Positions 1-64,000 of a DNA stretch of 64,000 bases are shown one piece after another (position 1 is the first letter of the stretch; every line of letters starts with the position of its first letter). A program made the position numbers and the translations under genes. Below the pieces are notes generated by a model, which saw nothing but the letters and a program-made list of their open reading frames with translations, was not told where the DNA came from and made no database searches. The stretch is taken from contig JAEOSU010000070.1 of the NCBI GenBank assembly GCA_016840165.1, forward strand, positions 64,001 to 128,000, read 5' to 3'. Source of the stretch: Promethearchaeota archaeon (GTDB taxonomy: Archaea > Asgardarchaeota > Lokiarchaeia > Sigyniarchaeales > SOKP01).

Positions 1-3
1 CGA

Positions 4-429
4 GTGGATAGAGATGCTTTGAAAGAGATCTTTGATGATTTCATTAAAAATAAAAGCTTTTTCTTCTCTCACTGGCAAAAATTTGAACAAGAATTAAACA
101 AACGGGTATTAGATTTACTATATAGAAATTCTATGATTGTAGCAAAAGAGGAAGGCAAAGTAGTAGGGTGGGGCACTTATACATCTTTCAAAGATTATTT
201 AGGGAATGAGTGGGCTATTGTTCATCAAGTCTTAACCAAAAAAGAAGATTCCTATAAAAAAGGAATCGAAGAATTAATTATCCGCGAACTACAGCTTTAT
301 ATAAAAAAAACTCTTAAAATAGATAAAGTGTATTATTTCTGTCCGGATTCGGATTCGGCTTTACGGAGTGTATTCATGAAGATTGGCATTAAAAAATCTA
401 AATACATACTTTATGAAAATACGATTTAA
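4..429 (+). CDS. GNAT-fold N-acetyltransferase-like protein (probably 5'-truncated by window edge)
   Basis: IVAKEEGKVVGW beta-hairpin, YKKGIEELII motif-A-like segment, VFMKIGIK at C-terminus; frame open to position 1. Confidence 0.55.
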   Translation: MDRDALKEIFDDFIKNKSFFFSHWQKFEQELNKRVLDLLYRNSMIVAKEEGKVVGWGTYTSFKDYLGNEWAIVHQVLTKKEDSYKKGIEELIIRELQLYIKKTLKIDKVYYFCPDSDSALRSVFMKIGIKKSKYILYENTI

Positions 430-457
430 ATTATGAAATCGATTTATTATTATTATC

Positions 458-565
458 CTATTTCTTAAGCAATCGGTTATGGATAATACAACAGATAATA
501 ATTATTATTAATATTACTACACCCGCAAGAATATACCCCCCAAAAGCCTCTATTATATCAACCAA
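458..565 (-). CDS. 35-aa single-pass membrane microprotein (below ORF-track cutoff)
   Basis: TTG start 6 nt after AGTGA; translates MVDIIEAFGGYILAGVVILIIIIICCIIHNRLLKK*; hydrophobic core plus basic tail; fills an intergenic gap. Confidence 0.55.
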   Translation of the reverse strand: MVDIIEAFGGYILAGVVILIIIIICCIIHNRLLKK

Positions 566-766
566 TCTATTTCACTTTTTTAGTCCTTTTGGAACTTATT
601 TCAATCTATAAAATTAGTTTAAAATATAAGTATATTTAAAATTATTTTTAATGTAACAAATTTATCAAAAAATTAAGTAAGAAAAAAGAAAAAAACAAAA
701 ATTTAAGTAATTTTGGGTCGTTTTTTAATTTAATTTTGCGTAGATTACTTCCGATCGCTAAATTTC

Positions 767-979
767 TTAATCCATTTTTTCCAATTGGAAATTTACCTGA
801 ATCCGAACACGATATATCAATTTATCTTGATCTTCCTTGACTTTTACATCACTTTCAATAATTTGTATGTTGCGAATTCCTCGTAAAGTTTTCTTTGCTT
901 CATCATAACCCGCTTTGACAGCATCTGCCCAGTTCTTATCACTGGTAGCTACTAGTTGAATACTTTTATAGACTGGCAT
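767..979 (-). CDS. Dodecin family flavin-binding protein
   Basis: 70 aa; VYKSIQLVATS..WADAV..A.KTLRGI..YRV..F pattern typical of dodecins; SD GGTGT upstream. Confidence 0.85.
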   Translation of the reverse strand: MPVYKSIQLVATSDKNWADAVKAGYDEAKKTLRGIRNIQIIESDVKVKEDQDKLIYRVRIQVNFQLEKMD

Positions 980-1048
980 TTTTAATACACCTTTTCATTT
1001 AATTATTATTCATTGATTTCTTGTGTAAGTCATATTTTTATTGTTTGA

Positions 1049-1064
1049 TATTTAAATATTTCGC
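1049..1064 (-). promoter_or_regulatory. Putative archaeal BRE + TATA box for the dodecin gene
   Basis: Minus strand reads GCGAAATA-TTTAAATA about 70 nt upstream of the ATG at 979. Confidence 0.45.
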
Positions 1065-1219
1065 TAATTATAATTAGAAACCTACCAGTTTTTGAATGAA
1101 AACGTAAATCTGATTCATTGAAATAAATATTGGTTAATTTTGGAATAAAAAATGACTAAATTAATTTATAGTCTAAACTTAACTATCATATTTTAAACAT
1201 ATCAATTTCATTTTGAATT

Positions 1220-1840
1220 ATGAATGATATGCAGGATAAAATAGAGCAAGCTCTTGAACTTAAGAGGGAGGAGAAATTTGAAGGGTCTCTACAGATTTTG
1301 AATGAACTCCTTTCGAATGAACCTACCTCGACAGCAGTAAAAAATGCACTAATTGAAGTACTCTTGGAATATGGTGCCTACTTAAATGATGATTGGGTGG
1401 AGGATTTTCAGGGAGCTGCTGATTGTTTTACTAGAATCATTGAATTAGATGCAAAAAATTATAGAGCATGGTATAATTTAGGAATCTCCTATTTCCGTTT
1501 AAAGCAAACAAAAAAATCCTTAGAGGCATATGAACAAGCTCTCAAGATAAGGCCAGATTATGAATATATATATTATAATATCGGATTACTTTATGAGATC
1601 CTAAAAGGTGATTTTGAGAGTGCTATTAAGTATTATGAAGAGGCATTAAGATTAAATGAGAAATTTACTTATGCCATCCAGGCTCTTCGAGATGTCCGAA
1701 AGAAATTCGAACACATGAAATTACATAAAGAAAAAAACACATCTTCTCAATTTGAATCACAGATTATTTGTAAGAATTGTGGGAATATTAATAGAACCAC
1801 TGCAAAATATTGCGATAAATGCGGCAACCCAATTAAATAA
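1220..1840 (+). CDS. TPR-repeat protein with C-terminal zinc ribbon
   Basis: AWYNLG..Y, YYNIG..Y, A..YEQAL..P TPR motifs; CKNC-x10-CDKC tail. Confidence 0.85.
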   Translation: MNDMQDKIEQALELKREEKFEGSLQILNELLSNEPTSTAVKNALIEVLLEYGAYLNDDWVEDFQGAADCFTRIIELDAKNYRAWYNLGISYFRLKQTKKSLEAYEQALKIRPDYEYIYYNIGLLYEILKGDFESAIKYYEEALRLNEKFTYAIQALRDVRKKFEHMKLHKEKNTSSQFESQIICKNCGNINRTTAKYCDKCGNPIK

Positions 1841-1880
1841 AAGATTAATAATAAAAAAAAGATTTTTAAAAAGAGAAAGA

Positions 1881-3191
1881 TTATGCGTCAGGATTCTCAA
1901 GTAGAATTGCTACGCCTTGGCCTCCACCGCAACAAGCATTTGCAATTCCATATTTAGCTTTCTTTGCTTTTAGAATACGTGCTAAAGTGCCTGGTAATCG
2001 AACCATGGTAGAACCTAAGGGATGACCTATTGCTGTTGAACCCCCCATAATATTAACTTTTTCTTCAGGAATGTTGAAATAGTGCATACATCCAAGGGTA
2101 ACTATACAAAAAGCTTCATTAATCTCCCAGAAATCGATTTGGTCAGCTGTCATACCAGCATGTTTCAAAGCCATTTCAGTCGCCGGAATTGGTCCCCAGC
2201 CCATAATGGTCGGATCCACTCCTGCCCAACCTATACTCACAACTTTAGCCATTGGTTCAATACCCCGTCTTTTAGCCTCCTCTGCTTCCATTAAGATCGC
2301 TGCGGTTGCACCGGCATTTAAAGGACTGGAATTACCTGCTGTGATAACACCATCTTTTGTCCCTTCCCTCTCAAGGTATCCTTGTTTACCTCCAATATCT
2401 TCACCTTTCCAATTCTTTTTAAGATAAAAAGGTTTTGAGAGTCTGCGTAAACCGGCTACTTGTTCTAAAACAGATTTTCGAGCAGCCATATCTTTTGTAA
2501 TCATCATCTTTTCGTCAGGATTGCCTTCTGCATGACCTTCAATCGGAATAATCTCACCATCAAACCAACCCTTTTCTTGATTTTCAACTGTTAGGTTATG
2601 ACTTCTAGTTCCAAATTTATCAAGGTCTTCTTTAGTAAATACCGGTGTAAGAAATTCATACAATTTCTGGGCTGTTTGTAGCATATTAGTGGTTGTAAGT
2701 AAATCGTATTCTGGTCTATACCATTTACTGCTCTTATTAATCATCAGTAAATTTGGTTTAATATGGGGGTTGCTTTTAAGATCCATACCTACGCGAGTCA
2801 TATGCTCAAAACCGGTGGCTAATGTACATTTACTGTAACCAGTCATGATCTCCATAGCACCCACATGAAAACCACTTCCAGCTGAGCCACATTGGCGATC
2901 GACAAATAAACCAGGGACAGTTACAGGAAAGCTAGCCATAAAAAGAGGCATTCGACCACCATAGGTCCAATTTTCACCTACACCCATTGCAGCACCAACA
3001 GTATATTCATCAATATCTTTTTTTTCAATTCCCTTATCTGCTAATTTATCTTCAAAAAATTTCATAAGTAATTGTGCCATTAATTCATCCGCTCGTTGAT
3101 CCCCAAACACATCTCGTTCAGGAGTTCCGGGTCGTGAACGGGAGAATGCAGTACGTGCATAATCAATGAGCCATACATCTTTAGTTTCCAT
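1881..3191 (-). CDS. Thiolase (acetyl-CoA C-acyltransferase)
   Basis: DRQCGS nucleophile Cys, NEAF, GHPLG, CCGGGQG motifs. Confidence 0.95.
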   Translation of the reverse strand: METKDVWLIDYARTAFSRSRPGTPERDVFGDQRADELMAQLLMKFFEDKLADKGIEKKDIDEYTVGAAMGVGENWTYGGRMPLFMASFPVTVPGLFVDRQCGSAGSGFHVGAMEIMTGYSKCTLATGFEHMTRVGMDLKSNPHIKPNLLMINKSSKWYRPEYDLLTTTNMLQTAQKLYEFLTPVFTKEDLDKFGTRSHNLTVENQEKGWFDGEIIPIEGHAEGNPDEKMMITKDMAARKSVLEQVAGLRRLSKPFYLKKNWKGEDIGGKQGYLEREGTKDGVITAGNSSPLNAGATAAILMEAEEAKRRGIEPMAKVVSIGWAGVDPTIMGWGPIPATEMALKHAGMTADQIDFWEINEAFCIVTLGCMHYFNIPEEKVNIMGGSTAIGHPLGSTMVRLPGTLARILKAKKAKYGIANACCGGGQGVAILLENPDA

Positions 3192-3426
3192 TCTTTATTT
3201 TCCCTCAATATTTTGATTTAATTTTTAATTAAATTCAAATTAATTTTATTTAGGTTAAGGAATCGTAAAAATATATTAAACTTTTTGACAGAATAGAGTC
3301 TGAAGATAGACAATTTAATTAGTCTTTTTGAAAATTTATCACTTACTTTTTAAGTATTTTTAGAATTATTTTTATTTTTGAAAATTTTAGTTAAAATATG
3401 ACTAATTCGATGGAGAAAAAAATAAT

Positions 3427-3822
3427 ATGGCACTAATTTCTATTATTGCGGGAAGTACTTCTGATAAGGAAGTCTTTGAAAAAGCGGAAAAGGTATTAAA
3501 AGAAAATAATATAGACTATGATTTGCAAATTTTATCCGCTCACCGTGATCCTGAAAAACTTGATAAATATATAGAATCTTGTGATTCGCTTGTTTATATT
3601 GCTGTTGCGGGGTTATCTGCCGCATTACCGGGAGTTATTGCTTCAAAAACTGATAAGCCAGTAATTGGAGTACCTGTTAGTGCTAAATTAGGAGGTTTAG
3701 ATGCATTATTATCCATTGTACAAATGCCTCCTCGTGTACCAGTGGCGTGTGTCGGAATAGACAGAGGTGATAATGCTGCCTATTTAGCTATTAAAATTAT
3801 TAATCTCTTAAAGAAGAAATAG
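3427..3822 (+). CDS. purE: N5-CAIR mutase / AIR carboxylase PurE
   Basis: [36 protein letters not shown] motifs. Confidence 0.95.
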
Positions 3823-3831
3823 GATGAAATT

Positions 3832-4542
3832 ATGAATGATAACTTAATTGAACAAGGAAAAAAGAATGCTGCACTAAAAGCAGTTGATGAAAATATTAAA
3901 AAAGATCTAATTATTGGAATAGGAAGCGGATCCACTATAGTGTATGCGGTCAATAGAATCGGAGAAATAAATCAGGAAAATGATCTCAATCTTATATGTA
4001 TTCCATCTTCATTTCAAGCTCGTCAATTAATCTTAGAGAATAATTTAAAAATAGCTTCATTGGATGAGTACCCTGAAATTGACATTGATCTTGATGGTGC
4101 TGACGAAATTGATCAAAACCTCAATCTTATCAAGGGTGGTGGTGGTTGTTTGGTCCAAGAGAAGATACTAGCATCGAATTCAAAGAAGTTAATCATTATC
4201 GTGGATTATCGAAAAAATTCGAAAAAATTGGGTCAACAATGGAAAAAGGGAGTTCCTATTGAAGTTATTCCAATGTCATATGTTCCACTTTTAAGAAAAT
4301 TTTCTAAAATGGGTGGAAAACCCACTTTACGGATGGCTCAAGCGAAAGCAGGACCACTTGTTAGCGACAATAATAATTTCATCATTGATGTTGACTTTGG
4401 GATTATTAAAAATCCACAAGAACTTAATATAAAATTATTGAGTCTTCCAGGTGTTGTAGACACCGGTTTGTTTTTAGATATGACCAATAAGGCATATATA
4501 GGACAACAGAATGGACAAGTACTAGTTCTAAATAAAAAATAA
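3832..4542 (+). CDS. rpiA: Ribose-5-phosphate isomerase A
   Basis: GIGSGST, DGADE, IKGGGG, PIEV, PGVV motifs. Confidence 0.97.
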   Translation: MNDNLIEQGKKNAALKAVDENIKKDLIIGIGSGSTIVYAVNRIGEINQENDLNLICIPSSFQARQLILENNLKIASLDEYPEIDIDLDGADEIDQNLNLIKGGGGCLVQEKILASNSKKLIIIVDYRKNSKKLGQQWKKGVPIEVIPMSYVPLLRKFSKMGGKPTLRMAQAKAGPLVSDNNNFIIDVDFGIIKNPQELNIKLLSLPGVVDTGLFLDMTNKAYIGQQNGQVLVLNKK

Positions 4543-4563
4543 AAAGAGAAATAAAAAAAATTA

Positions 4564-7500
4564 TTAGGTTTCAAAATAAAGCGATCTTCCACAATTTGGA
4601 CAGAAACTCTTTGGAGTACCAATATCATATCCACAATAAGGACAATAAAATCCGGATCTATACCCTTGAGAGTCAGCGGGTGTAGAATCATAAGACGCGT
4701 TCTCTATAGGGATTGTGTGGTAATCTTGTGAATAGTAATCCGATGGTTCCTGAGGTGCTTGTGATCTTCTTGATTTAAGTAGATATACAATCAATATTAT
4801 TGAACCTGTAGCTACTATCAAACCTATTATAAGTATTATTAGAAGAAGTTCGAAGGGTATTGAAGCCCTTATTGACAAAGCAATCCAAAATTCTTGAGAA
4901 CCTCCCTCACTATCAATTAGCGTTATTATCAATATTGCCAGGTAGCCCTCACCTGTTGCGGTATTATAGTTAGTAGCAGAAGTGATTTCTTTTGTCCCGA
5001 TAATTGAACCATACGCAATTGTGAAGGGTACGATGAATGTTCCTTGATGAGTATCAGTTAAAGGTTCATAACTCAATTCTTTAAGAGGGAATAATTGGGG
5101 ATATACTATGTTAAGAAATCCATCATCCGTCGCAGAAGCTATAAATAAATTAACTGAAACCCTCATAGAGGAGCCATCGACATCTTCATAGTCCACATCA
5201 CTAGATGTAACCGTAAAATCTAAATTATCACCTTGAGAAACTGGAATAATTAAAGTAGATTCCCCCTCATATGTATCATCAAAAGCATATGTATCTTGTC
5301 CTGCGATGGTAATATATGAACTGGATTCAATGAATGAAGGATCATTATTTCTCACCTCAAACGCATAACGTGGGGAGTATGGGTTGGTATAATTTGATAT
5401 TCCATCCTTCGGAAAGACATAATATATTGCAATCCCTGCAGGATCAGAAATAGAAGGATCGTAGTTATATCGATATAGTGTAGCAGAATAACTCAATGGA
5501 AATGTTTTATTTATAGTTTGTTTAGTATTATAGAAAGAATAGGAATAGATAGACATGTAAGCATTTACACTATATGAGGAACTATCTAAATCAACTCGAA
5601 GTTGAGTAAAATCTCCTGATTCTCTAGTTACAGGACTCTTTGATACTGCTAAAGAATTTATTATAGGTATAGATGTAGGATTGAAGTATAATAGCTTAGA
5701 AGTTTTTTGATAAGTCTTAGAACCGAAAGTGAAATTAACTATGATATCATAGGGTTTATAATCGGTACTTGAAAGAGAATAAGTGGAATTGTAGGCGATA
5801 CCGTTTTCAAGAGAAATTGTTTCTATGGATTCTGAAAATCCAGAATTACTAATGGTTATACTCAGATTAGTATTTAACACACTCGAAGCAATAGGAGTTC
5901 CTAAAGAAAGATCTTTTACATATACACTTATGTTAAATTGAGAATTTGAAGTCCTTTCTGAATTTAAAACCACTTGGATGGAAACATCATCATTAGAGAA
6001 AAAATAATCCATTAGATTTCGAGCTAAATTACTATGATCAAGTTGATAACTTGATGAACTATATAATTCACTTATCCAATGTAGATCACCAAATGCCACT
6101 AATTTCCCTCCAGATGTTGTTTCATTATATGTTGCAGCTACGGTTTTATCGTTAAGTGTAGCAATCGATTCTGAACCTGAGCCAACATTAAAGGTATTTC
6201 CATAATACCATTCAAATTTCTCCACACCATCAAATATTAATGGTGAATTTAGTTCAATAACACTCTGGGAATTGATACTAGCTCCTACTCCAAACCAATT
6301 CTCTGAATATTCATTTTCTTGATTGATTGTAATATCAGAACCTAAAACTGAAAATAATTCATTAATGTTATCAAGGCATAAATCTTGATATCGTGTCCCC
6401 AAAAATAAGATATTCCCACCATTATCGAAATAATCCTTAATATTGTTCATCTCATCAGTAGTATATGGTAATATAGGATTTTGTAATAAAATTAAATCAT
6501 ACTGTGCTAAGCGTTCCTCGGTTAGAAGGGAGTTATTATAATTCGCATCATAATAAGGAGTCCAATATTCGGCACTATAATCGAAAGAGATATTTAAATT
6601 AGTCATATCCTTCATGAAATCATAGAAGTCCATCTGATAAAATGAAGTCTCTGGAATCCAATCATTTAGGCCATGAAAAGACTCCATTAAAACCTTATAT
6701 TCAGGAAACTTAATATCTATCGTTATGTTGATTGAATCATACTCAACTATGCCATCAGTAAGATTTAACTCAAAATTTCGTACTCCAGGTCGAGCATCCT
6801 GTTCAATTTCTATATCTAAGGTTACAAATTTTACATTCTCTTCAGAAAAGGTAAGAGCAGTATTGTCTAGTTTTAATTTTAATCCGTCAACCTTATCTGG
6901 TATATTTATATTGTAGCTATTCGCTCTTCCTGAAATAACTGTGATATTAAAGGATTGCTTATCACCAGGGAAATGGAGTAAATCAAAGGGTTGGGGTGGA
7001 ATAACATCTGGAAAGAATCGTGCTGTATCGTTTATATCTGAAGATAAAGATTCCATAAATTCTAATGATGCTGACACATTAATTAAGCCAGCCCCAAACT
7101 TTAAAGTATCATCATCTTCATAATTAGATAATGGTTGGGCTCCGTCTAATAAAGCTATTCGTGCTGTTTCAGGAGTAATAGAAGGATATGCTTCTTTCAG
7201 AATCGCTAATGCTCCTGCGACTACGGGACATGACATACTAGTTCCGCTTAAAGGAATATAATCTCCATCACCACTGAAGTCAAAATAATCTCCAATATAT
7301 CGCTTGCGATCAGAAAGAGCGGAATTAGGTGCTTCTGCAGCAATTATATTAACACCAGGTGCAACAACATCTGGATATCCTAAATATGTCAAAGTTGGGC
7401 CCCAACTTGTAAAAGATGCAAGATTATTATTAATATCTGTAGCTCCCACTGAGATTACATCATTACCAGAAGCAGGGCTTCCTCCTGTAAAATAATCTGG

Positions 7501-8532
7501 ACCTTCATTTCCAGCAGAAGAGACCAATATAACTCCATAATTATTTGCCACACTTGAGATTGCCAAAGTCATCGGATCATTAAATTCTGGCAAGCCTCCC
7601 CCAAAGCTCATGGAAATTATGTCTGCTCCCGCAGTTAATACAGCCCATTCAATCGCATCGATGATATCAGTATCATTTAAACCTTCGAAATTGCCAGCCC
7701 TTGCATTAATTAATGAAACTCCAGGTGCGATACCCCTATATTTACCACCAGAAGAGATACCGCTTCCTCCAATGATACCAGCCGCATGGGTACCGTGACC
7801 ATAGTCATCATTTGAATCTAATAAATCTCCGGTAACAAAACTTTGATTTGCGATTATATTTAAATCAGGGTGATCGTATATACCAGTATCTACCACAGCA
7901 ACTTTGACTCCAGTGCCATCAAAAGCTAGATCTTCAGCACCTATTGCAGAAATCCACCAATTGGAAAAATAATTGTAATCAAGGCTACTTGTAGTCGGAG
8001 ACTCTTCTGTGTATTCAGGATTCTCATAAAACTGAGACTTATATATTTTAGTTAATCCCTCAACATCTCTTAGAGCTTCTTGCTTTGAAATTAACTCTGC
8101 AGAATTACAAATTAAGGAAACACCAGAGATAATATCATAATTGTGTATGAGTTCATAGTCCTCTAAGAGATTATCAATTTTAGTAATTCGATCTGATTTA
8201 GAAACCTCCTCTTTGAATAGCATAATCACTTTAACTTTTTCTGCTTCCGATTTGTATTTCAATGAATAGTTTAAAAGAAATTCGGTAAGAGGTGAGTCAA
8301 AAATATTGTCTTGACTGATATTGTCAAGGCTAGATTCTGCGATTGAATTATCTTCTCTTAATGAAGAAATGAGAGTCAAATCGTCGTTATTCAGATTTAT
8401 AGCTGAATCAAAGCTCTTAGTATCACGTAAACCATAACTATATACTATAAATGGAAGATTAACTAAGTTGAATAGAACAAAAGTTAAGACTAATACTTTT
8501 TTGAATATTTTGAAATGTTTCATGGTTATCAA
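4564..8532 (-). CDS. Membrane-anchored S8 subtilase with prodomain, Site-1-protease-like C-terminal ectodomain, TM helix and cytoplasmic zinc ribbon
   Basis: Signal peptide; VDTG (Asp), HGTHAAG (His), SAGN (oxyanion Asn), GTSMS (Ser); TM LLIILIIGLIVATGSIILIVYLL; CPYC..CPNC tail. True start may be the ATG at codon 4. Confidence 0.9.
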   Translation of the reverse strand: MITMKHFKIFKKVLVLTFVLFNLVNLPFIVYSYGLRDTKSFDSAINLNNDDLTLISSLREDNSIAESSLDNISQDNIFDSPLTEFLLNYSLKYKSEAEKVKVIMLFKEEVSKSDRITKIDNLLEDYELIHNYDIISGVSLICNSAELISKQEALRDVEGLTKIYKSQFYENPEYTEESPTTSSLDYNYFSNWWISAIGAEDLAFDGTGVKVAVVDTGIYDHPDLNIIANQSFVTGDLLDSNDDYGHGTHAAGIIGGSGISSGGKYRGIAPGVSLINARAGNFEGLNDTDIIDAIEWAVLTAGADIISMSFGGGLPEFNDPMTLAISSVANNYGVILVSSAGNEGPDYFTGGSPASGNDVISVGATDINNNLASFTSWGPTLTYLGYPDVVAPGVNIIAAEAPNSALSDRKRYIGDYFDFSGDGDYIPLSGTSMSCPVVAGALAILKEAYPSITPETARIALLDGAQPLSNYEDDDTLKFGAGLINVSASLEFMESLSSDINDTARFFPDVIPPQPFDLLHFPGDKQSFNITVISGRANSYNINIPDKVDGLKLKLDNTALTFSEENVKFVTLDIEIEQDARPGVRNFELNLTDGIVEYDSINITIDIKFPEYKVLMESFHGLNDWIPETSFYQMDFYDFMKDMTNLNISFDYSAEYWTPYYDANYNNSLLTEERLAQYDLILLQNPILPYTTDEMNNIKDYFDNGGNILFLGTRYQDLCLDNINELFSVLGSDITINQENEYSENWFGVGASINSQSVIELNSPLIFDGVEKFEWYYGNTFNVGSGSESIATLNDKTVAATYNETTSGGKLVAFGDLHWISELYSSSSYQLDHSNLARNLMDYFFSNDDVSIQVVLNSERTSNSQFNISVYVKDLSLGTPIASSVLNTNLSITISNSGFSESIETISLENGIAYNSTYSLSSTDYKPYDIIVNFTFGSKTYQKTSKLLYFNPTSIPIINSLAVSKSPVTRESGDFTQLRVDLDSSSYSVNAYMSIYSYSFYNTKQTINKTFPLSYSATLYRYNYDPSISDPAGIAIYYVFPKDGISNYTNPYSPRYAFEVRNNDPSFIESSSYITIAGQDTYAFDDTYEGESTLIIPVSQGDNLDFTVTSSDVDYEDVDGSSMRVSVNLFIASATDDGFLNIVYPQLFPLKELSYEPLTDTHQGTFIVPFTIAYGSIIGTKEITSATNYNTATGEGYLAILIITLIDSEGGSQEFWIALSIRASIPFELLLIILIIGLIVATGSIILIVYLLKSRRSQAPQEPSDYYSQDYHTIPIENASYDSTPADSQGYRSGFYCPYCGYDIGTPKSFCPNCGRSLYFET

Positions 8533-8669
8533 AAACCAATAGAACTATTTATTTTTAATTTTAATAATCCAAAAACCATAATTTTTTTTAAAAATTAATT
8601 ATTATTAAATTTACAGCTAACTTTCTTTACGTGTGCCAAAATGCTGATATAAAGCAAAAACATGATAAC

Positions 8670-8769
8670 GGGGCTGTGGATTAGTCGAAGATCGTTCGCT
8701 TGGCATGCGAAAGTTAGGGCACTTTTACCTAACCGTAAAAGGCCGGGGGTTCAATTCCCCCCAGCTCCA
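8670..8769 (+). tRNA. tRNA-Ala(GGC) with a 28-nt intron at position 43/44; CCA not encoded
   Basis: Acceptor GGGGCTG/CAGCTCC with G3:U70 Ala identity pair, discriminator A; anticodon arm TTCGC-TTGGCAT-GCGAA; T arm GGGGG-TTCAATT-CCCCC. Confidence 0.92.
8712..8739 (+). other. Archaeal tRNA intron with bulge-helix-bulge motif
   Basis: Central helix TGCG(8706-09)/CGTA(8734-37), 3-nt bulges AAA(8710-12) and AAA(8738-40), inner stem GTTAGG/CCTAAC; removal restores 5-nt variable loop AGGCC. Confidence 0.85.
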
Positions 8770-9002
8770 CTCTATCTTTTTGTTAATTCATCAAAAAGAG
8801 TATTTTTAAGGTCTTTAGCGCTTAAAATTTTAGAAAATCCTCTAATTTTAATAAAAGCAATTAATTATATACAAAACCATAGAATAAAAAAAAGTAACTC
8901 TCCTAAATCAAGTAAAATTGGTTGTTTTTAAACTCTTTAAGATTTAATTAATTGCATTTCACGATTAATAAAGATTTAAGCCTCGACTTAATTTTTATTC
9001 TT

Positions 9003-9575
9003 ATGAAGAGAAATAGGCAATTTCTGAAAATAATAATTGTCATTTTTCTCTCAGTTCTTTATGTGCTTGCGATTATCTTCTCATGGAACTATTATCCTTC
9101 ATTGAAGTTATGGAGATCGATAGATTGGGTACTATTAAATGGGTTTTTGGAGATTAGCCTCTTTAGAATAATTCATTTGATCATCGGGCTACCGATTTTC
9201 ATCTATAGTTTTATAAATGTTATTGAAATCGTAATTATTAATCAAAAGGCTCAATTAAGAAAAAATTTCCCTAGCTATCTTTTAAAAGAGGGTTTTTATA
9301 GTAAAATAAGGCATCCTATGTATACTATGATAATATTGATTCAATTCAGTTTGTTCTTTTCTTTATGTTCTTTATTAGGAATATTTTTTGGATTATTATT
9401 TACATTATTATTCATGTTATTCGGGTTATACGAAGAGAAATATCAACTTTTGCCAATACTGGGTAAGGAATATAAAGAATATTCAAAAAAAGTAAAAGTA
9501 AGATTTTTTCCTTTCCCTCTAAAGATACTTTTACTTCTTTTATATTTATTAATATTTCTCGGTATTTTTTTGTAA
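9003..9575 (+). CDS. ICMT/PEMT-family membrane methyltransferase
   Basis: GFYSKIRHPMY and EE..L...G..Y..Y...V..RF motifs; ATG at 9003 preferred over TTG at 8952. Confidence 0.8.
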   Translation: MKRNRQFLKIIIVIFLSVLYVLAIIFSWNYYPSLKLWRSIDWVLLNGFLEISLFRIIHLIIGLPIFIYSFINVIEIVIINQKAQLRKNFPSYLLKEGFYSKIRHPMYTMIILIQFSLFFSLCSLLGIFFGLLFTLLFMLFGLYEEKYQLLPILGKEYKEYSKKVKVRFFPFPLKILLLLLYLLIFLGIFL

Positions 9576-9686
9576 AAGGAAATTAGTATTTTGGTTGCAA
9601 TTTCATATGATTATTCAAAAAAAAACATATTAAAAGCTTTTTTTAAGTCCCAAGTGCTATTTAATATTAAATATAGATTAAGGTAA

Positions 9687-11963
9687 TTGCACATTAGACG
9701 CTTTAAACTTACTAAAATTAGAATAAAGGATTTCACACCGATTATTTTAGTAATGCTATTGCTTTTTGTATCAATAGCATGTGCAAATATGCTTATTCCC
9801 AGTTATGCTTCAGTCCAGTTGGAATTTCTTGTCCCAGAAGCATTATTAGCGATCCCAGATGCTTTTTTTGTATTAGTTAGTGCGTTTTTTGCATTAATCT
9901 GGGGCTATTACACGGATCGTGTTGATAGATCCAAATTAATTATGGCTGGAGCATTTTCATGGACGATTGGGATGCTACTAACCGCTTTTTCTATAAATTA
10001 TGAAATGCTCATCATTTCAAGGATGCTTTCAGGGGCAGGACTTGGTTGTGTCTTACCAGTTGGATATTCAATTATCTCCGATTCTATTCCTCCTGATGAA
10101 CGATCAGGATGGTTTGGTACGCTAGCGATCCTTAGTTCTGTTTCAAATGGTATCGGACAAGCGTTATCATCCTTTTTAGGACCAATATTGACTTGGCGCT
10201 TCCCCTTTTTTTTACTTTCAGTAATAAGTATTGTAATTGTTTTTATCCTATTTTTTGTTAAAATACCACAGCGAGGTGCGAGAGAAGAGGAATTGATAGA
10301 ATTAGCCCAAATGGATTTAGAATATCAATACACGATTTCAAAAAAAGATTTATCAAGTATCGTTAAAAAAAAAACTAATAGGTACTTAATAATTCAAAGC
10401 TTCTTTTCGATTATTCCTGGTACTATTACTATATTTTTTCTTACTTCAATGCTAAATATTTATTACTTTAATGAATTGCCAATAGAAATACGATTACAAA
10501 CAGCAACGATCTTCGCAGGTTTATTAGGAGTCGGCTATATATTGGGAAATTCAATTCTCTCCTATCTCGGAGATATTTTATACAGAAAAAATAAAAAAAA
10601 TCGCACAAGATTAGCCGCAATATGCTTAATACTCTCTGTACCTTTTTATGTTATAACTCTATTATTAATCAGTCCTATACAAATAGCCAATTTAGATATT
10701 TCCTATCCCACAGGACCAATAGAAACCTCGGAAATAGCTAGATATATGTTTCTAACGATTGGAGAAATTTTTTCTAAATATCCAAATTATATTTACTATT
10801 TAATTTTTGGTTTGATTGGTACAATCTTTAGTGCAGGACCTGTAGCAAATAGAAATGCAGTGATGATCGATATAAATTTACCAGAGCATAGAGGCACCTC
10901 TGTCTCATTTTTGAACTTATCAGAGCAGGTAGGTAAAGGATTAACCCTCTTAATCTCCTATTTTTTAATTACTTTTCTAGGAAGTATTTTTCAGATGATG
11001 CTCTTTTCTACTTTATTCTGGATTCCAGCAATCGTTATGTGGATCCTCGCTACACGAACAGTTGGAAAAGATTTAAATGTTAAATCCATGATTTTATCTG
11101 AAAGAAAGCAAATTAGTTTATTAGATTACATTTTCGAATTAGAAATCCAAATGGACAGAGGAATTCAAAAAATACACGATGCACGATATTATATTTTTTC
11201 TGACTCTAAGAAATTTGATGCTTTATTATCGGATGCAATCAAAATTTTCAATTACTGCGAAAGAGAAGGAGAAAATCGAAGTATTACGAACATTGGAGAA
11301 AAATGTCGAAAATTGAATGTAAGAGCTAAATCCATTAAACAGATGGCGAATCAGATATTTAAAATATTGAAAAATGAGGACTTATCGGCAAAGGAAAGAG
11401 ACATTTTAAGTGAGGATTTGCGACAAATTGATTTAATGATTGCGGAAGGGAAAAAAAGTACTTTTGGAGAGCTTCAAATCTATTATGAAGATGCTTATCT
11501 AAAGATTATTGAAGCACGGCTCCTACGGAAAAATGATTTATTAAAATGTATGTCAAAAATTATTGATGCAATTAAAATTTATGAGAGAGTTAAAAATCTT
11601 TTAAATGAGAGGTTAGAAGTAATAAATGATACTTCTGACTTACCTCAAGAAGATTTAGTGGCATATGAAAAAGAGAAAAAGCTATATCATAAGGCTTCAG
11701 AATCATTGAAGGCAACAATCAAATTAAAAGAAGAATTTAAGGGAATTTTTAAAAAACTTGAAGAAAAAGGCATTATGAAAGCAGATTTAATGAAAATCTC
11801 AGAATTAACCAATGAATATGATGTAAATCTGTCAGATATCATATTAGAAACATTTGGACAGGATAAAGAAACAAAAAACGCGATTCTTAAAATAATAAAA
11901 GAGATAGATATCGTTTTTAATAAATATGATGATTGGAAAGAAGTAGAGTTAAATGTTTTTTAA
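9687..11963 (+). CDS. MFS transporter (Spinster-like) fused to a ~290-aa C-terminal helical soluble domain
   Basis: WGYYTDRVDRSK motif A, SRMLSGAG, ISD..P..ER, WRFPF; about 12 TM followed by a charged helical tail. Confidence 0.8.
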   Translation: MHIRRFKLTKIRIKDFTPIILVMLLLFVSIACANMLIPSYASVQLEFLVPEALLAIPDAFFVLVSAFFALIWGYYTDRVDRSKLIMAGAFSWTIGMLLTAFSINYEMLIISRMLSGAGLGCVLPVGYSIISDSIPPDERSGWFGTLAILSSVSNGIGQALSSFLGPILTWRFPFFLLSVISIVIVFILFFVKIPQRGAREEELIELAQMDLEYQYTISKKDLSSIVKKKTNRYLIIQSFFSIIPGTITIFFLTSMLNIYYFNELPIEIRLQTATIFAGLLGVGYILGNSILSYLGDILYRKNKKNRTRLAAICLILSVPFYVITLLLISPIQIANLDISYPTGPIETSEIARYMFLTIGEIFSKYPNYIYYLIFGLIGTIFSAGPVANRNAVMIDINLPEHRGTSVSFLNLSEQVGKGLTLLISYFLITFLGSIFQMMLFSTLFWIPAIVMWILATRTVGKDLNVKSMILSERKQISLLDYIFELEIQMDRGIQKIHDARYYIFSDSKKFDALLSDAIKIFNYCEREGENRSITNIGEKCRKLNVRAKSIKQMANQIFKILKNEDLSAKERDILSEDLRQIDLMIAEGKKSTFGELQIYYEDAYLKIIEARLLRKNDLLKCMSKIIDAIKIYERVKNLLNERLEVINDTSDLPQEDLVAYEKEKKLYHKASESLKATIKLKEEFKGIFKKLEEKGIMKADLMKISELTNEYDVNLSDIILETFGQDKETKNAILKIIKEIDIVFNKYDDWKEVELNVF

Positions 11964-11970
11964 TTACATA

Positions 11971-12267
11971 TTAATTGTTCATTAATTCAGAGGACAAAAT
12001 CTGTTTGAAAGTATGTTTTTCTCCTTGAGATAATTCTTCTACAGCTTTCCCTTTATTATTATAGTGATCTGCATTATCATGATTGTCAAATAAGTTAATC
12101 AATACGATGAGACAATTACGTAATTCTAAACTATTACTATTTCCGTTAAATTTTGACATTATCTTTATTAATAGATTGCTCAACCATAATCTGTTTAAAT
12201 CTGACTGAACTAGACCTTCTTTTTCTTTTTTCTCATAGAATTCTAAAACTCTGGCTAAACAATCCAT
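11971..12267 (-). CDS. Hypothetical protein
   Basis: Open frame; ATG at 12267 (MDCLARV) preferred over the GTG at 12327. Confidence 0.55.
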   Translation of the reverse strand: MDCLARVLEFYEKKEKEGLVQSDLNRLWLSNLLIKIMSKFNGNSNSLELRNCLIVLINLFDNHDNADHYNNKGKAVEELSQGEKHTFKQILSSELMNN

Positions 12268-12520
12268 TATCTTCTTACCTAAAATCCAATTTAAAATCCA
12301 ACAGTTAAATAAACTGTAAGATCCCACACATCAACCGAAATATATATTCTTCAGTAATACAGATGATAGTTTACCTTTAAAAATATTTTTGGTTGAAATT
12401 CACGAGATTTTAATGAAATGTACAAATCTTTGGAAATTAATTAGAATAGATCAGATTATAGAAAATATTACTTCTTATTTTGAAACGTTAGAGAGTAAAT
12501 TGTAACAAATATAAGTAGAT

Positions 12521-13075
12521 TTATAATTCAACTTCAATACTTTCAACAAAATTGTCAATAGATTGCTCCAAATCAATCAAATCTTCGACTTCTCTTATAT
12601 CTGAGCTAGCGAGCTTTTTTAAAAACTCCTTTAATAGTTTTTCTTTATGCTTGTCATGTGGAAAGATGAGACTACTTTTATAGTGCTCCCAATCAAGGAT
12701 AGAAGTAAAGACTAAAAATAATTTTTCAATATGGCTATAATCAATCAAACTGTGCAGTTTTTCTCTTGTGATAAGGGTCTGAGTCTGATCCTTATAAAAT
12801 CCAGATAAATCATTATAATAATTTGTGAGACGAGCAATATTATCTAATTGAGCTCTTAAAGCTGCCTGATTAATAGGACTTTCTTCATCTTTATACATAA
12901 TTTCAAAATATTGATTAATGAAATCTTTTAGCTTTTGGAGCTTCTGTTGGAACACGCGCGTCTTTACGATGCGCTCAAACATAGGCGAAGCTTTATCTTT
13001 GTAAAACCTTAATTCGAACTTAACGATAGCGAGAATGTCCAAGAAGAGTTCGCGTATATCTATGTTCTGGTCCAT
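12521..13075 (-). CDS. Hypothetical helical protein
   Basis: 184-aa ORF with GGTGA SD 4 nt upstream of ATG. Confidence 0.65.
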   Translation of the reverse strand: MDQNIDIRELFLDILAIVKFELRFYKDKASPMFERIVKTRVFQQKLQKLKDFINQYFEIMYKDEESPINQAALRAQLDNIARLTNYYNDLSGFYKDQTQTLITREKLHSLIDYSHIEKLFLVFTSILDWEHYKSSLIFPHDKHKEKLLKEFLKKLASSDIREVEDLIDLEQSIDNFVESIEVEL

Positions 13076-13255
13076 TTAATCACCATTTCGGTTAATCTCC
13101 TTAAAGTTTAGAATAATTCAACCCATATTTTCGGGGTTCACAAAAATAATTGCAATTGCAATTACAATTTAAAAAGAATTTTACAATATTTATATTTTTA
13201 TGTGTTTCTAGAGCACAAGAGATTATTTATTTAACAGATTTTTAAAACTTAATCA

Positions 13256-14233
13256 TTAAAATTGTAGAGGAAATGAATGACTTGGATCAGTTTGATATCG
13301 TGGTTTTGATGGAATTTGAATTTTTTTCACTGCCTTTCGGAATTTAATTGCTTTGATATGTATTTTGAGTATTCTAATTGGACAACGTAAAATAAATCTT
13401 AAATTATTATAGGGTTCTTTTCTTAGTTTTAAGAAATCCTGATAAAATAAGTGTGCTTTTTGCTGTAATGAATATTTTTCAAAAGAAATAAATCGTTCAA
13501 TAATTTTATCTAAATTCTCAGTGTCGCGGAAACAGTAATAATTTGATGATCTTAAAGACCATTTAATAGCCTCTAATTGAAATTTAATTGACTTTAACTT
13601 TTTAAACGGAAATAATAATAATGAGAAAAAAGATATAAAAAGGTTCATTACCATGCTTTTAAACATTTCAAAAACAGAAACTCTAATCTTCTTTCTAATC
13701 AAATTTCTCAAATCACTACCATATAAAACAGTACTATTAATAATAACATTACTGAGAACAATATTTCGGGGAGCAAATATTGCAGAAAACACTTTATTTA
13801 CTTGAAAGATTTTATGAAATGTAGCATTCTTCCAATACTTCTCTTTGGTTAAAAAATGGCTAATAAACATCCCAGTGGCATGTTGGATCGAGGAAATCAA
13901 ATTCCTTATTACATTTTTATTTCCAGACTCAAAATTATGCTTAATTTCAAGTGCTATAAAATATTTTTCAATTTCACGAATATGATGTGAAGAGACCCTA
14001 TCCTTAAAGATAAATAAAAGATCGCAATCTGAAATAGAAGTATTTTCTCCTTTTGCTTTGTTTTGTTGGCTCCCAAATAATAAAATAGAAATGATTTTAT
14101 TGACACCTATTTCTCTATTTACAAGAATAACAATATCTTTAACGTAATTTCTTGTTTTCTCATTAACCGCTTTTAGTTTATGAGAAATTTTCTCTTTTAC
14201 ATCTTGCGAATCTGTTTTTTGCAATTTAATCAA
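13256..14233 (-). CDS. Pol-beta-superfamily nucleotidyltransferase domain protein
   Basis: ILLFGS...SDCDLL signature (hG[GS]-x-DxD). Confidence 0.7.
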   Translation of the reverse strand: MIKLQKTDSQDVKEKISHKLKAVNEKTRNYVKDIVILVNREIGVNKIISILLFGSQQNKAKGENTSISDCDLLFIFKDRVSSHHIREIEKYFIALEIKHNFESGNKNVIRNLISSIQHATGMFISHFLTKEKYWKNATFHKIFQVNKVFSAIFAPRNIVLSNVIINSTVLYGSDLRNLIRKKIRVSVFEMFKSMVMNLFISFFSLLLFPFKKLKSIKFQLEAIKWSLRSSNYYCFRDTENLDKIIERFISFEKYSLQQKAHLFYQDFLKLRKEPYNNLRFILRCPIRILKIHIKAIKFRKAVKKIQIPSKPRYQTDPSHSFPLQF

Positions 14234-14298
14234 TAAATTACATTTTCCATATTTTAATATTTTGATAAAAAAAATGAAAAATTTAGAATTTGTATATA

Positions 14299-16311
14299 TT
14301 ATTCATTATTGCCAATTTTATATCCTCTACTTACTGCTTCCATAACGGTTTCTGGTTTTCGGGCATCTCCAATTTTTTCAATTTTGATATTCCCTAAATC
14401 TTTTATTTGATTAGCGAGTTCTTCATTTGGAATTACCCCTGTTGCATAGTATACATAATCTACTTCATTGATAATCTGATCACGTCCGTTTGCATCAGTG
14501 TAATTAACGTAGTCAATACCAATCTCAGTCACATCAACATTTTTAAGTAAATTTATTCCTAAAGCGTCACACTTATCTAATAAGACCCATTTAGTAGTCT
14601 TTCCCAACGCTGAACCCAATTTTGGCAACTTTTCTAAAACGGTTACCTTATTTCTCCCCTCATGAAGCATTCTTAAGGCTACATCCGGTTCTAACGCCTT
14701 ATAAAAAGTTAGAAAATCAAATGCTTCGCGACTTAATGTACCAAATTTTGAGATATAGATAGCTAGCTCTATTCCTGTTGCTCCACCACCAATTATGACA
14801 TTATTTTTTCCAATAGGAGCATCACCGCTAAATACATCATTTGCCCAGAATACATTATTATTTTCAATACCTTTAATTGGGGGTTTGATTGGTATAGACC
14901 CTGCTGCGTAAAAAATTGTATCTGGATTAAATTCCTTAACTGTTTCAATGGTTACATTTGACTGCAAATGAGTATGGATTCCATATTTTTGTATCCAGTA
15001 TGTGTAATTCTCAATCATTCTTTTAAATTCATTTCTACCTGGAGGGACCCATATAATATTTAAAAGACCACCAATTTTATCATCTTTTTCAAAAATATGG
15101 ACTTCATGACCACGTATAGCAGCAATTCTTGCAGCTTCTAATCCTCCTGGCCCAGAACCTATTATCATTATCTTTTTCTTTTGTTTTAGGGGTTTTAACT
15201 CGGTTCTTGCCTCATTTCCCGCTCTGGCATTCCTTAAGCATGTTACTGGCATCATTCTAAATACATTGTCAAAACATCCTTGATTACAACCCACACAGTT
15301 CATAATATCTCTGAGTTCTCCCTTTTTTGCTTTCATAGGTAAGAATGGATCTGCGATCAATGCACGTCCCATACATATAGCATCAGCTTTTCCCGCCATC
15401 AAAACCTGCTCTGCTAACTCGGGATTATTAATCCTATTAGACGAGAAAATGGGAATCTTCACGTGTTTTTTGATGTTTTCTGCTAAATAAGTATAACATC
15501 CTTCTGGAACATCCATAGTTAGTTGAGGCGTTTTAGTTTCATGCCATCCTCCAGTAACATTGAAATAATCGAGATTTTTGCTTAATTCCTCTGCTATAAT
15601 TGCTTTTTCTTTATATGTATTGCTTCCTGGTACAAAATCATCACCAGAAATTCTATATCCGAGTATAAAATCATCGATATTAGTTCTAATTTGTTCAATA
15701 GTTTCAAGGGGGAACCTTAAACGATTTTCAAGTTCTCCACCATATTTATCCGTACGTTTATTGGTTTTTGGAGAAATAAATTGATCCAATAGATATCCCG
15801 CATTTGCGCAAATCTCAACTGCATCAAATCCTGCTTTTTTAGCCCGTACCGCAGCATCAGCAAATGCTTGTTGTTCTCTTTTAATATCTTCAAGGTTCAT
15901 TTCTCGAGGAGTAGTTTTACTAAACTTGCTATATACTGCTGAGGGTGCAATTGGAGTTGTTCCAATTATTTGGGGAAATGCATAGGCACCACCATGATAT
16001 AATTGGCAGCAGATTTTTACATCATCTCGAGCAGCATGAACTTCATTCGTAAATTCAGTAAGTTTTGGTAAATATTTATCGTCATCGACTGCAATCATGG
16101 AAGGTAAACCTTTTCCATATATATCAACATAGCATCCTCCAATAATCAAGAGTCCTGCTCCCCCCTTTGCTCTCTCAACATAAAAATCTATTAATTTCTT
16201 GTCGATAAAACCATTCTTTGCTAAGTTAAGGTGCATCGCGGGCATTACTATACGATTAGATGACTCTAAATGTTTTAATTTCAACGGTTTGAAAAGTTTA
16301 TAAAATTTCAT
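14299..16311 (-). CDS. fadH: 2,4-dienoyl-CoA reductase FadH-like (old yellow enzyme + FeS + FAD domains)
   Basis: NRIVMPAMH, GYLLDQF, RTDKYGG..ENR, CVGCNQGC..C FeS motif, GSGPGG and GGGATG Rossmann motifs. Confidence 0.85.
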   Translation of the reverse strand: MKFYKLFKPLKLKHLESSNRIVMPAMHLNLAKNGFIDKKLIDFYVERAKGGAGLLIIGGCYVDIYGKGLPSMIAVDDDKYLPKLTEFTNEVHAARDDVKICCQLYHGGAYAFPQIIGTTPIAPSAVYSKFSKTTPREMNLEDIKREQQAFADAAVRAKKAGFDAVEICANAGYLLDQFISPKTNKRTDKYGGELENRLRFPLETIEQIRTNIDDFILGYRISGDDFVPGSNTYKEKAIIAEELSKNLDYFNVTGGWHETKTPQLTMDVPEGCYTYLAENIKKHVKIPIFSSNRINNPELAEQVLMAGKADAICMGRALIADPFLPMKAKKGELRDIMNCVGCNQGCFDNVFRMMPVTCLRNARAGNEARTELKPLKQKKKIMIIGSGPGGLEAARIAAIRGHEVHIFEKDDKIGGLLNIIWVPPGRNEFKRMIENYTYWIQKYGIHTHLQSNVTIETVKEFNPDTIFYAAGSIPIKPPIKGIENNNVFWANDVFSGDAPIGKNNVIIGGGATGIELAIYISKFGTLSREAFDFLTFYKALEPDVALRMLHEGRNKVTVLEKLPKLGSALGKTTKWVLLDKCDALGINLLKNVDVTEIGIDYVNYTDANGRDQIINEVDYVYYATGVIPNEELANQIKDLGNIKIEKIGDARKPETVMEAVSRGYKIGNNE

Positions 16312-16422
16312 TATACAACTATCCCATTTTGTTAATATTGTAAAATATAATTAGGTAATAAAATTGATAGCAATATAAAATTTTAACTTTTAAAGAAATT
16401 AGTCAGATATGTCACACAAATA

Positions 16423-17214
16423 TTATCGAAAGTATGAATCAGGACCGCGATCTTCTTGTAGATTTTTCATTAAATGATCAGTTTGTTTTTTATAGGAGTT
16501 GATAATTTTTTCCATTTCTTCAATCTGTTTATTTAATTCATCGAAGTTCATTTTAATGTTAAAATAATTTTTTAATATAGTGACCAAAGCTTTCGAAGCC
16601 CTTGGATCTAATGCCATCATGGGAAGAGGGAGCGTTTCAGCTAATAGGCAAATGCCAGGAGCATGTCCTTTCTGTCCTGCCCATGCAGGTAGGATTCCAT
16701 TTGCTCCAGCAATAACTCCATTTTCCATTAATTTCGTATTTTTAAATTGTAAAAAGGATCTTACAAGTTCGGGATCTGTTCCACAAATATGTACCTTAGG
16801 TGTTGAATCTACTCGTTCAGAGATCATGGCTCCAGTACTTATATACATCTTTATTTTACCCCCTGTTATTTTATCCATCGCTTCACAAAATTTTTGAGAG
16901 AATTCAAAAACACCTTCAGAAGATTGGGGTTGATAATTTGCTGTCAATATAAAAAAATCATTATTATTTTTATCACTCTTTTTAACATAATATACATCTG
17001 CGGTTGGAACCTTCAACTCGCCTTTTTCTACATTTGATTTTGGAGGAAAATCAAAATATTCAATGGTCATATATTCTTTAGCATCTAATGAATCTCTTAT
17101 TGACGTTGTTGCTAATTTAGCTACTAAAGCAATACCAGGCCACCCGATTAATACAATAGGATCGTTTATATCTTCCGGTTTTATTTCAAAATTGCAATTT
17201 ATATTAAAATACAT
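16423..17214 (-). CDS. PAC2-family proteasome assembly chaperone
   Basis: IGWPGIALVAKLA, I.GANG.L, CLLAET..DPRAS motifs. Confidence 0.85.
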   Translation of the reverse strand: MYFNINCNFEIKPEDINDPIVLIGWPGIALVAKLATTSIRDSLDAKEYMTIEYFDFPPKSNVEKGELKVPTADVYYVKKSDKNNNDFFILTANYQPQSSEGVFEFSQKFCEAMDKITGGKIKMYISTGAMISERVDSTPKVHICGTDPELVRSFLQFKNTKLMENGVIAGANGILPAWAGQKGHAPGICLLAETLPLPMMALDPRASKALVTILKNYFNIKMNFDELNKQIEEMEKIINSYKKQTDHLMKNLQEDRGPDSYFR

Positions 17215-17234
17215 AAAATACCCTTAAAGATTAT

Positions 17235-18245
17235 TCATGATTCAAAATCCAACGATTCACCACAGTTTGCACAAAATTTCAATTTAGCTGGCATATGAAA
17301 TCCGCAAAAAGGACAATAGAAACCTTCTTCATCTTGTGAAGCTTGAGCATAGCGTTGCTGCATAACATAGCTTCCTTTTTGAAAACTATATCCTAATTGT
17401 TTTCTTGCTTTTATTGATGTATAGAATGAAGTCAATATACATATAAATAATGGTGAGAAAATCAAGCTTATCATTTGATAATAGATTAAATCATCTAATA
17501 TTATCATGAGGTAATTTCTTGTGCTTGGATTGTACCAAGAAACGTAAGTTGTTGAATTAAAATTCCATACAAAAGTAATAAGATATTGGTAAATGAAATT
17601 AATGAAACCTATCATGATAGAAACCAATAGGAAGAGCCCAATTATTTTCATGAAATTTCCACGAGATAAGTTGCGGGCTTCTTTTAAGGGTGATTCAATA
17701 GATTTTTCACGATAAGTAAAAAAGAGAAATATATAAAAACCTAATAGTATAATGCTTGGAATGAAAAGAAGTAAAGTTCCTAAAGGTACAAAAATACCAA
17801 AAATTAGGAGGATAATCAGTAAATTTTTATTAAAACTACCTTTAAATTCCTCCTTAAAATTGCCATTAGTCTGGGTATATTCTCTATAAAGAGGTACTCC
17901 CACTGTACTCATTGCTAATGCCGTAAAAAACGCTCCAGAGATGCTCGTTATTAAACTTATAAGATATGTTATCACTAAATATTCAAGTAATATATTCATA
18001 TCTGCGTCGGTAATAAGTGTTGGATCCTTTTGATAAATTGCCTCGACAGTTGGAGTCATTTGATAATATTGCCAATTTAAATCAATAACTAATAAATTTG
18101 TAATTATAATTGAAATTAGCGTAAAGAGCAAGAAAGGAAGGATTATTTTAAACCAATTTTTAGCAAAAAGTCTGAGTCCGTCCAATATGACTTGGCTGAC
18201 CCTCATGTTTGCATATCTTTGTAGTTTTTGATTATCTTCCGACAT
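17235..18245 (-). CDS. Multi-pass membrane protein with C-terminal zinc ribbon
   Basis: About 6 hydrophobic segments; CPFC..CANC tail. Confidence 0.75.
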   Translation of the reverse strand: MSEDNQKLQRYANMRVSQVILDGLRLFAKNWFKIILPFLLFTLISIIITNLLVIDLNWQYYQMTPTVEAIYQKDPTLITDADMNILLEYLVITYLISLITSISGAFFTALAMSTVGVPLYREYTQTNGNFKEEFKGSFNKNLLIILLIFGIFVPLGTLLLFIPSIILLGFYIFLFFTYREKSIESPLKEARNLSRGNFMKIIGLFLLVSIMIGFINFIYQYLITFVWNFNSTTYVSWYNPSTRNYLMIILDDLIYYQMISLIFSPLFICILTSFYTSIKARKQLGYSFQKGSYVMQQRYAQASQDEEGFYCPFCGFHMPAKLKFCANCGESLDFES

Positions 18246-18378
18246 AATTCGTAATATTTTTGAAATTATTTATAATTTTTCAATAAAAAACATAATTAAA
18301 CAAATTCTTCATATCAATATATGAGGTTTTAATCGAAAAAGATAAATTTAGCAAAAAAATATTATATAATCAGTAGTA

Positions 18379-20295
18379 ATGTTTACACAAAAACCCCCTT
18401 CTCGCCAGATTCCCGGAATTCTCTCGTATATGGAATATTTTTCTTCCAAAAAGGCAGCATTTTCGATTTATTTTAGTATAATTGGGATCATCGGGTTTCT
18501 ATCCTTTATTTTTAATTCAATTTACAGTGATGTTTGGAATTTTATTTACCTACTTATAGTTATTGGTATGTTTCTCATAATTTCGGGTTCTGGTATGTTA
18601 ATTTCGATTTTTTATTATTCGAAACGTGCTCCAATACTTGCAGCTCCGCCTAAAGGATGGGCAGTTCAATTAAATGCATTTTTAACCGCAATAATAGGGA
18701 TTTCTTTGTTAATTGGACATGGTTTAGTGATATTCCTGAGAAATATAGCTTTCCAAGAAGTTTTCTTTATTTTGGGCACAATTGTTGCTTATATTATTGG
18801 TTTTGTAATCTATTATTCATTTACAACCGTAGGTAGTTATGGGAATCTAATTCTAGCATTAACCCAACCAGTAGTTGGGATTTTATTATATAGCATATTT
18901 ACAGCACAAATAAATTTCTTGTTCCTAATAAAAGCAATAATTTTCTTTTGCTCATGTGCTTTTATATTCGCTATCCCTTATGCCCATAGTATGTCTCGCG
19001 TAAGTAATATTTATCGCGAGGCGACAGGTATAGGAGGATATCCTTTTATTCGTGCCTTTATCTTGTCGATGATGACTGATGGAAATGACCAAATGATCGA
19101 AAGTTTTTTTGAACGAATAGGTATAGACGAGGAGATAAAAATTCAATACCTAGCAATTCGTAACAGTACCAGTAAGAAGATAAAGGGTTTATTAATAATT
19201 CCAAATATCCATTTTGGTCCATTCAAAACTTGTGGATCTTCGGATTTACCAGAACACATATATAAAAAATTCAGCAATATTACTGGGACAACTGTATACC
19301 ACACTACTAATGATCATACACAAAATTTAACTTCTCAAAAAGAAGTGGATAAAGTTCTCAATCAAATAATCAAGGATGTAGATAAAATTAAAAATAATGA
19401 TTCTCTTACGTGGACAAAACAGATTAGAAAGGTGACTAGGAAAATCTCAAATTCTGCAAAATTAATTGGAACTGTGGTTGATAATACAGCTATCATTTTC
19501 GTGACTCGACATCCTTTACCTTCCGATGATATTCAAGCAGCGATAGGGGAGAAAATTAGCCGAATCGCAACTGATTCTGGGTATGATGATATTGTTATTA
19601 TTGATTCACACAATTCGATCATTGGAGATGAAATTTTAATCAAACCAAAATCATATGAAGCACAGGATATAATCAGCGTTTCAGAAAAATTTTTGCGATC
19701 TATAAAAAAGGAAAGGAATAACGGACAGGAAGTAAATAAAGTTCAATATGGTGTGGCAAGAGATCCTTTAAATCAATATAATGAAAAAGATGGTATTGGA
19801 TATGGAGGATTAGTAGTTCACATGTTTAAGGATACCATTTCAAACCAAAAAACAGCATTTATCCATTTTGATGCAAATAATGCCTATGCAGATATTAGAT
19901 CATATATCCTTAATATGCTACAAAATAGAGGAATTGAAAGAGGTGAGGTCACTACCTCCGATTCGCATACCGTTGCAAGAAAGTTTACTCGAAGAGCTTA
20001 TTCCCCGATAGGAGAAAAAATTAAACTCCAAACCATTTTAGAGAAGTTAGATTCATTAATTTCCGAAGCAAACCAAGATCTAGAGGAAGTAGAATTTTGT
20101 TATTATAAATCTTTTATACCTCATACTAAAATTTGGGGAGATCCTAAATATTTTGATGTGATTATGAATACTCTTCAAGAATGCATTAGAATTTCACAAA
20201 GATTATTAACTCTTAGCTTAATATTGCCTACATTCTTTTCATTAATCTTACTTTTATTCTTCTATCAAATTACGGATATTTTTAATTTATTCTAA
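18379..20295 (+). CDS. DUF2070-family archaeal membrane protein
   Basis: N-terminal TMs; IHFGPF..GSS, H..HTQN, IDSHN, DANN, TSDSH motifs. Confidence 0.8.
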   Translation: MFTQKPPSRQIPGILSYMEYFSSKKAAFSIYFSIIGIIGFLSFIFNSIYSDVWNFIYLLIVIGMFLIISGSGMLISIFYYSKRAPILAAPPKGWAVQLNAFLTAIIGISLLIGHGLVIFLRNIAFQEVFFILGTIVAYIIGFVIYYSFTTVGSYGNLILALTQPVVGILLYSIFTAQINFLFLIKAIIFFCSCAFIFAIPYAHSMSRVSNIYREATGIGGYPFIRAFILSMMTDGNDQMIESFFERIGIDEEIKIQYLAIRNSTSKKIKGLLIIPNIHFGPFKTCGSSDLPEHIYKKFSNITGTTVYHTTNDHTQNLTSQKEVDKVLNQIIKDVDKIKNNDSLTWTKQIRKVTRKISNSAKLIGTVVDNTAIIFVTRHPLPSDDIQAAIGEKISRIATDSGYDDIVIIDSHNSIIGDEILIKPKSYEAQDIISVSEKFLRSIKKERNNGQEVNKVQYGVARDPLNQYNEKDGIGYGGLVVHMFKDTISNQKTAFIHFDANNAYADIRSYILNMLQNRGIERGEVTTSDSHTVARKFTRRAYSPIGEKIKLQTILEKLDSLISEANQDLEEVEFCYYKSFIPHTKIWGDPKYFDVIMNTLQECIRISQRLLTLSLILPTFFSLILLLFFYQITDIFNLF

Positions 20296-20408
20296 AAAGT
20301 ATGATATCCAATTAATAATAATACCATGATATTATGCGGATATCATGCAGATTCATATAAAGAATTAGCTCTTTTTGTGTTAATAAATTCTTTTCAATTG
20401 AATATTGT

Positions 20409-20945
20409 ATGTTAAGTACTGAATTGAATAAATTAGTAAAAGTCTCATTTTTAGGAGCCCCCGCAGTCGGTAAAACAACAATGTTAAAGTTATTAGCCAA
20501 AAATACTATTGATCGTATCTATATGCCTACACATGGATTTGATTTGAAAACTGTTCAGATAGAAAGTTTTACTCTCAAAGTATGGGATTTAGCAGGTCAA
20601 AGGAATTATTTAAAAATGTATAGTAAAGATCATCTATTAGGATCGGATATTATTATTGTAGTCACTGACTCGACTCCGCGTAATGTTTTGAGCTCACGAG
20701 AATTAATCAATTATGCTACTCACTTCGTTGGGAAGGATTGTCCGATAATTGCCATCGCGAATAAACAGGATTTGAAATCTGTCGATGGAAGGATGAATCC
20801 CAAAAGAGTAGGAGAAATTCTCAGGGTAGAAACGTATGGCCTTACAGCAATTAATCCTGAAGAGCGTATGGTTCTTATAAATATTATTAGAAAAGAATTA
20901 GAACGAGTAGCAATTAAAAGAGGTATGCGTGAAGATGAATTTTAA
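20409..20945 (+). CDS. Small Ras-superfamily (Arf/Rab-like) GTPase
   Basis: G1 GAPAVGKT, G2 YMPT, G3 WDLAGQ, G4 NKQD, G5 TA. Confidence 0.92.
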   Translation: MLSTELNKLVKVSFLGAPAVGKTTMLKLLAKNTIDRIYMPTHGFDLKTVQIESFTLKVWDLAGQRNYLKMYSKDHLLGSDIIIVVTDSTPRNVLSSRELINYATHFVGKDCPIIAIANKQDLKSVDGRMNPKRVGEILRVETYGLTAINPEERMVLINIIRKELERVAIKRGMREDEF

Positions 20946-21489
20946 TGAAAAAGAGCTTTTTGGAGCAGCTCTCATTGGTTTTGATATGATAGATGGCCCT
21001 TTTTTAAAATGGAAACGAGAATATGCGAAATCGGAAGATATGATGAATTTAGACGATTTTGCGATGAATTTTTATTTGGCATTCCGAGGAGGGAATGCAG
21101 GTAAGAAACCAAGGGCAATCTTATATGATAAATTCTATATCGTTGCTTTCCCTAAAGATCTAGAACTTTGCTGTCTTTTTATGAAGCCCCAAGGTATCGA
21201 AAACAATATTAAGCAACTCAATAAGATCGCTTTTAGAATTATTAATGAAATGGAGGTTGATGAGGAGCATGAAGAGGGACCAGATCAATCTGATGAAGAT
21301 ACAATGGAAGAAGTAAAACGACTGGTTGTGAACTTACTAAATGGTACTGAAATGTCCACTCCGGAATTAAGACGTTATTTTAAGTTAACAAACGCAGAAA
21401 TATGGAAAGTAATGTCAGATCTTGAAAACGATAATAAAATTAAGCGTACAAGGAAAAAAGGAAGAGCTATACTCTGGACAAGCTGTTAA
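20929..21489 (+). CDS. Longin/uDENN-like domain fused to C-terminal winged HTH
   Basis: N-terminal IGFDMIDGP (FDxxxGP); acidic linker; MSTPELRRYFKLTNAEIWKVMSDLENDNKI wHTH; overlaps GTPase stop. Confidence 0.6.
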   Translation: MKMNFNEKELFGAALIGFDMIDGPFLKWKREYAKSEDMMNLDDFAMNFYLAFRGGNAGKKPRAILYDKFYIVAFPKDLELCCLFMKPQGIENNIKQLNKIAFRIINEMEVDEEHEEGPDQSDEDTMEEVKRLVVNLLNGTEMSTPELRRYFKLTNAEIWKVMSDLENDNKIKRTRKKGRAILWTSC

Positions 21490-21545
21490 AAACTTAATTT
21501 TTTCTTTCATTTTAACTTTTTTAAATTGAAAGATAAGAGATTAAA

Positions 21546-22358
21546 TCATCTAGTTCTGTGTTCCCAACCTTTTTGTTTTGTGAACATTCGGGAAAACATG
21601 ATATGACATATATCGGGAAGTGCTTTATCTTCATTATTTATGGTAATGTAACGAAGTATATGATTGATGATAAATATACCAATCAATTCAGCATGATAAC
21701 TACCCATATTAGTAAGTTTTTTTCCTGAGAAGATGATATCCAACCCATCATTTTCAGTCCAGATAATTTCGGCAAACATTTGAGGAAAAAATTCTTTTTT
21801 TATTCTCCAACCATTTTCAGTCTTCCATATCTTTGCTCCAATGAATTCAGATAATTCATCTTTATCTTCATTCTTTAAGTATGTAAATGGTTTAGAACGC
21901 TGTGTTAATACTTTTTCCATTAGCTCAGTTTTCTTACTATAATCTCTTTCGAAGGGTTCTTTATCTTTTAATAACCTTTCGATGAAATCCATAACGATAT
22001 CTATATATGTGGCAGTATCTTCACCGGGAACCCAGTATGAACGATCTCCCGAGAAGAAAAACTTAATTTCAGCCTCAATATCATCCCCAAATTCATCTCC
22101 AAAATAATTGTAGGTAATGTGGATCATAACATCTGGAAATAGCTCAATACTTATTGTCCAATCGTCATCCATTCCTAGATCTTGAAATTTTGCTCCCAAT
22201 TCGTTAATAATAATTTTTTCAAATATATTTGGATCAAGATTGATAAAGAGGGGATATTTATTCTTACTAATATTTTCTAATTCAACCTCATGGGGTCCTC
22301 GTACGCCCGTTGCGTCGATTTGACCTACAGTCCACAATTTAATGTTATTTTTGGCCAT
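21546..22358 (-). CDS. Tandem DUF3786-like protein
   Basis: Two similar halves (LGA...W.I..E.FP.....I); FP...I...GDEF...E..F.F....PGED pattern. Confidence 0.55.
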   Translation of the reverse strand: MAKNNIKLWTVGQIDATGVRGPHEVELENISKNKYPLFINLDPNIFEKIIINELGAKFQDLGMDDDWTISIELFPDVMIHITYNYFGDEFGDDIEAEIKFFFSGDRSYWVPGEDTATYIDIVMDFIERLLKDKEPFERDYSKKTELMEKVLTQRSKPFTYLKNEDKDELSEFIGAKIWKTENGWRIKKEFFPQMFAEIIWTENDGLDIIFSGKKLTNMGSYHAELIGIFIINHILRYITINNEDKALPDICHIMFSRMFTKQKGWEHRTR

Positions 22359-22404
22359 AGCATTAACCTAGTATAATATTAATTATCAAAATTATGCTTA
22401 ATTT

Positions 22405-23709
22405 TTATTTTTTTTTTAATCTGCTCACAAAAAAACCTTGAGTATTATGAATTGAAGGAAAAAGTCTTCCTGTTCCTTTTAGAATTGTATTATTGATCTT
22501 ATAGCTCTTAGAAAAATATTTAGGCAAATCCAAAGGTGTTATTTGATCATATATTTCGTTTATCTGATATTCTCCCTCTTCTGGATATAAACTACATGTT
22601 GAATAAACTAAATTTCCTCCTTTTTTTAAAAGATTTAGGCCAGACTCAATCAATTTCTTTTGTATTACTACATTCTGATTAAGAAACTCATTATTTTGAC
22701 GCCATTTTAGTTCTGGATGGGAAAGAAAGGTTCCACTTCCGGTACAAGGAGCATCAATTAAAATCTTGTCAAATTTAAAATCGAATTTCACAGGAAAGTT
22801 TGTTCCATCAGAATTTAAAATACATATATCTATGTTTTTAAATAGACTAAAGAAGTCTTTTGTAAATTGTAATCTGGAATTGCTAAAGTCATTGCAGAGA
22901 AGTCTGTATCGATTCTTACTTAACTGTACTATTAGGCTCGACTTGATTCCTGGAGCTGCACATAAATCGCATATTAAACCTCCTTGATGTGGTTCTAATA
23001 ATTCTACTATTGCTGCCGAAGCCCAGTCTTGGAATAATAGAGTATTATCCTTATAAAGTTTGTTTGAAATTATCAGTCTTTTGTATTGCGCTTGAGTATG
23101 GAGAATATAGGGGATTTTTTCATCTTGTTGAATTTTAATTCCTTCTTTCTGAAATTCGCTTTTAATTAGATCCTTTAAAGTTTCCAATGAGTTATTCGAA
23201 GTTAAACTATTAATTCTTAAACTTACTGTCGTTTGGGAACTATAGTAGTTCATGTATTTGAGATTATCTTTTAAAAAACTTAGTTTCATAACTGGCAATA
23301 AACGTTCAATAAAAAAACTAGGAATTGCCTCATTAATGCTTAGAACCTCTACGTCTTTTTTGTTTCTTAAAGCTATATCCCAGGAGAAATCTTTTAATCG
23401 TTCTAAATAAAGAGAAAGTTTTTCATTTGGTTCAACTTCCATTATGATTTCTTGAGCCTCCGCTTTCTCAAACATAGACCGGTAGGTGACAAACAGTAAA
23501 ATTTCTGCTCTAGGTGGAGTGGTGAGCTTTAATGAACGGAGTGTTTTTTTAATCGTAAAATTTAATTTACTCCAGAATCTAATAATTTCATTAAAATAAT
23601 GAGTAATCTCAGAACTTTGTCGATCTTGTATATTAATTATTTGAGTCTTACCTTGAATAAATTCAGATAATAAATTTAAAATGGTATTAACAGTATTCTT
23701 AGGGAGTAT
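22405..23709 (-). CDS. RsmB/NOP2 family RNA m5C methyltransferase; N-terminus extended to an ATA start
   Basis: FQD.AS, DLCAAPG.K, DAPCTGSG, YSTCS motifs; frame open 78 codons upstream of ATG 23475 with a NusB-like segment; SD GGTGG 6 nt before ATA 23709. Confidence 0.85.
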   Translation of the reverse strand: MLPKNTVNTILNLLSEFIQGKTQIINIQDRQSSEITHYFNEIIRFWSKLNFTIKKTLRSLKLTTPPRAEILLFVTYRSMFEKAEAQEIIMEVEPNEKLSLYLERLKDFSWDIALRNKKDVEVLSINEAIPSFFIERLLPVMKLSFLKDNLKYMNYYSSQTTVSLRINSLTSNNSLETLKDLIKSEFQKEGIKIQQDEKIPYILHTQAQYKRLIISNKLYKDNTLLFQDWASAAIVELLEPHQGGLICDLCAAPGIKSSLIVQLSKNRYRLLCNDFSNSRLQFTKDFFSLFKNIDICILNSDGTNFPVKFDFKFDKILIDAPCTGSGTFLSHPELKWRQNNEFLNQNVVIQKKLIESGLNLLKKGGNLVYSTCSLYPEEGEYQINEIYDQITPLDLPKYFSKSYKINNTILKGTGRLFPSIHNTQGFFVSRLKKK

Positions 23710-23780
23710 TTTTAACCACCTATTATTGAATATTAAATCAATGATATAATTAAAAGACCTTAAAAAAATATCATTTCACT

Positions 23781-24302
23781 TTAGCCACTTATCTTATACT
23801 TGGTTTTTATATATGAAAAAATGGCTACTCCAGAAACTGCTAGTATTACTTCGGAAAATAATACTTTAATAAACGAAAACCAAACAGGTTGAATTCCTAA
23901 ACTAAGATATAAAATAATAGCAACATATAAAGAAATCATATTTGCATACAATACTGCTCCAAGATATCTCAATTTTGAACTTCCCCTAAACAGAATTATA
24001 CAATATAAAGCGGGAATATTAACCACAACACTAACCAAGTCAATAAGACCTAATGGTGAGAATAAATTAACAAAAAACACTCCTATGACTTTTCCAACTA
24101 ATCCCTCATATGGGAATAGAATACACATTCCAACAACGATTTCTGCTATTCGAAATTGAATATCTAAAAAACCTATAGGCACACTTATGAAACCTAATGC
24201 AACGTATAATGCACCGGTGATGGAAATTATCGCTATTTTTAAGCTAATTCCTCTCTCTTCGAAAGAAACAAGTTTCTTCTCGTCAACGTTAATCTCATTC
24301 AT
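23781..24302 (-). CDS. queT: QueT-family ECF S component (queuosine precursor transporter)
   Basis: ALYVAL..PI.F..IQFRIAE and G....NLFSPLGL.D motifs. Confidence 0.8.
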   Translation of the reverse strand: MNEINVDEKKLVSFEERGISLKIAIISITGALYVALGFISVPIGFLDIQFRIAEIVVGMCILFPYEGLVGKVIGVFFVNLFSPLGLIDLVSVVVNIPALYCIILFRGSSKLRYLGAVLYANMISLYVAIILYLSLGIQPVWFSFIKVLFSEVILAVSGVAIFSYIKTKYKISG

Positions 24303-24424
24303 TATAGATAGGAACCTATGATATGAAAATTATCTAAACTATAGCTAAGATATTAATTGAATTTGTAAAAAAGTTTATGGTGAAAAAATAGGAAAAAATA
24401 GAATTATTGTTTTTTAAAAGTTAT

Positions 24425-25276
24425 TTATCTCTTTCTTTTCATATATAATACTAAGCCAATCATTGTTATTACAGAAACTCCAATGAATATAGACAATTCA
24501 TATCCAGAAATTTGAGCGCCAGGTAATACAATGCTGTATTGATACACTACTTTACTTTCATTATTTACTAAAGAATAGCCAATAAGAGCGCCATTGTCAT
24601 AGTAAGTCCATGTTTCCGTACAATCCTCGAGATAAGTGAAAGTAGTAAATGGAACTGTATATCCAGCTGTTACGTCATGAATTATTTTCGCACCCGCACT
24701 ATACCAACCAGCATCCCATATGATATCAGCTAGATAATCTCCCGGTGGTACGGGTAATTGCGCTAAATAGGGACTATATGCTACATCAGCAGCCCATGGC
24801 ACGGTTACATTTCCAGGTTGGGCTAAAAAGGCCCTAACTCCTTGTACAAAGGCGGTTAAATTTGCTGGATCCTTTATGACGTAAACCTGTGAGGTTGTTT
24901 TATTTGCCTCGAGAAATTCTCCGGTAGTAAATGCCCAAGAATCTACAGTGATGTTACAGACGGAAACTATTCCTGCTCCCCAGAATGAATAATCTATTGA
25001 ATCGTTGGTTCTTATCCCCTGTACAACTGTTTTGAATTTAGCTCCTAAAGTTGAAGCATCTCCAGAAAATGAAGTATTTAATACCGTTTTCCAATCAGCT
25101 CCAAAAATATCTTCTAAACCAGCCGCATCAACAACAGTTACTTCTAATATTTTTGTGTCTCCCGCTGATGTACTGGGACATGCATAAAGATCTCCACGAA
25201 CAGCTACAATCGGACTTAATACAAAAAGAAACGAGATAACTAGCAATAAAATTGAATTTAATTTTTTATTTCTCAT
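24425..25276 (-). CDS. Secreted surface protein with Loki-CTERM/PGF-CTERM-like sorting tail
   Basis: Signal peptide; many N-x-S/T sequons; ISGY + TM + MKRKR C-terminus. Confidence 0.75.
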   Translation of the reverse strand: MRNKKLNSILLLVISFLFVLSPIVAVRGDLYACPSTSAGDTKILEVTVVDAAGLEDIFGADWKTVLNTSFSGDASTLGAKFKTVVQGIRTNDSIDYSFWGAGIVSVCNITVDSWAFTTGEFLEANKTTSQVYVIKDPANLTAFVQGVRAFLAQPGNVTVPWAADVAYSPYLAQLPVPPGDYLADIIWDAGWYSAGAKIIHDVTAGYTVPFTTFTYLEDCTETWTYYDNGALIGYSLVNNESKVVYQYSIVLPGAQISGYELSIFIGVSVITMIGLVLYMKRKR

Positions 25277-25440
25277 TTTCTTTTATAAATTTAGTTTGTT
25301 TTTTAGGTTTCTAAATAGATTTAATATAATCAATAAATTTATTTTTCTAATATAAAAATATTTTCTTTAAAAGATATCAATTAAGTAATTTTTGAGATAA
25401 AGTAAAAATTAACTTATAAAATATCAGCTAAAATAGCAGA

Positions 25441-25671
25441 TTAAATTGATGCCTTAAAGGTCCTTGATGAGTATGACCAAATAATAAATGCTATCCCAAT
25501 TCCAAAGACTATCGAGATTGATAAAAGGAAATTAACCGCAAATGGCTCATCAACGAATTGCCAAAGATTAATAAGATTAACATGCCCCAAGTAAAGCATA
25601 ATAAAACATAAAATACAGTCTACAAATAGAATAATTAATCCGATGAGAAATTGATAATTTAGCTTTTTCAT
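25441..25671 (-). CDS. Small 2-TM membrane protein
   Basis: 76 aa, two hydrophobic helices, GAGGT SD upstream. Confidence 0.6.
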   Translation of the reverse strand: MKKLNYQFLIGLIILFVDCILCFIMLYLGHVNLINLWQFVDEPFAVNFLLSISIVFGIGIAFIIWSYSSRTFKASI

Positions 25672-25879
25672 TATATAACCTCTGATGAATGAGATAAGTT
25701 AATTATATGATTATTGAGATATCTTAGTATAAAAATATTTATATTTTCAATCAATCTTCGTGAGAGATGGTTTATCATGAAAAGAACCAACAAGAAAGTT
25801 TTTTAAATTTGATTTACAAACTATTTAATGATTATAATTAATGTCAACAATAATTGAAAAATTAAAATGGTAGACTATC

Positions 25880-26656
25880 ATGGAATATTTTTCCTTAGAA
25901 AATGGATTTAAAATAGCATATGAAATTAGTGGAAATGAATCGGGTGCAAAAATGGTTTTGCTACATGGTTTATTTATAAATAGTGATTGCTGGCGCGAAC
26001 AACTTAAATATTTTGAAAATGATTTTCATATTCTACGATTTGATTTAAGAGGACATGGCAGGAGCAGTAAACCAGTAGAGAGATTTACAATTAAAGATTA
26101 CGTTAAAGATATGCATCTACTTCTGGAGCATTTAGGTTGGGATAATGGCTTATATCTTGTTGGTCATTCATTGGGAGCGATGATAAGTTTAGCCTATAGT
26201 CTTCTTTATCCTTCCCACGTTAAAAAGATAATCTGTGCTAGCGGATTTTGTTTCATTAGTTTTGAAGCAGAAACAGATGTTTTAGGAAGAGTCGATAAAT
26301 ATCAATTAGAAAGATTTGCTTTAGGAATTAGCAAAAGAGGATTAAATCCTTATAATGAAGAAACAGCGCAATTTGTTGCGGCTCAAGTAACAGATCATCT
26401 TACAAAAGAACAATGCCTTAAAGCTACAGCGGCATCGGCAGGATTCAATATTTGCGAGTATCTTAAATCTATCGAAATCCCAACATTACTTATTGTCGGT
26501 GAGAGAGATATTACAACACCAATGTGGGCAAGCGAGATGCTTCATGATTGGTTAGGTAATTCTGAGATTGCTATTATTCCAGATGCAGGGCATTTAGTAA
26601 TTTTAGATCATGCTAATGAATTTAATGAGCTAGTAGCTTCATTCTGGAAAAAATAA
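25880..26656 (+). CDS. Alpha/beta hydrolase (enol-lactonase-like)
   Basis: LLHG, DLRGHGRS, GHSLG nucleophile elbow, G..D, AGH. Confidence 0.9.
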   Translation: MEYFSLENGFKIAYEISGNESGAKMVLLHGLFINSDCWREQLKYFENDFHILRFDLRGHGRSSKPVERFTIKDYVKDMHLLLEHLGWDNGLYLVGHSLGAMISLAYSLLYPSHVKKIICASGFCFISFEAETDVLGRVDKYQLERFALGISKRGLNPYNEETAQFVAAQVTDHLTKEQCLKATAASAGFNICEYLKSIEIPTLLIVGERDITTPMWASEMLHDWLGNSEIAIIPDAGHLVILDHANEFNELVASFWKK

Positions 26657-26697
26657 GAAATTATAATAAATAAAACAATATAATTTTATACTTCTCT

Positions 26698-27726
26698 TTA
26701 TTTTTGAGTACCCCATTTAATAACTCCAGCATTCCAAGCCCAACCGATTCCAGCGGCAGCAATAACAACAAGATCACCATTTTTAATCTTGCCTTGTTGA
26801 ACTCCAAATTCAATAGAAAGAATGCCATCATTTTGGCCATTATGCCCTAATCTATTAAAATATGTGGATTGTTCATATGGATTAATCCCTACAGCATTAC
26901 AAACGTATTCAAATGCGCTTCTTTTCATGTGTAATAGGGCAAGATAATCAATGTCCTCCCTTTTATAACCAGAACGAGTGAGTGCTTGATCTATAACCCT
27001 TTCAAATGATTTCATTGAAAAAGCATCGAGCCTTTGTTTTAAACCTTCTGGATCTGGGACATCTAAATAAATTTTGCCCTCTTCAATCGCTTTACAGGAT
27101 ATAGGTTCAACTGTTCCTCCTGCGGGAACATATACATCGTCAGCAAATCTTCCATCCGTAATTGCGGATATATCTAATATTTCATTCACTCTGGAATCTG
27201 CTTTTAGAACAGCTGCTACACCACTCGCTGCAAGACTATACATAAAGCGTGAATTTTCATTTTGATAATTAATCAGATCCGAATTTCGATATCCACTTGC
27301 AACTAAAATTCGATCCATTTCAGGGTAAATTTGAATTAAACTTTTTGCCATCAACATCCCAACTAAAAATGTCCCACAACGTTGATTCACGTCGAATGCC
27401 CATGGCTTTTTTGGAGATCCAAGATACTTTTGTAACTTTATCCCATTAATCTGCATTGGTCTTTCACTATAGACTTCACCAGCCCAGATAATTAGATCCA
27501 GATCTTCAGGACTAATATTAGCTCGTTCTAATGCTTGAAAACTTGCCTTAGCGCCCATTGCAACAGTATGATCTTCAGGTCCAGGAACCGTTTTACTAGT
27601 AAGTCCAAATTTATCTTCAAGAATATCTTTAGGTATCCCTGTTTCTTCCGAGATAAATTTACTTGTATGTCGTTTATCAGGTAAATAAATACCCCATGAT
27701 TCCAATCCAATGGGACGATTTTTCAC
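26698..27726 (-). CDS. FabH/KAS III-like condensing enzyme
   Basis: GIYLP, AFDVNQRCGT (Cys), LLHMKR (His), GHNGQND, AAGIGWAW. Confidence 0.85.
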   Translation of the reverse strand: MKNRPIGLESWGIYLPDKRHTSKFISEETGIPKDILEDKFGLTSKTVPGPEDHTVAMGAKASFQALERANISPEDLDLIIWAGEVYSERPMQINGIKLQKYLGSPKKPWAFDVNQRCGTFLVGMLMAKSLIQIYPEMDRILVASGYRNSDLINYQNENSRFMYSLAASGVAAVLKADSRVNEILDISAITDGRFADDVYVPAGGTVEPISCKAIEEGKIYLDVPDPEGLKQRLDAFSMKSFERVIDQALTRSGYKREDIDYLALLHMKRSAFEYVCNAVGINPYEQSTYFNRLGHNGQNDGILSIEFGVQQGKIKNGDLVVIAAAGIGWAWNAGVIKWGTQK

Positions 27727-29297
27727 AATTTTTCCTCCTTTTCCAATTCTTTCTTAAGAATTTTTCCTGTTCCGCTAGTGGGCAATGAATCTTTTATTTC
27801 ATAATACTTTGGAATTTTATATTTTGCCAATTTATCAATTAAATATTGTCTAATCTCATCAGCAGTTGTTGATTGCCCTTTTTTTAAAGTAAGAAATGCT
27901 TTTCCGACTTCTCCCCATTTCTCATCGGGAACCCCAATCACCGCCGCTTGATCAATTGCGGGATGTTTATAAAGTAACTCTTCAATTTCGACAGGAAATA
28001 CATTCTCACCCCCGCTAATATACATTTCTTTCCTACGACCGACTATATAATAATAACCCTCTTCATCTTGTTTTGCTAAATCTCCAGTATGCACGAATCC
28101 ATCATCCTCTATTGCGCTCTTCGTTTCTTCAGGCTCATTCCAATATTTAGAGAAGATATGAGGACCCTTTAATAAAAGTTCTCCAACTTCACCCTGTTTT
28201 ACTTCCTGATCCGTTTCTGGATCTAATAATTTCATGTCACAATGAAATACTGGTAATCCGACAGAAGTAGGTTTTTCTTTTATACGATCTTCAGGTAAAT
28301 AAAAATTATTTGGACCAACTTCAGTAAGACCATAACCCATCTTGAAAGGTTTCCCTCTGTCCCAATAATGCTCCATAATCGCAACTGGACATGGAGCACC
28401 CCCAGAAATAAAAATTCTCACAGAATCAAAATTTGCAGCTTTGAATTCTTCTTTATTTGCCATCATATGAAACATGGTTGGAACCCCAATGATAATTGTA
28501 CATTTCTCTCTCTCAATGACATTTAATGTTTCTATAGGATCAAAATCACCCATTAAAATAGACTTTGCTCCCATATGGAAAAAAGGTAGAAGTAAGACAT
28601 TCCATCCACCCGTATGAAACAAGGGAAAGAGAAGAGGCTGTATATCATCCGGTTTGAGTCCCCAACTCATAATTGTATTTATGGAATTCCAGAAAATTAA
28701 TCTATGAGATAATGTCGCACCTTTTGGTAAACCAGTAGTACCACCAGTGAAAAGTATTAGATGAGGATCTTCAAAATTTAAAATAGGCCGTTCTACAGGT
28801 GATTCTGAGACTTTATTAACAAGATTGTAATAATTTTTATCACCTTTTAGGTCCTCATTCTCAAATTGTATATATTTATGAATTAAATCCAAATCTTTGA
28901 TTGTTTGTACTTTTTCTTGAAATTTATTTTCATAAAATATTATTTTTGGATTCATTTTTATAGCTAATTGCTCAATTTCAGCGGGAGCAAGACGTATATT
29001 AAAGGGTACAAAAATAGCTCCTATTTTACCAGTTGCGAAAAAAATATCAATTAATTCCATTTTATTAGTCGAGAAAGCAGCAACTCTATCTCCTTTTCTG
29101 ATATCCATATTCAATAGCACTCTGGCTAATCTATTTGCCCTATTGTCTATTTTTTTAAAAGTGTACCTTTTATTCTCCATATTATCGAATATCGCTTCTT
29201 TATTTGGAGTCAACATAGCTCTACGAGCTGACCAATTACCAATCCATGAAAATTCCATTGGAAAAGTAAAATCATCTGCTTTATACACTTTATTCAC
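27723..29297 (-). CDS. Acyl-CoA synthetase (AMP-forming, long-chain/MenE-like)
   Basis: FTGGTTGLPKG, GYGLTE, HTGD, SGGENV, GKILK. Confidence 0.93.
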   Translation of the reverse strand: MNKVYKADDFTFPMEFSWIGNWSARRAMLTPNKEAIFDNMENKRYTFKKIDNRANRLARVLLNMDIRKGDRVAAFSTNKMELIDIFFATGKIGAIFVPFNIRLAPAEIEQLAIKMNPKIIFYENKFQEKVQTIKDLDLIHKYIQFENEDLKGDKNYYNLVNKVSESPVERPILNFEDPHLILFTGGTTGLPKGATLSHRLIFWNSINTIMSWGLKPDDIQPLLFPLFHTGGWNVLLLPFFHMGAKSILMGDFDPIETLNVIEREKCTIIIGVPTMFHMMANKEEFKAANFDSVRIFISGGAPCPVAIMEHYWDRGKPFKMGYGLTEVGPNNFYLPEDRIKEKPTSVGLPVFHCDMKLLDPETDQEVKQGEVGELLLKGPHIFSKYWNEPEETKSAIEDDGFVHTGDLAKQDEEGYYYIVGRRKEMYISGGENVFPVEIEELLYKHPAIDQAAVIGVPDEKWGEVGKAFLTLKKGQSTTADEIRQYLIDKLAKYKIPKYYEIKDSLPTSGTGKILKKELEKEEKL

Positions 29298-30520
29298 CGA
29301 AACGTTTTATAAAATGGCCAATTTTTCCATACGTATGAATAGAGTAATTCAATCCATAAAAACCAAAGAACAAATGGAGTTGGATTAATATTCCAATATT
29401 CATTTGGCTGACCACCAACAGGATCACCCACGAGATATGGAGCAAAGAAATAATATCCGAAGAACATTAGAGTGCCTAATCCTATAACGAGCAAGAATCT
29501 AAAGATCAAATTTTTTGCTTGACTAAAACGTTTTGGCCAATTATCAAAAAATAAGGATACCATAACTATTGCTAAAATTAGAAAAATAGCATAAGATATC
29601 GACATAACATACCATCCTTTGAATTGAGTTAGCCCATAATCTAATTCAAGTTTAGGATCTCCACCAGCGGCAAGAAAGATTGGATCAAATACATATTGTA
29701 TGATAAATGGGAAAACTAAAGATAAAATAAAACCTAATATTGCACAAACTAAAAAGCATAGGATCCCCATATATGGTTGTTTTCTTGCTAAAGTTTTCCA
29801 AGGCCAATATTCATATACAAGTTGAGTGAGTAAAGAGAAAAATATTACCCATTGAGTCCATCCAAGTGAATATGCATATTGTCTATATACCACTTCACCT
29901 GCATTAGTAGCAGTTGGATTACCAGCAGGCAAGAATAATATAAGCCAAACAATTAGACCTACAATAGTGCCTATTATCCATACAATAATGCCCCTTTTAG
30001 GTTGTTTGATTTTAAAAAACGGCCAATACATTGTTCCCGCTACAAATAGTACACCAAATGAAAATGTTGAGCCGCTTAGAGAACCAAATATAGAAGCTCC
30101 TATGTACCAGGAGAGAAATTCATCAGGATTTTGGACAGAGGGCTCATAAAAACTATTAAATAATGGTAATAGTATATAGGTAAAAAGTAATGCAATAGCA
30201 ATATTTATAAGAGTACCCACCAACCCAATTTGCCAGGGTTTTTTAAATTTTCCATAATATGGCCAATTTTCAAACCATATTGCCCATACAACTCCAACTA
30301 ATCCAAATCCTCCTATTAATGATGCATAATGAACCAGATCTGGACCATATATTCGTGGATCAAAAAATAGATACCAAGTTCCTAAACTAATGAAAAAAAC
30401 TACAATTAACGCTAAAACTCCTGAAAATGGTTGCTTAAAACGCGGCATAAATATAAGGGGTTGTTCTTCAGCAGAGGGCAGTCCACGAAGTTCTTTAGTG
30501 TTTGTATTTTTACTTTTCAA
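29294..30520 (-). CDS. Polytopic membrane protein with five [NY]WP repeats, putative transporter
   Basis: About 10-11 TM; repeats ENWP, MYWP, EYWP, DNWP, KNWP; GTGA overlap with the acyl-CoA synthetase. Confidence 0.6.
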   Translation of the reverse strand: MKSKNTNTKELRGLPSAEEQPLIFMPRFKQPFSGVLALIVVFFISLGTWYLFFDPRIYGPDLVHYASLIGGFGLVGVVWAIWFENWPYYGKFKKPWQIGLVGTLINIAIALLFTYILLPLFNSFYEPSVQNPDEFLSWYIGASIFGSLSGSTFSFGVLFVAGTMYWPFFKIKQPKRGIIVWIIGTIVGLIVWLILFLPAGNPTATNAGEVVYRQYAYSLGWTQWVIFFSLLTQLVYEYWPWKTLARKQPYMGILCFLVCAILGFILSLVFPFIIQYVFDPIFLAAGGDPKLELDYGLTQFKGWYVMSISYAIFLILAIVMVSLFFDNWPKRFSQAKNLIFRFLLVIGLGTLMFFGYYFFAPYLVGDPVGGQPNEYWNINPTPFVLWFLWIELLYSYVWKNWPFYKTFR

Positions 30521-30746
30521 GATTTTTCCTCTTTAAAATTTTTGTTTTTAAAATATAGTATCATACTTAGTAACAAATATATTTACTCATTTTTTCTTAA
30601 AAAGATTTTGTTCAAAAACATTTGTTAACAGAAGACTAATTTAGAAAATCCTAGTTAACCAAATATTATGTATAAAAAGATTAAATAGAAAAAAATTAAT
30701 AGAAATTAGATATTGAATTAGCCTATTTATAAAATTCCTGTCTCAT

Positions 30747-31604
30747 CTAAAGCTTAAGAAGCTTTTTCGCATTATCATAAAGGATTTTTTGTTTAAATCC
30801 ATCAGAAATGGGTAATTCTCTTACTGCAGGGATTATTTCATTCCAATGGATAAGAGGATGATCCGACGCGAATAAGACCCTGTCTTCCAGAGTGTAATTA
30901 GAATATGCGTCAAAAGGGAACCAGGGATATAATTTGGCATATGCAGAAATGTCAATATAGACGTTAGCATTCCTTTCTACCACTGACCATGCATCCCACA
31001 TCCACGGAACCCCCATATGTCCCATAATAATGATTAATTCCGGAAATCTTATTGCCAATTCATCCACGAGTAAAGGATGACCGTATTTGGTTATAGGATT
31101 AATAATACTTTTTAATTGAGAGGTATGTGTCCAAAGAGGGATATTAAGATCAATCATTTTTTCCCAAATAGGATTATATTTTGTATCAGAGATATCAAAT
31201 TTTTGTCCCGGAGGTAAAACTTTTACTCCTTTGAGATCTAATGACTCAATCGCATACTCAAGCTGATTTAACGCATCTGGAGCAGGGATATCAATACAAG
31301 CATATCCAATGAACCTGTTAGGATATTGAGCTACAAAATCTGCAAGATCATCATTAGTTACAACACAAACACCATAGGCAGTAGTAAGGTTATACGATAC
31401 AATAACCGCCTTTTCAATATCCCATTTATCCATTTGCTCAATATAATCCTTAATCGAGACTTTAGTACGTAAGACATCGAAAAACTTTTCCATCGCACGT
31501 CTTCCTCTCTTATTCTCACCTAAGAGGGAACGCGCAACAAATTCAACATCTTCACCCCAATTTGCTTCTTTACAAAAAGGATGAATATGTATGTCAATAA
31601 TCAA
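30747..31604 (-). CDS. Amidohydrolase-2 family metallo-hydrolase
   Basis: IDIHIH, WTHT, MGHMG, DIS, LFASDHP motifs. Confidence 0.9.
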   Translation of the reverse strand: MIIDIHIHPFCKEANWGEDVEFVARSLLGENKRGRRAMEKFFDVLRTKVSIKDYIEQMDKWDIEKAVIVSYNLTTAYGVCVVTNDDLADFVAQYPNRFIGYACIDIPAPDALNQLEYAIESLDLKGVKVLPPGQKFDISDTKYNPIWEKMIDLNIPLWTHTSQLKSIINPITKYGHPLLVDELAIRFPELIIIMGHMGVPWMWDAWSVVERNANVYIDISAYAKLYPWFPFDAYSNYTLEDRVLFASDHPLIHWNEIIPAVRELPISDGFKQKILYDNAKKLLKL

Positions 31605-31665
31605 TTTAATCCCTAAATAAGAAAATATGATAAACTAACTAATTTAAGTACTCAAATTGGGAACG

Positions 31666-32997
31666 CTATAAAAAATTATCGATTGTTCGTTGAGTCTTTA
31701 TGAAATTAATAATTTTACTACTCTTTTTCCAATACTTTAAATCCACCATAAATCCTTTTGCCATATTAAAAACCGCATCATCGAAATTATCAAGAATCTT
31801 TGGTTGCGTGGCATTCATTGCATTTTTAACCGTTTCTCGTATAACCCAGACTCCTAAGGGAACCACATAGCCACCTCTTACCTCTCGAAAGATTAATACT
31901 CGTGCTTGACGCCCAATTCTATAAAGATACTCACAAACTTCCTTCCGAGCAGCATAATACGCACCAGTGATATTACTTGCATACTTTTTTCGGCCTGGAT
32001 AAAATTCATAATCAGTCATTATTTGAGGTTTAAGATCTCTATTGTTTCCTGAAAGCGAAATATTCCATAAGGTATTTGGTGCCCAAACCTCATTCATTTC
32101 ATATAAAAACTTGCCAGGAAAAAGAAGAATTTTGAAATGATTGTCAAGATAACTGCTCTGGAAGATCTGATATTCATTAATTTCGGGAAATGTTTTAATT
32201 TCTTTTATTAACGCTTTTGAGATAATATCATCCACTGCTGTAATACTCCATCGTGTAGGAACTAATCTTCTGTTCTCCTTTTTACCAAGAAGACCAGCAG
32301 AAAAGACACGCTTAATCGTGGATTGGGGCACATTTCCTTTAAAAAAAAGATATTCTGACACCGCATCTGAAGCCTTTAAATCTGTATCCGACACACAATA
32401 TTCTACCTTTGGATGGACTTTTACATTCTCTGTAATCCTAATACTTTTAGTAATCCCAGAGGGACCTAGTGGAGGAGCGTGATTGTCTAACATTAATCGA
32501 AGATTCATTTTATCCAATTTTGTTTCCGTATCAACAGGTTGAGATGCCATTGCTAATTGTTGGGAAGAATCCAATAATTTTTCTACTTCGAGTGATGGTG
32601 TGGTTTTTCTACCGATTTTACCTATTTGAACATCTGTTCTAAAGTTGTTCCGGACTAAACTACTCCTGTATTTGACCACCTCGACCATCTCCTTACCAAA
32701 CCACAATTCCGGGGCATCAAGGATATAATTATCAGAAATATCAAGATCTAATTTGAAATCTTGAAAAGGAACAAGTGGGCCAATCTGCACTTTAGGATAA
32801 TTGAAATGCCCAACAAAGAACCCGGGTGGACTTGCACCAAAAATTTCGACATTTCTTTTGGTTTTTTCAAACTCAAATGGAACAAGCGACTTTAACACTG
32901 ATCTCTTAAGTAATATGGGACAAGTACGTTTCCCACATAGGAGACGGGAACCCTTGCATTTCAAGCATATATTCTTTTCAGTAGGAGGTCGAACCAA
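31666..32997 (-). CDS. nreA: Archaeal DNA repair protein NreA with C-terminal PIP box
   Basis: CLKCKG..LCG...CP, SPP..FVG..YP, RRLVPTRWSITAVDD, G.YYAAR, PLGVW.IRE; PIP QRTIDNFL. Confidence 0.9.
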   Translation of the reverse strand: MVRPPTEKNICLKCKGSRLLCGKRTCPILLKRSVLKSLVPFEFEKTKRNVEIFGASPPGFFVGHFNYPKVQIGPLVPFQDFKLDLDISDNYILDAPELWFGKEMVEVVKYRSSLVRNNFRTDVQIGKIGRKTTPSLEVEKLLDSSQQLAMASQPVDTETKLDKMNLRLMLDNHAPPLGPSGITKSIRITENVKVHPKVEYCVSDTDLKASDAVSEYLFFKGNVPQSTIKRVFSAGLLGKKENRRLVPTRWSITAVDDIISKALIKEIKTFPEINEYQIFQSSYLDNHFKILLFPGKFLYEMNEVWAPNTLWNISLSGNNRDLKPQIMTDYEFYPGRKKYASNITGAYYAARKEVCEYLYRIGRQARVLIFREVRGGYVVPLGVWVIRETVKNAMNATQPKILDNFDDAVFNMAKGFMVDLKYWKKSSKIINFIKTQRTIDNFL

Positions 32998-33124
32998 TTT
33001 TAGATGCCTATTTATGAATTTATATGAATTTTATATAGATATCAACTTTAAAAAAGGATGAGCTGCTTAAATTTTTAATAATTATAAAAAATACAAATAA
33101 TCAAGATAAAAAAGAAAGAGACCT

Positions 33125-33922
33125 TTGCCTAAAATAAGCTTAAATGATATTGAAATATATTATGAAATTCATGGAGAGGGATTTCCCATTGTCATGATAC
33201 AGGGATTATCCGCAAATACAGATTGGTGGACAAAAGAACTATTAGAAAGCCTAGGAGAAGACTTTAAACTAATAATTTTTGATAATCGAGGAGCGGGTAA
33301 AACTCAAAATATAGATCGAAATTTTTCAATAAAAATGCTTGCAGATGATACTTTAGCTCTGATGGATGCATTGAAAATTAATCGTTTTCATGTTTTCGGA
33401 GTTTCAATGGGAGGAATGATCGCACAAGAATTAGTAATTAATTATCCCAAGAAAGTAGAAAAGCTAATTCTCGGTTGTACCCACTGTGGAGGTTCGAAAC
33501 AGATTTTACCATCACAAGAAGTTATTTATATTCTAAATCGAGATCATAAGAAGATTACACCCGAAAAATTGATTGATGGCACCATACCGCTTCTTTTTAC
33601 TGAAGATTTCATTAAAAATGATCCTGAATTTATTGAATCCTATAGACAAAAATTACTTAAATCTCCAATGTCATCTAAATCTTTTCATCGACAGATTAAT
33701 GCTATTTCGAGGGTTAATAATTATTTGAAATTAGAAAATATTACATGTCCTACTCTAATAATTCATGGGAAGAAAGATGTACTTGTACCTTATGAAAATG
33801 CAGAGATCTTAAACAAAAGAATAAAAAATTCAAAATTATTTCTACTGGATAAAGCCGCGCATTCCTTTTTTCAGCCTAAGCCCGAAATAGTCATAAATGA
33901 AATTAAAGATTTTTTAAAATAG
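33125..33922 (+). CDS. Alpha/beta hydrolase
   Basis: FDNRGAG, GVSMGG, HG..D, AAH. Confidence 0.9.
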   Translation: MPKISLNDIEIYYEIHGEGFPIVMIQGLSANTDWWTKELLESLGEDFKLIIFDNRGAGKTQNIDRNFSIKMLADDTLALMDALKINRFHVFGVSMGGMIAQELVINYPKKVEKLILGCTHCGGSKQILPSQEVIYILNRDHKKITPEKLIDGTIPLLFTEDFIKNDPEFIESYRQKLLKSPMSSKSFHRQINAISRVNNYLKLENITCPTLIIHGKKDVLVPYENAEILNKRIKNSKLFLLDKAAHSFFQPKPEIVINEIKDFLK

Positions 33923-33998
33923 CATACTTAGCTAAATCTAATTTGCAATTATCCTAATTCTTTTCTGAAGAAAGCAAAAATAAGAAAGAAAAATGCTT

Positions 33999-34598
33999 CT
34001 AGTTTATAAATTTTTTAAGAGGAGGTAAAGATTTTATAAAATCTGTATTCTCTACGGGATTATTGGCAATATTAAGTGTTTCGATATTAATTAATTGAGT
34101 GATATTATCAAAATTTTTAATCTGATTATTTGAGAGATTTAAAAATTTTAAATTTTCCAATTTTTCCAACCCATCAAACTCTTCAATCAGATTATTACTC
34201 AAGTCTAGAAACTCTAGATTTTTTAATTTCTCTAAGCCTTCTATCTTATTGATTTGATTATTATTTAATAACAATGTTTTTAGATTGGTAAGATGATCCA
34301 AACCCTTGATCTCAGAAATTTGGTTTCCTCCGAGTTCAAGTTCTTCCAAATCCTTTAATGCATCCAAGTTTTGGATCTCTGTGATCTTATTAGCTTCCAA
34401 ATGAAGCTTTTTTAAATTAACTAAATGATCAAGCTTTTCGATGGTCTCAATATTATTTTTTTCAGCATAAATTTCCTGTAAATGAGGATTTTTTTTCAAC
34501 CTTTTAATATCTGAGATTTTATCAAGATTAAAGCTTTCTAAATACAAATTACCATTACTAATATAAACCCGTTTATTGTGAACTTTTACATAATCCAT
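33999..34598 (-). CDS. Leucine-rich-repeat protein (SDS22-like 22-aa repeats)
   Basis: About seven LxxLxLxxNxIxxIxxL repeats. Confidence 0.9.
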   Translation of the reverse strand: MDYVKVHNKRVYISNGNLYLESFNLDKISDIKRLKKNPHLQEIYAEKNNIETIEKLDHLVNLKKLHLEANKITEIQNLDALKDLEELELGGNQISEIKGLDHLTNLKTLLLNNNQINKIEGLEKLKNLEFLDLSNNLIEEFDGLEKLENLKFLNLSNNQIKNFDNITQLINIETLNIANNPVENTDFIKSLPPLKKFIN

Positions 34599-34783
34599 AT
34601 TATTTAGATAGATAAACCTATATTTAGCAACATCCTATTTGATTTATAAAAAAATCTTAATATTCAATTATATTTTAGAAGTTTTTTAATATTTAATCTA
34701 TTTCTTGGTATTTCTCTTATTTTTAAGAATCTCTGGACTCCTCTGTGGATTAATTTTAAGAGAGTTATATTTTTTTTTTAATT

Positions 34784-35374
34784 TTAATTTTTCCTACATA
34801 ATAATTCTCCCTTTCCTATAGGGACAATCATACTATCTACACGAGAATCTTTTAACGCTTTATCTATCATTGGTTTTAGTGTTTCATAGTGATTAATTGC
34901 ATTATCTGCAACAAGTAATCCCCCACGATTCATTTTAGGTATTACTAAATCATAACATTCTTCATAGATTTCTTTTTCAGCATCTAAAAAACAAAAGGAG
35001 ATATTTTTATAATTTTTTAAAAATTTTATCACATCTCCTTCAATTAGCTCTATTATTTCTTCCATCTTAGTAAATTTTATTGTTTCTTTTGCTAATTTTA
35101 TTTTACTCTCTAGTATTTCATGAGTTTTTAATTTAACCCCATGAATTTGACATGCTAAAGCAATCCATAACGATGAATATCCTGCACTAGTTCCTATCTC
35201 GATAAATTCTCCTTTAGGTGCACTAGCTGCTAATAATGAAAGAAATTTTCCAGTTTCTGGAGGAATTTGACGCAGACGTTGCATTCTCGGAGTCCCATCC
35301 TCTCGATCTCGAGAATCAATATTTTCTAAGAAATGCATCCTTTTTTTAACAAGTTCAGGGATATTATGAAACAT
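34784..35374 (-). CDS. Class I SAM-dependent O-methyltransferase (CCoAOMT-like)
   Basis: [24 protein letters not shown]. Confidence 0.88.
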
Positions 35375-35494
35375 AATTAAGATTTAATTAATTTATTATG
35401 ATTTATTATTCTAACTAATCACCTAACTATAATCACTTCATACTTCAAAAAACGTAATGAATAAGGTGATTAAATATTTTTGAATATAACTTTC

Positions 35495-36157
35495 TCATGT
35501 TTGAGAAAGGGATGGTTTTATTTTTTCCCGTTCTGATAACTTTAAAGAAAGTTGTTTTTTTGAATCTGATAACTTTATTTGGATTTCTTTTAAATCTACA
35601 TTTTTTTTTAAAACTTTCTGTTCTGATTTGCTAAGAACCTTTTGTTGAGAAAGATACGATTCTTTAGCTGTCGCTTTCTTCTCCTCATTCTCCTCATTTC
35701 TAACTTTTTGAATATAGAATAATTGTTTTTTTCCTAATTTTTCTCTCTCCTTTGCAGTTTCGATCTTTTCCTCTATAAGTTTTTTATTTTCTTCTGCTAA
35801 TTTTTTTTCAATCTTAGCAATATTTTTATGAATTTCCGCTATTTCTATTTGAACATTTGCTACTTTTTCATTATAATATGCTAACTCTTCTTCAATTTCT
35901 AAACCTTTATCTGAATATTCTAGTAGCTCTTTGACTGCTTTTTTATTTTTAATCAAGTTCCTTGTTTTCTCAGTTAATTCTTTCTTAGATTTTGCTATTT
36001 CTATGCCTTTTTGTGCTAAGTTTTCTCTTGCCTTAGCTTTTTTAATTTGAAGTTTTGCTATCTTTCTAGATTTAATAGCAATTTCTTTTTCATTTCTCGC
36101 GATCTCTAAATTTTTATTAGCACTTCTCATTAAACTTTCAATCTCCTCCATTAACAA
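35495..36157 (-). CDS. Lys/Glu-rich coiled-coil protein
   Basis: Continuous heptad-like charged helix; GAGGTGA SD. Confidence 0.65.
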   Translation of the reverse strand: MLMEEIESLMRSANKNLEIARNEKEIAIKSRKIAKLQIKKAKARENLAQKGIEIAKSKKELTEKTRNLIKNKKAVKELLEYSDKGLEIEEELAYYNEKVANVQIEIAEIHKNIAKIEKKLAEENKKLIEEKIETAKEREKLGKKQLFYIQKVRNEENEEKKATAKESYLSQQKVLSKSEQKVLKKNVDLKEIQIKLSDSKKQLSLKLSEREKIKPSLSQT

Positions 36158-36283
36158 TCACCTCTGATCAATAGATTATTTGATTTTCTATAAGATATAT
36201 ATGTTATGTTTAATTAAATTCTGATCAATTTTACTCAAAATCAAATTATAAAAAATGAAAAAAATTAAGTAATCAAATAAGAG

Positions 36284-36730
36284 GTGAGAATTATTTTATT
36301 ACAACTAAGCGAACCATTATTATTCACTCTTTGGGTTATTATTGCCGCGGTTATTATGGCTTTAATACTCTTTTTAGCAGTGTTTCTCGTCGTCTCAAAA
36401 GAAAAAGCATTGGATAAGAAATTCTTAATTATAATTTTGGCTATAATTGTTGTTGTGATAATTCCATTCATTAGGCAAGTAGTTATACTATTACTAACTG
36501 CTACCGGTGATTTATTAGCTGCAATAAGAAACTTTATAGACGGAGGCGGATTTAATTATTTGTTATCTTTAGTTCCAATAATTGGATTTATAATGCTTCT
36601 ACTCTTGGTAAAATATCTCTTAGATATACCTTGGGATAAAGCTGCTGGAGTTGCTTTGATAACACTAATAATATTGTATATAATATACTCAGTCATACCA
36701 GAATTATATCTATTTCTTGAAGTAGGATGA
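36284..36730 (+). CDS. Hydrophobic membrane protein (about 4 TM)
   Basis: Hydrophobic ORF; the called GTG lies inside the SD GAGGTGA so the true start is uncertain. Confidence 0.65.
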   Translation: MRIILLQLSEPLLFTLWVIIAAVIMALILFLAVFLVVSKEKALDKKFLIIILAIIVVVIIPFIRQVVILLLTATGDLLAAIRNFIDGGGFNYLLSLVPIIGFIMLLLLVKYLLDIPWDKAAGVALITLIILYIIYSVIPELYLFLEVG

Positions 36731-36842
36731 AATCAATTAGATTATATCAATTCTAATTCTTTTTTTTTTATATTTAACAGGAAAGTTATTTGATACCGAA
36801 TAATAAATGAATTAAAAAAAAAAGGAATTATTTATCAGAATT

Positions 36843-37394
36843 CTATTTTTTATTTAACACCGAATACATTACTCTTGCTAAGCCATTAAAAAGTAGAGAG
36901 AGCGAAAGTAAAATTACTAAAACGAAATAACCAAAAGTAGGAAAGAAAAGCATTATGAAGGCAAATACAAAAGTTACTATTCCAACTAATACAAGTAAAT
37001 ATCGGTATTGCATAGTATATTTCTCTACTAAAAGACCTATAGCTATTCTAGCACATCCGATTATAATGAAACTATAGCCAAATAGATTTATCAATATTAA
37101 TATTGATATACTTGGATTTATTAAAGTTAATATCAAAATAGAGAGACTTATTACTATTGCTAATAGACCAACTAAGAACTTTATTATTTTAGCGATTTTA
37201 TTTAGTTTTTCATTAGCAAAGGAGTTATAAAGTCTTCCAATCCCTGCAAAAAGAAGAGCAATTGACAATAAGATCATTAAAGATAATAAAGCGGCACTAG
37301 AGAATATAATCACTAATATCGATAAAAAAATTATGATTAATCCAATTATTATATTGAATCTGATTAATAAGTTTTCTTTTTCCATCAAAATCAA
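36843..37394 (-). CDS. HdeD/DUF308-like membrane protein
   Basis: Repeated two-TM units ending G..R (GIGR, GCAR, GLAR). Confidence 0.7.
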   Translation of the reverse strand: MILMEKENLLIRFNIIIGLIIIFLSILVIIFSSAALLSLMILLSIALLFAGIGRLYNSFANEKLNKIAKIIKFLVGLLAIVISLSILILTLINPSISILILINLFGYSFIIIGCARIAIGLLVEKYTMQYRYLLVLVGIVTFVFAFIMLFFPTFGYFVLVILLSLSLLFNGLARVMYSVLNKK

Positions 37395-37604
37395 TTCATT
37401 ATAAAAATTTTGTAAATTTCTTTAAGTAACTTTAATTTAAATTCTTTTTTAGTAATGAAATGAACTTTTTCAATATTAATAATCCTACTATTATTAGGGA
37501 GATTTCTTTTAGATTTTAAACCAATTTGATTTCCTTATATATAATATTTATTATAAAAGAAAGAAATATATACTAAAGAAAAAGAATGTAATTGATAGTT
37601 TAAA

Positions 37605-38252
37605 ATGAGCATTGATTCTATAACTGTATATTTGAATTTAATAATCTCCTCAGCTGTCCTAATTTTTATAGTTTGGGATCATCTCAAGGATGATCGTCTA
37701 TTGACAAGACAAATCCAAGAATTCTATTCTGATATTGAGATGCAAATTTATAGTTTTATACAAATAATGTACTATAGCGCAATTGAAAATAAAGAAATAG
37801 AGATTAATGATCAAAAAGCTCTGAATAGGACTCGGAATCGTGATATAATTCAGAATTCGTACTTAAAAACTAAAATACTTCAAAATTTTAATAAATATTC
37901 CTTCTATCTTGGTTTAACTATAAGTAAGGAAGAAAAATTATATCTTAATAATACAATTTATGTTCTTACTTTTGATGGATTACTTAAAAAAAGGAATTTT
38001 GAGAACAATTCTTTAGAAGATGTCATAACCTCATATATAGATATTACAAATGAAGAAATCTCTGATATATTTAAGTTTTTAAATAGTTTAAGATTCTATT
38101 GGAATAAAAATTATAAGAAACTTATTTTCAGAACTCGTTTAAATCAAAAAATAGATTTTTATGAGTTGTTAGGCGTATCTAAACCTTTGGAGAAAAAGAA
38201 AGGTAGATTGGCTAAAATTAAATTTAGAGAAAAACAGAATAAATCAAATTAA
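37605..38252 (+). CDS. Hypothetical protein with N-terminal TM
   Basis: 215-aa ORF with N-terminal hydrophobic helix. Confidence 0.6.
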   Translation: MSIDSITVYLNLIISSAVLIFIVWDHLKDDRLLTRQIQEFYSDIEMQIYSFIQIMYYSAIENKEIEINDQKALNRTRNRDIIQNSYLKTKILQNFNKYSFYLGLTISKEEKLYLNNTIYVLTFDGLLKKRNFENNSLEDVITSYIDITNEEISDIFKFLNSLRFYWNKNYKKLIFRTRLNQKIDFYELLGVSKPLEKKKGRLAKIKFREKQNKSN

Positions 38253-38404
38253 GCTAGCTTAATAATGGTATAATCAAGTCCATAATATTTCGCTAGATAA
38301 ATCAGTATTTAGTAAGATCCTATTTGAATTATTAGAAAATAAGTTTATCCTAGTATCTTTTAGAAAATCATAGTAGTAGAAACTTTTAATAAAAAGTACA
38401 GACT

Positions 38405-39520
38405 CTAAGTTTGCGATAATAGTTCAATAAGTGCGCGGGGTATTTCCTTGAAATTACTAACCGCATAAAATTTTCCACGACCAGCATCCGCTAGCTCCTT
38501 ACAGGTATCGATCCCTCTATCGGCATCATTTTCAGCAGGCATCCCAATTACATGTAATTTTGGATATTTTTTTGCTAAATCTATCGGATCATCTCCACGA
38601 TTATAATTTCCATCAGATATTAGGATCCCAAATTTATTTCGGGTTTTCTCTTTTACTTTGTTCAATTCAGTTAATCCCTTTTCTAACCCTATTGAAATAT
38701 CAGTAAAGCCAACTGCCTCTGAATCTAAAATTTCATCGATTATTGAGAATACTGGTTTTTTTTCGTCTATTTTTTTCAAAACCATAGCAATGGAATTAAA
38801 TAGCACAATGGCATAATCTTCTTTTTCCATATTATATGCTAAAACTGAAGTGGTGAGTGCAGCATTCAATAAAAGTCTGCCATACATACTTCCACTTGTG
38901 TCTAGAATTAAGGCAATTTTTCTTTTCTGCCGTTTTCTTTTGATACCATAAATATCATTATAACTTAGAGTCTTATTGTAGACTTTTAAAGGATTATGCT
39001 GGATGGTCTCATCTAAATCAAATTCAGGCATTCCGATTTGATAATAGGGAACAGTTTTTTTATAATCACCCCTAATTCCTTTACTTGTAATTTTTAACGA
39101 GGTTCGAAGGATACTTTGCCTTGCTAATCGGCGGAATATATATCTATATTTTTCGGATATTGGACGACGAATAAAGAAGTAAACCTCAGCCATCGATGCT
39201 GCAGAATTTTTAGCTTTTTCCGAGAAAAACTTAACTCCTTCATCACAGTCTAAAGCATCGGTAGCAGCATAGACATTTGATTTAAGTAAGCCCATTATAG
39301 CTTCAAGATTTTTGTATTGGATGGAAAGATAGGTCAATTCCTTTATTTGCTTATAATCTAAAGTATTAGCTAAATGATAATAATAACCAGGCTTTTTCTT
39401 CTTTTTCCTTATGATTTCATATCGCAATATCTCATTATCTGGAATTCGTTCCGTGAGTCTTACGTGTAGTCGTTTTTTCTCATCTTCTTCTGACTCCTCT
39501 GAAGAAAAATCATCGATTAT
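38405..39520 (-). CDS. vWA (MIDAS) domain protein, CoxE-like MoxR partner; possible ATA start overlapping the MoxR stop
   Basis: DTSGSM MIDAS, T, ISDG; FDLDETI; frame open from 39520; alternative start TTG 39427. Confidence 0.8.
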   Translation of the reverse strand: MIDDFSSEESEEDEKKRLHVRLTERIPDNEILRYEIIRKKKKKPGYYYHLANTLDYKQIKELTYLSIQYKNLEAIMGLLKSNVYAATDALDCDEGVKFFSEKAKNSAASMAEVYFFIRRPISEKYRYIFRRLARQSILRTSLKITSKGIRGDYKKTVPYYQIGMPEFDLDETIQHNPLKVYNKTLSYNDIYGIKRKRQKRKIALILDTSGSMYGRLLLNAALTTSVLAYNMEKEDYAIVLFNSIAMVLKKIDEKKPVFSIIDEILDSEAVGFTDISIGLEKGLTELNKVKEKTRNKFGILISDGNYNRGDDPIDLAKKYPKLHVIGMPAENDADRGIDTCKELADAGRGKFYAVSNFKEIPRALIELLSQT

Positions 39521-40389
39521 TGAAAATCCGCTTTATTTAATACCGCCAAGACTATGTCTGTAATGATCTCCGTTTTTGATTTAGCGATTCCATCTTCCAG
39601 CTCTATTTTATTATAAAGCGCCATGATGGCTCTATCTACCCATTTCTGAGCACTATGTTGTGTCTCTGAATCGATTATTAGATCTGCTAAATCAATAGCA
39701 CCTCGAATGGAACTTCCCCTTCGAAGCGAAGTGCTCTCTCTTGTATATTGAATTATTCTCTGGCATAATAACGCAATTTCTGGATCATCAGAATTTTTGA
39801 ATTTAGCCTCCTGTTTGATTATTTTTATTTCTTCTTCGGGATTTTGGTAATCAAGATGAACCCAGATAAATCGATCCTTCAGAGCTTCCCCAAGAACCGT
39901 GACCCCAACGTGTGCTGAAGGATTTTGGGTCGCAACGACAAAGAAGTCTTTATGAGCTTGAATTGTTTTAAGTTTAGGAATTTCTAATAAACCCTCATCT
40001 AATGAAGTAAGCAGTGAATTTTGAGTACTTTCGGGCATACGATTAATTTCATTTATGAATAAGCACCCTCCATTCATCATTGCTAATGGTAACGGACCAA
40101 AGATGTAAGATCCTTCAATATATCCCTTAGAAATTACTAATGGGGGATCCCAATACCCGACTAAATTATGAGATAGTGTCTCTTCATTACAATCAATGCG
40201 ATAGAAATCCGAATCAAAATATGCAGAAATCGCTCGAGCAATGGTAGTTTTTCCTACTCCAACTTCTCCCTCAATAAGAATGTTTTTCCCGACGGAGCGA
40301 GCAAGTATAACTTTCTCCAATTCAACTTCTCTACCGATGATTTTATATTTTTGTTGAATCTTCTCGATGATATTACGAGTTAGTACCAT
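39517..40389 (-). CDS. MoxR-family AAA+ ATPase
   Basis: IIGRE, GEVGVGKT, FINEINR, ATQNP, EALKDRF. Confidence 0.9.
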   Translation of the reverse strand: MVLTRNIIEKIQQKYKIIGREVELEKVILARSVGKNILIEGEVGVGKTTIARAISAYFDSDFYRIDCNEETLSHNLVGYWDPPLVISKGYIEGSYIFGPLPLAMMNGGCLFINEINRMPESTQNSLLTSLDEGLLEIPKLKTIQAHKDFFVVATQNPSAHVGVTVLGEALKDRFIWVHLDYQNPEEEIKIIKQEAKFKNSDDPEIALLCQRIIQYTRESTSLRRGSSIRGAIDLADLIIDSETQHSAQKWVDRAIMALYNKIELEDGIAKSKTEIITDIVLAVLNKADFQ

Positions 40390-40494
40390 AAATAAGATAG
40401 TTCGCTATTTCTAAAAAACTAACCTAGTTTTAAAATAATGAGAAGTAGCAATAGGCTATACATAAAAAAAATTATAAATATTCTTCTCGAAATT

Positions 40495-41373
40495 TTATGG
40501 GAATAGCTCGAGGAAAATGCTATATAATGATGGAAAATAGGGTATTGGTAAAAGCCGGATTGTATATAATAGCAAAAACATAAAAATTAATATTGAAATG
40601 ATAATAAAAAGAAAATCCTTCTTTTTAAATCGTACTCTAGTTAAATTTGTTCGGTGTTTACTTATCCCAAAACAACGATTTTCCATTGAAATCGATGTAA
40701 CCTGACTTTTCCGAAGAATTGTTACAAGTGTGGCAGCCAATCTATCAAAAACTAACCTATATGCTTTTTTGAAAGTATTAACTCCTTCTAATCCCAGTCC
40801 ACGAGCTTTTTGAGCTAATGCAACCGTTTTTGCCTCCTCTTCTATCAATGGGATATATCGAATACCAACCATAAAAGAGAAACAGTACTTATATGGTATT
40901 TTTATGCTTATTAAAGCATAGACAAAATCTTTCATTGATGTTGTGTTGGAATATACAATAGCCGAAGAAAATAAAGTCAAAACTATAAATAACGCTTTTA
41001 AAGCATAATAAACTGCTAAACGTCGTATAGGTAAGAATTCAAGATTAAAGAGATAAAATAAAACAGTCTCTTGATTACTTGGAATTGCATTGAAGAAAAT
41101 ATTAAGGAAAACACTAAAAATGAGAATAATTATCATAAATCTTAGCTTTCGGAATAAATTCCTCACAGAAATGCCACTAGCTAAAGCTAAAATTAGAATA
41201 CTTAAAAATATAAGTGCCAAAAATATTAAGCTATTTATCACAAAGGTCAAAATTGTTAATAAGGTTAAGAATATTATCTTTGATAATGGATTTAATTTAT
41301 GCATTAGAGAATTTCCAGGTGTGTAAGCAAAGTAATATTTTTTGTGATCTAATGCTTTATTTTTGCTTTTTAT
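40495..41373 (-). CDS. ecfT: ECF transporter T component (EcfT); N-terminus extended to ATA
   Basis: YTPGNSLMHKLNP N-terminal motif begins upstream of the called ATG 41304; RYIP, AQKARG, MENR motifs. Confidence 0.85.
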   Translation of the reverse strand: MKSKNKALDHKKYYFAYTPGNSLMHKLNPLSKIIFLTLLTILTFVINSLIFLALIFLSILILALASGISVRNLFRKLRFMIIILIFSVFLNIFFNAIPSNQETVLFYLFNLEFLPIRRLAVYYALKALFIVLTLFSSAIVYSNTTSMKDFVYALISIKIPYKYCFSFMVGIRYIPLIEEEAKTVALAQKARGLGLEGVNTFKKAYRLVFDRLAATLVTILRKSQVTSISMENRCFGISKHRTNLTRVRFKKKDFLFIIISILIFMFLLLYTIRLLPIPYFPSLYSIFLELFP

Positions 41374-41379
41374 TTTGAT

Positions 41380-43197
41380 TCACACCCCCATTAATCGTTG
41401 TTCAACTTGTTTTAAAAGAACAATAGGTCCCAAATTACTATATCGCCGAAAATAGTTATCTTTAATGTCATAATCTCTCAATGAACCGTCTTTATTCAAT
41501 TCCATAATACGTTTAGTATATTTTAACAGCATATGATAATCATGAGATGAGATAATAATTGTTTTTCCCCGTTTATTTTCGATAAATAGTGTTTCAATCA
41601 ATGCACCAATAGTTCTTTGGTCTTGACCGATGAATGGTTCATCTAAGAGAATAATCTCGGGATTATATACAAAGATAGAACTCAAATTTAACCTACGTTT
41701 CTGTCCCCAGCTTAATTTATAAGGATTCTTTTCCATATCTTCATTTCCAATAAGCTCAATGAGTTTATTTAGATAGTTATCCTCAATTTCATTGAGAATG
41801 CTGAAATTTTTTGGTCCATAGAGAATCTCATCTTTTATTGTTGGGTTAAATATCATCGTTTCAGGGTTTTGAAAAATAAATCCAATCTTCCGAGCATATT
41901 CATAAGAATTGAGCTTCTCGATATTTTGATTTTTATAAAAGATCTCACCAGAGGTAGGACTATAGAGATTAGCTAAAAGATAAAGTAAGGTTGTTTTACC
42001 CGATCCATTTGGACCAACTAAACCAATGAAATCACCTTTTTGAATCTGAATGGAAAGATTATTAATGGCGATGATCCCACTATTAGGATATTTGAAGGTT
42101 AGGTCGCGTGTTTCTAAGATGATATCATCGATATCATTTTGAGAATCAACTTCTTGAACCAGAGCATATTTTTTCTTATCTTGCTTATAAGATTCGATGT
42201 ATAGATTTTCAAATTCTATTCTTTCTTGATATGATTCATACTTTTCGAAAGATTTAGGATGTATCTCATTATCTATTATGACTTTTCTTAACTTTTCTAA
42301 TTGCTCTTGAGTTAACTGGGGTATCAAATTAAATAAGTTGTTAAAATTCATTTCTTTAGGGAAAGAACTGTTATGGTTGGTTGTCTGATTGAATTGATTG
42401 TAAATGTTCAAAATCCAAGGTACGCGGAGATTACAATCTTTTAATTCATTAAATTTGTAAGTAAATAATTCTTTTGTACCCCCATTAAGAGCAATTTCTC
42501 CTTTTTCATTGAGAACTAATATTTTATCGGCTATATCCATAACTCTTGATAATCGATGTTCGACGATAATAATTGTTATCGGATACTCACTGGAATCTTT
42601 CAACTTCTTCAAACGGGATAATAATAAACTTTCAGAATTACGATCGAGAAACGCAATAGGTTCATCTAATATAAGAATCTTCGGTTTTAATGCTAAAAAT
42701 GAAGATAAAATTACCAGTTGTTTTTGTCCTCCACTCAATTGATCTGTATCCCGATTGAGAAGATGATGAATTCCCATCAATTTGGAAATACCCTCAATTC
42801 TATTTTCAATTTCTTCTATAGAATATTCTAAATTTTCTAGACCGAAAGCAATTTCATCTTTTACTTTAAACGTTGTTAATTGATCTAGAGGATTTTGCTT
42901 CACTACTCCAATTAACCTCGACAAGTCAATGAAGTCATAGTCCCAAACACTTTTCCCGAAAAGTAAAACCTCTCCCTTCATTAATCCCTTAATACGGAAA
43001 GGGATAATTCCACTCATCGCATAAGTAAGAGTTGATTTACCACTTCCACTTGGACCGGCTAAAACTAATGTTTCCCCTTCTATTAGACTAAAAGAGATTT
43101 TTTTTACAACCGGTCTTTCTGTACTATTCCTACCGTATATAAATGAAAAATCATTAAAGCTAAGAGCGATATTAGAGTGCGAATTGATCCCAATCAC
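41380..43197 (-). CDS. Fused dual ABC ATPase of an ECF transporter (EcfA-A')
   Basis: GPSGSGKS/QNP/LSGGQ/LDEP and GPNGSGKT/FQNP/LSWGQ/LDEP. Confidence 0.92.
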   Translation of the reverse strand: MIGINSHSNIALSFNDFSFIYGRNSTERPVVKKISFSLIEGETLVLAGPSGSGKSTLTYAMSGIIPFRIKGLMKGEVLLFGKSVWDYDFIDLSRLIGVVKQNPLDQLTTFKVKDEIAFGLENLEYSIEEIENRIEGISKLMGIHHLLNRDTDQLSGGQKQLVILSSFLALKPKILILDEPIAFLDRNSESLLLSRLKKLKDSSEYPITIIIVEHRLSRVMDIADKILVLNEKGEIALNGGTKELFTYKFNELKDCNLRVPWILNIYNQFNQTTNHNSSFPKEMNFNNLFNLIPQLTQEQLEKLRKVIIDNEIHPKSFEKYESYQERIEFENLYIESYKQDKKKYALVQEVDSQNDIDDIILETRDLTFKYPNSGIIAINNLSIQIQKGDFIGLVGPNGSGKTTLLYLLANLYSPTSGEIFYKNQNIEKLNSYEYARKIGFIFQNPETMIFNPTIKDEILYGPKNFSILNEIEDNYLNKLIELIGNEDMEKNPYKLSWGQKRRLNLSSIFVYNPEIILLDEPFIGQDQRTIGALIETLFIENKRGKTIIISSHDYHMLLKYTKRIMELNKDGSLRDYDIKDNYFRRYSNLGPIVLLKQVEQRLMGV

Positions 43198-43204
43198 TTC
43201 CCTT

Positions 43205-43831
43205 TCAAAATGTTGTCGGAACCCCGGCTTTAATTAGATAATTCTTGATCGCTCTTCCCAAAATTCCTGTTATAAATACACCGGAGATAAATGCAAAAAT
43301 GAAAGCTAATGCCCAAAGACTCCAATGAAGATAAAATCTTTGATTGATAATCCAAAAGAAAGGTGCTTGAAAGAAATTTCCTAAACCACCCGCAAGACCC
43401 CAACCTAACTTGGTCTCCCCTTCACCTAGATTTTCCATTATAATAAAACCTATTACAAGGAAAAAAGCTTCCATTAGATTGACGAATAGTATCAATAGAC
43501 CCCAAGGATCTCCAAGTAAGAATTCAATTAATCCTTTTGAGAACATCGTTAAGAAAATATTATATTTTTTTTTGCTGATTCCATAGACAATAGTAGCCCA
43601 GATTACATGATGACCACTCACAAGTTGAGTCCCTCCAGTAAATGGATACCAAACTTTAATCAAAAGGCTAAATGGTATTAAACTTGAGATGATTCCACCT
43701 AATATGCCAATAATAAAGGCATAAGAAAGATCGAGATTAGTTATTTTTTTCTTTTCGATAAATCCTGTTTCTTTATAAGAATTTGAAATTTCTCCAGATC
43801 CTGAATCTGAAATCGGTTCTCGTTTAACCAT
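43205..43831 (-). CDS. ECF S component (YkoE-like substrate-binding membrane protein)
   Basis: About 6 TM; E.LLG.PWG, E..F, SG..ITG.LG..I...L.KAGV; directly upstream of the ECF ATPase. Confidence 0.75.
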   Translation of the reverse strand: MVKREPISDSGSGEISNSYKETGFIEKKKITNLDLSYAFIIGILGGIISSLIPFSLLIKVWYPFTGGTQLVSGHHVIWATIVYGISKKKYNIFLTMFSKGLIEFLLGDPWGLLILFVNLMEAFFLVIGFIIMENLGEGETKLGWGLAGGLGNFFQAPFFWIINQRFYLHWSLWALAFIFAFISGVFITGILGRAIKNYLIKAGVPTTF

Positions 43832-43859
43832 CTTTTTATCTTCCAGATTTGATCACCTC

Positions 43860-44417
43860 CTAAAAATACATTTTAATGATTATTTCGCTGAGCATTTGGA
43901 CAGAATATTGAGAACTATATTGACCCTCAGGCATAGTTGTTTGATCAAGTACAGATCTTAATGGACCATCTCCGAATAACGGAGCTCCATTTTCCTCATA
44001 AGCTATAATTACCAGATTTGGATTATTTTGTGCTATAGATAAATTTAATGGGAATGGAGAATGGTACTGATCCCGAGCCCAAAATTGGAATGTAAGTAAA
44101 GACGGATCAACATCGATTAAGGCTTCTTCAATTATGATGCTCCATAATGATACCCCTGAATAAATAACGTCATCCTCAGTATCAAAACTATTTAAAATAT
44201 GAAAAGTTTTATCTATATATTGATCATATTTATTAGATTTGAGCTGAGTTGTTGTCAGGGTGATTTGTCTGTTTACACCGTCACCTTGGATGGTGATAGT
44301 ATTTGGATCTTGAAATAAGTCGACATCTAATTCAATTATTGCAAATATAAATAACCAGACAATTACCATCCCAACAGCAATTGATGCAATTGCTATATAA
44401 AAATTTCTAGCTTCCAT
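43860..44417 (-). CDS. Membrane-anchored molybdopterin-oxidoreductase-fold (Oxidored_molyb-like) protein without any Cys
   Basis: N-terminal TM; YSGVSL, ARDQY, IIAYEENGAPL..DGPLR, VQMLSEI. Confidence 0.65.
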   Translation of the reverse strand: MEARNFYIAIASIAVGMVIVWLFIFAIIELDVDLFQDPNTITIQGDGVNRQITLTTTQLKSNKYDQYIDKTFHILNSFDTEDDVIYSGVSLWSIIIEEALIDVDPSLLTFQFWARDQYHSPFPLNLSIAQNNPNLVIIAYEENGAPLFGDGPLRSVLDQTTMPEGQYSSQYSVQMLSEIIIKMYF

Positions 44418-44420
44418 TTT

Positions 44421-45287
44421 TCATGTTCTACTATGATTTTTATTCTTAACTATAATTATATAGAAAACACACGTTAAGATTGAGATCGATAAAATAAAGA
44501 ATTCAAGATTAAAACCTGGAATAATTAGCTCAGGTTCCCTCAAATCTAATGCATAGGTCCATGATATAGCATGTTCTTCGTCATGATCATTATTTAAAAC
44601 GGCAATATTGAATTTATAGAGTTTCTTTTCATTAAATTGAACATCATAGATTTCATTGGTGTTTAATCTTCTTCTCATCTCTAGGATATAGGAACTACTA
44701 TCGTTAGTGAAAGCCACATCGATACTTTTTGCTTCAGGATTTCCTTGAATCCATCCATTCTCATTGAAACAGTCGTCACCACATAAATGTTCTTCCCCAG
44801 GAGATACTGTGTCTTGATAGATCCATCTCCAAGCATCCACACTACCGTTTCCCATACCAAATGTGTCCATATCTAAGGTATAATATGCTGTGAAATTTAC
44901 AGTATTTATATCCCAACAAAATGCAATTCCATCTTGTTCTGGAGGATTGTCATCTCTCGGAGAGCTATCCTCCCATTGGCATAAAATTAGAAGATAATCA
45001 TTATTTATCACAAACGAGATATTTAAACTATAAAGTTCTGGGATTACCCCTTCTGCTTCGATTTCAGCCAACATAATTTCCGTTGGATTTGTCCAAAAAT
45101 TTTCAGAAGGAAGCCCATCTAGAACAATTTCTGCTTCAGAATTAAAAGGCACATCGATAAAAGTTATTCCATGATATGCTGAACAATCGCCATCGCCAGG
45201 ATAGGCTGCCGTACTGACAATGTAAAAAAAAGGAGTGAATACAATTAAAATTATAGTCAATATCTTTATATTATTTAGGTTTTTCAC
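44421..45287 (-). CDS. Secreted DOMON/ethylbenzene-dehydrogenase-gamma-like (heme b) domain protein with Loki-CTERM tail
   Basis: I.LDG...E.FW, QWED, QDG.A..W, M..VD.W.W, LEMRRRL, HAIS; IPGF + TM + basic tail. Confidence 0.6.
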   Translation of the reverse strand: MKNLNNIKILTIILIVFTPFFYIVSTAAYPGDGDCSAYHGITFIDVPFNSEAEIVLDGLPSENFWTNPTEIMLAEIEAEGVIPELYSLNISFVINNDYLLILCQWEDSSPRDDNPPEQDGIAFCWDINTVNFTAYYTLDMDTFGMGNGSVDAWRWIYQDTVSPGEEHLCGDDCFNENGWIQGNPEAKSIDVAFTNDSSSYILEMRRRLNTNEIYDVQFNEKKLYKFNIAVLNNDHDEEHAISWTYALDLREPELIIPGFNLEFFILSISILTCVFYIIIVKNKNHSRT

Positions 45288-45404
45288 TTTAATCCTACTC
45301 CTTTAAAATATTGTTAAGATTTTAAGATTTGTTATGGTATATAAGCGTAAAAAATGGTAATTAAAATTTTTAAAAATTTTTTGTATAGTTTTGCTCGAAT
45401 TATT

Positions 45405-46844
45405 TTACGTTACAATAATATATTCTTCCTTGGTTATAATCGCTTCAGATCCATCATCATCGGTGACTGTGAGAGATATTGTATAATTTCCTGCCGAAGA
45501 GAATTGATAAATCGGATTTTGGAGTGTAGAATTCACTAGTATTGTGTTAAAAGTCCATAAATAACTAGCGGGTGGATTGTAAACGGTTCCAGTAAACGTA
45601 AATTCAACGGAATCACCTACGTTTATTTCAGTCTCATTAGCAGTAAAATCAACAACAGGTATAGTGTCAATTTCTATTTTATTTATCATTTTAATTTGAT
45701 AGCTACGCACACGTCCTGGAATTATCAATACATAGGGCCCATGACCAAAACCACAAGTCTTTTTATCAGGCCACGCAGGATTTGTAGCTGAAGAAGTTCC
45801 ATCAGATTCTCCTAAAATTTTAACCTCATAGGCTAAAATAATTGGCAAATCATCATATACATCTGGTAATGGCACACCATCATCCTCAGGGTCAGTTTTA
45901 TTTACATAGTCCCAGTAATACGAATCATATTCTAATCCATTATAGACTTCATCTTCAGTTAGACCACGTTTTTTAGATGAACCATGTGGTGCTGCCCAAC
46001 CATCTGCTGCTCTCGCTTTAACTTCGAAATTTATACTATCATCTAGACCAACCCAATCACAAAGCATTGAGAGATTTACTCCATTATAGTATCGATTCAT
46101 ACCCCAATCATCAGTTCTTTCATATTTATAAGTATATGAGTAATTGTAGGATAAATCGGTTATGTTAGATGGGTCCAATGAGAGTTTTAGCTCGTCATCT
46201 AAGTATACATCTAACATCCAATCACTCAACACATTAATTTCTTCCAAGTTATAAATCCGTGCATCCATAGCTTCACCTATAAGTGCAAACGTTCCATACT
46301 TACTACCTAAGGGCGAATCTTGAAGCCACTGCTGATTTGCTGCAATAGCAATCATTATATTCTCTTCAGCATCTTCCAACTTTTCCAAAAGTTGACTCGC
46401 ACTAGTTCTAAATACATTTCTTTGTCCAAAATCATCTTCAACTGATGCAAACTCAATATCTCCTGGAAAATAGGTATAGTATTTATCAAAAAGATCAGTT
46501 ATACTAAAACCAGTAATATGAATGTCGGTTTCAGGGTCAATGATTGTCATTAGCCCTATACCAGTATCATAAGCGCTTGCTTGAGCGTTTTGATATACTT
46601 CTATTCCTTTCAAAATATCTTCAAAGTAGATGTGGACATTACTGTGCGTTTGATTATTTAGTATTAAATAGGTAGAGTTTGGTGCGGTACTCCAATCATC
46701 AGGCAGTCCAGAGAGATAAGTGGGAGGAGTTGTAGTAGTTTTAGGTTCCCAAGTTGCTACCACAAATCCTAGCCCACCAGCTAAACCTGTTGCGATAATT
46801 ATTAATATACCAATTACTAAATCTTTAGTTTTCATGTTTATCAA
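45405..46844 (-). CDS. Membrane-anchored surface protein: two Oxidored_molyb-like repeats plus C-terminal PKD domain
   Basis: N-terminal TM, Thr/Pro linker; NGVNL..AADGW..IILAYE..GPYVLIIPG..IKMI..IEI; PKD V.F....YLWTF...QNP.Y....GNYTISLTVT. Confidence 0.65.
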   Translation of the reverse strand: MINMKTKDLVIGILIIIATGLAGGLGFVVATWEPKTTTTPPTYLSGLPDDWSTAPNSTYLILNNQTHSNVHIYFEDILKGIEVYQNAQASAYDTGIGLMTIIDPETDIHITGFSITDLFDKYYTYFPGDIEFASVEDDFGQRNVFRTSASQLLEKLEDAEENIMIAIAANQQWLQDSPLGSKYGTFALIGEAMDARIYNLEEINVLSDWMLDVYLDDELKLSLDPSNITDLSYNYSYTYKYERTDDWGMNRYYNGVNLSMLCDWVGLDDSINFEVKARAADGWAAPHGSSKKRGLTEDEVYNGLEYDSYYWDYVNKTDPEDDGVPLPDVYDDLPIILAYEVKILGESDGTSSATNPAWPDKKTCGFGHGPYVLIIPGRVRSYQIKMINKIEIDTIPVVDFTANETEINVGDSVEFTFTGTVYNPPASYLWTFNTILVNSTLQNPIYQFSSAGNYTISLTVTDDDGSEAIITKEEYIIVT

Positions 46845-47044
46845 TAATTTTTAAGTAAAATTAATGAGAGATAATCTGAGATGCCTTTTAAATGTTATGT
46901 ATGGAGGGAAATAACGCTATGATTTCTAGATTTTTATTCGAATTAAAAAATTGGATTAAGGCTTAGACCATAACTATGAAATTATAAAATGAATGGACTA
47001 AAATAATCCAAAAATTACAAAAGAAAAAGGTAATAATAAAATAG

Positions 47045-47782
47045 TTATGGTAAAGTTACGATGTTAGTTTCTTCATCTAGTTTAATTATCCCTTTCACTG
47101 CTAGTTGCTTGATCGTTCTCACTGCCATAATTGGAGGCACATCTAACAGCTTTTTAAGTTCTTCAAGGTCGCACGAACCTTGGCTCATAATAGTGGCTAA
47201 AATATCAACTTCCGGAATTTCCACTTCTGAATTTTCAATTAGAAATGAGGTGAAAAAATTATTTCTTTTTAATACATACAATTTCTGGTTTAACTCTTCC
47301 ATTTTTTCTTCCGTATATAAAGCTTTTAATTGGTTTTCTCGGTTTTCATTGGAAATCTTTTTCTGTTCCAAATCATTATTTTCATTCTCTAAATTTGTAA
47401 TCTTTTGATTAAGTGTGTTCAATTTCGAAAGGGTCTCTTCTAATTCCATCGATGGGGCAGTGAGATCATTGCTTAATCGTTCAATATTACTCTTAAGCTC
47501 TGTATTTTTACTTATCAATTCTTCATTAACGGTCTTCAAATTATTTACCTTTTTCATGAGATCTTCAACCGTGATTTTTAATTTGGTAATTTCTGAATTC
47601 TGATTGTTGATTGTTTCTTCGTGCTTTTTTACCTCATCATGCTCTAATATAATCATTTTCCACGTATTCTTAAGATTTTGTAGTACTGATTCACTATTTT
47701 TATGAAAAGCTTGGATATACTCATCAAAATTTTTTTCTAGCTGCTCAATATCAGTAAGAATGCTTTTAATTTCCGTACTCAT
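47045..47782 (-). CDS. Coiled-coil protein with C-terminal winged-helix domain
   Basis: About 170 aa of heptads, then LEELKKLLDVPPIMAVRTIKQLAVKGIIKLD; TAATG overlap with upstream gene. Confidence 0.7.
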   Translation of the reverse strand: MSTEIKSILTDIEQLEKNFDEYIQAFHKNSESVLQNLKNTWKMIILEHDEVKKHEETINNQNSEITKLKITVEDLMKKVNNLKTVNEELISKNTELKSNIERLSNDLTAPSMELEETLSKLNTLNQKITNLENENNDLEQKKISNENRENQLKALYTEEKMEELNQKLYVLKRNNFFTSFLIENSEVEIPEVDILATIMSQGSCDLEELKKLLDVPPIMAVRTIKQLAVKGIIKLDEETNIVTLP

Positions 47783-48537
47783 TAAAAATCCACCTCCTCT
47801 TTAAGAAGTATCGTTCCTTCTTCTTGATTTAATTCAATAGGGGCATTCTCTTCAATCATCTTCTTAATGATTCGAATCGCTTGATCTTCACGCATATCAA
47901 TGGCAAGTAAAATATTTTTTAAATCTAAGGTACTTCCTGGCTGTAAAGCGCGTAAAAATTGATATAAAGCGGAATTAATATATTTCTTATCAATAAGTAT
48001 TTTCATTGCTGCCACTCTATTTTCGTAGGTTTTTACATATCTTTCCTTCTTATAAAATGTATTTTCAAGCTCTTTTTCTAACTCTCTCAGCTTCTTTTCA
48101 AAAATTTCGATTTCTCGAGAGATCTCAATATTTCTCTCATTTAACTTTTTTAATCTAACAGTCCGTGATTCAAATTCCTCTTTCTTGATTCGAATGCTTG
48201 CTTGTGTATCCTCAATTTTCTTTTGTTTCTCTTGGATAGTATCGAGTAACCTCTGCTTTTTTACCTGCAATTCACGATTATGTTCATCAAATTTTTGTAT
48301 ATCACGTTGGCATTGAGAGATATTTGTTTTTAATAAATTAATCTCTTCATTGTTAGCATCAATTTTATTTAGTAATGACGTCTTTTCTGTTTCAAACTTC
48401 TCAATACTGCCAAGAATCTTCTCTGGTTGCGCCCTTAACTTAGGTATATAATCACTGGTTAATCCACTTATGTCTACAATTAATGAGACCATCTTTTTTA
48501 ATGACGCTTTAGCATCCAATAAAGGTACTTCACTCAC
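47782..48537 (-). CDS. Coiled-coil protein with C-terminal winged-helix-like domain
   Basis: Heptads, then LKNILLAIDMREDQAIRIIKKMIEENAPIELNQEEGTILL. Confidence 0.7.
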   Translation of the reverse strand: MSEVPLLDAKASLKKMVSLIVDISGLTSDYIPKLRAQPEKILGSIEKFETEKTSLLNKIDANNEEINLLKTNISQCQRDIQKFDEHNRELQVKKQRLLDTIQEKQKKIEDTQASIRIKKEEFESRTVRLKKLNERNIEISREIEIFEKKLRELEKELENTFYKKERYVKTYENRVAAMKILIDKKYINSALYQFLRALQPGSTLDLKNILLAIDMREDQAIRIIKKMIEENAPIELNQEEGTILLKEEVDF

Positions 48538-48656
48538 ATTAACTCTCCTAATAAGTGTAAATTGAATATTTATTTACTATCATATGATCTTATGATTATT
48601 AAATTTGCATTTTTCAAAAGGTAAAGAGAAGTGAATAAAATTTATGAGTCTTGCGT

Positions 48657-49493
48657 TTAAACCTCTTTTGAGATATCCCTAATAAAATCTCTTTTATCAA
48701 GACTGAGATTGATCTTTCTCCGTCTCATTACGATATTTAGATTATCAATTAATTTTTCCGCGAAATATGAAAAGTTAAACTTAAAACTTGGATTTTTATT
48801 ATAATAGCTTTTTAAAAATAGATTAATGAGTTCAATTTTATTTCTTGGATCATTTAATTCAAATATTCCTGGATTTGTATCAAGTAATGAACAGCAGATC
48901 CATGATATATCAATAAGATGATTGCCTTCTAATGCATCCTCAAAATCCATTCCGTAAACAATTCCCGTTTGAGGATTAAAAATAAAATCTCTTAATCTTG
49001 CGTCGCCTTTATTTAATACTATCATTTCAGAATCGTTTTCTCGTGATATTATGTTGTTAGTATGTAGCTTCGATACCCATCTTGCTAAACTTTTTATACA
49101 CAAAAGTATTTCTTGTCTTGTAATTTCCTCTAAATCATTAAAGTCTTCAACACCAATTAACTTATCGTTTATATAATCACAAGCATTAATACCATCCACC
49201 TTTTCAAGAATTAAATAAGGTTTTTTGTAAAAAAGTATTTCTGGGACTAATAGATTTTGTTTTTTTAGCTTTGTTAAGATTTCAACTTCTTTATCTGCAT
49301 TTTCCGTTCGAAAAATCTTTAATATGCATAAACGTGGTAAACTCTCGGTTTCTTTGTTAAAGGTTAACAATAAAACAGAATTTTGTTTACTAGGGAGCTT
49401 TTGTAATAAGAAATGATTAAATTTATCAACAAGTTCAGGTAGTTCTTGTTTAAGTCCACTGATGATTTCCTTTCTTAGCTCTAACAATTCCAT
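48657..49493 (-). CDS. Protein-kinase-like (APH/RIO-type) phosphotransferase
   Basis: ILKIF, E..IL..L, VPEIL, LILEKVDG, KGDARLRDF catalytic loop, MDFED. Confidence 0.7.
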   Translation of the reverse strand: MELLELRKEIISGLKQELPELVDKFNHFLLQKLPSKQNSVLLLTFNKETESLPRLCILKIFRTENADKEVEILTKLKKQNLLVPEILFYKKPYLILEKVDGINACDYINDKLIGVEDFNDLEEITRQEILLCIKSLARWVSKLHTNNIISRENDSEMIVLNKGDARLRDFIFNPQTGIVYGMDFEDALEGNHLIDISWICCSLLDTNPGIFELNDPRNKIELINLFLKSYYNKNPSFKFNFSYFAEKLIDNLNIVMRRRKINLSLDKRDFIRDISKEV

Positions 49494-49659
49494 TTTTTTA
49501 GTTTAATACAATTAGATTATATATTCAAGATAAGTATCTTAATTCTTATATTTAACTCCAACTATTGCTTGTAGCTAAGATCGAATATGTTCGGCTTAAA
49601 GATTATATGATTTATGATTTATTATAATAATAGATAAAACGGTTCAAATAATTTTAATC

Positions 49660-50544
49660 ATGATGAATTCTAAGAAATATTCACTTGGGATATTCTATGG
49701 CACTGATCAAGATACCATCATGCTTGCTCAAAAATTTGTGGGGAATCTTATCAATGACGATGAATTTTGTAAAGCGTGTGAATTATTAGAACAAAATGTC
49801 AAATGTGATAAGTGCCGAGAGAATTTAAAGAATTTTTCTGGAGATATTTATTTTTATGAACAAATTGGAAAGAATGCACCTGAACTTATTGAAAATCCCG
49901 AACAATTTTTACCCAAAATGATTCCTGAGGTAGATTTTTTATTAGTTATCGGAATTCATCAGGATTTGCTTGCGGAATTACCATATTATTTGAGAGAAAA
50001 AGAAATTAAAGCTGTTATAATTCCAATAGAAGACCCTAAGTGGGTTCCACCTGGACTTCAAGTTCAAGTTTTAGAAGACTTTGAGAAGTTTGGAATTCAA
50101 GCAGCATTTCCAAAACCTTTTTGCGCCTTAAGTAATAAATTAAATGAATATAATAAGGTTGGTTTTAATATTACTAAAGAGCGATCTCATATTAGAGAAT
50201 TTATTGAGTATTTTAAAATTGGAGAACCAATTGTAGCATTCTTATTGAGCAAGGATGGGAAAGCAATTGAGGATACATGTGTAATTCAAAGCGCTCCTTG
50301 TGGTTCCACCTATTTTATTGTACAGCAGTTAAAAGCTAAATATATTGAGAATGGTGAGGTAAGTTTAAATGAAAGAATTAGTAAAGCTCATCACTCCTAT
50401 CCTTGTAATGCATCTATGGACCAAGATTCAATTCTGAGAGATTCTATTCTGCACATTGGTGGGTATTTGATTAGAAATGTTATTAGATGTGAGTTAAATC
50501 TTGAAGAACAAGAAGGTCAAAAGTTAGTTTATGTTATAAAATGA
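49660..50544 (+). CDS. DUF166-family protein
   Basis: IENPE.FLP, IHQDL, FPKPFC.L, SAPCGSTY, HHSYPC.ASM, LH.GG. Confidence 0.75.
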   Translation: MMNSKKYSLGIFYGTDQDTIMLAQKFVGNLINDDEFCKACELLEQNVKCDKCRENLKNFSGDIYFYEQIGKNAPELIENPEQFLPKMIPEVDFLLVIGIHQDLLAELPYYLREKEIKAVIIPIEDPKWVPPGLQVQVLEDFEKFGIQAAFPKPFCALSNKLNEYNKVGFNITKERSHIREFIEYFKIGEPIVAFLLSKDGKAIEDTCVIQSAPCGSTYFIVQQLKAKYIENGEVSLNERISKAHHSYPCNASMDQDSILRDSILHIGGYLIRNVIRCELNLEEQEGQKLVYVIK

Positions 50545-50663
50545 GAATGAAAATGTCAGGAGCAAATATATCTGAACGTATGGGTTTGGCTCTTATAGAT
50601 GAACAAATTAAAAGATTACTCCGAAAACATATACACTTTAAAAACATTAATAATCAAGCATGA
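50541..50663 (+). CDS. Possible 40-aa ORF coupled to DUF166 gene
   Basis: ATGA start/stop overlap; MRMKMSGANISERMGLALIDEQIKRLLRKHIHFKNINNQA*. Confidence 0.3.
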   Translation: MRMKMSGANISERMGLALIDEQIKRLLRKHIHFKNINNQA

Positions 50664-50860
50664 TACGCAATGAAATGGTATAAAGCAATTTTTAATTAAT
50701 TTCTCTCTATAATCAATCTAACTTAGAATATTTATTTATTAAAAATAAAGTAAATTTAACAAAAGTTTCAATAGAGTATACCCTAAGCTATATTTTTTTA
50801 TACTCCATAAATGTTAAGTTCTAATTGAAATATATACATTCATTACATAGGTGAGAAATT

Positions 50861-60010: not shown

Positions 60011-61363
60011 TTAAATAGAATCTACTCTCGATTCTTTTTCTTTATGTAGTTCATATAATTTTGTTTTAATCTCTTCTACTCTTGCTTTTGGAAAGGGATA
60101 GAAATAGAGGCATAATAATAAGATTCCTAATGCAATACCCGGAATGACTATAAATAGTAATCGTAGTGCAAGTGTCATGTCAATCAAAGGATTATAAAGT
60201 TCCCAATCACTCTGAACAAATACTAAACCGATGGTAAATATGGATGCTATCATTGAGAGTCGCATGAAAAAGTTAGTGATACCAAAAAATGCTCCTTCAT
60301 GTCTTGTGCCTGTTTTTAGCTCATCCTCATCAATTACATCCGCAATGATTAGATAAATGTAATATATCATTCCCCCGAACCCTATGCCCATGAATAATGC
60401 TATTACTACTGCTATTTCATATATATTGATAAGCATCAATGGAAGAGATGCGAGAAAGTATGCAGTGACAGATAATGCTAAACCTTTTCTTGAGCCGATT
60501 TTAATATCTAACCATCTCCAAAGAATTACTGATAAAGCGCCCATTATATACATGATACCCATAATAATTGAGGTTTGAAACTCAGTGGCTCCCAAAACTT
60601 GTTTTCCGAATATCTGAACCAATGTAGCAAGAAGGAGGATAACATATTCATAGAGAAAGAATATGATTGTATAGAGTACAAATCCTTTATTTTTTAGAGA
60701 GTACTTTAAACCCTCAAAGAACTTAAAGGATTGTTGATAATCTAACTTAAACTCTCTTCGTTCCTTCACACCCCATTTTAATGCAATTATCAACGATATT
60801 CCTACTATTATCGATGTAACGACTCCATTTATTAAATAAGACATAGTATTGCTGTCTACAATAAAACCAGGGACTAATGCTGCCGCTAATAACCCTACAA
60901 CTGCAAGTAATTGTTTTATAGTGTTTACTTCTGAACGTTCCTTCACACTTGTATATAATTCTGGAAATAAGCTGTCGAATGGGAGTGCAATCATAGTATA
61001 AAAGGTGTCATAGCAAATCAACATAATTAATAAATAAATAAATATGGTAAGTTGATTATTTGTAGGAGGGAGCCATAAGATTATCTCTAATATTAACATT
61101 GGAATGATTCCTATCATGATGTAGGGTTTTCTACGACCCCATCGGGTGTTTGTACGGTCTGATAAATAGCCAATAAAAGGATCATTGAATGCATTCCATA
61201 AGGTCCATATGACAGCTGCAAGAACATACCACCTTATATCCAACCCTACAACTGTAAAGTAATAATAAAAGACCCAGATATTAAAAGCCGTATTGATAAA
61301 CCATTGAGCGAAAGAACCCGCACCAAAAGCCCATTTTTGACCTTTGCTAAATTTAGTACTCAT
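60011..61363 (-). CDS. GPH/MelB-like MFS transporter
   Basis: WNAFNDP..GYLSDRT.TRWGRRKPY, ADVIDEDE..TG.R.EG.F.G. Confidence 0.88.
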   Translation of the reverse strand: MSTKFSKGQKWAFGAGSFAQWFINTAFNIWVFYYYFTVVGLDIRWYVLAAVIWTLWNAFNDPFIGYLSDRTNTRWGRRKPYIMIGIIPMLILEIILWLPPTNNQLTIFIYLLIMLICYDTFYTMIALPFDSLFPELYTSVKERSEVNTIKQLLAVVGLLAAALVPGFIVDSNTMSYLINGVVTSIIVGISLIIALKWGVKERREFKLDYQQSFKFFEGLKYSLKNKGFVLYTIIFFLYEYVILLLATLVQIFGKQVLGATEFQTSIIMGIMYIMGALSVILWRWLDIKIGSRKGLALSVTAYFLASLPLMLINIYEIAVVIALFMGIGFGGMIYYIYLIIADVIDEDELKTGTRHEGAFFGITNFFMRLSMIASIFTIGLVFVQSDWELYNPLIDMTLALRLLFIVIPGIALGILLLCLYFYPFPKARVEEIKTKLYELHKEKESRVDSI

Positions 61364-61514
61364 TTTTTATTCATGTGAATTTATAGTAAATATTTCAGTA
61401 TAGTAATAAAATACACTATTTAAGAGTTGTTAAAAGAATAGTATTACTCTTTGTTAAATTAAATTATTAGATGAAAAGTCCTTCAAGAGCGCTCTATTCC
61501 TTATTAAAACACTT

Positions 61515-61730
61515 TTAAGGTTTAGAATATTTTTCGATAATATAATTTTGTAGACTCCAAGTGTACTTTTCAAGATTTAAGAGTAGTAACTTCTGTTCCA
61601 TTTCTCTTAAGTAGGATACATCTAGTTCCTTAAAAAGGTCTTTAAGACTCTCTATATTTTCAAAAATTTTATTGATGACTTTCCAATCATGTGCCCATTC
61701 TTTATCTTGAAGTGTTAAGTTGTCCATCAT
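61515..61730 (-). CDS. Small hypothetical helical protein
   Basis: 71-aa ORF with amphipathic helices in an intergenic gap. Confidence 0.6.
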   Translation of the reverse strand: MMDNLTLQDKEWAHDWKVINKIFENIESLKDLFKELDVSYLREMEQKLLLLNLEKYTWSLQNYIIEKYSKP

Positions 61731-61837
61731 TCCAAGTTTATTATGGTGGTTTAAATATATAAACGTTTAGTAATTCATAGTTTACTGATTTAAAAATAAT
61801 GAAAAATAATTTGATAAAAAAATTCGAAGAATTAAGG

Positions 61838-62371
61838 TTAAGCTCTTATAACGACCACATGAGCGAGATGTTGGGTAACTCTTAGACTTTGCCAGCCTTG
61901 ATCATTCTTTAGAAAGAGAATTCCAAAGATTACATCCAATACCAAAAAACCTGTAGCCTTCGTTAGATTATTTAATGCATACATAGAGGGGTCGGCAATT
62001 TCAAAATTTTCCTCATTAACCGTTCTAATTTTTATAAGTACTTTTCCGAGAGTTTGACCACTATTAAACGTTTCCAATAACCAAAAATACAAAAAGCCTA
62101 CAACGAAATTATAGGCATTTGTTAATAATAGTAAACTTCCGAAGTTGAGAAATATAGAGAGTGGTGATGAGATAGTAATCACAATGATAATATCTATAAG
62201 CCAAGCAAAGGCTCTCTGTAGAAAATCAGCGTATTCAATAGCAGAATCTTGAGATTTAAAAGAAGTTTTCTGAATATTAGGTCTTTTCGTTAGATTATAA
62301 CCACAGTTTGAACATCGATCCTTATTTTCATCTAATTTACTTCCACATTTAGGACAATAATTTAGTGCCAA
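61838..62371 (-). CDS. Zinc-ribbon + RDD family membrane protein
   Basis: CPKC..CSNC; YA.F.QR..A.LID, GQTLGK...IR.V. Confidence 0.85.
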   Translation of the reverse strand: MALNYCPKCGSKLDENKDRCSNCGYNLTKRPNIQKTSFKSQDSAIEYADFLQRAFAWLIDIIIVITISSPLSIFLNFGSLLLLTNAYNFVVGFLYFWLLETFNSGQTLGKVLIKIRTVNEENFEIADPSMYALNNLTKATGFLVLDVIFGILFLKNDQGWQSLRVTQHLAHVVVIRA

Positions 62372-62490
62372 AATTGCATCATTTTTTTGTTCTTTTATTT
62401 AAATATTTTAAAATTATTAAAGTAAAAAATTATTTCGAATATAATATTTATAGAGACCAATCTTCACGTTTATTGCTAGATTCCTTGAGC

Positions 62491-63639
62491 TTAAAGATAG
62501 AGTTGAAAATTTCTTTCTATTAAGTCTTTAGTTCCTTCAAATTCTGAAATATTAATTATTTTATTCAAGTCTTGAATATCATTTAATTCTTCTGAATATT
62601 TTTTTCCAAATTCTTCAGAAAAATTTTGAGACAAGGTTTCTACGATGGCATTCTTTTTGTTAGTACTTATCATCACCGCATAGCCTCCTTTATTTTCATA
62701 TAAAACAAGGATGTCAGAATTTTTTGTCTTAATTAGTTCTATTTTGTCTTCTTTATCTGTAAATTCGCTCAAAATATAATTCAAGCCAATTAATACATTC
62801 CCCCAGATTTTTGAATCATCCTGAAACTCAGTTTGCTTTTCAAATTGATAAGAATATAACAATATCCCTGACTTATGATAGATATTTACGGCATAGATCT
62901 TATTAGGGAGGATAAAAAACAATTCGGGTTTTGTAATTAATACAATATCAACAGCAAAATAGGTTATCCAAATCAATGTAATGTATAATTCTCGGTAAAT
63001 TGGAGCGCTAAATAAAATATATAGAATATACATAAAGGAAGGTAATGAATATATAATTGAATTAATGACTAATGGGAGGCTTTCTGTTTTATTTTTATAT
63101 TCAAAATTGATTTTAAGAGAAACATATAGAAGATACAATATAACCGTTATCTGAAATATTATGATAATGAATCCAGAAAAAAAATCAAAATAAAAGTTAA
63201 CTACAGAAGGATCTCCAAAAAAAAAAGGAATAGGATCAGATATTTGGATAGAATATTGAATAGAACCAGGTAATATAAGTATCCCGATTAACAATCCAAA
63301 CATCATTGCTAAGTATAAAAATGGAAAACTTTGTACTTTTCTATACTTTTTGAAGAAAGAGTAGATAATTGCATTAATTATTAAAGAAATAAATCCCGTA
63401 ATAATAGAACCCTTCCATAGAATGACACTCAAGTTATCAGATACATAAAAGAGAATCGAAAAGATAAAGAAAGTAGAGAATATTATCCCTCCATTAAAGA
63501 TTGCTGCAATATTTAAGTACATATTCAATTCTGTTCCATAAGCTATACGATTCCTTAAAATATGTGAAGTTGAGACTATAGTTATAATTGAAATGACGAT
63601 ATAACCAATGAAAAGTATAAAACCCGTTAAACTTAGCAT
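62491..63639 (-). CDS. About 7-TM membrane protein with C-terminal longin-like domain
   Basis: Seven hydrophobic segments, then IYAVNIYHKSGILLYSYQF...G.VL.GL..IL.E...F.EEF.KKY...F. Confidence 0.65.
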   Translation of the reverse strand: MLSLTGFILFIGYIVISIITIVSTSHILRNRIAYGTELNMYLNIAAIFNGGIIFSTFFIFSILFYVSDNLSVILWKGSIITGFISLIINAIIYSFFKKYRKVQSFPFLYLAMMFGLLIGILILPGSIQYSIQISDPIPFFFGDPSVVNFYFDFFSGFIIIIFQITVILYLLYVSLKINFEYKNKTESLPLVINSIIYSLPSFMYILYILFSAPIYRELYITLIWITYFAVDIVLITKPELFFILPNKIYAVNIYHKSGILLYSYQFEKQTEFQDDSKIWGNVLIGLNYILSEFTDKEDKIELIKTKNSDILVLYENKGGYAVMISTNKKNAIVETLSQNFSEEFGKKYSEELNDIQDLNKIINISEFEGTKDLIERNFQLYL

Positions 63640-64000
63640 AGTTATTAAGTTCTTTTATTAGTTTATTTTCTTATGTGGTTAAAGCTTTAACTTGAATTCT
63701 ATTCGCTTAATACCCTAAAAAATAAAAGTAAGATCTGGTATAAAAGCATTACCTCATAAAATATGTATATAAAAAAAATCAAATTTAATTACGGTTCATT
63801 TTTAGGATTTTTCAATTATATATCGCTTAAAACATTCATTGATTAGGAGTTTCGTCTCTGAAAACCTCGAAATATCAATTAATCCGTGAAGATTTACTAA
63901 ATAGTCTTTAAATCGCTTAGAAAATTTATGATTAAAATTACTAACTGAGTGCTCTAATGTAGCATTTTTATGTTTCGCAATTAATAAAATCGCATAACCA

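Follow-up and report, generated by a model that had tools for sequence, protein, structure and literature searches.

The window, a stretch of 64,000 nucleotides from the genome of a Promethearchaeota archaeon, holds one open frame on the reverse strand that encodes 1322 residues when counted from a TTG codon. The true start of this gene (henceforth the S8-GIFT gene) is probably the ATG at 8523, because an identical database entry has 1319 residues. In order, the encoded protein comprises a signal peptide, an I9-type prodomain, a peptidase S8 domain, an Ig-like beta-sandwich, a GIFT domain, three further Ig-like domains, a transmembrane (TM) helix and a zinc ribbon (Table 1).

Table 1. Parts of the S8-GIFT gene, in window coordinates.
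Feature	Position	Strand	Residues and basis
Whole ORF	4564..8532	-	1322 aa from TTG, stop codon included
Signal peptide	8434..8523	-	residues ~4-33; K-rich n-region, then hydrophobic core; predicted from hydropathy
Prodomain, I9 / Tk-SP ProN-like	7963..8433	-	residues ~34-190; 3afg_A alignment
Peptidase S8 catalytic domain	7048..7962	-	residues 191-495; D215, H246, oxyanion N342, S432; Pfam
Ig-like beta-sandwich	6709..7047	-	residues 496-608; AF2 model strands 315-418; S1P alignments
GIFT domain	5968..6708	-	residues 609-855; Pfam IFT52_GIFT above cut-off
Stalk, three tandem Ig/FN3-like beta-sandwich domains	4867..5967	-	residues 856-1222; AF2 model
Single transmembrane helix	4777..4857	-	residues ~1226-1252; hydropathy and model helix 372-389
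Cytoplasmic tail, KSRRS at its beginning	4567..4776	-	residues 1253-1322; topology predicted by the positive-inside rule
Zinc ribbon CPYCG-x10-CPNCG	4579..4647	-	residues 1296-1318; Pfam Zn_Ribbon_1

An earlier reading of the DNA letters (the sequence-only reading) had proposed a signal peptide, a prodomain and the catalytic D/H/S of family S8, and each of these is borne out. Hydropathy reveals a hydrophobic segment at residues 12-32, and the alignment of the prodomain to Tk-SP ProN (3afg_A) begins at query residue 92, accompanied by a weak match to Pfam Tk-SP_N-pro and by a conserved I-x-K-I-Y strand. The catalytic domain matches Pfam Peptidase_S8 (PF00082) at residues 206-468 with an E-value of 3e-51, and D215, H246, N342 and S432 are invariant across 50 diverse relatives. 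The D/H/S order, the oxyanion Asn and the match to subtilisin folds (Z ~27) place the protein in peptidase family S8. Across the family, the end of the prodomain shows no conserved basic R-x-x-L-type motif. A K-I-Y-K motif at this end, resembling that of eukaryotic site-1 protease (S1P), was considered and dropped, since it is kept only in the near subfamily and lies within the last I9 strand.

At the opposite end of the protein, AF2 models the ~370 residues following the GIFT domain as three additional Ig-like domains (pLDDT 94.4), whose matches in the PDB are to generic Ig-stalks only. The sequence-only reading had called a single TM helix followed by a cytoplasmic tail with a zinc ribbon. 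Hydropathy agrees with the former, placing a single helix directly ahead of a KSRRS stretch, and the latter is confirmed by four invariant tail cysteines (1297, 1300, 1311 and 1314) together with Pfam Zn_Ribbon_1, which scores 22.5 bits in this gene and lies above the cut-off in relatives. The zinc ribbon is kept across the long-form subfamily, while other Asgard subfamilies have short basic tails without it. The ectodomain is strongly acidic, and sequons, taken as a sign of glycosylation, are not enriched (18 observed versus 15.7 +/- 3.5 in shuffles).

The head of the protein was modeled by AF2 without templates, and the sequence-only reading, which had likened the whole to S1P, held up in the fold search: human S1P was the top and sole whole-length match by Foldseek (E 1e-29, 770 columns). 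By VIA-align, residues 190-846 fall on residues 190-872 of human S1P with a Z-score of 33.5 over 561 residues, compared with ~27 for S8-only chains. In the ESM Atlas, eukaryotic S1P clusters were the top match both by fold (TM 0.62) and by language-model features (0.94, or 0.85 for residues 496-860 alone). AF2, Foldseek, VIA-align against 8UW8 and 9CSD, and hydropathy together recover the domain order of S1P (S8, P-like sandwich, GIFT, single TM helix and tail). In these comparisons, S1P is the one solved protein that agrees with the modeled S8, Ig-like and GIFT domains, TM helix and tail in both order and three-dimensional arrangement. The "full architecture" of S1P claimed at first sight stands as far as this order goes, but the claim had passed over the stalk of three domains and the zinc ribbon; published descriptions of S1P give the same architecture of S8, Ig-like, GIFT, TM and tail, and include neither an Ig-like stalk nor a zinc ribbon (PMC11231238). 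A cluster of 839-residue archaeal S8 proteins in the ESM Atlas (few taxa known, Methanobacteriota the commonest) aligned over model residues 1-624, and the S8-GIFT head may therefore, judging by the model, extend beyond Asgard archaea and eukaryotes.

Sequence comparison points the same way. S1P sequences were obtained by probing with a 40-residue S1P stretch printed in a HMMER alignment. BLASTP against sheep S1P returned one HSP running from S8 into GIFT (E 2e-24, 469 columns, 27% identity), and hhalign of the post-catalytic region against vertebrate S1P, a comparison of the kind proposed along with the sequence-only reading, gave 97.5% and an E-value of 8.6e-12 over 272 columns, covering S1P residues 504-852. 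At this level, the similarity between S1P and the Asgard protein is greater than chance. Six S1P blocks cited in the sequence-only reading all pair with genuine S1P sequence: HMMER aligns human RVLWDQYHNL, TNFRDM, SQYG...FSDWY, NELLS and GGRIVLYGD with the archaeal blocks named there, and BLASTP pairs FNITVISG with VNVTILNG of sheep S1P. One had been given with a single wrong residue (RILWDQYHNL for RVLWDQYHNL), and the 40-residue block is identical to S1P at 10 of 40 positions. Of the S1P-specific Pfam families, neither MBTPS1_3rd (PF23094) nor MBTPS1_4th (PF23090) matched this gene at E <= 1, and PF23094 matched none of 61 family members. PF23090, by contrast, has matches in 21 of 201 Asgard genomes versus 0 of 14 controls and lies above the cut-off in orthologues from 13 of the 201; in 19 of the 20 matches fetched it fell in the S8-fused gene and not in the other GIFT genes of the genome. 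The P-like domain by itself had no significant sequence match to S1P (E 0.09).

The GIFT domain scores 30.8 bits against Pfam IFT52_GIFT (PF23355; cut-off 27.2), a family found in 55 of 61 family members, and IFT52 is its strongest sequence match in the PDB (E 5e-17 with the family profile), which places it in the GIFT clan (GldG/IFT52). S1P also matches it among PDB sequences (E 2e-5), and hhalign pairs it with the S1P GIFT domain at E 2e-12. By these alignments, the two GIFT domains are homologous.

Does the whole body plan of S8, sandwich, GIFT and TM helix owe its likeness to common descent? We consider the chances about even that S1P has it from an Asgard-type ancestor. Alternatively, Asgard archaea and early eukaryotes may have separately fused a pyrolysin/Tk-SP-type subtilase to a GIFT domain, sharing parts and no fused ancestor, a scenario that we hold possible though somewhat doubtful. 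The components for such convergence exist: Tk-SP already joins S8 to a beta-sandwich (model residues 1-406), stand-alone GIFT genes are abundant in Asgard genomes (at least five in this one), and GIFT domains occur in eukaryotic IFT52 and OST48. The missing sequence signal in the P-like domain also fits separate fusion. Against it speak the three domains and TM helix in the same order with near-collinear numbering, their single rigid-body superposition on S1P, and an exhaustive profile search in which the named S8+GIFT proteins were all Asgard.

Phylogenies fall on both sides of this question. In an S8 maximum-likelihood tree (51 rows, LG+G4, outgroups consisting only of plasmid-borne S8 proteins), such as had been proposed alongside the sequence-only reading, the sister of S1P was a Nostoc plasmid S8 protein (84/93), apart from the Asgard clade, as convergence would have it; a clade of Asgard proteins and S1P was nonetheless not rejected (lnL difference 6.3, AU p 0.25). 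The S8 domain of S1P scores 40-117 bits to Asgard proteins (71 to this one) versus 104 bits to Bacillus subtilisins, and Streptomyces plasmid S8 proteins are closer to S1P and to the Asgard protein (35% and 41% identity) than these are to each other (27%). The long Streptomyces plasmid S8 proteins (ORFs of 1217-1290 residues) were rejected as examples of S1P-like architecture, having no P-like or GIFT domains. The GIFT trees favor common descent: S1P groups with S8-fused Asgard GIFT domains (94/52 and 94/89), leaving outside IFT52, the Asgard GIFT-only paralogues and the bacterial or Thermoprotei multi-GIFT proteins. In these trees, one of 83 rows, the S1P rows are vertebrate only, long branches are flagged and support is below the strict threshold. 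The profile of the S1P GIFT domain scores lower with the Asgard S8-fused domains (82) than with pooled non-S8 GIFT domains (112-120), a point on the side of convergence. One protein that sat beside S1P in the first GIFT tree, P0248, is a generic GIFT protein and was rejected as an S1P fragment. The S1P-like build suggests that S1P may have archaeal roots, but these trees do not prove descent.

Nearly all of the sampled Asgard genomes carry the family, in keeping with the Asgard host named in the sequence-only reading: it was found in 197 of 201 genomes and in all 85 high-quality ones, a count made at E <= 1e-10 that takes in GIFT-only paralogues. Its Asgard S8-GIFT subfamilies comprise forms of 810-818, 960-1055, 1220-1380 and 1415-1480 residues, and an orthologue is present in the cultured Lokiarchaeum ossiferum (WP_371801978). 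Peptides and amino acids sustain cultured Asgard archaea (Prometheoarchaeum), and the enzyme might be a nutritional surface protease that breaks down proteins outside the cell and so supplies a peptide-fermenting archaeon with peptides, the extra domains serving as anchor and spacer only. The prodomain and catalytic domain are indeed most like those of degradative enzymes, namely subtilisins and Tk-SP (165 bits, rising to 325 bits when the family profile is used), and a very acidic ectodomain is a trait of many secreted proteases. We nevertheless regard this role as unlikely: the genome has a single S8-GIFT gene, its sole other S8 match being a 1622-residue ORF on contig C30, and identity across Asgard classes exceeds 50%, cytoplasmic zinc ribbon included, which is unusual for scavenging proteases. 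Moreover, the GIFT domain of S1P narrows substrate access (PMC11231238, PMC12067269).

The sequence-only reading went further and saw here an ancestor of the S1P/S2P signaling route, in which membrane-tethered regulators would be cleaved first by this protease and then by an M50 peptidase, and the zinc ribbon would take part in signaling. The genome search proposed with it did find M50 peptidases, at three loci; however, M50 peptidases are present in 14 of 14 control genomes, and their presence is hence uninformative. Across 21 loci, neither an M50 gene nor a regulator or any other functional partner recurs beside the gene, and the recurrent neighbors are housekeeping genes (ABCE1, LysRS, TIM and ARMT1, joined in near kin by rpiA, purE and thiolase). 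With M50 universal and no conserved neighbor, a role in regulated intramembrane proteolysis is therefore unsupported, and no evidence was found for the claim of ancestry to the route. The S1P-like head, the membrane anchoring and the zinc ribbon of the long-form subfamily would suit this route, but the prodomain end without an R-x-x-L-type motif and the ribbonless tails of other subfamilies do not, and we consider it highly improbable. The same slim chance attaches to Asgard S8-GIFT proteases being direct ancestors of S1P that already cut membrane-tethered proteins in site-1 fashion, with the tail passing on, or responding to, a signal in the cytoplasm; if they were, regulated two-step proteolysis of membrane-bound regulators would be older than eukaryotes.

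The best explanation of the gene as a whole is that it probably encodes an active, type-I membrane-anchored, outward-facing subtilisin-like serine endoprotease. It would be made as a zymogen, and the I9-type prodomain, by analogy with its family, would most likely be removed autocatalytically. The catalytic domain is predicted to pack against the Ig-like sandwich and the GIFT domain in the order and rough arrangement known from S1P, in which the GIFT domain supports the loops of the oxyanion hole and forms a wall of the substrate groove (PMC11231238, PMC12067269). The three Ig-like domains would keep this head away from the membrane, and the conserved zinc ribbon in the tail probably links the protein to some cytoplasmic partner. 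Such an enzyme would most likely serve to make limited cuts in proteins of the cell surface or the membrane.

S1P governs lysosome biogenesis, the response to ER stress and the synthesis of sterols and lipids. A survey of the S8 family suggested that it arose in eukaryotes (PMC6713707), and no paper linking S1P or MBTPS1 to Asgard archaea was found in the literature searched. A near-universal Asgard protease with the body plan of S1P would count as a further eukaryotic signature protein rooted in archaea, in this case a membrane-proteolysis enzyme. The orthologue in L. ossiferum makes the idea of such an origin for S1P tractable to test.

Among known systems, the closest is S1P itself (SKI-1 / MBTPS1; SBT6.1 in plants; PDB 8UW8, 8UWC and 9CSD), which has the same domain order from signal peptide to tail, a prodomain of ~185 residues like that of the Asgard protein, and catalytic residues at nearly identical positions (D218, H249, N338 and S414); its P-like domain occupies the position of the Ig-like sandwich, and the Asgard head superposes on it as one rigid body over 561 residues. 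The three stalk domains, which have no counterpart in the matched S1P structures, and the zinc ribbon set the Asgard protein apart, whereas long insertions in the GIFT domain are particular to S1P, as are the SPRING partner, the Golgi setting and the R-x-x-L evidence. Tk-SP of Thermococcus kodakarensis (pyrolysin-type; PDB 3AFG and 9UES) is the closest solved sequence relative of the prodomain and S8 domain and likewise has a beta-sandwich after S8, but it is a secreted degradative enzyme without GIFT domain, stalk, TM helix or zinc ribbon. Conversely, IFT52 (PDB 5FMS, 5FMR and 8BD7) and the GldG / ABC_transp_aux / DUF4350 proteins share the GIFT domain and have no protease.

The protease gene at window:4564-8532 on the minus strand is one uninterrupted open reading frame, encoding 1322 residues when read from a TTG codon (P0001). 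Since the identical database protein has 1319 residues, the ATG at 8523 is the most likely start codon. The gene is solitary, convergent with rpiA downstream and divergent from the genes upstream. Its product has a strongly acidic ectodomain (164 D+E versus 63 K+R) and no enrichment of N-x-S/T sequons (18 versus 15.7 +/- 3.5 expected). All 50 diverse relatives compared keep D215, H246, the oxyanion N342 and S432, and the enzyme therefore looks active. The domains were delimited with the help of an AlphaFold model of residues 190-900 built without templates (pLDDT 71.8, pTM 0.71; henceforth the head model), and PDB matches to the stalk were generic Ig stalks only.

Domain features of P0001, numbered by residue in the 1322-aa reading
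Feature	Residues	Strand	Basis or remark
Signal peptide	12-32	(-)	Hydrophobic segment preceded by a K-rich stretch
Prodomain	about 34-190	(-)	Alignment with the solved ProN-Tk-SP chain begins at residue 92
S8 domain	206-468	(-)	Pfam Peptidase_S8, E 3e-51
Ig-like sandwich	504-607	(-)	Head model
Alpha/beta domain (GIFT)	612-845	(-)	Head model; Pfam PF23355 above cut-off
Stalk: three tandem Ig/FN3-like sandwiches, then a helix	856-1245	(-)	Predicted model, pLDDT 94.4
Single TM segment	about 1226-1252	(-)	Same as the helix after the stalk sandwiches; KSRRS next
Cytoplasmic tail	70 residues after TM	(-)	Ends in a four-Cys zinc ribbon, invariant in relatives

Other genes lie nearby in the window. A TPR-like protein (window:1220-1840, plus strand) ends in a CxxC-x12-CxxC zinc ribbon, the kind of tail found on the protease. 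Divergent from the protease gene, window:8952-9575 (plus strand) encodes a 207-aa polytopic membrane protein with no Pfam match, whose 'RHPMY' motif we take to recall isoprenylcysteine/phospholipid methyltransferases. It is followed by a 758-aa MFS transporter (window:9687-11963, plus strand; Pfam MFS_1 at residues 23-327) with a long C-terminal extension, helical and charged in appearance.

The sequence-only reading had seen in this protein the full architecture of eukaryotic site-1 protease (S1P), and fold and sequence comparisons, together with the intact frame and domain order, confirm the observation and support part of its interpretation. Human S1P chains were the top Foldseek matches to the head model (E 1e-29 and 1e-28, 760-770 columns), the runner-up, Vpr, covering 466 columns only. 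By VIA-align, residues 190-846 superpose on S1P 190-872 (Z 33.5, 561 residues, rmsd 6.2 Å), versus Z of about 27 for S8-only chains. Eukaryotic S1P clusters also ranked first in the ESM Atlas, both by fold (TM 0.62) and by features (0.94 for residues 190-900; for residues 496-860 the 0.85 of the S1P clusters is a lead only). At the sequence level, a profile of 61 diverse relatives matches human S1P (E 2e-5). A 40-residue S1P stretch from the HMMER alignment, used as a probe, retrieved vertebrate S1P, and the probe plus the sheep S8 domain retrieved S1P of insects, cnidarians, nematodes, plants and other eukaryotes. BLASTP of P0001 against sheep S1P gave one HSP (201-623 on 204-632, 27% identity, E 2e-24) spanning the S8 domain and the sandwich and reaching into the first GIFT strand. 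Five of the six short blocks that the sequence-only reading had matched to S1P were paired with human S1P by the family profile, and the sixth by this BLASTP. Beyond the catalytic domain, an Asgard P-like+GIFT alignment matched vertebrate S1P in hhalign (97.5%, E 8.6e-12, 272 columns, S1P 504-852), and the GIFT domain is clearly homologous (97.7%, E 2e-12), although the P-like domain by itself has no significant profile match to S1P (E 0.09). We conclude that the gene is a new archaeal variant of S1P-type subtilase, one described in no paper of the literature searched.

The family is widespread in Asgard archaea. Nearly all of the best 120 of 230 relatives are about 1320 aa long, and those with an organism name are all Asgard (Loki, Thor, Hod, Hermod and Heimdall lineages); named remoter members are Baldr, Ran, Odin, Hel and the cultured Lokiarchaeum ossiferum. 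An exhaustive profile search covered 1.8 billion representative proteins, and all its S8-bearing matches share the P0001 architecture. The P-like+GIFT profile was found at E <= 1e-10 in 197 of 201 sampled genomes of the phylum and in 85 of 85 high-quality ones, the 197 taking in GIFT-only paralogues too. Asgard S8-GIFT proteins come as stalkless forms of 810-818 aa with a short basic tail, forms of 960-1055 aa with a TM helix and basic tail, forms of 1220-1380 aa with stalk and zinc ribbon as in P0001, and a further class of 1415-1480 aa. The genome studied here carries a single S8-GIFT gene, along with at least five GIFT-only genes: L014 (contig C37, 450 aa), L015 (C15, 750 aa), L016 (C10, 321 aa), L017 (C30, 393 aa) and L018 (C4, 261 aa). 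Its sole other S8 match (L063/L064, C30:182088-183269) lies within a 1622-aa ORF, is interrupted by a large insert and has a very long tree branch. Archaeal S8 proteins of 839 aa form an ESM Atlas cluster (202 members; a phylum is given for 5, most often Methanobacteriota) that aligns to head-model residues 1-624 (TM 0.58) and may represent a three-domain head outside Asgard archaea.

Whether this likeness reflects a fused ancestor shared with S1P divides the evidence. Against Bacillus subtilisins and Tk-SP in the PDB, the S1P S8 domain reaches 104 and 80 bits, respectively; against Asgard S8-GIFT proteins it reaches 40-117 bits (P0001, 71 bits). Streptomyces plasmid S8 proteins share 35% identity with S1P and 41% with P0001. 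An S8 tree (51 rows, LG+G4; supports as ultrafast bootstrap/SH-aLRT) recovered S1P at 100/100; the Asgard proteins, mixed with Streptomyces and other bacterial S8 proteins, formed a group that the tree did not resolve. The sister to all eukaryotic S1P catalytic domains (84/93) is a 595-aa unannotated S8 ORF without a GIFT domain on Nostoc sp. UHCC 0926 plasmid pn1 (NZ_CP117772.1, 708416-710434). Constraining an Asgard + S1P clade cost 6.3 lnL (AU p 0.25), so the catalytic domain gives that grouping no support and does not reject it either. In both GIFT trees (59 and 83 rows; S1P rows vertebrate only, long branches flagged), S1P joins the S8-fused Asgard domains and three non-S8 domains (94/52 and 94/89), with IFT52, Asgard GIFT-only paralogues and multi-GIFT proteins named Thermoprotei or Zixibacteria outside. 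The S1P GIFT profile nonetheless scores 112-120 against pooled non-S8 GIFT domains versus 82 against Asgard S8-fused ones. The eukaryote-derived Pfam MBTPS1_4th matches 21 of 201 Asgard genomes and 0 of 14 controls, with 19 of the 20 matches fetched in the S8-fused gene and not the same genome's other GIFT genes; it has no match in the protease gene of the window. In the GIFT tree, a true eukaryotic IFT52 (P0229) groups with L016 and L018 (98/88), flagged as a long-branch meeting, and a link between Asgard GIFT-only genes and IFT52 is possible. In one published survey of the S8 family, S1P was proposed to have arisen in eukaryotes (PMC6713707). A common origin for the fused body plan is favored by architecture, arrangement and the GIFT tree and not by the S8 tree or the profile scores. 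We put its chances at about even.

The proposed S1P/S2P signaling route gains no support from the genome: M50 site-2 proteases are present, but they are universal and thus uninformative. Recurrent neighbors across 21 family loci are housekeeping genes only. Eight loci of distant Asgard families (L024, L025, L026, L027, L028, L031, L032 and L037) have ABCE1/RLI no more than 10 kb from the protease gene, which looks like old housekeeping synteny and not a functional link. The prodomain end carries no basic cleavage motif conserved across the family, and no RNA data were found for the gene. Nothing computational reaches function. With S1P as a guide, the GIFT domain probably supports the loops around the active site and limits substrate access; the stalk would raise the head above the membrane, and a cytoplasmic partner is suggested by the zinc ribbon. 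We favor a role in limited proteolysis of proteins at the surface or in the membrane; a nutritional role is possible.

Cryo-EM gives human S1P the order signal peptide, A/B prodomain, S8, P-like sandwich, GIFT (617-998), TM helix and tail, and among proprotein convertases the GIFT domain is found in S1P alone (PMC11231238, PMC12067269). Tk-SP overlaps the head model in VIA-align only through its S8 domain and beta-jelly roll. The Asgard forms of 960-1055 aa, with their TM helix and basic tail, are in this respect much like S1P.

What the first reader, a model, noticed from the sequence alone, without database searches (positions are those of the whole stretch)
40495..46844. ECF uptake operon with Moco-fold surface proteins lacking the Mo-ligand Cys and a DOMON heme protein: candidate cofactor-scavenging system
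Six co-oriented genes: anchored tandem Oxidored_molyb-like + PKD protein; Loki-CTERM DOMON/EB_dh-like protein; anchored single Oxidored_molyb-like protein; S component; EcfA-A'; EcfT. Gaps among the last five are at most about 30 nt. Sulfite-oxidase-family enzymes need a Cys ligand just before the GVxL motif. The 185-aa protein has no Cys at all, and the larger protein has none at that position, which suggests binding rather than catalysis. Inference: surface capture and ECF import of a pterin/metal cofactor (Moco/Wco) or heme, plausible for a syntrophic auxotroph. I know of no characterised ECF system with these accessory proteins.
Basis: partly seen in the sequence, partly recalled or inferred. 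Interest (0 to 1): 0.72.

Follow-up and report, generated by a model that had tools for sequence, protein, structure and literature searches.

The report
Candidate molybdopterin-cofactor uptake system, Lokiarchaeia
A conserved Asgard-archaeal gene cluster (cysteine-less molybdopterin-fold surface proteins plus a dedicated ECF importer) alternates at one chromosomal locus with the whole molybdenum/tungsten-cofactor synthesis pathway in genomes that all keep cofactor-dependent enzymes, so it is most likely the first uptake system for this cofactor seen in a prokaryote.

Summary
The six genes are real and arranged as described. Structure prediction confirms three sulfite-oxidase-fold (SUOX) domains with no conserved Cys; their closest solved relatives include PruR, a Cys-less pterin binder. 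The transporter is a YkoEDC-type group I ECF system with a remote YkoE-like S component.

The window's genome (99.7% complete) lacks MoaA, MoaC, MoaE, MoaB, MoeA and any Mod/Wtp/Tup-type tungstate or molybdate binding protein. It still has 9 AOR and 4 MopB-family genes.

Among 121 genomes of the class:
- 45 have the ECF cluster only, 57 have MoaC/MoeA only, 8 have both and 11 have neither.
- Where both exist, they are adjacent in five genomes checked.
- In the genus, either set sits upstream of the same MoxR-VWA pair, and all seven "neither" genomes have an assembly gap there.
- On a ThiC tree, 8 of 8 independent pairs switch in opposite directions.
- ThiC is nearly universal, so a thiamine/HMP role is not indicated.
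- Three closed genomes carry the cluster and AORs but no MoaC or MoeA.

Best reading (about 0.6): surface capture and ECF import of a preformed W/Mo-pyranopterin cofactor. No ligand, transport or expression data exist. First readers of this scan noted the same cluster in at least six other genomes; those notes are unchecked.

The parts
45405..46844 (-). 479-aa N-terminally membrane-anchored surface protein: two Cys-less SUOX-fold domains (about residues 53-208 and 205-395) and a C-terminal PKD/Ig domain (397-479). The PKD domain is optional; most orthologues are about 390 aa.
44421..45287 (-). 288-aa DOMON/EB_dh/CBM9-like surface protein with a signal peptide and a C-terminal PGF motif, TM helix and basic tail (Loki-CTERM-like). 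Invariant Cys35, His39, Cys103, Cys124, Met140, Met145 and His239. Heme binding is inferred, not shown.
43860..44417 (-). 185-aa N-terminally anchored single SUOX-fold domain with no Cys; candidate cofactor-binding or hand-over protein.
43205..43831 (-). 208-aa ECF S component, a remote member of the YkoE family (PF09819). Very conserved (62-83% identity), with invariant GHH, GDPWG, GEGE and QAPFFW motifs.
41380..43197 (-). 605-aa fused double ATPase (EcfA-A', YkoD-like).
40495..41304 (-). EcfT/CbiQ transmembrane component, 269 aa from the ATG; the true start is probably upstream near 41379. It contains the coupling-helix Arg motifs (GIRY, KARG).
38405..40389 (-). MoxR AAA+ ATPase (40389-39517) and VWA protein (39427-38405). 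This is the conserved flank of the 'either ECF cluster or moa/moe cluster' locus. It is present in both genome types, and any functional link to cofactor insertion is speculative.

Best explanation
This is a dedicated uptake system for a preformed pyranopterin (molybdopterin-type) cofactor, most likely the metal-loaded tungsten or molybdenum form. Membrane-anchored Cys-less SUOX-fold proteins (three domains in two proteins), together with a DOMON-like protein, capture the cofactor at the cell surface. It may come free or from released proteins or a syntrophic partner. They pass it to a YkoE-like S component. The fused EcfA-A' ATPase and EcfT drive import by the usual ECF toppling mechanism, and the cofactor then matures the cell's AOR and MopB-type enzymes.

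Shown: gene content, folds, absence of the Cys, conservation, and the either/or relation with the cofactor pathway.

Inferred: the ligand, the direction of hand-over, and the roles of the DOMON-like protein and of MoxR-VWA.
For: 1. Fold. All three domains have the Moco-binding SUOX fold without a conserved Cys. PruR shows that such a fold can act as a non-catalytic pterin binder.

2. Own genome, 99.7% complete. There is no MoaC, MoaE, MoeA or MoaA. The only MoCF_biosynth protein is CinA-like. There is no PF13531 binding protein and no TupA-like homologue. It still has 9 intact AOR genes and 4 MopB-family genes.

3. Class level, 121 genomes at least 85% complete. 45 have the S component only, 57 have MoaC only, 8 have both and 11 have neither. 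MoeA and the TupA-like protein track MoaC, and none of the 45 S-only genomes has either.

4. Where both sets exist they are adjacent: L016, L025, G035/L037, G117/L038 and G115, with tupABC in between in L016/G115.

5. In the genus, all 34 genomes have 3-13 AORs. The ECF cluster or the moa/moe cluster lies upstream of the same MoxR-VWA pair. All seven 'neither' genomes have an assembly gap at that locus or a cut contig.

6. On a ThiC DNA tree the two types are interleaved: 10 changes, and 8 of 8 independent pairs go in opposite directions, sign test p = 0.008.

7. Three closed genomes have the cluster and 6-7 AORs but no MoaC or MoeA.

8. ThiC is present in 109 of 121 genomes, so the complementarity is specific to Moco genes and is not caused by incompleteness.

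9. The complex prediction of the S component with the 185-aa protein gave weak support only. The score was 0.47 and the best control 0.00. That mark was reached by 58 of 80 solved complexes and 2 of 110 mismatched pairs. At 0.60 or under, however, it was reached by only 7 of the 80 solved complexes and by both mismatches. The runs agree in at least 62% of contacts, and the partner's pLDDT is at least 83.
Against: - There is no experimental or expression evidence.
- The ligand is inferred from comparative genomics alone.
- No prokaryotic Moco importer is known, and free Moco is labile.
- The S component belongs to a thiamine-associated family.
- Eight genomes keep both systems, so the two are not strictly redundant.
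- MopB enzymes need bis-MGD, and a MobA was not clearly found.
- The species tree rests on a single gene (ThiC).
- Eleven of 121 genomes show neither system. This was explained by assembly gaps only for the seven in the genus; the other four were not examined.
- A MoaD-like gene follows EcfT in several loci. Whether those genomes lack moaA/moaC elsewhere was not checked. The gene hints that some processing of the imported species may be needed.
Confidence: 0.6

Rival explanations
1. The system imports another small pterin- or pyrimidine-like micronutrient, such as thiamine/HMP as for YkoE, or a folate/methanopterin-type pterin as for PruR ligands. The relation to Moco genes is then incidental.
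For: The S component is in PF09819, and YkoE is its only solved relative. The YkoE Glu77 equivalent is conserved (PMC5037267). PruR binds monapterin/neopterin, not Moco.
Against: ThiC is present in the own genome and in 46 of 53 S-positive genomes. There is no TPP riboswitch. Other thiamine-contact positions differ in the weak alignment. This reading explains neither the adjacency to tupABC-moaCAD-moeA nor the 8 of 8 opposite switches. It also leaves 7-13 AORs per genome without a cofactor source.
Confidence: 0.1
2. The system acquires the metal (tungstate or molybdate, perhaps from a complexed form) rather than the pterin.
For: It replaces a TupA-like transporter as well as the moa genes. Metal-specific ECF systems (CbiMNQO, NikMNQO) exist, on established knowledge. 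Invariant His-His and acidic motifs occur in the S component.
Against: 45 genomes with the cluster lack MoaC and MoeA. The own genome also lacks MoaA, MoaE and MoaB, so metal alone could not yield a cofactor. The capture proteins have a pterin-binding fold.
Confidence: 0.08
3. It is a surface redox module (SUOX-like plus a DOMON cytochrome) whose cofactor is exported or serviced by the ECF module, as proposed for flavin trafficking by an ECF-like system in Listeria (from memory).
For: The pairing of a SUOX-fold protein with a heme-type DOMON recalls sulfite oxidase and MsrPQ. The DOMON-SUOX pair is kept even in distant homologues (L010).
Against: There is no Mo-ligand Cys. 45 of 53 carriers cannot make the cofactor they would export. 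Genomes with their own synthesis mostly lack the cluster.
Confidence: 0.05
4. The either/or pattern reflects replacement of a variable genomic island with no functional equivalence. The AOR and MopB genes in ECF-only genomes would then be served by an unknown route or be inactive.
For: The locus is clearly a hotspot (10 changes on the ThiC tree). 'Orphan molybdoprotein' genomes have been reported without explanation (PMC6147048).
Against: Two unrelated gene sets would have to alternate exactly while one of them encodes a Moco-fold binder. The AOR ORFs are intact and numerous. Every genus genome with the locus assembled has one set or the other.
Confidence: 0.12

Closest known systems
YkoEDC group I ECF transporter of Bacillus subtilis (YkoE structure 5EDL; PMC5037267)
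   Same: Same architecture: a dedicated operon with an S component of PF09819, a fused double ATPase (YkoD-like) and a CbiQ-type T component.
   Different: The relation is only remote (profile E 0.025 to 5edl). Of the thiamine contacts, only the Glu77 equivalent is kept in a weak alignment. There is no THI-box and no complementarity with ThiC. The system has three extracellular accessory proteins, and in one family of the class AA' and T appear fused.
PruR periplasmic pterin-binding proteins (7KOM, 7KOS, 7KP2, 7RKB; PMC11194511)
   Same: A small extracytoplasmic SUOX-fold domain that lacks the Mo-ligating Cys and acts by binding, not catalysis. VIA Z 10.9-12.0 and Foldseek TM 0.64-0.69 on the PruR chains.
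   Different: PruR is a proteobacterial signalling protein that controls a GGDEF-EAL enzyme and binds monapterin in a truncated pocket. Here the domains are membrane-anchored and multiplied (up to nine stretches matching the profile in giant relatives). They are archaeal and operon-linked to an importer. Sequence similarity is marginal (E 0.11).
Sulfite-oxidase-family molybdoenzymes (SorA, chicken SO, YedY/MsrP; PF00174)
   Same: The Moco-domain fold, with motifs such as GV.L, AY..NG and GP.R.
   Different: No Mo-ligand Cys, no Tat signal, sub-threshold Pfam scores, and no dimerisation or heme domains of the enzymes.
Dietary Moco acquisition by nematodes lacking Moco synthesis (C. elegans work recalled from memory; Haemonchus contortus, PMC7619442, title and abstract only, seen)
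   Same: An organism with Moco-dependent enzymes but no synthesis pathway takes the finished cofactor from other organisms.
   Different: That case is eukaryotic and I know of no defined transporter for it. Here a specific prokaryotic transporter candidate is identified.

Membership tests
ECF transporter, group I (dedicated module) | EcfT/CbiQ-family T component with coupling-helix Arg motifs | tested here: met
   PF02361 E 3.2e-21; TIGR02454 E 1.5e-22; GIRY and KARG motifs in the sequence
ECF transporter, group I (dedicated module) | Two ABC ATPase domains of the EcfA type | tested here: met
   Two ABC_tran stretches in one 605-aa protein. TIGR04521 scores 327.8 bits (cut-off 330) and TIGR04520 scores 312.9 (cut-off 315)
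ECF transporter, group I (dedicated module) | Small integral-membrane S component encoded in the same operon | tested here: met
   PF09819 in 19 of 19 orthologues; S-AA'-T order conserved in all complete loci
ECF transporter, group I (dedicated module) | ATP-dependent import of a bound micronutrient | not testable with these tools
   Needs transport assays
YkoE thiamine/HMP S components (PF09819) | Pfam model above the gathering score | tested here: met
   27.4 bits against 25.2; best member E 3.5e-10
YkoE thiamine/HMP S components (PF09819) | Thiamine-coordinating residues Tyr46, Trp49, Glu77, Gln95, Asp131 (PMC5037267) | tested here: inconclusive
   The profile alignment to 5edl is weak (E 0.025). 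In it Glu77 aligns with invariant Glu103, Gln95 with Glu121 and Trp49 with His75; Asp131 is not conserved
YkoE thiamine/HMP S components (PF09819) | Thiamine context (THI-box, or presence in genomes lacking HMP synthesis) | tested here: not met
   No Rfam riboswitch. ThiC is present in the own genome and in 109 of 121 class genomes irrespective of the S component
SUOX-family molybdoenzymes (PF00174) | Moco-binding domain fold | tested here: met
   Foldseek E 2e-6 to SorA, sulfite oxidase and YedY; VIA Z up to 12.9
SUOX-family molybdoenzymes (PF00174) | Conserved Mo-ligating cysteine | tested here: not met
   No Cys in the 185-aa protein; no invariant Cys in A1 (26 sequences) or A4 (15 sequences)
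SUOX-family molybdoenzymes (PF00174) | Pfam gathering score | tested here: not met
   16.5 bits against 24 for the 185-aa protein; no hit for any of 15 larger proteins
PruR-type pterin-binding proteins | Small extracytoplasmic Cys-less SUOX-fold domain | tested here: met
   N-terminal TM anchors
PruR-type pterin-binding proteins | Pterin-sandwich residues (Asn102, Tyr104, Trp160) and the Pro-Trp motif | tested here: inconclusive
   Invariant Asp116-x-Tyr118 and Gln170-Tyr171 may correspond by motif position. The only HMMER alignment covers the C-terminal part, and no coordinates were available
PruR-type pterin-binding proteins | Operon with a DcpA-type GGDEF-EAL partner | tested here: not met
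   The neighbours are ECF components
DOMON / EB_dh heme-binding domain | Family model match and axial heme ligands | tested here: inconclusive
   EB_dh 30.0 bits against 33.3; CBM9_1 E 0.016. The nearest Atlas cluster (score 0.97, possibly this protein's own cluster) carries EB_dh on 16% of members. Invariant Met140, Met145 and His239 are candidates only
Loki-CTERM sorting signal | NCBIfam NF033507 above cut-off | tested here: inconclusive
   17.4 bits against 19.9; a PGF motif, TM helix and basic tail are present

The most novel reading that the evidence does not exclude
Many Lokiarchaeia, including three closed genomes that may be cultured strains, are complete auxotrophs for the tungsten/molybdenum pyranopterin cofactor. 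They import it ready-made through this system. That would make it the first dedicated Moco/Wco transporter known in any prokaryote and a new axis of dependence of Asgard archaea on their partners. Repeated swapping between 'make' and 'take' alleles at one locus would be a population-level strategy.
Probability: 0.55. Interest if true: 0.92.

Novelty: new variant of a known kind. Interest (0 to 1): 0.86.

Why it matters
Moco/Wco has been treated as a cofactor that every user must synthesise. The 'orphan molybdoprotein' genomes (Peng et al. 2018, PMC6147048) remain unexplained, and my literature searches found no prokaryotic Moco transporter.

A defined importer would explain how dozens of Lokiarchaeia species run 3-13 AORs with no synthesis pathway and no tungstate or molybdate transporter. 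It would add a cofactor to the list of goods exchanged in Asgard syntrophies. It would also give ECF transporters their first extracellular capture proteins.

The idea is directly testable, because the cluster occurs in closed genomes and the soluble domains are small.

Tried and rejected
- Single-sequence PDB search with the S component found nothing relevant; a profile was needed.
- hhalign of the 185-aa family against the 479-aa family was weak (probability 16%). Pfam gave no Oxidored_molyb hit for any larger protein. The tandem claim was settled only by structure.
- Contigs of distant homologues were too short for context.
- Rfam: no riboswitch in 40000-47600, only a chance Histone3 hit at E 0.33.
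- Sequencing runs: the DNA occurs in marine sediment metagenomes, and no RNA holder is listed.
- MobA (TIGR02665): only sub-threshold hits, undecided.
- Five 'neither' genomes gave no S-component hit even at E 0.01. This was later explained by the missing or cut locus.
- The export/loading hypothesis was rejected because most carriers cannot synthesise the cofactor.
- cPMP or metal-free MPT as the imported species was considered unlikely, because MoaE, MoeA, MoaB and oxyanion transporters are absent.


Full report
**Anatomy**

Six minus-strand ORFs occupy 46844-40495, with gaps of 117, 3, 28, 7 and 75 nt.

- The last three are a group I ECF module. The S component is in PF09819 (27.4 bits against a 25.2 cut-off). 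The 605-aa protein has two ABC domains and scores just under the NCBIfam ECF-ATPase cut-offs. The T component is CbiQ/EcfT (E 3e-21). This is the YkoE-YkoD-YkoC architecture (PMC5037267).
- The 185-aa protein has an N-terminal TM helix, no cysteine and only a sub-threshold Oxidored_molyb hit.
- The 288-aa protein has a signal peptide, weak EB_dh and CBM9 hits, and a C-terminal PGF motif, TM helix and basic tail.
- The 479-aa protein has an N-terminal TM helix and a C-terminal PKD domain.

Downstream on the same strand lie a MoxR ATPase and a VWA protein. No Rfam element is present.

**Folds**

The 185-aa family (26 sequences, alignment A1) gives a confident model (pLDDT 90.4). Its best solved matches are sulfite dehydrogenase SorA, chicken sulfite oxidase, YedY and the PruR 'putative pterin-binding proteins', including the neopterin complex 7RKB (Foldseek E 2e-6 to 1e-4; TM on the PruR chains 0.64-0.69).

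The 479-aa model (pLDDT 69) contains two such domains, about 53-208 and 205-395, each matching both sulfite oxidase and PruR at VIA Z 11-13. An Ig-like domain follows.

No Cys is conserved in either family. PruR is a published precedent: a Cys-less SUOX-fold protein that binds a pterin between a Tyr and a Trp and has no enzymatic role (PMC11194511).

The DOMON-like family has invariant Met140, Met145 and His239 and three invariant Cys. Heme binding remains an inference.

**The S component**

Nineteen orthologues are 62-83% identical, with many invariant polar and aromatic residues. All match PF09819. The only solved relative is YkoE, at E 0.025. In that weak alignment, the thiamine-contact Glu77 matches invariant Glu103, Gln95 matches Glu121, Trp49 matches His75, and Asp131 is not kept. 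This is a remote YkoE relative with a remodelled pocket.

**Distribution and synteny**

The 185-aa family is small: 168 representatives at E <= 1e-3 among 1.84 billion proteins. Some are tandem, and some are giant proteins in which up to nine stretches match the profile. Named homologues are all Asgard.

In 20 species loci the order is tandem protein, DOMON, single-domain protein, S, AA', T. MoxR-VWA usually follows.

In L016 the cluster is followed by a Tup-like ABC transporter, then moaC, moaA and moaD. In L025, G035 and G117 it is followed by moaC-moaA-moaD.

The S family is confined to four families of one class: 63 of 332 Asgard genomes, and none in the other large families.

Three closed genomes carry a diverged version in which the AA' and T matches fall in one open frame of about 860-890 residues, apparently a fusion.

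**The decisive test: the cofactor pathway**

The window's genome (99.7% complete) has the following.

- No MoaC, MoaE, MoeA_N or MoaA C-terminal domain.
- No hit to Asgard MoaC or the Tup-like binding protein and permease by tblastn, and only radical-SAM-level hits to MoaA.
- Only a CinA-like MoCF_biosynth protein.
- No PF13531 binding protein.
- Nine intact AOR genes and four MopB-family genes.

Across 121 class genomes at least 85% complete:

- The S component is in 53 and MoaC in 65. That gives 45 S-only, 57 MoaC-only, 8 with both and 11 with neither. Fisher odds ratio 0.034, uncorrected for relatedness.
- MoeA follows MoaC, and all 45 S-only genomes lack it.
- The Tup-like binding protein is found in 52 genomes, all carrying MoaC, and in none of the 45.
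- ThiC, as a control, is in 109 of 121, including all 34 genomes of the genus.

**One locus, two alleles**

In the genus, every genome has 3-13 AORs. The 185-aa family occurs exactly where the S component does, plus one copy truncated at a contig edge in G088.

The highly conserved VWA gene is present in both genome types. In MoaC-type genomes it lies a few kb beyond tup-moaC-moeA-moeA, and in ECF-type genomes a few kb beyond EcfT (with coordinates).

The seven genus genomes first scored as 'neither' are accounted for as follows.

- Four lack the VWA gene too, so the locus is not assembled. One of these is G088, with the truncated copy.
- Two have the VWA gene within 1.3-1.7 kb of a contig start.
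- One has MoeA on a small contig.

On a ThiC DNA tree of 40 genomes the two types are interleaved, with at least 10 changes. In 8 of 8 independent pairs on well-supported branches, gain of one goes with loss of the other (sign test p = 0.008). G097, G098, G099 and G110 were left out because they lack a full-length first-paralogue ThiC. G088 was scored ECF and G103 was scored Moa on partial evidence. The tree is a single-gene proxy.

The closed genomes G008, G011 and G014 have 6-7 AORs and the cluster, but no MoaC or MoeA.

**Interpretation**

The genomes fall into two types. One type has a set of Moco-fold binding proteins with an importer. The other has the entire synthesis pathway with its oxyanion transporter. 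The two sets occupy the same locus and replace each other repeatedly among close relatives that all keep the dependent enzymes. This is the classic comparative-genomic signature of a salvage transporter.

MoaE, MoaB, MoeA and the metal transporter are all missing. The imported species is therefore most likely the finished, metal-bearing cofactor rather than cPMP, metal-free MPT or the metal alone.

An export or loading role is excluded for most carriers, because they cannot make the cofactor.

A direct contact between the 185-aa protein and the S component received only weak computational support. The score was 0.47 and the best control 0.00. The mark was reached by 58 of 80 solved complexes and 2 of 110 mismatches. 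At 0.60 or under, only 7 of the 80 solved complexes and both mismatches reached it.

The roles of the DOMON-like protein and of MoxR-VWA are open. MoxR-VWA is recalled from memory to resemble the CoxD/CoxE-type maturation factors.

**Literature**

My searches found no description of a prokaryotic Moco transporter, nor of this cluster. Peng et al. 2018 list 'orphan molybdoprotein' organisms without an explanation. Sun et al. 2013 list coenzyme-uptake categories, and none is for Moco. Imachi et al. 2020 note a molybdopterin-dependent FdhA and restricted biosynthetic capacity in MK-D1.

First readers of this scan flagged the same cluster in at least six other genomes; those notes are unchecked.

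**Verdict**

My confidence in cofactor import is about 0.6, limited by the total absence of biochemical or expression data.

Noticed in passing
window 38405-40389; G105:C28 410-421 kb; L038: A very conserved MoxR-VWA pair (VWA 78-92% identical across species) flanks the locus in both ECF-type and moa-type genomes. It always lies next to Mo/W-cofactor genes, which hints at a role in cofactor insertion like CoxD/CoxE (from memory).
   Followed up: partly
L032 5906-8584, L033 5319-7928, L034 6039-8621: In three closed genomes of a sister family, the ATPase and T-component matches fall in one open frame of about 860-890 residues. This looks like a fusion of AA' and T.
   Followed up: no
P0077, P0078, P0191 and others; G113:C99 7110-8450: Relatives of the 185-aa domain occur as tandem, triple and giant proteins (2250-4874 aa, 7-9 matched stretches each). 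These may be multivalent capture proteins.
   Followed up: no
L028 4508-7841 and 9983-13983; L002; G021:C182; G115; G228: Some genomes carry a second S component, in some cases (L028) with a second set of surface proteins beside the complete cluster.
   Followed up: no
L013 4171-4449, L014 6975-7250, L015 13383-13658, L017 3911-4186: A MoaD/ThiS-like gene stays just after EcfT in several loci that show no moaC or moaA nearby. This may be a remnant, or a needed sulfur-carrier step.
   Followed up: no
window 41302-41382: The EcfT frame probably starts upstream of its only ATG, at a non-canonical codon. In relatives the T ORF abuts or overlaps the ATPase stop.
   Followed up: partly
G113:C99:3659-4270, G116:C8:14433-15044, G014:C1:2099621-2100223: The S-component matches in these genomes include in-frame stop codons (TGA or TAA). 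These could be pseudogenes, sequencing errors or match overhang.
   Followed up: no
class genomes: Many genomes carry two distinct ThiC paralogues, with scores of about 1e-185 and about 1e-145.
   Followed up: no
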